A program made the position numbers and the translations under genes. 33,945 bases of DNA from Myxococcota bacterium (lineage in GTDB: Bacteria > Myxococcota > JACRCW01). How positions within the stretch are numbered: position 1 is the stretch's first letter; every line of letters begins with the position of its first letter. The stretch covers positions 1 to 33,945 of the forward strand of contig JBFMGU010000110.1 in the NCBI GenBank assembly GCA_040752415.1. The letters run 5' to 3'. Shown here in pieces: positions 1-33,945 of the stretch. The notes below the pieces were generated by a model. It did no database searches and was not told the origin of the DNA. It saw only the letters and a program-made list of their open reading frames with translations.

Positions 1-170
1 AGGGGGAGGGGGAGGGGAAAACCTGCCCGGTCCGTCCACGCTGCCGGCACCGTCCCGAGCGGGGCGGGGGCGTGATCGGATGGGGCGCCGATCCTCATGT
101 CCTCGACGGGCGTTGGTGCTTGCCAGCGGGGGCTTGTCAGGGCGTGCGGTTGGCCCCAAGGTGCCGAGGA

Positions 171-968
171 ATGAAGGGAAATCAGGCCATCGGTGTTTTT
201 GACTCCGGCGTGGGCGGGCTCACCGTCCTCCGCGCCCTCCATGCACGGCTGCCCAAGGAAGGCACCATCTACCTGGGCGACACCGCGCGCGTGCCCTATG
301 GGACCAAGAGCCCGGAGACCATCACCCGCTACGCGCTGGAAATCGGCCGGTTCCTCCGCAGTCACGACGTGAAGGCCATTGTGGTCGCGTGCAGCACCGC
401 CTCCAGCGTGGCCCTGGACGCCCTCCGCGCCGAGCACGACGTCCCCATCCTGGGCGTGGTGGAGGCGGGCGCCAACAAGGCCCTCACGGTCACGCGCGGC
501 GGCAGCGTGGCGGTGGCGGCCACCGAGGCCACGGTCCGTTCCGGCGCGTATGCACGGATGATGTCGCGGCGGCGCGCCGACGTGAAGGTGGTCCAGCGCG
601 CGTGCCCGCTCTTCGTCCCGCTGGCGGAAGAGGGCACGGTGGAGGGGCCGCTGGCGCGCGCCGTGGTGGCGCACCACCTGCTGGATCTCAAGGACAGCGA
701 CGTCGACACGCTGCTGATGGGCTGCACGCACTACCCGCTCCTGCGCCACGCCATCTCGGAAGTTTTGGGTGAGCGCATCACCATCGTCGACGGAGCCGAC
801 GCGGTGGCCGACGAGCTGGCCGCGCTGCTCTCCGAGCGTGGGCTGCTGGGCACCTTGGAGACCCCGCTGCGTCGCTACTACGCCTCCGACGATCCGCGTC
901 GCATGCAGGTCCTGGGTTCCCGCTTCCTGGGCTCCACCGTCGAGCGCGTGGAAGGCGTGGAGCTCTGA
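171..968 (+). CDS. murI: Glutamate racemase
   Basis: IGVFDSGVGGLTV, GDTARVPYG, ACSTAS and GCTHYP motifs with both catalytic Cys; ATG at 171 preferred over the ORF-track start at 72. Confidence 0.96.
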   Translation: MKGNQAIGVFDSGVGGLTVLRALHARLPKEGTIYLGDTARVPYGTKSPETITRYALEIGRFLRSHDVKAIVVACSTASSVALDALRAEHDVPILGVVEAGANKALTVTRGGSVAVAATEATVRSGAYARMMSRRRADVKVVQRACPLFVPLAEEGTVEGPLARAVVAHHLLDLKDSDVDTLLMGCTHYPLLRHAISEVLGERITIVDGADAVADELAALLSERGLLGTLETPLRRYYASDDPRRMQVLGSRFLGSTVERVEGVEL

Positions 969-2318
969 TCACTCCAGGCCACCCGCGGCGCGGACAAACG
1001 CAGCCACGTCGCCGTGCGCCAGCTGCTCCAGCTCCCCGGCGTCAAACCACATCCCCTGGCACCGGCCGCATTTCTCGACGTGGAAGTGCGGCATTCCCCG
1101 CACCACGCCTGGCTGCAGCCTCACCGCGCAGCGCGGGCAGTCGCCCACCACGGAGTCCAGCGTCTCGCCCGGGTGCGGCGTGGCCGCGGGCGTGGCGTCC
1201 AGCACCATCTGGTGCCGCGCACCCAGGATGCGCGCCAGCTCATGCGCGTCCAGCCACACCCCGCGACAATCCACGCACCGATCCAGGATCACGCTCCCCT
1301 GCGTCAGCTCCGGCGCCAGGAGCCCATGACACTTGGTGCACCGACCCTGCCTCCGCGCCGACCCGCTGGGCTGCGTGGGCATGCGCCCCTCGGGCTGTGG
1401 CGTCGTCGTCAATCCCGCCACGAAGGCCGCGAGCTGCGTGTTGGGCGCGCCGTGCAGCATGTCCACCAGCACCTGCTCCAGCGCCCGTCGGGCGTGGTGG
1501 AGGCTGGCCGCGCGCTCGTCGGGCCAGGGGTGGCGCCATTGTTGCGCCAGGTCACCCAGCGCGCGGGGCACGGCGGGCCTGACGTCAGAGGGATGGGGTG
1601 AAGGCTCCCGCGCGCGCTCCAGCGCGAGCAGCGGATTGGGCGCCTCGTAGGGACGCTGGCCGCACAGGATCTCGTAGAACGTGACGGCGACGGAATAGAG
1701 GTCGCTGCGGTCGTCGAGGGGGTGCGAGAGGAGCTGCTCCGGCGACATGTACGCGAGCTTCCCCTTGATCATGCCGGCCTGGGTCAGCCCCTCGTCGCGG
1801 GCGAGCTGTCGCGCCAGGCCAAAGTCCGCCACCCGCACCTCGCCGTGACGACCCACCAGGATGTTCTCCGGGCTCACGTCGCGGTGGACCAGGGAGGCCG
1901 CGGCGCCATCCGGTCCCACCAGCGCGTGGGCCGCCTCCAACGCGCACAGCGACTGGTGAATCACGTACGCGGCCAGCTCCGGCGGAATGGGCATGCCCAG
2001 CGTCTCCCCGCGGGAGAAGACCCGTCGGAGATCCACGCCATCCACGAACTCCATGACCAGGAACGGCCGCCCCTCGTGCACGCCCACGTCGAGGACGCCC
2101 ACCGCGTTGGGATGGCTGAGCCAGGAACCCAGCCGCGCTTCCCGCAGGAACTGCTCCACCTGGCCCGTGCTGTCGACGAGACCGGGGTGGATCCGCTTGA
2201 GCGCCACCACGCGGGAGAACCCGCCCATCCCCATGCGACGCGCCCGCCACACGTCGCCCATGCCGCCGCGCGCGAGGTGTTGCTCCAGCAGGTAGGGGCC
2301 GACGGTGTCGCTTGGCAT
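969..2318 (-). CDS. Hanks-type Ser/Thr protein kinase with two C-terminal zf-TFIIB-like zinc ribbons
   Basis: GGMGDVW, VALKR, HRDVSPEN, DFG, YMSPE and DLYS motifs; C-terminus has CTKC...CVDCRGVWLDAHEL and CPRC...CGRCQGMWFDAGEL. Start MPSDTVGPY at 2318. Confidence 0.92.
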   Translation of the reverse strand: MPSDTVGPYLLEQHLARGGMGDVWRARRMGMGGFSRVVALKRIHPGLVDSTGQVEQFLREARLGSWLSHPNAVGVLDVGVHEGRPFLVMEFVDGVDLRRVFSRGETLGMPIPPELAAYVIHQSLCALEAAHALVGPDGAAASLVHRDVSPENILVGRHGEVRVADFGLARQLARDEGLTQAGMIKGKLAYMSPEQLLSHPLDDRSDLYSVAVTFYEILCGQRPYEAPNPLLALERAREPSPHPSDVRPAVPRALGDLAQQWRHPWPDERAASLHHARRALEQVLVDMLHGAPNTQLAAFVAGLTTTPQPEGRMPTQPSGSARRQGRCTKCHGLLAPELTQGSVILDRCVDCRGVWLDAHELARILGARHQMVLDATPAATPHPGETLDSVVGDCPRCAVRLQPGVVRGMPHFHVEKCGRCQGMWFDAGELEQLAHGDVAAFVRAAGGLE

Positions 2319-2355
2319 GGGGACAGGATGGCGCGTCCCGCAGCGACGGGGAAGC

Positions 2356-3135
2356 TCAGCGCGGACCGGTGGGCTCGGTGCTGCGCGCCATGGGCGGGGG
2401 CTCGGAGAGCGCGGCCTGAGGGGAGGCCAGGGGCAGCTGGACGATCGCCACCGCGCCGCCCGCGTCACCCGGGTGGAACTCCAGACGTCCACCCCAGCGC
2501 GCCGCCACCCGCTTGGCAATGTTGAGCCCCAGGCCCAGGCGCCCCGGTTTGGTGCTGTAGAACGGCGTCATGGCCTTCTGCACCTGCTCCGTCGTCAGGG
2601 GCGGGCCGTTGTCGGTGATCTCCACGGCGGCGTGGCCCTTCTCCCGCTCATAACAACGCACCGTCACCACCCCGCCGCCCAGCGGGCTCAACAGCTCCAG
2701 CGCGTTCTCCAGGAGGCAGCACACCGCCAGCTCCAGCTCATTGGGATCCGCCTGCACCGCCAGCACGGGCGAGCCGGCCACCACCTCCACCTTGCAACCC
2801 GGATCCACCGGGAGCGCGGCCACGACGTTGCGCACGAACTCGGACACGTCGAACGCGGGCTTGGAGGCCAGCGCGTCCACCACGCTGGGCAGCTTGGACG
2901 CCAGCATCTGGCTGGCCAGCTCCGTCTCCTCCTCGATCATCTGGAACAGGCGCGGGACCCGCGGGTCCTCCTCGACGAGGGCGGGGGCCGCGCTCTGCAC
3001 CTTGCGACGCAGGTAGTAGTTCGCGTTGCGGATGGACCCCAGCTTGTTGCGCAGGTCATGGCGGATGACGGAGATGGTCTCCTCCGCGACGAAGAGCTTG
3101 TTCAACGCCTGGAGCCGCGGCGCAAGGTTCAGCAC
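2356..3135 (-). CDS. Histidine kinase core (HisKA + HATPase_c) with no sensor domain
   Basis: H-box IRHDLRNKL, N-box LLENALE, DNG, PFYSTK, GLGLNI; GTG at 3135 lies 6 nt after AGGAG (alternative ATG at 3183). Confidence 0.85.
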   Translation of the reverse strand: MLNLAPRLQALNKLFVAEETISVIRHDLRNKLGSIRNANYYLRRKVQSAAPALVEEDPRVPRLFQMIEEETELASQMLASKLPSVVDALASKPAFDVSEFVRNVVAALPVDPGCKVEVVAGSPVLAVQADPNELELAVCCLLENALELLSPLGGGVVTVRCYEREKGHAAVEITDNGPPLTTEQVQKAMTPFYSTKPGRLGLGLNIAKRVAARWGGRLEFHPGDAGGAVAIVQLPLASPQAALSEPPPMARSTEPTGPR

Positions 3136-3226
3136 GTTCCACTCCTGGACCCGTGAAGGCGTTCGTTCGCGGCCCGCCCCCATCCCGCCGCTTGGCCCTG
3201 GGCTAGACCATTGCCCGGCGGGTGTA

Positions 3227-3242
3227 TGCAAGCCTGGAACCG
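3227..3242 (-). promoter_or_regulatory. Possible sigma-54 -24/-12 promoter for the histidine kinase
   Basis: Minus strand CGGTTCCAGGCTTGCA has GG-N10-GC spacing and TTGCA, but the -24 element is a weak match to TGGCAC. Confidence 0.25.
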
Positions 3243-3347
3243 CCAATCCGTCCAGTTCGGCTCGGTTCTATCGATCGGCGGGGGCTCCAGCGGGAGTCCG
3301 GAACCCCCGGTTCCCATGTTTGCGGACGAGGGGCCTGGGTCGCCGGC

Positions 3348-6300
3348 TCAGCTCTTGAGCGCCAGGCCCAGCCGGGTGCGCAGCTCCGCGTACTGCTCAC
3401 TGACGAGGAACAGCACCAGCTCACGCACGCGGTTCTTGGGCTGCGGCGGGCTCTGCGGATCGGGGACCTTCATGACCTGCAGGGTGATGTCCACGTCATT
3501 GCACGCCACCAACGAGGCACGCACCGCGGTGTGCTCCATCCCCTCGTAGAACATGTCCACGTTGGGGGCTTCCTTGCGGTTGAACTGACCCTTCACCTGC
3601 TTCAGACCCGCCTCCAGGCCTTCCACGCGGATCAGCGCGCGGGCCAGCTTCTCCAGCTCCTTGGGGTCGTTGGCGTACCGCGCGCTGGTGTCCATGATGA
3701 AAAGCGCGGCTTCCAGCGCCAGGCGGAAGCGGTCCGGTCCCAGCACGCGCGGCAGCATGAACTGCGGGCGCATGAACGAGAGGAACCGGCCCCACATGGC
3801 CCACAGCACCTTGGGCGGGTGCTCCTTGAACAGCAGGCTCTGGTTGCCCACCACCATCGTCGTGGGGAAGGCGGGGAGCAGCGTGGGGAGCGCGTCGCCG
3901 CCCTTGAGCGCCCACATGTCAAACGGCGCATTCCCGAACACCGCCTGCACGCCGGCCAGCTGCTTGATGGTGAACGTGAGCTCGTGCTCGACGTCAACCT
4001 TGGCAAACTCCTTCTTCTTGGCCAGGCCATGCTCCTTGACGTCCTTCACCAGGAGCGGCGCGGCCGCCCGCCACAAGAGGCCGCTGACGTGCGCCACCGG
4101 GCCCAGCGCGCGCTCATGCACCAGCAGCGCCTCCCACAACTTCTCCGTCATGGCGCGGCCGTGCCTCTGGGGCAGCTGCGGCGTGTAGAGGTTGTGGATG
4201 TTGGCTTCCTCCTCGGTGACCTCCTTGAGGATGCGCAGGGCCTGCACGGTGCACCAGGTGCGGTCCGGGAGACGACGCGCCAGGTAGAGCCGCGCCAGCG
4301 CATGCAGCGCGTTGGCGGGGGAGGCGGCCTTGGGGAGCACCTCGTTGTAGGCCTGGATGGCCTCGTCCTCACGGCCGGGGCGACGCGCCATGAGGTCCGC
4401 CATGGTCTCCACGCGCTCGATGTTCTCGGGCTCCAGCGCGCTCAGCACCTTGTACGCGTTGATGGCGTTGTCCGGTTCCTTGAGGACCTTGTGGTACAGC
4501 TCGGCCAGGTTCTTCCAGAGCACCGCGCGGATGCGCACCTGGTCCTTGGGCGTGCGCGCAATCATCGCCCGGTAGTTCTCCTCGAGAGCGCGCCACATCT
4601 TGCGCTCGGTGAGGAGCCGCTCCACCGCCTCGAAGCTCTTGACGAACGACGCGTCCAGGTCGAGGGCGGCGTTGAAATACTGCACGGCGCGTGCGTCGTT
4701 GCGGATCTCGTCGCGGTAGACCTCACCGAGCTGGTGGTTGAGACGCACGCGCGTGGTCTCGTCGGGCTCGATGCGGACCAGGTCCTCCAGCGCCTCCACC
4801 GCCTTGGGTCCCTGTTTGGTCTCCCGGTAGAGCGCCAGGAGCGCGGTGAGGATCTCCTTGTCGTCGCGACGGAGCCGGTTGGCCTCCTCGAACGCGTCAA
4901 TGGAGCGGTAGGGGTCGTTGAGCTTGTGCTGGCTCAGCGTGCCGGTCTGGATGAGCAGCGCCACCTTGTCGTCGCCACTGAGGAGCGGGGCCAGGCGGTG
5001 CAGCGCTTCATAGGCTTCTTCATTCTTGCCCGCCTTCTCCTGCACCGCGGCCAGCAGCTGCAGTGACGGGATGTGGTTGGCGTCGAGCTCAAGCGCCTTC
5101 TCCAGGTTGCGCACGGCGCGCTCGGCCTGGCCCACGCGGTCGGAGATGTCGCCGAGCTTGAAGTAGTAGTCGACCACTTCCGCGTCGGTGAGGCTCTCCC
5201 GGTGGTGGATGAGGATGGTCTGGTAGATCTTCTGCGCGTCGTCCCAGCGCTCCGTGCGCATCAACGCCGCGCCCAGGCCCTCCAATGCGGGCAGGTACGT
5301 GGAGTCAATCTCGTAGGCGCGCTGGTAGTTCTTGAGCGCCTTCTGGTCCTTGCCCAGCTTCTCCGTGATGTAGCCCAGCCGGTAGAACTGCTTGCACAGC
5401 TCCTTGGCGTCCTTGGCCGGGTCCAGCTTGCGCACCACGATCTCGAGGAGATCCTCCGCCTTCTCGAAGCGCTCCTTGCGGAACTCGATGTCGGCGAGCG
5501 GCTTGGCGGCGCCGAGGTGATCGGGCGTGATGGCCAGCGCGCGCTCGTAGTAGCGCACCGCACCGTCCAGGTCGCCCGCGCGGTCCTGCACGAAGAGGCC
5601 GGCGGCGGTGAACAGCTCCGTCTTCTGGTCGTTGTCGTTGGTGAACTCCGCTTCCTCGACGAGACGACGCAGGTAGAGGTCATACTCCTTGTTCGCGTAG
5701 TGGATGGCCTTGAGGGCCTGCAGCGAGGGGAGGTGGCCCGGGTCCAGCTTCAGCGCGTTCTCGTAGCAGGTGCGCGCGGCGGGCGTGTCCATCAACATGT
5801 CCGCGTTGATGGTGCCCATGCGGTAGTGCAGCTCCACCGCGTCCGGCCCGCCCTTCAGCAGCTCCGCCTCCTGCGACAGCTTCTCCAGCGCGTTGAACCA
5901 GTTGCCGCTGCGCTCATAGAGCTGACCCAGCGCGTGGATGGCCTTGATGGAATGCGCGTCGAAGCTGAGCGCCTGGAGGTAGACCTCCTCGGCCTTGTCG
6001 GTGCGGTTGAGCTCCTTCCAGTACAGCTCGCCCATCTGCAGGAACAGGTTCAGGCGCTCGTCGGGGTCGCTGACCAGCTCGGCGTGACGCTGCAGCGCGC
6101 TGATGAGGCGGGCGTGCTCCCCGGTCTCCTTGAACAGGCGTTCCAGGTTCTTGATGGCCACCAGGTTGCGCGCGTCCACGTGGAGGATGCGCTCCGTCTG
6201 CTGGATGGCCGCTTGCAGGTTGACGAAGTGCTCCTCGTGGATCGTCGCCACCTTGGACAGCAGGCGGATCTGTTCGTCGGGGTCGGCGCTCAGCTGGATC

Positions 6301-9300
6301 TGGGTCTCATAGACCTGCAGCAGCTCCGGGTAGTGCTCCAGCTGTGTGTACAGGCGCTCCAGGGCTTTGAGGCTGAGGTTGTGGGACGGATCCTCCTCGA
6401 GCACCGCCTTGTACGTGATGATCGCGGCTTCTGGATCCTGCAGCTCCGCTTCCTGGATGCCGCCAATGCGGTAGCGCAGCGCCACGCGCTCCCCGACGTC
6501 AAACGAGAGCTCCATGGCCCGCGCCAGGATGCCAATGAGCGCCTGCCATCGACCTGTCTGTTGGTACAGGCGGGTGAGGGCCTGGATGGCACGGGAGTCC
6601 CGCCCGTCGATCTCGAGCAGGCGCTTGTAGGTGTTGATGGCGTCGGCGGGGTTGAAGAGGCGCTCTTCCTGCACGCCGGCCATCTTCAGGAGGATGCTGC
6701 GACGACCATCCTCGTCCTCGGCCAGGGCGAGCTTGCGCTCGAGGACACGGACCACGTCGGCCCAGCGGTCCTGGCCCTGGTAGAGCTTCTCCAGCGCGTT
6801 GAGCGCGCCCTGGTTCTGCGCGTCGAGGTCGAAGATGAGGTTGAGGTGGTTCTCCGCCTCCTGCGGCTGGCTGAGGTGCTCGGCGCAGAACTCGGCCATC
6901 TTCAGGTACAGCTCGATGGCACGCGGGGTGTCGTCGACGCGGGAGACCGTGTCCTCGAGCACGCCCACGAGCTCCTCGGCGCTGTCGGTGTCCACGGCCA
7001 GGCGCTCCACCATCACGCCCAGCTCGCGGTCCATGGGGTTCTCACGGAACGCGCGACACGCCGCCAGGAAGGCCAGCGCCTTCTCATTGAGCTTCTGCTC
7101 GTACAGCGCGCCGATCTCGCGGAGCAGACGGATCTTCTCGTCGGCGGAGTCGGCGTGGCCCATGCGGGCTTCCTTCAGGGTCACCAGCTTCCGCCACTCC
7201 TCGGCGTGCTCGTAGACGGCGGCCAGCGCCTCATACGCGCGCAGGTGGGCGGGGTAGGCCTGCAGGATGCGCTCATACGCGCTGGACGCGCGCTCCCGTC
7301 GACCCAGCGGCCCCTCCCACAGCTCGGCGAGCTGGAAGAGCAGGTCCACCCGCATCTCCGGCGTGGCGGCAATGCCCACCCTGCGCTCCAGCACGCCGGC
7401 GCATTCCTCGAACGCCTCGTTGGCGTGGAAGATCTCGTAGAGCCGGATGAGGTCCTCGTCGCTGTGCGGCTCGATGTCGAGGACGCGACGGCCCGCCTCG
7501 ATGGCGTCGGCGCGCTTACCCTGGGCACCCAGGACCTCGGCCAGGTCGAACTGCACGGCCTTGATGCCGGCGCTGTCGGTCTGCAGACGACGCATGCGCC
7601 GCAGGATCCCGACGAGGTCCTCCCACTTCTGGCTCTTCTTGTAGATCTTCCGCAGGGCGTCCAACGCGCCCATGTCGCGCGGGTTCAGCTCCAGGATGCG
7701 CGTGTACTTCTGGATGGCCGCGGTGTCGTCGGAGAGGTGGTCGCTGAGGACGCGCGCCAGGCGTGAGGACAGGTCCGCGGTGCGGGCGGGGTCCGTGTCG
7801 CGGGCGAGCTCCTCGTCGTAGAGCGCGCGCAGCTCGTGCCACATGCCCAGCTGGCTGAGCAGCGTCTCCAGGTCCTGGAAGATGGTCTTGTCGGCGGGGA
7901 AGGCCGCGCGCAGCACCTTGACGTGATCCAGCGCCTCCTGCGGCCGGTTCATGGTGCCGGTCAGCAGCTTCACCAGGCGTCGCCGGACCTCCAGCGCGGT
8001 GACCTTGTCGTCGACGAAGAGGCGGTACTGCAGCTCCTGTTGCAGCAGGGCGAACATCTTGTCCCACTGCTTGACCTGCTCATAGAGCGTGATGAGGCAG
8101 GCGCGCGTATCCGCCCGCGTGTTGTCGAGCGCGAACGCCTCCTCCAGTGACTCAATGCCCTCTTCCACGGCGCCAAGGTGCAGACCCAGCGTGGCACCCA
8201 GGACGTGGAGCAGGGGTGCGCGCTCCTCCGGACCATCGGCCACGGCCAGGCGCTTGCGCACCGTGACCTCGACGTCACTCCAGCGCTCCGCGCGCTCATA
8301 CAGGCGCTGCAACGCTTCCAGCGGGACCAGGCGGCCGGGATTCTTCTGCAGCACCAGCTCGTACAGCTCGATGGCGCGGTCGGGAGCGGCCAGGTCGGTC
8401 TCGTGCAGCTTGGCGGCGGCCTCACGCAGCTCCGCAGCCACGGGGGTGCGACCCTCCAGCTCGGCGCTGGAAGCCTCGTCCTCGTAGATCTCGGCCAGCT
8501 CCTCGACGGTGCCCTGCGCGCGCGCGACCTCGAGCAGGTACTCCTGCAGGCTCTTGTCGGTGCGGTCCACCTTGAGCGCGCGACACAAGGCGCCGAACGC
8601 CGGACCGGTGAGGCTCAGCCGCTCGAGGTAGAGCTGGGCGATCTCCATCAGCAGGGAGCGCTCACGTTCGCGGTTGCCGGCCACTTCCGCGTCGGAGACC
8701 AGCTGCTCCAGCACGTCGATGGCGCGCTTCCAGTCCTCGGTGCCCAGGTAGGCGCGCTTGAGGACCTCCGCGGTGGCCTCACGGTGGGACGGACGGGAGC
8801 GCAGCCGGTCCTCGAGGTATGCGCGCGTCACCTGGTGCTCGGGTCGACGCACGAGGATCTGCGAGAGCACGGACAGCGCGTCGTTGGCGCGGTCCAGCTC
8901 GGTGTCCAGGATGGAGGCGGCGCGGTAGCGCGCGTCCAGCTCACGGTCGGGCATGGAAGCCGCGCACAGCTCCGCCTCGCGCATCAGCAGCTCGACGAGA
9001 TCCTGCCAACGTTCCTGTCGCTCGCACGCGGTCTGGAGCTGCCGCAGGACCTCGAGGTCGTTGGGATTGAGCTCCATCAGCCGACGCAGCGTGCCAATGG
9101 CGCTGCCCACGTCCTGCTGGTCTGACTGCAGGCGTGAGACCTCCATGAGGAGCTGCCGCACCACGCGCGCATCCTGCTCCAGCGCCGCACGACGACGGAG
9201 CACATCCGCCAATGCCGCGGACTGACCGAGCGAGCGGTGCAGGCGCTCCAGGCACGCCATGAGGTCCATGCGCACGTCGCGCGCGTCCTGGGTGTCGCCT

Positions 9301-12300
9301 TCCGCCGGTCCCAGGTGATCCAGGGCCAGGCGGTAGTGCTCTACGGCGCGGGCGGGATCCTGCAGCCCCGTCTCCAACAACGTGGCCACCCGACGCCGGT
9401 ACACGAGCGCCAACGGACCCGTGCGCTCCTCCTCGAGCACGTCGAGGTAGAGGCCCACGAGCATGTCGATGTCGCCGGTGACCTGGGCCAGGCGCTCCAC
9501 GTCGGCACGCAGCGAGTCGTCGTCAGCGGTTTCCTTCAGCGCGCGACCCAGCGCGGCGAACGCGAGCTCCGGGGAGCGCAGCGGACCTTCACGCAAGCCC
9601 GCAATCCGACGGTGCAGCGCCTTGCGCTCGCGCTTGTCGTCGGTGGACTCCAGGCGCGACTCGAGCACGCTCACCAGCTTGTGCGCGTCACCCAGGGCCT
9701 CGTAGCGGGGCTCCAGGAGCGCGGCCACGGCGGTGCGAGCGGCCGCGGCGTCGGGACCGGTGCGCAGCGAGAGGTCGGAGTACACGGACTCCAGCGCGGG
9801 GAGCACACGCGGATTGCCCGGTGCGTCGGCGGCGGCCTGGGCCAGCACCTCGGCGGCGCCAATGGAGTCGCCCAGCGCGGTCATCTTGAGCCCGGCGAGA
9901 CGGATGCGGAGATCCGAGGCCTCACCGGGGCTCTGCGCCAGCGCGATCTGCGCCTGCAGGACACCGGCGAGGTCGTGGTAGCGCTCCGCGCGCGTCAGCA
10001 GACGGTCCAACCCGCGCAACGCGTTGCGGTCCGCGGCGTCGAGGAGGAGCACGTCATTGAGCGCGGAGATGGCACCGCTGACGTCACCCATCTGCTCGGC
10101 CACCTGCGCCACCTCGTGGAAGATGGCCTTGGTGCGGACCAGGTCATCCGCGGCGGCGGAGTGACGCGAGAGCTTCTTGAGGACCTCCAGCAGGTCAGGG
10201 GAGGGCCCACGCTCGCGGAGCAGGCGGGCCATGTGCTCCAGCGTCTGCACGTCGTCGGGGTTGGCCACCAACGCGTTGCGCAGGTGACGGATGGCCGCCT
10301 CGGGATCGCGCAGGCGGGTTTCCGAGATCGCCGCCACCCGACGGGAGAGCAGCGCCTGCAGGCGTCCGTCGCGGGCCTGGGTGAGGACATCCTCGTAGAC
10401 AGCGGCCAGCTCCTCGAGACTGTCGGTGGCCTGGGCCAGGCGCTCGGCGCGCTCACGGATGGCGTCGTCACCGGGGGCCTCACGCACGGCGCGACAGATG
10501 GACATGAAGGCCAGCGTGGGCTGACGGGCCAGCTCCTCCTGGACGCGCGCCAGCTCGAAGAGCACCTGCGCCCGACGGTTGGCGTCCGGCTCCCCGACGA
10601 GCTGCGCATCCAGCACCGCGGGCAGGTTGGCCACGTCATTGCGCGCGCGCAGACAGCGCTCCATCACGCGCGCCACGTCGCGGGCGGGCGGGGTGTTGGT
10701 CTGTCGTGCCGCGTCCAGCAACAGCGTCAGCGCGTTGGTGACGTCGGCGCTGGTGGTGTCATCCTCGGCGGCCTTGGTGAGCACCTGGAACGCCGCCACG
10801 GCGCCACCCGGCTGCTCCATCAGCAAGCGACCGAGCCGCGCCCCGAGGAAAGCACGCTGCTTGGGCCGCTGCTCCTTCTGGATGCGCATGGGCAGCACGG
10901 CCGCCAGCGCCGCGGTGTTGCCCGCCCGCACGTAGAGCGCGTCCAACAGCTCCAGCACGTCGTCATCCTGCGGGAATTCCGCGAGGAGCTGACGGTAGAT
11001 CCCCTCCGCGCCGGGCAGATCACCGCGGTCGTCCTGGAGCAGACGGGCGGCCTGCAGCAGCGCCTCGCGACGCTCCTGTGGCGTCGTGGCGGCACCGGCC
11101 TTGGCCTTGAGGACCTCCACCAGCGCGTCGGTCTCGGCTCCTTCACGGTGGAAGGACTCCAACGCCGCCAGCGACGAGGGATCGCCGGGAACCAGCTTCA
11201 GGATCTCGTTGTGGCTGCGGATGGCCAGCGCGCGGTCCTGCAGTTTCTCGACGGCAACACGGGCGATCTCACGCCAACGCTGCGCCGCGGCCATGGGATC
11301 GCGGGCCACCAGTCCCTCGGCCACGTCCTCGAGCACGCCGGCGTACGCGTCATAGGCGCGGGTGAGACCGGCCAGTCGCTCCGCACGGGTCCGGCGCTCC
11401 TCGGTGGGCTCCTCGCGCAGCGCGCGACAGGACGCCATGAACGCCTGTTCCTTCTGCGCCAGCTCCTCCTCGTAGATGCGGCTGACCTCGTCGAGGAGGC
11501 GAGCGCGCTCGGCGCCCGTGGGCGTCATGCCGGCGCGGTGCTCCAGGAGCGCGGCCAGCGGGGCAGGGGCGCGGGACTGCTTGTAGTGGTTGGCCAGCGT
11601 GGTGACGGCGGTGGGGGCGTCGTTGCCCGGCGCGCGCGCCATGCCCTCGAGGATGGCCACCGCCTCGGCGAGCGCCATGTCCGTGGGCTTGCCCTCCAGC
11701 ACCTGGCTGAGCGCGGTGATGGCGCCGAGCGGATCCTCCAGCCGCTCCCGACGGAGACGACCCAGCTTCACCAGGAGCTGACCGCGCTCCGGCTCCTGGA
11801 CGCGACGCGCCAGCTCCTCGAGCGCACTGGCCAGCGGGCCGGCCTCGTCGGCGAGCTCCAGCAGCTCCGCGGTCATGCGCAACGCGGTGATGTCCTCGAT
11901 GTTTGCTTCACGCGCGCGCGCCAACGCGTCGAGCGCGCGGGCCACGTCGTTGACACGGCTCCACAGGTTGGCCGCTTCCCGCAGGCTGGCCGCACGCGCC
12001 TCACCCTGTTGCGACTCCGCGAGCAGCTCCAACGCCTCCGCCAACGCGCGCGGGTCCTGACCCAGACGACGGAGACGCACCACCGCCTGCAACGCCTCCG
12101 CGTCGTGCGGGGCAGAGGCCAGCACGGCCTGGTACGCCGCCAGCGCGCCTTCACGGTCACCGCCGCGCTCACACAACGCGCCCAGCTTCCGACCGTACTC
12201 AATGGCCACCGCACCGGGATGCGCCAGCACCACCGCGCGGTACGCGTCCACGATGCGCTCCGGCTTGGCCGCCAGGCGCGCCACCGCCTCCAGCTCGCGA

Positions 12301-15300
12301 CGCGCGTTCTCGTCGGCGGGATCACGTTGCAGGTGCTGGGAGAGGAGCTCCAGGGCCTCGTCGGGCTGACGCAGGTCACGCGCGTAGACGCCGGCCAGGG
12401 CCACCACGTGCTCACGACGTTCCTCGGGCGACTGCGCGCTCTCCATGCGCCCCTTGAGCACACGCGCCACGCCGCGCGGGTCGGCGCCGGAGCGGTAGAC
12501 GGGCTCCAGGAGGCGGGCCGCGGCCTTGCGCACGTTGGCGTCGGGGGCGTTGTTGAGCAGCGTTTCCAGGACGGCGCGCGCGCGGGCATTGGTCAGCTCC
12601 GCGCCCAGCGACTGCTCCAGCGCTTCAATGGCACGCGCCGGCTGCTGCAGCGGACCGGCGAGCAGCTCGCCCAGGCGGGCACGGAACTCCGCGCGCGCGG
12701 GTCCCTGCGCCACGGTGGCGCGGTCATGGAGCACGCTGGCCAGGCTGGCGGCGTCCTGCAGCTGGGTGTACGCGGCATCCAGCGCATCCAGCGCGTGGTC
12801 ACGCAGTTTCTCGTCGACACTCGTGCGCAGCGGCTCATACGCGGCGGCGGCGCGTGCATGGTCCTTGAGCTCGTCCAGGCAGATGTCGCCCAGGGTGCGG
12901 AGGTGGTTGGCTTTCTGGTCTCCGTCGGTGAGGTCCGCGGCCACCTGCAGCGCGTCAGCGGCGGGGGCCCACTCACCGCGCTTCATGTGCAGCTTGCAGA
13001 GCGCCTCCCACGACGAGAGCAGCTTGGGATGGCCCGCCACCAGCGCCTTGTGCGCCGCCAGCGCCTCACCCTCATCACCCAGCTGCTCGGCCAGCACGAA
13101 AGCACGACGACTCAGCAGTGCCACGCGCGCCGGTCCCTCGGGCAGCAGCTGCGAGGCCTGCGCGAACACCTCGCACAGCTCGCCAAACGCCTTGGCCTGG
13201 TGGGCCAGCTTCTCGAGCTCACGGGCCAGCTCCGCGTCGGCGGGGGCATCCTGCAGCGCGGTGGCCAGCGTGCGGAACGCCTCCTTGGGACTGCGCAGCT
13301 CCTCGGCGAGGACGCGCGCGGTCTGACGCGCCAACGCCAGCCGCTCGGCGGGGTCGCGGGAACCCTGTCGACGGATGTCCAGCATCTCCGCGTGACGACG
13401 CCACGCACCCACGCGCGCGTAGTGCGGCTCCAACACGGTGGCGATGCGCACGGCGTTGACACCGCGGGCCAGCAGGCGCTCCAGCGCGGCCAGCACCTCG
13501 GGGCGGTCGGGCTCCTTCTCGTGCAGCGTCAGGTAGAGGTCCGCGGCCTCGTCGGGGCGGTCCAGGCGCTCTTCACACACGCGCGCCAGGCGCAGCTTCA
13601 GCGCGGGGGCCTCGGGGGAGTCGGGCTCACGCTGCAGACGGGCTCGGAGCACGCTGGCCAGGTCGGTCCAGCGCTCCTCGCGCTTGAGCAGCTCGTCGAG
13701 CGCGGCCAGCGCTTCCCGGTCGTCCTTGTCCAGCGCCAGGACCTCACGCCAGGCCTGCACGGCCTCCTGCGTCTCCTTGAGCTCCTCGGCAAACAGCCGC
13801 GCAATGCGCACCAGCAACGTGCGACGATCCGTGGGGGCCGCCGTGGCGGCAAGGCGCGCCCGCAACGCCACCACGAGCTCACGCGCGTCCGCACCCTTGG
13901 CGGAAAGGCCCTCCAGCACGTCGAGGGCGGCGCGGTTGGTGGGGTCGGAGGCCAGCACGGGGTCCAACGCTTCGCGTGCCCGCTTGTTGTCCCGACCCGC
14001 CGCGAACATGCGCGCGGCCTTCACCATCATGCTGTTCTGCTCGGCGCCGGGACCAAGGCGCGAAGCCGCGCGCATGAACGCCTCGCCCAGGTCGCCCACG
14101 CGGTTGATCTGCTCCGCCAGGCGCATGAGCTCCGCTTCACGTGCGGGTCGCGGGTCCAGCGCAAAGGCCTGCCGCAGGCTCTCGAAGGCGAGCTCCGGCA
14201 TCTTGAGGTCCGCGCTGTAGGTGCGCGCCAGCTGGTCCAGGCAGCGCAGCTTCTCCTGCTCCGACGACGTCAGCAGCCGCAGCGCTTCCAGCACACGCAC
14301 GTAGTCCTGGTGGCGGCCAGCGCGCGCGTACACGCGTTCCAGGTGCTCCAGGGCTTCCTTGTCGCGCGGGTCGTTCTCGAGGATGAGCTCGTAGCGGGCC
14401 ACGGCGCCGTTGAGGTCACCCAGCTCCACCTCGAGGAGGCGCGCCATGGTGAACAGCGCCCAGCGACGCTCCGCGCCGGTGCGCGTGGCGTTGGCGTATG
14501 CATCCAGCGCGGCCACCGCCGAGGAGTACTGCCGGTCCTCGAGGTAGATCTCCAGCAACGCGTTCAGCGCGCTCTTGTGCGAGGGGTCCAGCTTCAGCAC
14601 CGCCGCGTACGCCTCGCCCAGGGTGGGCTTGGGCGCCTGCATCTCGGCGAGGATCACCGCGCTCATCAGGTGGATCTCGATGGCCACCTGCGGGTCCTTG
14701 GCGTCCTGCGCCAGCTCCTTCAGTCGCGTCATCAGCTGCGGGACGCGGTTCTGCTCCTTGTAGAGCTGCTCCAGGAACTTCAACGCGGGACGGTGTCCCG
14801 GCGTCAGCAGCAGGCACTTGTCCAGGTATTCCAGCGCGCGGTCGGAGTCGTTGCCGTAGTCCCGGTAGATCTGGGCGATGGCGAGGTAACGGCTCGCCGC
14901 CACGCGCTTGTCACGCGCATCCAGCGCCTCATCACGCAGGTGGCGGATGTGCTCCTGCCAGTGCGTGGCGAACTCCTCCAGCGCCTTGGAGGCCGCCTTG
15001 GCGCGCGCGTGCTCCGGGACCAGCTTGAGCGCGCGGTTGATGGCGTCCAGGGCCACTTTGTGCTGCGCGGGACGGGGCACCAGCGCCTGCGCAAGGTCCA
15101 CGTACTCGTCGGCAATGCGCGGGAGCGCCTCGGCCGCGTCGGCGGCGTTGGCCATGGCTTCCGCTTCCAGGTCCAGCAGCTGCTTGGCCAGGTCCTCACG
15201 ACCCGTGCGCACGTGCACGCCGCGCGCGTAGCGCAACGCGCTGAGACGGTTGCGGTCCGCGCGGAAGGCCGCCTGCAGGCTCATCAGCGCCTTGTCCGGG

Positions 15301-15773
15301 AGTCCCAGCTTGCCGTCCTGAAGCCGGCCCAGCCGCTCCAACAGCACCGCCTTCCCGACGTTGTCGTGGCTGGCGGAAGCCATGCGCTCGAGGAGGACCG
15401 CCAGCTCCGCCAGGCGCCCGCCCTTCTCCAGCAGGAAGGAGAGGGCGCGCATGACGTCGAGGGAGGTGGGCTCCAGCGCCAGCGCCTTGAGCAGCGCGCT
15501 CTCCGCGCGGTCGGGCCTGGAGAGGCGCTCATCCCAGACCTGCGCGGCGTACAGCCAGAGGTTCACCGCGCCGGCGGCGGCGCCACGCACGGTGGCGGCT
15601 TCCTCCAGCTGCTTGACCAACCCTTCCAGCGTCTGCCCCGACGTGGCCGCGGCCAACGCCGCCTGGAACGTCGAGGAGTTCTGCGGGTCGCGCAGGAGGG
15701 CGGCTGTCAGCTCCGCCGTGTTGCTGGCATCAACGGACTGCGTGGTCGAGGGGAGAACCGCGGTATCTGACAT
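3348..15773 (-). CDS. Giant tetratricopeptide-repeat protein (~4140 aa), AgmK/GltI-like myxobacterial family
   Basis: Continuous TPR-like helical repeats (A...Y..AL..DP....AL..LE.LY pattern) and a C-terminal non-TPR domain ending RASLVACND...LVLFLVSEQYAELRTRLG, recalled as typical of myxobacterial giant TPR proteins. No signal peptide seen. ATG at 15773 (MSDTAVL). Confidence 0.85.
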   Translation of the reverse strand: MSDTAVLPSTTQSVDASNTAELTAALLRDPQNSSTFQAALAAATSGQTLEGLVKQLEEAATVRGAAAGAVNLWLYAAQVWDERLSRPDRAESALLKALALEPTSLDVMRALSFLLEKGGRLAELAVLLERMASASHDNVGKAVLLERLGRLQDGKLGLPDKALMSLQAAFRADRNRLSALRYARGVHVRTGREDLAKQLLDLEAEAMANAADAAEALPRIADEYVDLAQALVPRPAQHKVALDAINRALKLVPEHARAKAASKALEEFATHWQEHIRHLRDEALDARDKRVAASRYLAIAQIYRDYGNDSDRALEYLDKCLLLTPGHRPALKFLEQLYKEQNRVPQLMTRLKELAQDAKDPQVAIEIHLMSAVILAEMQAPKPTLGEAYAAVLKLDPSHKSALNALLEIYLEDRQYSSAVAALDAYANATRTGAERRWALFTMARLLEVELGDLNGAVARYELILENDPRDKEALEHLERVYARAGRHQDYVRVLEALRLLTSSEQEKLRCLDQLARTYSADLKMPELAFESLRQAFALDPRPAREAELMRLAEQINRVGDLGEAFMRAASRLGPGAEQNSMMVKAARMFAAGRDNKRAREALDPVLASDPTNRAALDVLEGLSAKGADARELVVALRARLAATAAPTDRRTLLVRIARLFAEELKETQEAVQAWREVLALDKDDREALAALDELLKREERWTDLASVLRARLQREPDSPEAPALKLRLARVCEERLDRPDEAADLYLTLHEKEPDRPEVLAALERLLARGVNAVRIATVLEPHYARVGAWRRHAEMLDIRRQGSRDPAERLALARQTARVLAEELRSPKEAFRTLATALQDAPADAELARELEKLAHQAKAFGELCEVFAQASQLLPEGPARVALLSRRAFVLAEQLGDEGEALAAHKALVAGHPKLLSSWEALCKLHMKRGEWAPAADALQVAADLTDGDQKANHLRTLGDICLDELKDHARAAAAYEPLRTSVDEKLRDHALDALDAAYTQLQDAASLASVLHDRATVAQGPARAEFRARLGELLAGPLQQPARAIEALEQSLGAELTNARARAVLETLLNNAPDANVRKAAARLLEPVYRSGADPRGVARVLKGRMESAQSPEERREHVVALAGVYARDLRQPDEALELLSQHLQRDPADENARRELEAVARLAAKPERIVDAYRAVVLAHPGAVAIEYGRKLGALCERGGDREGALAAYQAVLASAPHDAEALQAVVRLRRLGQDPRALAEALELLAESQQGEARAASLREAANLWSRVNDVARALDALARAREANIEDITALRMTAELLELADEAGPLASALEELARRVQEPERGQLLVKLGRLRRERLEDPLGAITALSQVLEGKPTDMALAEAVAILEGMARAPGNDAPTAVTTLANHYKQSRAPAPLAALLEHRAGMTPTGAERARLLDEVSRIYEEELAQKEQAFMASCRALREEPTEERRTRAERLAGLTRAYDAYAGVLEDVAEGLVARDPMAAAQRWREIARVAVEKLQDRALAIRSHNEILKLVPGDPSSLAALESFHREGAETDALVEVLKAKAGAATTPQERREALLQAARLLQDDRGDLPGAEGIYRQLLAEFPQDDDVLELLDALYVRAGNTAALAAVLPMRIQKEQRPKQRAFLGARLGRLLMEQPGGAVAAFQVLTKAAEDDTTSADVTNALTLLLDAARQTNTPPARDVARVMERCLRARNDVANLPAVLDAQLVGEPDANRRAQVLFELARVQEELARQPTLAFMSICRAVREAPGDDAIRERAERLAQATDSLEELAAVYEDVLTQARDGRLQALLSRRVAAISETRLRDPEAAIRHLRNALVANPDDVQTLEHMARLLRERGPSPDLLEVLKKLSRHSAAADDLVRTKAIFHEVAQVAEQMGDVSGAISALNDVLLLDAADRNALRGLDRLLTRAERYHDLAGVLQAQIALAQSPGEASDLRIRLAGLKMTALGDSIGAAEVLAQAAADAPGNPRVLPALESVYSDLSLRTGPDAAAARTAVAALLEPRYEALGDAHKLVSVLESRLESTDDKRERKALHRRIAGLREGPLRSPELAFAALGRALKETADDDSLRADVERLAQVTGDIDMLVGLYLDVLEEERTGPLALVYRRRVATLLETGLQDPARAVEHYRLALDHLGPAEGDTQDARDVRMDLMACLERLHRSLGQSAALADVLRRRAALEQDARVVRQLLMEVSRLQSDQQDVGSAIGTLRRLMELNPNDLEVLRQLQTACERQERWQDLVELLMREAELCAASMPDRELDARYRAASILDTELDRANDALSVLSQILVRRPEHQVTRAYLEDRLRSRPSHREATAEVLKRAYLGTEDWKRAIDVLEQLVSDAEVAGNRERERSLLMEIAQLYLERLSLTGPAFGALCRALKVDRTDKSLQEYLLEVARAQGTVEELAEIYEDEASSAELEGRTPVAAELREAAAKLHETDLAAPDRAIELYELVLQKNPGRLVPLEALQRLYERAERWSDVEVTVRKRLAVADGPEERAPLLHVLGATLGLHLGAVEEGIESLEEAFALDNTRADTRACLITLYEQVKQWDKMFALLQQELQYRLFVDDKVTALEVRRRLVKLLTGTMNRPQEALDHVKVLRAAFPADKTIFQDLETLLSQLGMWHELRALYDEELARDTDPARTADLSSRLARVLSDHLSDDTAAIQKYTRILELNPRDMGALDALRKIYKKSQKWEDLVGILRRMRRLQTDSAGIKAVQFDLAEVLGAQGKRADAIEAGRRVLDIEPHSDEDLIRLYEIFHANEAFEECAGVLERRVGIAATPEMRVDLLFQLAELWEGPLGRRERASSAYERILQAYPAHLRAYEALAAVYEHAEEWRKLVTLKEARMGHADSADEKIRLLREIGALYEQKLNEKALAFLAACRAFRENPMDRELGVMVERLAVDTDSAEELVGVLEDTVSRVDDTPRAIELYLKMAEFCAEHLSQPQEAENHLNLIFDLDAQNQGALNALEKLYQGQDRWADVVRVLERKLALAEDEDGRRSILLKMAGVQEERLFNPADAINTYKRLLEIDGRDSRAIQALTRLYQQTGRWQALIGILARAMELSFDVGERVALRYRIGGIQEAELQDPEAAIITYKAVLEEDPSHNLSLKALERLYTQLEHYPELLQVYETQIQLSADPDEQIRLLSKVATIHEEHFVNLQAAIQQTERILHVDARNLVAIKNLERLFKETGEHARLISALQRHAELVSDPDERLNLFLQMGELYWKELNRTDKAEEVYLQALSFDAHSIKAIHALGQLYERSGNWFNALEKLSQEAELLKGGPDAVELHYRMGTINADMLMDTPAARTCYENALKLDPGHLPSLQALKAIHYANKEYDLYLRRLVEEAEFTNDNDQKTELFTAAGLFVQDRAGDLDGAVRYYERALAITPDHLGAAKPLADIEFRKERFEKAEDLLEIVVRKLDPAKDAKELCKQFYRLGYITEKLGKDQKALKNYQRAYEIDSTYLPALEGLGAALMRTERWDDAQKIYQTILIHHRESLTDAEVVDYYFKLGDISDRVGQAERAVRNLEKALELDANHIPSLQLLAAVQEKAGKNEEAYEALHRLAPLLSGDDKVALLIQTGTLSQHKLNDPYRSIDAFEEANRLRRDDKEILTALLALYRETKQGPKAVEALEDLVRIEPDETTRVRLNHQLGEVYRDEIRNDARAVQYFNAALDLDASFVKSFEAVERLLTERKMWRALEENYRAMIARTPKDQVRIRAVLWKNLAELYHKVLKEPDNAINAYKVLSALEPENIERVETMADLMARRPGREDEAIQAYNEVLPKAASPANALHALARLYLARRLPDRTWCTVQALRILKEVTEEEANIHNLYTPQLPQRHGRAMTEKLWEALLVHERALGPVAHVSGLLWRAAAPLLVKDVKEHGLAKKKEFAKVDVEHELTFTIKQLAGVQAVFGNAPFDMWALKGGDALPTLLPAFPTTMVVGNQSLLFKEHPPKVLWAMWGRFLSFMRPQFMLPRVLGPDRFRLALEAALFIMDTSARYANDPKELEKLARALIRVEGLEAGLKQVKGQFNRKEAPNVDMFYEGMEHTAVRASLVACNDVDITLQVMKVPDPQSPPQPKNRVRELVLFLVSEQYAELRTRLGLALKS

Positions 15774-15991
15774 GGGCCGCCTGTCCAGAACGGGAATGCG
15801 CCCGTCTTCACCGGCCAACGGGCGTTCAAGCGGCGGAACATAACCGCGTTCCGGAAGAAAATCGCCATTCCAGACAGCGGGTTGTCGACGTTTTCCTGCG
15901 TCCGACAGGCCTGCGTGGCACCCTCATCGGACAAAGCGCGGATGGGGCACGGACACGCAGGTTTTCGACGAGGTGGGAGGACAGCTTGAGC

Positions 15992-16027
15992 GACGGCGGG
16001 ACGCGAGGAGGGGGCGTTCCCGCCGTC
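15992..16027 (-). terminator. GC-rich hairpin just downstream of the PPIase gene, possible terminator or mRNA-stabilising stem
   Basis: GACGGCGGGA-CGC pairs with GCG-T-TCCCGCCGTC, starting 12 nt after the stop codon; no U-tract. Confidence 0.45.
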
Positions 16028-16039
16028 ACGGATTGCGTG

Positions 16040-17290
16040 TCAGTGCGGCGGCTGCGCGCCCTGGGCCGGGGCCGGCTGGACGGGAGCGGGAGCGCCAGGA
16101 GCGGGCTGGCCAGGCTGGCCCTGCGGCACCGGCGTCAGCTTGATGGGCTGACCGGGCGCGGTACCCACGGCGGGAGCGCCCGGGCCACCCGGCTGCATGT
16201 GGATGGGCGGAGCGCCCGGCGGCGGCGCCATGGGCTTGGCCTCCAGGCTCACGCCCGGCTCCAGCACCTCCACCTTGGCGTCCTTCTTCAGGTTCGCCAG
16301 CACGTCGCGGGTCTTCTCGCTCTTCTGGCGCGCCTTGATGGCCGTCTTGATGGCCGCGGCAACCTCCTCCAGCGGCTTCTGACGCTCCGGCTTCTTCTCC
16401 ATGATCTTCAGCACGTGGAAGCCGAACTGCGTCTCGATGGGGCCCACCACGTCGCCAGCCTTGTTCTTGGCGTCGAACAGCGCGTCCTCGATGGGCTTCA
16501 CCTGACGGCCGCGCGTGACCCAGCCAAGGTCGCCGCCGTTGGGGCTGGGCGCCGCGTCGGTGTACTTGGCGATCTGCGTCTTGAAGTCCACGCCCTTCTT
16601 CTTCAGCTCGGCCGCGGCCTGCTTGGCGCGGGTCTCCACCTTCTTGCGAGCGTCGGCGGGGTCGTTCTTGTCGCTCTTCCACATGACCTGCAGCGCGTGG
16701 ACCTGCTCACGGTCCTTGTAACGCTCCAGGTTCTTCTCGTAGTACTCCTTCACCTCGGCGTCGGTGGGCTCCGCCACGGCGGCCAGCTTGTTGAACAGGC
16801 GGTCGCGCAGCTCCGTGCGACGCAGCTCATCCCGCAGGTCCGCTTCCGTCTGACCCGTGCGCTCCAGGAAGTTGGTGAACGCTTCCGGGGAGCCGAACCG
16901 GGCCTTGTGCTCGGCCAGCTTGGCGTCGACTTCCTGGTCAGTGAGGGAGATGCCCTCCGCCTTGGCCTTCTGCGCAATCAGCTCGTCGTCGACCAGCTTG
17001 CGGATGATGTTCTCCTTGAGGCGCACCTCCAGGGCGGGCGGGACCTCACGCTTGGCCTGCTGGAAGCGCTGGCGGGTGCGGTCCATCTGGCGCTGGAAGG
17101 TGTCACGGCCAATGTCCGTGCCGTTGACGCGCGCCACCGGGCCCGTGCCACCGGCGGCGGGCGTCGTCGTGGTGGTGCCCTGGCCGCCTTGCTGCTGGGC
17201 GTTGTTGTCCTTGGAGGGGCAGGCGGTGCCGAAGAGCAGTGCGCTGAGCACCAGGGCACCAGGGGCCCGTGGGAAGCGGAGACGCGTCAT
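16040..17290 (-). CDS. Lipoprotein foldase, SurA-N plus PpiC/parvulin peptidyl-prolyl isomerase (PrsA-like)
   Basis: Signal peptide with lipobox-like LFGTAC; VARVNGTDI N-domain; NGGDLGWV...GPIETQFGFHVLK parvulin motifs; Pro/Gln-rich tail; GAGG upstream of ATG 17290. Confidence 0.9.
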   Translation of the reverse strand: MTRLRFPRAPGALVLSALLFGTACPSKDNNAQQQGGQGTTTTTPAAGGTGPVARVNGTDIGRDTFQRQMDRTRQRFQQAKREVPPALEVRLKENIIRKLVDDELIAQKAKAEGISLTDQEVDAKLAEHKARFGSPEAFTNFLERTGQTEADLRDELRRTELRDRLFNKLAAVAEPTDAEVKEYYEKNLERYKDREQVHALQVMWKSDKNDPADARKKVETRAKQAAAELKKKGVDFKTQIAKYTDAAPSPNGGDLGWVTRGRQVKPIEDALFDAKNKAGDVVGPIETQFGFHVLKIMEKKPERQKPLEEVAAAIKTAIKARQKSEKTRDVLANLKKDAKVEVLEPGVSLEAKPMAPPPGAPPIHMQPGGPGAPAVGTAPGQPIKLTPVPQGQPGQPAPGAPAPVQPAPAQGAQPPH

Positions 17291-17349
17291 GGGTTGACCT
17301 CTGGAATGTGATGGCAAATTGGATTTGCTCGGTAACAAAATGGTGGGCC

Positions 17350-17378
17350 GAGCTAACAGCGAAGAGCCATCCGGTCAA
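17350..17378 (-). promoter_or_regulatory. Candidate sigma-70-type promoter for the PPIase gene
   Basis: Minus strand TTGACC-N17-TAGCTC with TG just before the -10 box, in a locally AT-richer stretch. Confidence 0.35.
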
Positions 17379-17739
17379 GGCTGCCAACCCCGCCGCGCAC
17401 CTGGCGCGACGGGGCTGGCACCAGAGGACAACCCCCGCGGCCCCAAAACTGGGCGGAGCGACGCGGAGTAACGGGGCCAACGCTCACGCCTGGGCGGTTA
17501 TTCCCCGTGGCATGACGTGGGCCGTGAGGCCTGCGGCGGTGGTCGCGGGCGCCCGGCAACCGTGATCTTCAGCGGATCGCGGCGGTGATCGCCCGGACCT
17601 GGGCGGCGCGGACGGCGGGGGCCGCGGTGATCTCGTACTCCGTCGACGAGTCCATGCGCCCGCGGAATCGATCGACGGAGAACACGGTGAAGCCGGAGGC
17701 GCCGGGTGCTGCGCAGGTGGCGTGCTCATGGCCGCGCCG

Positions 17740-18774
17740 TCACACGAAGTGCTGGAAGCCCCGCAGGATCTCCGCGCCCGGCGGCGGGACGCCCTGGTCC
17801 AGCATGCGCACGCCGGCGGCATCCAGTTGCAGACCGCCCACCACCAGCCGCATTTCCGACGTCACCGTGCCAATCCTCCGCACCTCGCTGCCGCCCGCCC
17901 TGACCACCGCGGCGTGATCCGCGCTGGTGAACAACAGCTCCAGCTCCTCGCCACCGGAGAGGGACAGCGCGCGGGGGTCGCGCGAGGAGGAGAGCGCGGT
18001 CACGCCGGGATGGATGGGCAGGGCGCCTTCGTCCAGCTCCGCGCCCACGTTGCTGGCGACGAGCAGGTGACACAGGTCCTGCGCCAGTCCGTCGGTGACG
18101 TCGAGACACGCGCTGGCCACGCCGCGCAGGGCCCGCCCCAGCGCGCACCGGGGCTTGGGCATGAGCTGGGCGCGGATGGCGTCGCGCAGGGCGGGGTCGG
18201 CGTACTCCTGGAGGAGCGCGGTGACGTCGTGGGGGCGCGAGGTCTGCGGACGGGCCAGCAGTGCCGCCAGGCCCGCGGCGGGGCCGCCCAGGGGACCACT
18301 GAGGTAGATCCCGTCGCCAGCACGCGCTCCGGCGCGGGTGAGCGCCATGCCCGGGGGAACCTGGCCCACGGCGGTGATCGTGATCGTGACCGGTCCGTCG
18401 GTGCGCGAGAGGTCGCCGCCCAGGCAGGTGACGTGCTCCTGGTCCGCCAGCGCGGCCATCCCGCCGGCAAGATCGCGCAGATCCTCGTCGGAGAACGTGC
18501 GGGGCAGGCAGAGCACCAGCAGGTAGCCCACGGGGTCGGCGCCCATGGCGGCCAGGTCGCTGAGGTTGGCGGCCAGGGCCTTGTGACCCACCGCGTGCCA
18601 CGGCGCCCACGACGCAAAGTCCACACCCTCCACCAGCGCGTCGGTGGTCAGCACCACGCGACCTTCCACGCCCAGCACCACCGCGTCGTCGCCGTTGCCC
18701 ACCTCCAGGAGGGGGAGGGTGCGGGTGCTGAGGAGGGATTGCAGGAGGCGGATGCGCTGGAACTCGCCGCTCAT
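17740..18774 (-). CDS. thiL: Thiamine-monophosphate kinase
   Basis: MSGEF..I, GDDAVV, TDALVEGVDF, NLSDLAAMGA, GGDL, DVTDGL, GGEELEL and terminal GFQHF motifs. Confidence 0.95.
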   Translation of the reverse strand: MSGEFQRIRLLQSLLSTRTLPLLEVGNGDDAVVLGVEGRVVLTTDALVEGVDFASWAPWHAVGHKALAANLSDLAAMGADPVGYLLVLCLPRTFSDEDLRDLAGGMAALADQEHVTCLGGDLSRTDGPVTITITAVGQVPPGMALTRAGARAGDGIYLSGPLGGPAAGLAALLARPQTSRPHDVTALLQEYADPALRDAIRAQLMPKPRCALGRALRGVASACLDVTDGLAQDLCHLLVASNVGAELDEGALPIHPGVTALSSSRDPRALSLSGGEELELLFTSADHAAVVRAGGSEVRRIGTVTSEMRLVVGGLQLDAAGVRMLDQGVPPPGAEILRGFQHFV

Positions 18775-18780
18775 GGCGCG

Positions 18781-20205
18781 TCAGGGACGTTCCACCGGGA
18801 GCAGGACCACGAAGGTGGCGCCCTTGCCCAGCGTGCTCTCCACCCAGACGTCGCCCTTGTGCGCGTCGACGAAGCTCTTGACGATGGAAAGGCCCAGACC
18901 GGTCCCGCCGTGCTCCCGCGTGGAGCTGGAGTCCACCTGGTAGAAGCTCTCGAACACCTTGGTCAGCTTGTCGGCGGGGATGCCAATGCCGGTGTCCTCC
19001 ACCTCCACACGGACAAAGCTCTCCTCGGCAATGGCAAACAGCTCCGCGCCGCCGGTGGCGTCCTGCGTCTTGAGCGGGCTCTTCCGACGACCGAAGAAGT
19101 TCTTCACCCGCAGCGTGATGGTCCCGCCCTCCGGCGTGAACTTCACGGAGTTGCCCAGCAGGTTGATGAGGATCTGCCGGATCTTGTCGCCGTCCCCGAC
19201 GATGCGCGGCAGGCCCGGATCCAGGTCCAGCTTCAGGGTGAGCTTCTTCTTCTGCGCCTGCGGCACCACGGAGGTGTGCGCGGCCTTGATCACCTCGTAC
19301 AGGTCCACGTCGACGAGGTTCAGCTTGAGGTTGCCGCTCTCGATCCGGCTGAGATCCAGGATGGAGGTGATGAGCTTCAAGAGGCTCTCACCCTTCTCCA
19401 TGATGGTGGTGACGTATTCCTTCTGCTCCGAGGTCATCTCCCCGGCCATGCCCTCCAGCAGCATCTCCGAGTAGCCAATGACGCTGGTCAGCGGCGTGCG
19501 CAGCTCATGGCTGACGGTGGCCAGGAAGCTGCTCTTGAGCTTGTCCATCTCCTTGAGGCGCTCATTGGCCTCTTCCACGCGCCGGTTCTTCTCGACGAGA
19601 TCCTGGTACGCGGTGGTGACGGACTCGATGTGCATCTGCGAGACCATCATGGCGCGGTAGGAGGTGAAGAGGATGACGTCCACCACCTTGCGCATCTGCT
19701 CCACGACCTTCTGGATGACGTCGTCAGGCGCCTTGCGCACGGGGGCCATGAGCTGCTCCAGGCGCGCGGCCTCCAGCTTGGGTTCCAGCTGGCGCAGCAG
19801 GGGGCTGGGCTCCGGGTTGGCCTGCGGGACAAAGGGGCCGAAGATCACGCGGCCCATGAACTCGCCCTCGTGCACCAGCGGCAGCACCACGTAGCGCAGC
19901 CCCGAGAAGCAGTTCACCGTGCAGGGCATCTCCGGCCCTTCCTGTTCACTCCACCAGTCCTTGCTCTTGAGCTGCTGGACCAGCGCGGTGCAGCGCTGCT
20001 GCGTGGGGCCGAACTGGAACAGGTAGCCGCAGAAGTCCGCGTTCCCCACGCGCACGTCCACCAGCTTGGTTCCCTGGCCGTCAAAGACCTTCACGCCCAC
20101 GCGGTAGAGCTCGGCAAAGCTCTGGAAGACCTCCTTGAAGGACTCGGTGTCGACGAGCTCCGACAGACTGAACCGCTTCTGGAGGACGGACTCCTGGGTC
20201 ACCAT
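18781..20205 (-). CDS. Cytoplasmic sensor histidine kinase with N-terminal PocR-like domain
   Basis: N-terminal Cys pattern (FCGYL...RC...NCFSGL) typical of PocR domains; SHELRTPL H-box, NLLGNSVKFT, DTGIGI, FYQVD, GGTGLGLSI; no transmembrane segment. Confidence 0.9.
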   Translation of the reverse strand: MVTQESVLQKRFSLSELVDTESFKEVFQSFAELYRVGVKVFDGQGTKLVDVRVGNADFCGYLFQFGPTQQRCTALVQQLKSKDWWSEQEGPEMPCTVNCFSGLRYVVLPLVHEGEFMGRVIFGPFVPQANPEPSPLLRQLEPKLEAARLEQLMAPVRKAPDDVIQKVVEQMRKVVDVILFTSYRAMMVSQMHIESVTTAYQDLVEKNRRVEEANERLKEMDKLKSSFLATVSHELRTPLTSVIGYSEMLLEGMAGEMTSEQKEYVTTIMEKGESLLKLITSILDLSRIESGNLKLNLVDVDLYEVIKAAHTSVVPQAQKKKLTLKLDLDPGLPRIVGDGDKIRQILINLLGNSVKFTPEGGTITLRVKNFFGRRKSPLKTQDATGGAELFAIAEESFVRVEVEDTGIGIPADKLTKVFESFYQVDSSSTREHGGTGLGLSIVKSFVDAHKGDVWVESTLGKGATFVVLLPVERP

Positions 20206-20220
20206 GGCTTTTCCCTGCCC

Positions 20221-20913
20221 TCAGGCAAGGTCCTCCCCAAGGTTGATCCCACGGGTCTTCAGGTCCACGTTCTTGAAGATGGCGCGCAGGAAGTCCCGCT
20301 CCTGCAGCCCGAACTTCCGCTCGAAGTCATGTTTGGTGTTGAGCGCCTGGAAGCTGGCCTTCAACACCGCGTACAGCGTTTCCAGGACGCCCTTGCCCTC
20401 CACCGCCACGGCCTTGAACACCGGCTCCCGCCCGGTCTGGCGGATCTTCTCGATCTCCTCGTCGGAGCGGATGTCCGGCAGGTCCCGCTTGTTGAACTGG
20501 ATGACAATGGGGATGTCCTCCACGTCCAACCCGTTCTGCTTGAGGTTCTCCACCATCCCCTTCCACGCGTCGTTGTTGGCCTTGGCCTCACGCAGCTGGC
20601 TGTCCGCCACAAAGACCACCCCGTCGGCGCCCGCGAGCACAATGCGGCGCGTGGAGTTGTGCATGACCTGGCCCGGCACCGTGTAGAGCTTGAGCTTTAC
20701 TTTGAAGCCGGCGTTGGTCTTGAAGAAGATGGGGAGCAGGTCAAAGAACAGCGTGCGGTCATCCGCCGTGTCCAGCGTCATCAGGCGGCCCCGACTCTTG
20801 GGGTCCAGCATCTGGTAGATGACCTGCAGATTGGTGGTCTTCCCCGACAGCGCGGGCCCGTAATAGACCAGCTTAAGGATGATTTCGCGCTGCGAGAGAT
20901 TGAGCTGGACCAT
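20221..20913 (-). CDS. sofG: MglA-family small Ras-like GTPase, SofG-like
   Basis: KLVYYGPALSGKTTNL P-loop, DRTLFFDLLP, YTVPGQV, NKRD. QLN..QRE N-terminus, C-terminal extension and lack of an adjacent mglB fit SofG better than MglA (from recall, not an alignment). ATG at 20913. Confidence 0.75.
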   Translation of the reverse strand: MVQLNLSQREIILKLVYYGPALSGKTTNLQVIYQMLDPKSRGRLMTLDTADDRTLFFDLLPIFFKTNAGFKVKLKLYTVPGQVMHNSTRRIVLAGADGVVFVADSQLREAKANNDAWKGMVENLKQNGLDVEDIPIVIQFNKRDLPDIRSDEEIEKIRQTGREPVFKAVAVEGKGVLETLYAVLKASFQALNTKHDFERKFGLQERDFLRAIFKNVDLKTRGINLGEDLA

Positions 20914-21218
20914 GGATGTCGTCGGTGATTGGCGTCGGGAGATGGGGAACGGACCCACGCTACCTCCGTCGCGCCACGCGCGCCAGCGTTGGGACGGCCG
21001 AGCGTTGGCGAAGTGACGGGCCGGGCGAATGCGGGCGGGGGCGCGCGCGTCGGAGGTGTGGGCGGCCGGCGGCGGCACAGCCCCGGTGTGCGAAGGCGGG
21101 ACCTGTGGCGTGGCGGCGGGTGGAAGATGAGCGGTCCGGGGTGCCGACGGGAGCGCCGGCAGTGCTTGCGACGGAAGGAAGCTGGAAGCAGGGCCCGGCC
21201 GGTGGCAGGATTCAGCGC

Positions 21219-22670
21219 GTGCGGGTGCCTCTGGCGGTCAAGGTGATGCTCTCCTACGTGGCCGTGATTGCCACCGGAGCCGTCCCGGTCCACCTGAGCC
21301 TGCGCCACGTATTCCAGGCCCGCAGCACCGAGCAGCTGGGGGTTGACCTGCAACAACGGGGCAGGCGCGTGGCGGATCGGTTGAGCGCCGCTCCGTCGGA
21401 GGACCTGGTGCGGGTGGCCATGGAGGCCGCGGCCCTGCTCCCCGAGAACGTCACGCTGCTCTCCCTGGACGGCACCATCCTGTTCGACAACGAGCTGCCG
21501 GTGGGCGCCGCGCGGGAGAACCAGCGGACCCAGCCGGAGGTGGTTGCGGCGCTGCAGGAGGGCGCGGCACTGGCCATGCGGGAGTCGCGCCACACCGGGG
21601 AGCGCACGGTCTACGCCGCCGCCGCGGTGCAGGGTCCCAAGGGTCCGCGCGCCGTGCTGCGACTGGCCGCGCCCACCCGCCCCGTCGAGGCGGCCACCCG
21701 CCTGGCCACCAAGGCCGTGGAATACGGCGGGGCGTTGGCTCTCAGCGCGGCGCTGCTCCTCTCGTTCGTGGCGGTGCTGCGCCTGGTGCGCCCGTTGCGG
21801 CGCATGCGTGACGCCGCCAACGCGCTGGCCACGGGTGAGCTGGCGGTGCAGGTTGACGTCGACAGCCAGGATGAGCTGGGTGACCTGGCGCGCGCGCTGG
21901 AGGCGGTGGGTGGTCAGCTGCGCACGCGCTTTGCCACCGCGGGCAGTGGCGACGCGCTGATGGGCCAGCTGGTCCATGCCATGTACCAGGGCGTGGTGGT
22001 GATGGAGGCCAACGGCCAGGTCACGCACATCAACGGCGTGGCGCGCACGCGGCTGGGACTGCGTGGTCCGCAGGAGAGCGAGCGGGTGGCCCGTCTCATC
22101 AGCTCCCACGCCGTGCGTGAGGCCACCGCGCAATGCGTGTCCGACCCGCTGGGCGTGGACATGCGCGTGCCCCATCCCGTCACCGGCGAGCCCGTGGATG
22201 GCACGGTGGTGGCGCTCAGGCGGCATCACGGTGACCCGCTGTTCGCGCTGATCCTCGACGTCACCGCGGATACCGGCGTGCCCACGCAGGACGTTCCCGA
22301 CGCCGCGGACGTGGTGGCGGTGCCGTTCCGTGAGGTCATGGACCGGGCGCTCTCGTCGGTGCGCGAGGACCTGGAGGAATCCAACGCCACGTTCCAGACG
22401 CCGGATGAGTGGCCCGCCGCCAATGTTGCCGACGTGGGCCACCGCGTCCTGGACACCGTGGTGGAGACGCTGAAGGCCGCGGCCCGCGCGCCCGGTGCCC
22501 AGCCCAACACGCCGCTGAGCGCCAGCATCCAGAACGGCTCGGTGTGTCTGAACCTGCCGGTGACGCTGCCGATCTCCGTCGTGGAGAGGCTGGCGCCGCG
22601 GCTTGCGCCGTTGGGGGGCAAGGTGCAGGTCGGCGGGGGAGGGGTGCAGCTGTGGTTGCCTCGGGCCTGA
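21219..22670 (+). CDS. Membrane HAMP/PAS-like sensor, PhoR-like N-terminus with a degenerate kinase region
   Basis: Two TM segments flank a periplasmic region with PEVVAAL...RESRHTG...YAA; HAMP (RPLRRM...DELGDLA); PAS-like MYQGVVVMEANGQVTHIN; no H-box or N/G boxes. GTG start at 21219 inferred. Confidence 0.75.
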   Translation: MRVPLAVKVMLSYVAVIATGAVPVHLSLRHVFQARSTEQLGVDLQQRGRRVADRLSAAPSEDLVRVAMEAAALLPENVTLLSLDGTILFDNELPVGAARENQRTQPEVVAALQEGAALAMRESRHTGERTVYAAAAVQGPKGPRAVLRLAAPTRPVEAATRLATKAVEYGGALALSAALLLSFVAVLRLVRPLRRMRDAANALATGELAVQVDVDSQDELGDLARALEAVGGQLRTRFATAGSGDALMGQLVHAMYQGVVVMEANGQVTHINGVARTRLGLRGPQESERVARLISSHAVREATAQCVSDPLGVDMRVPHPVTGEPVDGTVVALRRHHGDPLFALILDVTADTGVPTQDVPDAADVVAVPFREVMDRALSSVREDLEESNATFQTPDEWPAANVADVGHRVLDTVVETLKAAARAPGAQPNTPLSASIQNGSVCLNLPVTLPISVVERLAPRLAPLGGKVQVGGGGVQLWLPRA

Positions 22671-22711
22671 GCCCTCCGCCCGTGGTGGAGTGGCGAGTTC
22701 GGAAGCCGGCG

Positions 22712-24268
22712 TTGTTGTCGTTGCCGTCGGTGATCATGCGCGACCGTCGCCAGGTGGAGGTCAAGCAGGCGTACGCGCTGCCGCAGTCGGATGAGCCGCT
22801 GGACTACCAGCTGGACGTCTTCATCTTCCTGCCCCGCTCCATGGGCATGAGCGCGCACAACTACCCGCGCGACGAGTTCTACAACGACTCCACGACGTAC
22901 CTGCGGCTGGACGCGCCCGGTCGCACGCTGGCGGAGCTGGCGGACCTCTCCGACGCGCGCTCCCCGCTGAGCCAGGTCCACACCACGCTGGCGCAACTGA
23001 TGCAGCCGCGCGCGCCGCCCACCGAGCCGCTGGCCGCGCTCTGTCAGCTGCACGCGCATGAGCTGAGCGAGGCGGTGATCAGCACCTGCGTGTTCCTGGC
23101 CCAGAAGGCCCACGACGGGAGCTTCAGCACCGCGGAGACGTACACCGCCGAGGTCAACCGCATGCTCGGCGACAGTGAGCGCGCGCTGGTGGCCATCCGC
23201 CAGGTCCGCGCGGAAGCCGACGCGTTTGGTGGCCTGGTGCACCCCGCCGTGCCGCGCGCGCTCGCGTACGCGGAGGAGTACGCGTCGGCGGTTCTCGACG
23301 AGCAGGTGGCGCGACTGGCGGAGGCCATCAAGGAGAGCCAGGCCCTGCGCGACGGCACCGGGAGCGCGGTGAAGCTGCTCTTGACGCTGGAGCGGTTTGC
23401 CGCGGATCAGTCCAAGCTGCGCCTGGAAGCGGGCTACGCCGTCCCCTGGGATGAGCCGCGCGAGTACTTCACGTACCGACTGGGACTGCTGAAGAAGAAC
23501 CTGCAGCAGGCGCTCTATCTCAACACGCGTGAGCTCCGCGCCGACAACTACCTGCGCAACAGCGCGGCCATGGTGGCGGCGGGCTTGGCGGCCACGTGGG
23601 CGTTCCTGGCCCAGGTGCCCATGCTCCAGCTCGGCGCGGTGGACCTCAACACGCAGCTGTGGCTGCTGGCCAGCGCCGTGGGCGCGTACATGTTGAAGGA
23701 CCGCATCAAGGAGTGGACGCGGGATTACCTGACCCGTCGCCTGCGCTTGGATGACTACAACCGCGTCATCTTCTCCGACGTGCTCGCGCGACTCGGCCTC
23801 AAGGGTCTCAGTGGTCGCGCCAAGGAGAAGGTGCGGTTCGTGAAGCTGGATGAGCTGGACGAGGAGATCCGCGACATCCGGACGCTCCACCGCAGCGTGC
23901 GCGGGACCGGCCTGGAGCTGGAGGAAGTGCTTCACTACCGACGGAAGCTCAGCTTGAGGGCCCCGGAGGGCACGCGGTTTCCGGAAGGCTTTGGCGTGCG
24001 CGAGATCCTGCGCATCAACACGCGCCACTTCACCGCGCGCCTGGACGATCCGCTGGACAACGTCAGCTTCTTTGACGCCGAGCGCGGTGCATTCGCGCGC
24101 GAGGATCTTCCCAAGGTCTACCACGCCAACCTGGTCCTCCGGATCAGCGCGGAGCATTCCCCGGAGCGCTGGATCACGCGCTACCGCATGGTGCTCACGC
24201 AGGACGGACTGAACCGCGTGGAACCGGTGTTCACCCGTCGGGTGGAAGGTAAGCTGCCCAGGGACTGA
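22712..24268 (+). CDS. Uncharacterised protein with a two-helix membrane hairpin
   Basis: Long ORF with coding-like codon usage; hydrophobic segments SAAMVAAGLAATWAFLAQV and LWLLASAVGAYML. Start uncertain (22682, 22712 or 22736). Confidence 0.8.
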   Translation: MLSLPSVIMRDRRQVEVKQAYALPQSDEPLDYQLDVFIFLPRSMGMSAHNYPRDEFYNDSTTYLRLDAPGRTLAELADLSDARSPLSQVHTTLAQLMQPRAPPTEPLAALCQLHAHELSEAVISTCVFLAQKAHDGSFSTAETYTAEVNRMLGDSERALVAIRQVRAEADAFGGLVHPAVPRALAYAEEYASAVLDEQVARLAEAIKESQALRDGTGSAVKLLLTLERFAADQSKLRLEAGYAVPWDEPREYFTYRLGLLKKNLQQALYLNTRELRADNYLRNSAAMVAAGLAATWAFLAQVPMLQLGAVDLNTQLWLLASAVGAYMLKDRIKEWTRDYLTRRLRLDDYNRVIFSDVLARLGLKGLSGRAKEKVRFVKLDELDEEIRDIRTLHRSVRGTGLELEEVLHYRRKLSLRAPEGTRFPEGFGVREILRINTRHFTARLDDPLDNVSFFDAERGAFAREDLPKVYHANLVLRISAEHSPERWITRYRMVLTQDGLNRVEPVFTRRVEGKLPRD

Positions 24269-24271
24269 CGC

Positions 24272-24889
24272 TCACTTGAACAGTTGCAGCGCCTTGTAGA
24301 CCACCTTGGCCACGATGCCGTGCTCGTCGCCACCGGCGGCCGCGGGGTCGGGTGGAGCGGCGCGGGCCGTGGGATCAAACGGCTCCTTGAGGAGCGCCTC
24401 CACGCGCGCCTGGAAGTACTCGAAGGACTCTCCACCCTGGAGCCGATGCGCCACGCGACCATTGCGGTCAACGAAGAGCGTCTCCGGGAATGCCTCCACG
24501 CCCATGGCCTCGCGAAACACGTCGGTGGCACGGGGGAGGGGCAGGGTGAGCTTCTTCTCGTCACGGATGCTGTTGATCCGCGCGGCGCTTCCGGTGCCCA
24601 CCGCCACCACCTTCACGTCTTGGTCGCGGTAGCGCTGGTACAGTCGTTCCACTTCGGGCAACTCCCGAAGGCAGACCGGTCAATACTCGTACCAGATGTT
24701 GATCACCGCCACGTGGCCGCGCAGCTCGTCGGGGGAGAGCGACTCACCGACGCGGAAGCCCTCCAGCGCCGTGAACCGTGGCAGCGCGGGACGACGATCC
24801 GCGGGCAGCAGCAGCAACGACGGCGTGGCGGACACCAGCAGCGGCAACGCGAGCAGGAGCGCGGAGAGGTGGGCGGCGTGGCGAGGCAT
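24272..24889 (-). CDS. Exported TlpA/ResA-like thioredoxin-fold redoxin, probable selenoprotein (UxxC)
   Basis: ORFs 24680-24889 and 24272-24661 are in frame across TGA 24680-24682, giving LRGHVAVINIWYEY-U-PVCLRELPEVERLYQRY...VVAV...AFPETLFVDRNGRV; hydrophobic N-terminal signal or anchor; 205 aa. Confidence 0.85.
24641..24679 (-). promoter_or_regulatory. Putative bacterial SECIS element
   Basis: After the UGA: CCGGUCUGC-CUUCGGG-AGUUG-CCCGAAG. Perfect 7-bp stem, G-containing 5-nt loop starting 16 nt after the UGA, with possible lower-stem pairing. Confidence 0.7.
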
Positions 24890-24936
24890 GGAACCCCCTG
24901 GAGGCGAACGGAGTGTAACGCGTCTCCGTCGGAGGT

Positions 24937-25218
24937 TCAGTAGCCGGCGTTGACCATGCTCTCGGCGAGTCGTTGGATGAGCGTGCGCCGCAGGTCCTTC
25001 TTCAGCCACGCCCGCGTGGTGGCGTTGGGCTCGCTGCCGGTGCGCAGGAGCAACCAGTGCGCGCACATCTCCACGGCGGTCTCAATCTTGCCGGGGTCCA
25101 GCTTGAAGAACTTCTCCCGGCCTCCCTCGAGGAACCAGGAGATTCCATATCGCTCCGCCATGAGGTGCAGGAGGCGACGACCGCGGCGGGCATGCGTGAG
25201 ATCGATGAGTGTTGCCAT
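24937..25218 (-). CDS. Small hypothetical protein (93 aa)
   Basis: MATLIDLTHARRG...AESMVNAGY; coding-like codon usage; fills the gap between bioD and the redoxin gene. Confidence 0.75.
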   Translation of the reverse strand: MATLIDLTHARRGRRLLHLMAERYGISWFLEGGREKFFKLDPGKIETAVEMCAHWLLLRTGSEPNATTRAWLKKDLRRTLIQRLAESMVNAGY

Positions 25219-25300
25219 CTGCCGCCACACTACGGGCGACTTCGTGATCGCTCTAGAAAACGTCCCGGTTGTTGTTTTCTTGCGATCATCAAGCTCGCGA

Positions 25301-26053
25301 TCAAGCTGGCAGCATTGTCTCCCAGACCTTGCGCGTACCGAGGATGCGCGCGGCGCTCCCGACGCGGATGGCCTCCGAGCCCTGGAAATACGGCAGCGTC
25401 ACCAGCGGCTTCATCCCCGTCAGCGACGTGATGGCCTCCAGGACCTCCGCGTCCTCGTGCTCACTTCCCGGCTCCACCTGCGAGAGGATGATCCCCGCAA
25501 TCGGGATCTTCCGCTGCCGCAGAGCCTCCACGCTGAGCGCGGTGTGATTGATGGTCCCCAGCGCGGTCCGTCCGACGAGCAGCGCGGGCAGGCCGGTCAT
25601 GGCCACCAGGTCCACCACGCACTGCCCCGACGTCAACGCCGGCGTCAGGGGCACCATCAACCCGCCCGCCCCCTCGACGATGAGGACCTCGTTGGCGTTG
25701 CCCAGCGCGCGCGCGTCGTCGAGGACGGAGCGGAGATCCACGTCGCGCCCCTCCCGGCGGGCCGCAATCCCGGGGGCCGCGGGCTCGTCGAAGCGGTAGG
25801 GCGTGACGACGTCGAGCAGCGCGGGTTGCAGCGGACCGGGGCCGGCCATTCCCGCCGCGCGCGCCAGCACCTGCGAGTCGTTGCAGTGGGGATCACCGGT
25901 GAGGAACGGCTTGAACACGCCCACCCGGACGCCGCGTCGGTGCAGCGTGCGGGCCAGCGCCGCCGCCACCAACGTCTTGCCCACGCCCGTGTCCGTCCCC
26001 ACGACAAACACGCCCTTGTCCGCCACCGGACGGGACCGACGCGCCGCGCTCAT
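25301..26053 (-). CDS. bioD: Dethiobiotin synthetase
   Basis: FVVGTDTGVGKT P-loop, FKP, IVEGAGGLMVPL, LGTINHT; ATGA overlap with the bioA stop. Confidence 0.95.
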   Translation of the reverse strand: MSAARRSRPVADKGVFVVGTDTGVGKTLVAAALARTLHRRGVRVGVFKPFLTGDPHCNDSQVLARAAGMAGPGPLQPALLDVVTPYRFDEPAAPGIAARREGRDVDLRSVLDDARALGNANEVLIVEGAGGLMVPLTPALTSGQCVVDLVAMTGLPALLVGRTALGTINHTALSVEALRQRKIPIAGIILSQVEPGSEHEDAEVLEAITSLTGMKPLVTLPYFQGSEAIRVGSAARILGTRKVWETMLPA

Positions 26054-27396
26054 GCAACCCCCTCGGTGACGGCCTGGATGCTACGCCGCGTGACGTCGAC
26101 AAGCTGGGTGAGCAGATCCTCCGGCATGGCGGGCGCCGGCATCAACACCACCACGTTTCCGAGCGGACGGATGATCACGCCGTGTTTGCGCGCCTCCATG
26201 CACACGCGGTGTCCCCAGCGCTCCTCGGCGGGGTAGGGCTCCCTGGCGACTTTGTTGCGCACCAGCTCAATGCCCACCATGAGACCACGCTGACGGATAT
26301 CTCCGACGTGGGGAAGCGCGCGCAGCGCATCCAGCTGGCCCGTGAGGTTTTGCACGCGCGTTGGCAGCGTCGGGAGCACGCGCTGGAGCAGCAGCCTCAG
26401 GCTCGCGCGGGAGACGGCGCAGCCCAGCGCGTTCCCGGTGAACGTGTGACCGTGGAAGAATGTCTTCCCCTCCGCCGGCGTGCCCAGGAACGCGTTGTAG
26501 ATGCGCTCCGTCGTCAATGTGGCGGCCACGGGCAGGTATCCACCGCTCAGGCCCTTGGCCACGCAGAGGATGTCCGGGCTCACGTCCTCCCGCGTGCACG
26601 CCCACAACGCGCCGGTGCGACCGAAGCCCGTGGCCACCTCGTCGCAGATGAGCAGCACGTCATGACGACGACACGCCTCCGCCACGGCGCGCACGTAGCC
26701 ATCCGGCTGCGCGAACATCCCCGCGGCCCCCTGCATCACCGGCTCCATCACCACCGCGGCCAGCTCCCCCGCGTGCGTGGCAATGGCGTCGAGCATGTGC
26801 TGCTGGCACTCGCGCTGGCACTGCGACTCGGTCTGTCCAAAGGGACAGCGGTAGCAATGCGGCGGCGGAACCTGGATGACCTCGAAGGCGAGGTGGCGGA
26901 AGTGGCGGTGGAAGGTCGAGGAGAAACCCAGGCTCAGCGCGCCCACCGTGTCGCCGTGGTACGCCTCTCCCAGCGTGAGCAGCTTGCGCTTCTGCGGTTG
27001 ACCGCTCTGCTGCCAGAACTGCACCGCCATCTTCAGGGCCACTTCCACGGCGGTGGCGCCAGCGTCGGAATAGAAGACGCGCGACAGCCCCGGGGGCGCC
27101 ACCGCAATCAGCTCCTCCGCCAGCAGGATCGCTTCCGTCTGGCTCAGCCCCAGGAGCGTGCTGTGCGCCACCTTGTCCAGCTGCGCACGGATGGCGTCGT
27201 CGAGCTCGGGGACGCGGTGGCCGTGCACGTTGCACCACAGGGAGCTCACGCCGTCCAGGTAGCGCTTTCCCGCGACGTCAATGAGGTGGAACCCCTCCGC
27301 GCGGTCAATGACCAGCACCGGGTCGCCGTGTCCCCACAGCTGCTGCTGCGTGAACGGATGCCACAGGTACCGGAGGTCCTTCTCGACGAGATCCAC
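26050..27396 (-). CDS. bioA: 8-amino-7-oxononanoate (DAPA) aminotransferase
   Basis: LWHPFTQ, DGVSSLWCNVHGH, YHGDT, DEVATGFGRTG, AKGLSGGYLP, HGHTFTGN, IRPLGN; GTG at 27396. Confidence 0.96.
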   Translation of the reverse strand: MDLVEKDLRYLWHPFTQQQLWGHGDPVLVIDRAEGFHLIDVAGKRYLDGVSSLWCNVHGHRVPELDDAIRAQLDKVAHSTLLGLSQTEAILLAEELIAVAPPGLSRVFYSDAGATAVEVALKMAVQFWQQSGQPQKRKLLTLGEAYHGDTVGALSLGFSSTFHRHFRHLAFEVIQVPPPHCYRCPFGQTESQCQRECQQHMLDAIATHAGELAAVVMEPVMQGAAGMFAQPDGYVRAVAEACRRHDVLLICDEVATGFGRTGALWACTREDVSPDILCVAKGLSGGYLPVAATLTTERIYNAFLGTPAEGKTFFHGHTFTGNALGCAVSRASLRLLLQRVLPTLPTRVQNLTGQLDALRALPHVGDIRQRGLMVGIELVRNKVAREPYPAEERWGHRVCMEARKHGVIIRPLGNVVVLMPAPAMPEDLLTQLVDVTRRSIQAVTEGVA

Positions 27397-27397
27397 G

Positions 27398-28615
27398 TCA
27401 GCCCACCGCGGCGCGCACGTCCTGGAACGCCGGACGGAGGAGGCGCTGCAGGGCGTCACACAGCGCAATGATGTCCTCGGGACGGTGGACCGCGCTCAGG
27501 GCCACGCGCAGCCGCGCCGTGCCGGGGGGAACCGTGGGCGGTCGGATGCCCACCACCAGGAAGCCCTCGGCCTCCAGCGCATCCGCCAGGCGCAGCGCCT
27601 CCCCGTTGTCTCCGACGAGAATCGGCAGGATGGGCGTGGGCAGCGAATGCAGACCCTGCAGCTGGGATGGAAGGAGGTGCGTCAGGCCGCGCGCGTCGAT
27701 CTCACGCATGGCCACCTGTTGCAGCTCCGCCAGCTTCTCCACGCGCGTCCCCGCTTTCACCTCGTCCAACGCGGCCAAGGCGGCGCCGCACACCGACGGA
27801 GGCAGCGCGGTGGAGAAGATCACCGTCCGCGCGCGGTTCACCAGCAGCTCCGCCAACGGTGTGGAGCAGAGCGCGAACGCGCCATAGCTGCCCAGGGCCT
27901 TGCCCAGCGTGCCCATGCGGACGGTGACGTCGTGCGTGAGACCCAGCGCCGCGGTGAGGCCACGTCCGCCCCCCAACACGCCCACCGCGTGCGCCTCGTC
28001 CACCAGGGTCATGACGTCGTGAGCCTTGGCCAGGCGCGTGATGTCCGCCAGCGGCGCCAGGTCACCGTCCATGCTGAACACGGCGTCCGTGACAATGAGT
28101 CGACGACGGGCGGGGAGCGTGGTGAGCAGCTCTTCCAGGTGCTTCACGTCGCCGTGACGGTAGATGTGCACGTTCGCCTTGGAGAGGCGGCACCCGTCAA
28201 TGAGGCTGGCGTGGTTCAGCTCGTCGGAGAAGACGGCGTCACCCGGGCCCACCAGCGTGCTGATGATCCCCAGGTTGGCCAACGTGCCGGACCCGAACAG
28301 CAGCGCCTGCTCCGCGTTGAAGAAGTCCGCCAGCGCGCGCTCCAGCTCGCCGTGGATGGTCATGCTGCCCGTGATGTGACGGGACGCGCCCGCTCCCGCG
28401 CCGCAGCGCGCCAGCAGCCGTTGCGCCGCGGCCACCACGACGTCGGCACCGGCGAGGCCCAGGTAGTCATTGGAGGCAAAGCACAACACCGGCTTGCCGC
28501 GGACCATCACCACGCGGCCCTGGCGCCCCACGACGACACGTCGGTCCAGCGAGCGCCACAGCCCGCGCGCGCGCACGTCCTCCAGTGCCTGGGACACCCA
28601 CCGCGTGCCCGCCAT
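27398..28615 (-). CDS. bioF: 8-amino-7-oxononanoate synthase
   Basis: FASNDYLGL, SDELNHASLIDG, VFSMDGD, VDEAHAVG, GTLGKALG, IRPPTVP. Confidence 0.96.
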   Translation of the reverse strand: MAGTRWVSQALEDVRARGLWRSLDRRVVVGRQGRVVMVRGKPVLCFASNDYLGLAGADVVVAAAQRLLARCGAGAGASRHITGSMTIHGELERALADFFNAEQALLFGSGTLANLGIISTLVGPGDAVFSDELNHASLIDGCRLSKANVHIYRHGDVKHLEELLTTLPARRRLIVTDAVFSMDGDLAPLADITRLAKAHDVMTLVDEAHAVGVLGGGRGLTAALGLTHDVTVRMGTLGKALGSYGAFALCSTPLAELLVNRARTVIFSTALPPSVCGAALAALDEVKAGTRVEKLAELQQVAMREIDARGLTHLLPSQLQGLHSLPTPILPILVGDNGEALRLADALEAEGFLVVGIRPPTVPPGTARLRVALSAVHRPEDIIALCDALQRLLRPAFQDVRAAVG

Positions 28616-28618
28616 GGC

Positions 28619-29725
28619 TCACCCGATGACGGGAAGCGCGTTCCGCCCACGCTCCGAGAGCGGAGGACGTGGCCGCTTGGGCTGGGGATTGCCCTCCACC
28701 AACGCCTTCACGTGCGACGGAGCCGTGCTGCTCTCCGTGATGCCCACCGGCCTCAGGCCCTGCTTCTCAATGGCGTCGATATCGCGCTCCACGCCGCGGC
28801 CCTTCGTCGTCAGGTAGTTGCCCACCATGGTGCCGTTGGCGCCGGCCAGGAAGATCTCGTCAAGACGCTCGCCCAGGTTCACCTCACGGCCACCACACAC
28901 GAAGATCTCCTTCGTCGGGAGCATGAGCCGCGCCACGGCGATGAGCGCGAGGCAGTCCTCCGCGGTGAGGTCGTGCCGCTCCGCCAAGGGCGTGCCGGGA
29001 CGGGGGTTGAGGAAGTTCAGCGGGATGCTGTCCACGTCGAGGTCACGCAGCGCCTGGAGCAGCTCGATGCGCTGGTCACGGTCCTCACCCATGCCAAAGA
29101 TGCCCGCGCTGCACACGTGCAGACCGGCCGCCTTGGCGTTCTTCACGGCCTGCACCTCGTCCTCGTAAGTGTGCGTGGTGACGACGTTGGCGTGATGCGA
29201 GCGCGCCGTCTCCAGGTTGTGATGCACCGCCTGCAGGCCCGCCGCCTTGAGACGCAGCAGGCTCTCGCTGCTCTGCAACCCCAGCGACGCGCAGCGCATG
29301 AGGCTGGTCTTCTCGCGGATCAGGTTGAGCGCCTTCTCCACCTCCACCAGCTCCTTCTCACGCGTCATGGCGCGCCCGCTGGCGACGATGGAGAACTCCC
29401 CCGCGCCCGCCTCCCACGCCGCCACTGCCTCCTTGGCGATCGTGTCCGCGTCCTTGAGCGCGTACTCGGGCGCATCCGTCTCGTACCGCACCGACTGGCT
29501 GCAGAACCCGCAGTCCTCCGGGCACCGGCCGCTCTTGGCGTTGGTGATGGCGCACAGGCGGACTTCCTGGCCCTTGTAGTGCTCACGCGTGCGGTTGGCG
29601 CGGTCGATCAGTTTCTGCAGCGCTTCGCCGCGCGCCTCAAGCAGGCTCCGCGCTTCCGCGACGGGAATGCCGCGCTCGTCGGGAATGTCGGCGGGACGGG
29701 GAGTGGTGACGGTCTGCTGGGTCAT
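28619..29725 (-). CDS. bioB: Biotin synthase (radical SAM)
   Basis: NAKSGRCPEDCGFCSQS (CxxxCxxC), HNLET, CSAGIFGMGE, IPLNFLNPRPGT, GNYLTT; ATG at 29725. Confidence 0.96.
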   Translation of the reverse strand: MTQQTVTTPRPADIPDERGIPVAEARSLLEARGEALQKLIDRANRTREHYKGQEVRLCAITNAKSGRCPEDCGFCSQSVRYETDAPEYALKDADTIAKEAVAAWEAGAGEFSIVASGRAMTREKELVEVEKALNLIREKTSLMRCASLGLQSSESLLRLKAAGLQAVHHNLETARSHHANVVTTHTYEDEVQAVKNAKAAGLHVCSAGIFGMGEDRDQRIELLQALRDLDVDSIPLNFLNPRPGTPLAERHDLTAEDCLALIAVARLMLPTKEIFVCGGREVNLGERLDEIFLAGANGTMVGNYLTTKGRGVERDIDAIEKQGLRPVGITESSTAPSHVKALVEGNPQPKRPRPPLSERGRNALPVIG

Positions 29726-29774
29726 GACGCTCTCCGGGACAACGGGGCGCGCACCTTGGAACGACGCCAGCAAC

Positions 29775-29808
29775 GCTGTCAACCGCCACCTGTCACAGGG
29801 TTGACGGC
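29775..29808. promoter_or_regulatory. BirA-type biotin operator overlapping a candidate bioB -35 box
   Basis: GCTGTCAACC-N14-GGTTGACGGC palindrome about 50 nt upstream of bioB; the minus-strand half-site contains TTGACA. Confidence 0.75.
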
Positions 29809-30048
29809 CGACGACACTCACGCCCGGCGCCACGGAAGGGATCAGCAACCTGGCGGTGACGCAGGCAGCAGCACGGAGCGCCTGTGGTTACATCTGCAAG
29901 CGCGGAAAGGCGCACGGTTCCCTGCCGTTCACGCGTCCCCACGCACCCCGTCATGGACCAGTCACCCGTCGGAAGGCTCGGCCGGTGCGCGTCGGCATGC
30001 CCATCCACGACGAGGGTGACGCTGTCCTGTTGTTCCCGGAGGTCCGTC

Positions 30049-32145
30049 ATGCCCGCTGCCCGCGCGGGGGTCCTGTTGGCCACGCTGTTCATGCTGCTGG
30101 GGCCAGTCACGGCGCGCGCCCAGGCTGGGACGTGCGTGGAGTCACAGCTGTGTGGACGGTTCCAGCTCTCGCTGGGGGGCACCGCGTCGGGGATGTCGGA
30201 GGAGTTCAGCGCCGTCGTGGGGCTCCCGGATGGCGGGTACATCCTGGCCGGTCGCGCCGACGCGTGGGGCGCCGAGGGCGACGGCCTCATTGTCCGCCTC
30301 AATCCGTGCGGGGACATCCTCTGGGTGCGCACCTATGGTGGCCCGGGGCTGGACCAGTTCCTCGCCGTCACGCAGGTCCCCGACGGGGGATTCGTGGTGG
30401 CGGGGGAAACGCAGAGCGTGAACCTGGCCGGCGACGCGTGGGTCATGAAGATCAACGCGGAAGGCATCATGCAATGGAGCCAGGTGATCGGCGGGCCGGA
30501 CCAGGACTTCGCGCAGTCCGTTTCCGCCACCTCCGACGGTGGATTCGTCGTTGCCGCCAAGACCTACTCCTACGGCCCCAACACGCCCACCTGGCACAAC
30601 GGCCTCGTCTTCAAGCTGGACACCAACGGCGCGGTGCAATGGTCCCGCATGTTCGGCGCCAACGACGGCAGCATGGACGTGGTGCAGATCCGCGAGGTGC
30701 GCGACGTCAACGGCGCGTGGGATGGCTTCCTCTTCGTCGGCGGCGCGGAAGGTTTTGGCGCCGGCAAGGATGATGCGTGGATTGGCCGGCTCAACCCGGA
30801 TGGGACGCACCGCTGGTCCAAGGCGTACGGGCGCGGCAGTGACGACGACGCGATCTCCTTTGTGCAGACCCCCGCCGGCGGTTTCATGGTAGCCGGGACC
30901 ACGCGCCGCAAGGCCGACGACGGCACGCACTTCGAGGCGGTGGGACGTGATGTCTACCTGCTGGAGCTGGACATCAACGGCGCGCTGGGCTCGTTCCGTC
31001 GCTTCAACGGTGATGCGGAGAAGGACGACGAGTCCGTCAACATCGCGGCCACTCCTTCGGGTGCGGTGATCATCGGCAAGACCGGGAGCTGGGGTGCCAG
31101 CGACCGGGATGGTTTTGCGCTGCACGTTGCCAGCGGCGGCGCGGTCATCTCCGGACACGTCTTTGGCGGCACGCAGGATGACTACACCACGGCCGTCGAC
31201 GTCACCGCGGAGGGTGGTTTTGCGCTCGCGGGTCGGAGGGCCAGCGGCGCGCTGGGTGGCGCTGACGCGTGGTTCCTCCGCCTTGGTCCCGACGGGGCCA
31301 GCGGCTGTGGCGACATTGCGTTCAGTCCTACGTCGGTGGAGTACGCGCCCGCGTACGAGGAATTCACGCCCGTCATGCAGGACGTGGGTGACGTGGTTCC
31401 ATTCCAGGTGGTGCAGTCCACCCGCAGCGTCGACGGGTTCGTGAACAACCTCTGCCCGTGCCAGGAGTGGCTGGACGCCGGCCCCACGCCGGAATGCACC
31501 GCGCCCAGCGACTGTGACGACATCTTCGAGGATGGTGTGTGCCAACCCGACGAGACCGGGCAGTGGGCGTGCGAGGACGGGCTGTGTCGCTGGGATTGTC
31601 GACGCATCGTGGAGCCGCCGGACGCGGGCCCGGGTGACGTCGGGAATCCCAAGGACGGCGGAAGCACTTCGGGGTCCTGGGACGCGGGAACCCCGGATGA
31701 CCGCGGTCGCCACGACGGTGCCGGCGCGTCATCGAGCGGCGCGAGCAGCTCCTCCGCGTCCAGCAGCAGCGGCGGTGCGAGCTCGTCGTCATCCAGTTCC
31801 TCGCTCGGCCTGACCAGCAGCAGCAGTTCCGCCGGCGGCACCAGTGGTACGGCCAACACCGGCACCAGCAACACCAGCAGCAGCAACGGCGGCGTCACGG
31901 GCACCAGCAGCTCGTCGTCGTCAACTGGCGGCGTGGAGGATGGCGGGGACGGGATGGACGTCAACCAGCCGCCCACCCACGACGCGGGCAGCACTTCCAA
32001 CAGCGGGGGCTCCGGGGGGGGACCGGGTCCTGGGCCCAACGGTCCGTTCGGCGGCTGCAACTGCAGCACCACCGACGGGACCATGGGAGCCGCGATGTTC
32101 GCCATCCTCCTGGTCCTCCGTCGACGGCGTCCGCACCGTCCGTGA
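30049..32145 (+). CDS. Secreted beta-propeller-repeat surface protein with Cys-rich module, Ser/Gly linker and MYXO-CTERM-like sorting signal
   Basis: GGAGG RBS; signal peptide ending ARA-Q; about 7 repeats of W.RTYGG...D....V..T.DGGFVVAG.T.S....DAWV.K; C-terminal GGCNCSTT-hydrophobic-RRRR. Confidence 0.88.
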   Translation: MPAARAGVLLATLFMLLGPVTARAQAGTCVESQLCGRFQLSLGGTASGMSEEFSAVVGLPDGGYILAGRADAWGAEGDGLIVRLNPCGDILWVRTYGGPGLDQFLAVTQVPDGGFVVAGETQSVNLAGDAWVMKINAEGIMQWSQVIGGPDQDFAQSVSATSDGGFVVAAKTYSYGPNTPTWHNGLVFKLDTNGAVQWSRMFGANDGSMDVVQIREVRDVNGAWDGFLFVGGAEGFGAGKDDAWIGRLNPDGTHRWSKAYGRGSDDDAISFVQTPAGGFMVAGTTRRKADDGTHFEAVGRDVYLLELDINGALGSFRRFNGDAEKDDESVNIAATPSGAVIIGKTGSWGASDRDGFALHVASGGAVISGHVFGGTQDDYTTAVDVTAEGGFALAGRRASGALGGADAWFLRLGPDGASGCGDIAFSPTSVEYAPAYEEFTPVMQDVGDVVPFQVVQSTRSVDGFVNNLCPCQEWLDAGPTPECTAPSDCDDIFEDGVCQPDETGQWACEDGLCRWDCRRIVEPPDAGPGDVGNPKDGGSTSGSWDAGTPDDRGRHDGAGASSSGASSSSASSSSGGASSSSSSSSLGLTSSSSSAGGTSGTANTGTSNTSSSNGGVTGTSSSSSSTGGVEDGGDGMDVNQPPTHDAGSTSNSGGSGGGPGPGPNGPFGGCNCSTTDGTMGAAMFAILLVLRRRRPHRP
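31729..31923 (+). repeat. Low-complexity Ser/Gly/Thr linker (AGC/TCG-rich)
   Basis: Encodes SSSGASSSSASSSSGGASSSSSSSSLGLTSSSSS...GTSSSSSS within the surface protein. Confidence 0.7.
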
Positions 32146-32169
32146 CGTCGCGTTTCCCTGGAGAATGGA

Positions 32170-33945
32170 ATGAAGCTCATGCTTCGCGCGGCCATCGCGC
32201 TGACATCCCTGCTCGTTCCCGCGCTTTCCCACGCCCAGACCACCACGTGCTCCCTGACGCAGGTCTGCAACCGCTTCCAGGTGGCGTGGGGTGGCGCCGG
32301 CGCGGAGTACATGTACGCCGTCGACGCGCTCAGCGATGGTGGATTCGTCATGGCGGGCGTCTCGCAGTCCTGGGACCCGCTCGGTGATGCGTCGCTGGTG
32401 CGCGTGAGCAGCTGTGGTGAGGTGCGCTGGGCCCGCATCTACGGTGGCCCGTGGTTGGACATGTTCAACGCGGTGCTCGTCACGCCGGATGGGGGCCTGG
32501 TGGCCATTGGCGAAGCGGGCATTTCCGCCACCAACACCGACGCCTGGGTTCTCAAGCTGGACGCCGAGGGCAACGTGGAATGGAGCTACGTGCACGGCGG
32601 GGAGCACCAGGAATTCGCCAAGTCGATCATGCCCACCGCCGACGGTGGCTACATCGTTGCCGCGCGCACGCATTCCCACGGACCCGGTGCCCCGGAGCTG
32701 CACGCCAACATGGTGTTCAAGCTCACTGGCAACGGGCAGCTGGAATGGTCGCGCGTGTTCGGCTCACCCGACGGAAACATGGACCCTGGCCAGGTGCGAG
32801 AGGTTCGCAACGCCGCGGGCCAGTGGGATGGCTACCTCGTCATGGGCGACAGCGAGGCCGGCATCTTCGGTGAGACCGACGACATCTGGCTCATGCGCCT
32901 GGCCCCCGACGGCACGCACCTGTGGTCCAAGCTGTACGGCGGCCAGAACGACGACGATCCCCAGGGCTACATCCAGCTCCCCGACGGGACATTCATGTTC
33001 ACCGGCGAGACGCGTGGCTTTGGCAACACCGGCGACGGCAATGACGTCTGGGTCCTGAAGACCGACGTCGAGGGCAACATGCTGTGGCTCAAGCGCTACG
33101 GGAAGGACAAGGGGGACGATCCCTCCGCCATCGCTTGGACCGGAAGTTACGTCGTCATTGCGGGGCGCACGGCCTCATGGACCCACGGTGGCCTCGACGC
33201 GTTCGCGCTCAAGATCGACACCGAGGGCGCCTTGCTGGGCATCGACATCTACGGCGGTGCGTCGGATGACTTTGCCTTCGCGGTGACGCCCACGTGGGAG
33301 GGCGGGTTTGCGTTGGCGGGACGGACGTGGAGCTACGACTCCGCCGGCTCCGACGGGTGGCTCATCCGCGCCGGCGCCGACGGGAAGTGCGGCTGCGACG
33401 AAAAGAGCGTCATCACCACGCCCAAGGACCACACGCCGGGCATGGCCGAGTACACGCCGGTGATCCTGGAGGTGGGGCAGGGCGGGCTCTCCAACGTGAC
33501 CATGAACGACGTCACCGCGCAGAGCGCGCAGCCTGGCGTGTGCGCCTGCAACAGCACCGTGGAATGGAACGCGTGCATGCGCGCCGAGGACTGCGAAGGC
33601 CGTCCCTCGGGCGACTGCGACGGCGGGACGGGCACGTGGAGCTGCGTGGCCAACTCCTGCGCCTGGGCCTGTGATCCTCCGCCGCCTCCGGATGCCGGCT
33701 CGCCGCCCGACGCCAACACGCCCCCTGACGCAAGCGGGAACGACGACGACGCGGGCGACAAGGACGCGGGCAACGGACCCGTCGACAGCGGCCCGCTCAT
33801 TCCCGATTCTGGTGGCGGGCGTGATGCCGGACCGGGTGATGCAGGGGATGACCGTGATGCGCGACCCCCGGCGGATGGTTCCGAGGACAACGTCATTCCG
33901 GACGGCCACGTGCCCGACGCGGAACGGCCCGACACCGACCGGCGT
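32170..33945 (+). CDS. Paralogous secreted beta-propeller-repeat protein, 3'-truncated by the window end
   Basis: Read by hand: MKLMLRAAIALTSLLVPALSHAQTTTCSLTQVCNRFQVAWGG..., open for 592 codons to the window end; same repeats, QVREVRNAAGQWDGY insert, Cys module and PDAG-type linker as the upstream gene. Not in the ORF track because no stop is reached. Confidence 0.88.
   Translation, partial: MKLMLRAAIALTSLLVPALSHAQTTTCSLTQVCNRFQVAWGGAGAEYMYAVDALSDGGFVMAGVSQSWDPLGDASLVRVSSCGEVRWARIYGGPWLDMFNAVLVTPDGGLVAIGEAGISATNTDAWVLKLDAEGNVEWSYVHGGEHQEFAKSIMPTADGGYIVAARTHSHGPGAPELHANMVFKLTGNGQLEWSRVFGSPDGNMDPGQVREVRNAAGQWDGYLVMGDSEAGIFGETDDIWLMRLAPDGTHLWSKLYGGQNDDDPQGYIQLPDGTFMFTGETRGFGNTGDGNDVWVLKTDVEGNMLWLKRYGKDKGDDPSAIAWTGSYVVIAGRTASWTHGGLDAFALKIDTEGALLGIDIYGGASDDFAFAVTPTWEGGFALAGRTWSYDSAGSDGWLIRAGADGKCGCDEKSVITTPKDHTPGMAEYTPVILEVGQGGLSNVTMNDVTAQSAQPGVCACNSTVEWNACMRAEDCEGRPSGDCDGGTGTWSCVANSCAWACDPPPPPDAGSPPDANTPPDASGNDDDAGDKDAGNGPVDSGPLIPDSGGGRDAGPGDAGDDRDARPPADGSEDNVIPDGHVPDAERPDTDRR

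Follow-up and report, generated by a model that had tools for sequence, protein, structure and literature searches.

An in-frame UGA at the nucleophilic position of a predicted exported ResA/TlpA-like redoxin from a Myxococcota bacterium is very probably read as selenocysteine

Does the TGA that interrupts a thioredoxin-fold gene of a Myxococcota bacterium end the protein, or is it decoded as selenocysteine (Sec)? The gene lies on the minus strand of contig JBFMGU010000110.1, all 33,945 nucleotides of which were analysed and are called the window here (contig C14 of an 11.0 Mb assembly in 520 contigs, 96.8% complete and with 4.3% contamination). A preliminary description, made from the sequence alone, had proposed an exported TlpA-like redoxin with UGA at the attacking Cys. 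The codons that it quoted around the site, TGG TAC GAG TAT TGA CCG GTC TGC CTT CGG GAG TTG CCC, match the minus strand exactly. The whole gene (24272..24889, minus strand) consists of 205 codons plus a terminal TGA and runs in one frame through the internal TGA, from an ATG at 24889-24887 to a TGA at 24274-24272. The internal TGA (24680..24682, minus strand) is codon 70, in the protein context VAVINIWYEY-TGA-PVCLRELPEVE, and aligns with the first Cys of the WCxxC motif; read as Sec, it is the U of UPVC. The TGC at 24671..24673 (minus strand) encodes Cys73, assigned from sequence and alignment as the resolving Cys of the UxxC motif. The terminal TGA (24272..24274, minus strand) is the true stop; judged by eye, the bases after it form no stem in the register described below.

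Under translation table 11 the gene is split into an upstream ORF of 128 aa (24680-25066), which ends at WYEY, and a downstream ORF of 129 aa (24272-24661), which begins at a TTG (Leu77). The two ORFs share one frame, as had been described. The frame also appears to be coding throughout. A codon-usage log-odds score, for which 459 long ORFs from this genome served as the training set, was 0.30 upstream and 0.22 downstream of the TGA in the redoxin frame (over 40 codons) and negative, -0.44 to -0.82, in the other two frames. A Shine-Dalgarno-like AGGGGG (24894..24899, minus strand), located 4 nt before the ATG, may serve in initiation. No sigma-70-like promoter was found around the gene, and the single terminator-like site, on the plus strand at 24052-24067, is no more than shuffled sequences give. 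The gene neighbours are bioA, bioD, a 97-aa protein (same strand) and a convergent 619-aa protein; the last two match no Pfam family, and the neighbourhood gives no functional clue.

Read through the TGA, the product contains a Redoxin/ResA-like thioredoxin-fold domain at residues 46-155 (24425..24754, minus strand). The Pfam Redoxin family (PF08534) matches residues 46-155 with an E-value of 6.2e-16 and 59 bits against a cut-off of 26.6, and AhpC-TSA (PF00578) matches residues 37-148 with 52.9 bits against a cut-off of 26; both matches span the TGA. To place the UGA relative to the active site we used a 49-sequence alignment composed of the target, eight subfamily relatives, 17 paralogue-type sequences read through their TGA and 23 Cys-type TlpA-like sequences. 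In this alignment U70 shares a column with the first Cys of WCxxC from the 23 Cys-type homologues, Cys73 lines up with the second Cys, and Glu76 and Pro78 occupy the conserved columns of the CxxCxxExP pattern. The sole invariant column is that of Pro135 (24485..24487, minus strand), the cis-Pro of the thioredoxin fold, within AFPETLF. Both the FPETLFVDRNG strand and the tail GIVAKVVYKALQLFK are found in the read-through product.

The predicted structure tells the same story. An AlphaFold2 model computed from the 49-sequence alignment has a mean pLDDT of 87 and a pTM of 0.77; between residues 51 and 170 the block means reach 95-98. The model shows a thioredoxin fold that includes the ResA-type insertions, and in it a strand at residues 60-67 is followed, directly after U70, by a helix at residues 71-87. 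When the model was compared with the PDB by Foldseek, the top match was ResA (1st9_A; target TM 0.87, rmsd 2.0 Å over 136 columns), and the next matches were SdbA, DipZ, CcmG and other extracytoplasmic thiol-disulfide reductases (including 5um7 and 1kng). A PDB sequence search was concordant, returning 3hdc at 2e-11 together with ResA entries. Thus, the earlier claims that the thioredoxin fold is complete across the TGA and that the UGA sits at the nucleophilic Cys are both borne out, the former by the Pfam matches spanning the TGA and the ResA-like model, the latter by the pairing of U70 with the first Cys of WCxxC.

The domain is flanked by two further predicted elements. Residues 1-21 (24827..24889, minus strand; MPRHAAH-LSALLLALPLLVSA) form, by hydrophobicity, a putative export signal or membrane anchor: scored over 12 residues at a time, the hydrophobicity of the redoxin peaks in segments starting at residues 8-11, and the hydrophobic stretch 8-21 follows a basic N-terminus. 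There is no lipobox Cys at the N-terminus, and we infer from the sequence a probable signal cleavage site after VSA. At the other end, a Pro/Ala-rich linker leads to a C-terminal helix at residues 188-204 (24278..24328, minus strand; HGIVAKVVYKALQLFK), a subfamily signature that the model predicts with block pLDDT values of 79-86 and that has a hydrophobic moment of 0.40. An export signal and an amphipathic tail, as previously suggested, are therefore plausible features of the redoxin, on the basis of simple hydrophobicity measures and the predicted model.

Bacterial Sec insertion depends on a SECIS element, and the bases after UGA-70 form one that the preliminary description had left unmentioned. 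The hairpin CUUCGGG-AGUUG-CCCGAAG (24652..24670, minus strand), identified by its fit to the bSECIS model, its conservation and its covariation, lies inside codons L74-E79 and begins 9 nt past the UGA; its perfect 7-bp stem encloses a 5-nt loop, and the folding energy is -10.0 kcal/mol. The bSECIS model, as given in section 5 and the Fig. 2 legend of the 2026 review PMC13188914, specifies a loop of 3-9 nt, an upper stem of 4-16 bp and a UGA-to-loop distance of 16-37 nt, with a G within the first two loop positions that is often followed by G or U. Set against the model in that form, the hairpin agrees at each point, with its 5-nt loop, 7-bp stem, A-G-U loop start and 16-nt UGA-to-loop spacing, the spacing being at the lower limit.

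The hairpin overlies the RELP peptide, which is common also in Cys homologues, and its sequence is accordingly conserved in part because of the protein. Several observations bear on selection at the RNA level. The stem is built from codons that are rare in the training ORFs (CTT, 1,636 occurrences vs 28,535 for CTG; CGG, 7,302 vs 20,935 for CGC; TTG, 3,648; GAA, 4,073 vs 25,762 for GAG). Among the loci compared, none of 31 Cys-type redoxin genes has all seven pairs in the same register (range 1-6), and three Cys-type genes that encode the identical LRELP peptide have 4, 4 and 1 pairs, compared with seven of seven in both TGA genes. Genome-wide, only 12 of 261,960 TGA trinucleotides precede a perfect Watson-Crick 7-bp stem in this register; in eight of the 12, a G occupies loop position 1 or 2, and a convincing coding context is found only for the target and one paralogue. 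Because a stem in register after a TGA is so rare in the genome, chance is a poor explanation. On two other measures the hairpin does not stand out: its 71-nt context folds no more stably than shuffled sequences (z = -0.67), and a search of 24200-25000 against Rfam gave no match at E values up to 1. Taken together, the rare codons, the Cys-gene control, the genome-wide rarity and the selD stem described below say that the hairpin stem has been selected as RNA.

Decoding of the UGA also calls for the Sec machinery, and the preliminary description had named selA, selB, selC and selD as the genes to look for. All are present in the genome above curated cut-offs: selA with 531 bits (cut-off 268), selB with 283.5 bits (cut-off 242), selD with 304.7 bits (cut-off 125) and tRNA-Sec with 73.8 bits, above its cut-off, the last also called by ARAGORN as tRNA-SeC with anticodon tca. 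The selD gene itself has one internal TGA, at the SGG-U-AAK position, followed by a hairpin with the same stem size and spacing as that of the redoxin (UGA-N9-GUGGGUC-CGGGU-GACCUGC).

Other genes of the genome are worth recording in this context. A Prx/BCP gene with the motif FTPG-U-T, in which AhpC-TSA matches across the TGA with 128 bits, is a candidate for Sec decoding, as are two rhodanese-domain genes with internal TGAs. A DsbD_TM-family gene (164.7 bits) is located at C186. Two genome-wide scans were run. A scan of same-frame TGA junctions by codon score yielded 261 junctions, 11 of them with a hairpin, and is incomplete, having missed both selD and the second redoxin described next. An initial scan for hairpins gave 3,492 matches, 35 of which passed a GC3 filter, and was dropped as its matches were mostly non-coding-looking.

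The second redoxin gene of the genome, C57:31551, encodes VINLWLPG-TGA-ASCLRELPG, and its hairpin (UGA-N9-CUCCGGG-AGUUG-CCCGGAG) has the same core as that of the target. The pattern TGA-N6-TGY-N3-CGGGAGTTGCCCG, with at most one mismatch permitted, was looked for in 401 genomes sampled from the phylum. It occurs in 59 of the 401 genomes, a count that includes the unpublished genome G195, whose locus was left unread (58 of 400 without it), and in 51 of 172 genomes of the largest family; a reversed control pattern gave no match in any genome. In each of the 29 paralogue-type loci that were translated, the TGA is preceded by 66 or more open codons and followed by 100 or more. Their products carry a lipoprotein-type signal, which in most includes a lipobox Cys, then the motif W-x-P-x-U-x-x-C-x-R-E-[LF]-P and a complete redoxin domain, and belong to the Pfam Redoxin/AhpC-TSA families.

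The hairpin is retained across these loci. In the 30 rows that include the target, all seven stem pairs are formed in 25, six in four and five in one. Over the 29 distinct rows used for covariation, 97% of cells pair, as against 12-57% when the partner column is slid, and the observed covariation score was reached by none of 500 shuffles. Because of the relatedness among the rows, and because the search pattern itself fixes the four inner pairs, only the outer three pairs count as evidence; these show both-sided changes in 14 cells (for example G-C to C-G, C-G to U-A and U-A to C-G).

The target and the lipoprotein redoxins share the TGA position, the core CGGGAGUUGCCCG, the 9-nt spacing, the RELP/REFP peptide and the fold family. 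They differ in that the lipoprotein redoxins carry a lipobox Cys and a W-x-P-[GRT]-U context and lack the C-terminal helix, and the target is only 23-32% identical to them. A quick tree places the lipoprotein redoxins in a clade of their own (SH-aLRT 93), separate from the target-type clade; whether the two Sec subfamilies are sisters, and how they relate to the Cys forms, is not settled by this tree. The one other genome of the bacterium's own family (G001, 92% complete) has a paralogue in the Cys form, WLPSCHVC (FWLPSCHVCAREVP, with a lipobox), and no selA match, and G002, G003, G327 and G193 each have selA. A Cys paralogue together with no selA match is the pattern predicted by loss or lack of the Sec trait. 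Two leads from these comparisons were set aside. A YeeE/YedE-type pair beside the G327 paralogue was considered as a clue to function and occurs at only two of 30 loci, one of which is G327 itself. Flags of one TGA in relatives correspond to a TGA in the CxxC motif at only two of 23 places, namely the target and C57:31551, the remainder being terminal stops located where the match ends or close to it.

The closest relatives of the target were sought by a full HMMER scan of 1.84 billion representative proteins. The nearest are eight short proteins of 118-230 aa with 38-55% identity to the target, all without the N-terminal third and truncated just after the U70 codon. Six of the eight begin at query residues 72-81, four of them exactly at Leu77, and P0156, a further cluster member, also begins MPEV. 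In the target gene, Leu77 is the TTG within the hairpin loop, and the starts of the relatives at this residue suggest that they use the same start-capable TTG. P0075 begins M-C-I-L-E-L-P, which corresponds to Val72, two codons after U70. From these gene-call starts we infer that the relatives, too, probably carry a TGA. The relatives derive from Logan, ENA and JGI assemblies, form singleton or two-member clusters and are unnamed or listed as 'hypothetical protein'. They have in common VGTG, AFPETLF-D--GR-A-RL-GG and the Pro/Ala-rich linker, and the C-terminal helix motif H-G-x-x-A-[KR]-x-x-Y is found in most of the eight. In the quick tree the target and these relatives form a clade with an SH-aLRT of 99. 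The preliminary description had pointed out that close relatives all carrying Cys, beside a decaying copy here, would speak against Sec; what was found instead is eight of eight relatives truncated at the same place.

None of the 150 best matches listed is a full-length Cys protein with the C-terminal tail. When 400 further genomes of the phylum were searched by alignment, with 10 candidates scored per genome, no orthologue turned up, only a paralogue-type gene in G327; the second genome of the family and the two others of the class likewise yielded none. The back-translation of AFPETLF[IV]D, used as a search pattern, had two other matches, neither in a redoxin gene. Searches for related loci gave only 30-42% relatives on genome contigs and only 30% relatives on metagenome contigs, and among shorter proteins the sole match was the 69-aa fragment encoded by the window itself. 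That the target belongs to a small, unnamed subfamily of exported TlpA-like redoxins existing only in the Sec form is a tentative proposal, which we put at a little under an even chance.

These data bear on how the internal TGA is to be read. If the gene were a pseudogene, a TlpA-like gene in which TGC or TGT had mutated to TGA and no read-through takes place, a single base change from TGC would suffice, and the failure to find an orthologue in the other family genome or the two other class genomes would be accommodated. However, the frame is otherwise undamaged, with a positive coding score on both sides of the TGA, and the stop is followed at the right distance by a perfect SECIS-type hairpin made of rare codons. 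Moreover, the same TGA and hairpin recur in the paralogue family across the phylum, and independent decay would not give eight of eight nearest relatives truncated at one place. We consider a pseudogene very unlikely. An error of sequencing or assembly, which would make the true codon TGC or TGT and the protein an ordinary Cys redoxin, has in its favor that the genome is a 520-contig draft with some contamination and that the TGA is known from the assembly alone. Such an error would nevertheless have had to strike the one codon that precedes a SECIS hairpin, the paralogue has TGA at that very codon, as do related genes in many independent assemblies, and the relatives truncated at that codon come from other data sets; this explanation is more improbable still.

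The least credible of the alternatives is that the locus makes two products, a 69-residue exported peptide ending in WYEY and a 129-residue protein begun at the TTG of Leu77. Table 11 and the public gene calls for the relatives do point this way, but neither piece constitutes a domain: the Pfam match, the predicted β-sheet (with strand 60-67) and helix 71-87 all cross the break, and the second piece has neither the export signal nor the active site. We therefore conclude that this is very probably a genuine selenoprotein gene, with UGA-70 decoded as Sec, for a presumably exported or tethered ResA/TlpA-like oxidoreductase. The Sec decoding proposed in the preliminary description is supported by the machinery, the Cys/Sec alignment, the truncated relatives and the SECIS hairpin.

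Bacterial Sec decoding and reductases of the ResA/TlpA/CcmG type are well established, and a working model for the target can be drawn from them. In this model the hairpin CUUCGGG-AGUUG-CCCGAAG would recruit SelB with Sec-tRNA(Sec), whereby UGA-70 would be read as Sec rather than as a stop. The N-terminal hydrophobic segment would then insert the redoxin into the cytoplasmic membrane or take it across. On the far side of the membrane, the residues U70-P-V-C73 would most likely do what the CxxC motif does in ResA, TlpA or CcmG. The selenolate would attack a disulfide of a periplasmic substrate, or else a sulfenic or otherwise oxidised group; Cys73 would resolve the mixed selenenylsulfide, and a CcdA/DsbD-type membrane protein, for which the genome has one DsbD_TM gene, would re-reduce the Se-S bond. 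Glu76 lies at the position of Glu80 in ResA. The C-terminal helix may hold the redoxin at the membrane surface or dock a partner, replacing the lipid anchor of the paralogues. Sec insertion, export, the direction of electron flow, the donor and the substrate are all assigned here by analogy with these systems.

The consequences are chiefly for annotation. Standard annotation splits or truncates the gene, as had been predicted: table 11 gives two ORFs, and the public calls for the relatives are fragments. With the relatives on record as C-terminal fragments, unnamed or 'hypothetical', databases lose both the active site and the putative export signal. Read as proposed, the gene adds one selenoprotein to a genome with SelD, the Prx/BCP protein, the two rhodanese-domain proteins and the lipoprotein redoxin. 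The SECIS signature UGA-N6-UGY-N3-CGGGAGUUGCCCG finds the lipoprotein gene in about one in seven of the sampled phylum genomes and can serve directly for re-annotation. As a further instance of Sec taking the place of the nucleophilic Cys in an extracytoplasmic reductase, the gene follows expected chemistry and reveals no new principle; the practical value of the finding is in the re-annotation. If a Sec-only subfamily does exist, its basic C-terminal helix may replace the lipid anchor of the paralogues, and the shared RELP-encoded SECIS could go back to a single ancient ancestor that already carried Sec, or the peptide and SelB could have forced the same solution more than once.

How does the target compare with known systems? 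UxxC TlpA-like selenoproteins have been catalogued since 2004-2005, and at the level of detail given in the accessible reports the target is a further case of this known type. The part of PMC13188914 that holds its Table 1 lists among predicted selenoproteins a 'Prx-like thiol:disulfide oxidoreductase' (PF00578; UxxC, UxxU), and the Sargasso Sea survey, in its accessible text, includes a thiol-disulfide isomerase-like family with a UXXC motif (PMC1088965). Like the target, the catalogued families have the thioredoxin fold, Sec as the first residue of UxxC, a SECIS directly after the UGA and widespread Cys homologues. Compared by their published descriptions, as far as these are accessible, they differ from the target in its WYEY-U-PVC context, its non-lipoprotein N-terminus and its Pro/Ala linker with C-terminal helix. 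No description of the target's subfamily was found in the accessible literature. The suggestion that the target represents a poorly described subfamily thus holds for the subfamily with the C-terminal helix and not for the UxxC TlpA-like kind in general, which is catalogued.

Curated models separate the target from the named families. Its NCBIfam scores are 58.9 against a cut-off of 170 for ResA (NF002854), 30.6 against 230 for TlpA (NF047696) and 28.8 against 123.15 for DsbE (TIGR00385), and neither the target nor any of the four paralogue-type genes that were scanned attains the cut-off of any NCBIfam model. Since these scores are far below the cut-offs, the target is not an orthologue of ResA, TlpA or DsbE, and, in addition, it is not adjacent to cytochrome c maturation genes. 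The ResA-like WAxxUGC selenoprotein family NF041054 is ResA/TlpA-like as is the target, but its motif is UGC and not UxxC and its profile has 354 positions; the target, with the motif WYEYUPVC, scores 21.1 bits against its cut-off of 300. With ResA, TlpA, CcmG/DsbE and SdbA the target nonetheless shares the fold, the cis-Pro loop and, putatively, an N-terminal hydrophobic anchor or signal, the difference being that these proteins have Cys where the target has Sec. The correspondence extends to the active site of ResA, in which C74, C77 and E80 (named in the PDB titles 'ResA C74A', 'Cys77Ala' and 'E80Q') have the same C-x2-C-x2-E spacing as U70, C73 and E76 of the target.

The redoxin gene, a TlpA/ResA-like gene (window 24889-24272, minus strand) whose codon 70 is a TGA very probably read as selenocysteine (Sec, U), is flanked by two open reading frames (ORFs), for neither of which was a Pfam family found. 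A 97-aa ORF (window 24937-25230, minus strand) shares the strand of the redoxin gene and separates it from bioD, ending 47 nt upstream of the redoxin start codon, and an ORF of up to 619 aa occupies window 22409-24268 on the plus strand. Elsewhere on the minus strand, TGA codons at window ~20223 and ~18783 connect long ORFs of 338, 479 and 346 codons in the same frame. Coding potential is present on either side of both codons and a hairpin is absent at each; these TGAs are most likely ordinary stops that separate consecutive genes in one frame.

Further candidate selenoprotein genes were located on other contigs of the same genome, at C390:16513 (locus L063), C39:25525 (L061), C269:798 (L062) and in selD on C171 (L010). 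One is a Prx/BCP protein with the motif FTPG-U-T, in which an AhpC-TSA match of 128 bits spans the TGA, and another two contain a rhodanese domain and carry their internal TGA six residues past a YC motif in one case and four in the other. The selD gene encodes a SelD with SGG-U-AAK. A weak selD profile match (63.9 bits versus a cut-off of 125) also occurs in the window at 17986-18714, minus strand; this region probably encodes another AIR-synthase-related enzyme rather than a second SelD.

The genome also carries, at C57:31551 (L022 1582-1584), a paralogue of the redoxin gene belonging to a family of lipoprotein TlpA-like redoxins in which TGA stands at the position of the first Cys, giving the motif W-x-P-x-U-x-x-C-x-RE[LF]P. 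In G001, the sole other genome of the same taxonomic family (92% complete), selA had no match and the lipoprotein redoxin is a Cys form, WLPSCHVC (L052 1567-2325, minus strand). Six of seven stem pairs remain in this gene in the SECIS register (in the TGA genes, a 7-bp stem and 5-nt loop starting 9 nt after the UGA); they may have been left behind when Sec gave way to Cys, or may be coincidental. In G327, another genome of the phylum, two small YeeE/YedE-type membrane proteins (Sulf_transp, 30.8 bits; DUF6691, 145 bits) directly follow the lipoprotein selenoredoxin gene (L065 516-1413, minus strand). Such a pair accompanies the gene at only 2 of 30 loci, G327 included, and thus its linkage to the selenoredoxin is not general. 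Across the lipoprotein family the SECIS core CGGGAGUUGCCCG is kept, with compensatory changes in the outer stem pairs, and a pattern search recovered the TGA-hairpin arrangement in 59 of 401 phylum genomes. This TGA-SECIS pattern can be used as it stands as a probe for re-annotation.
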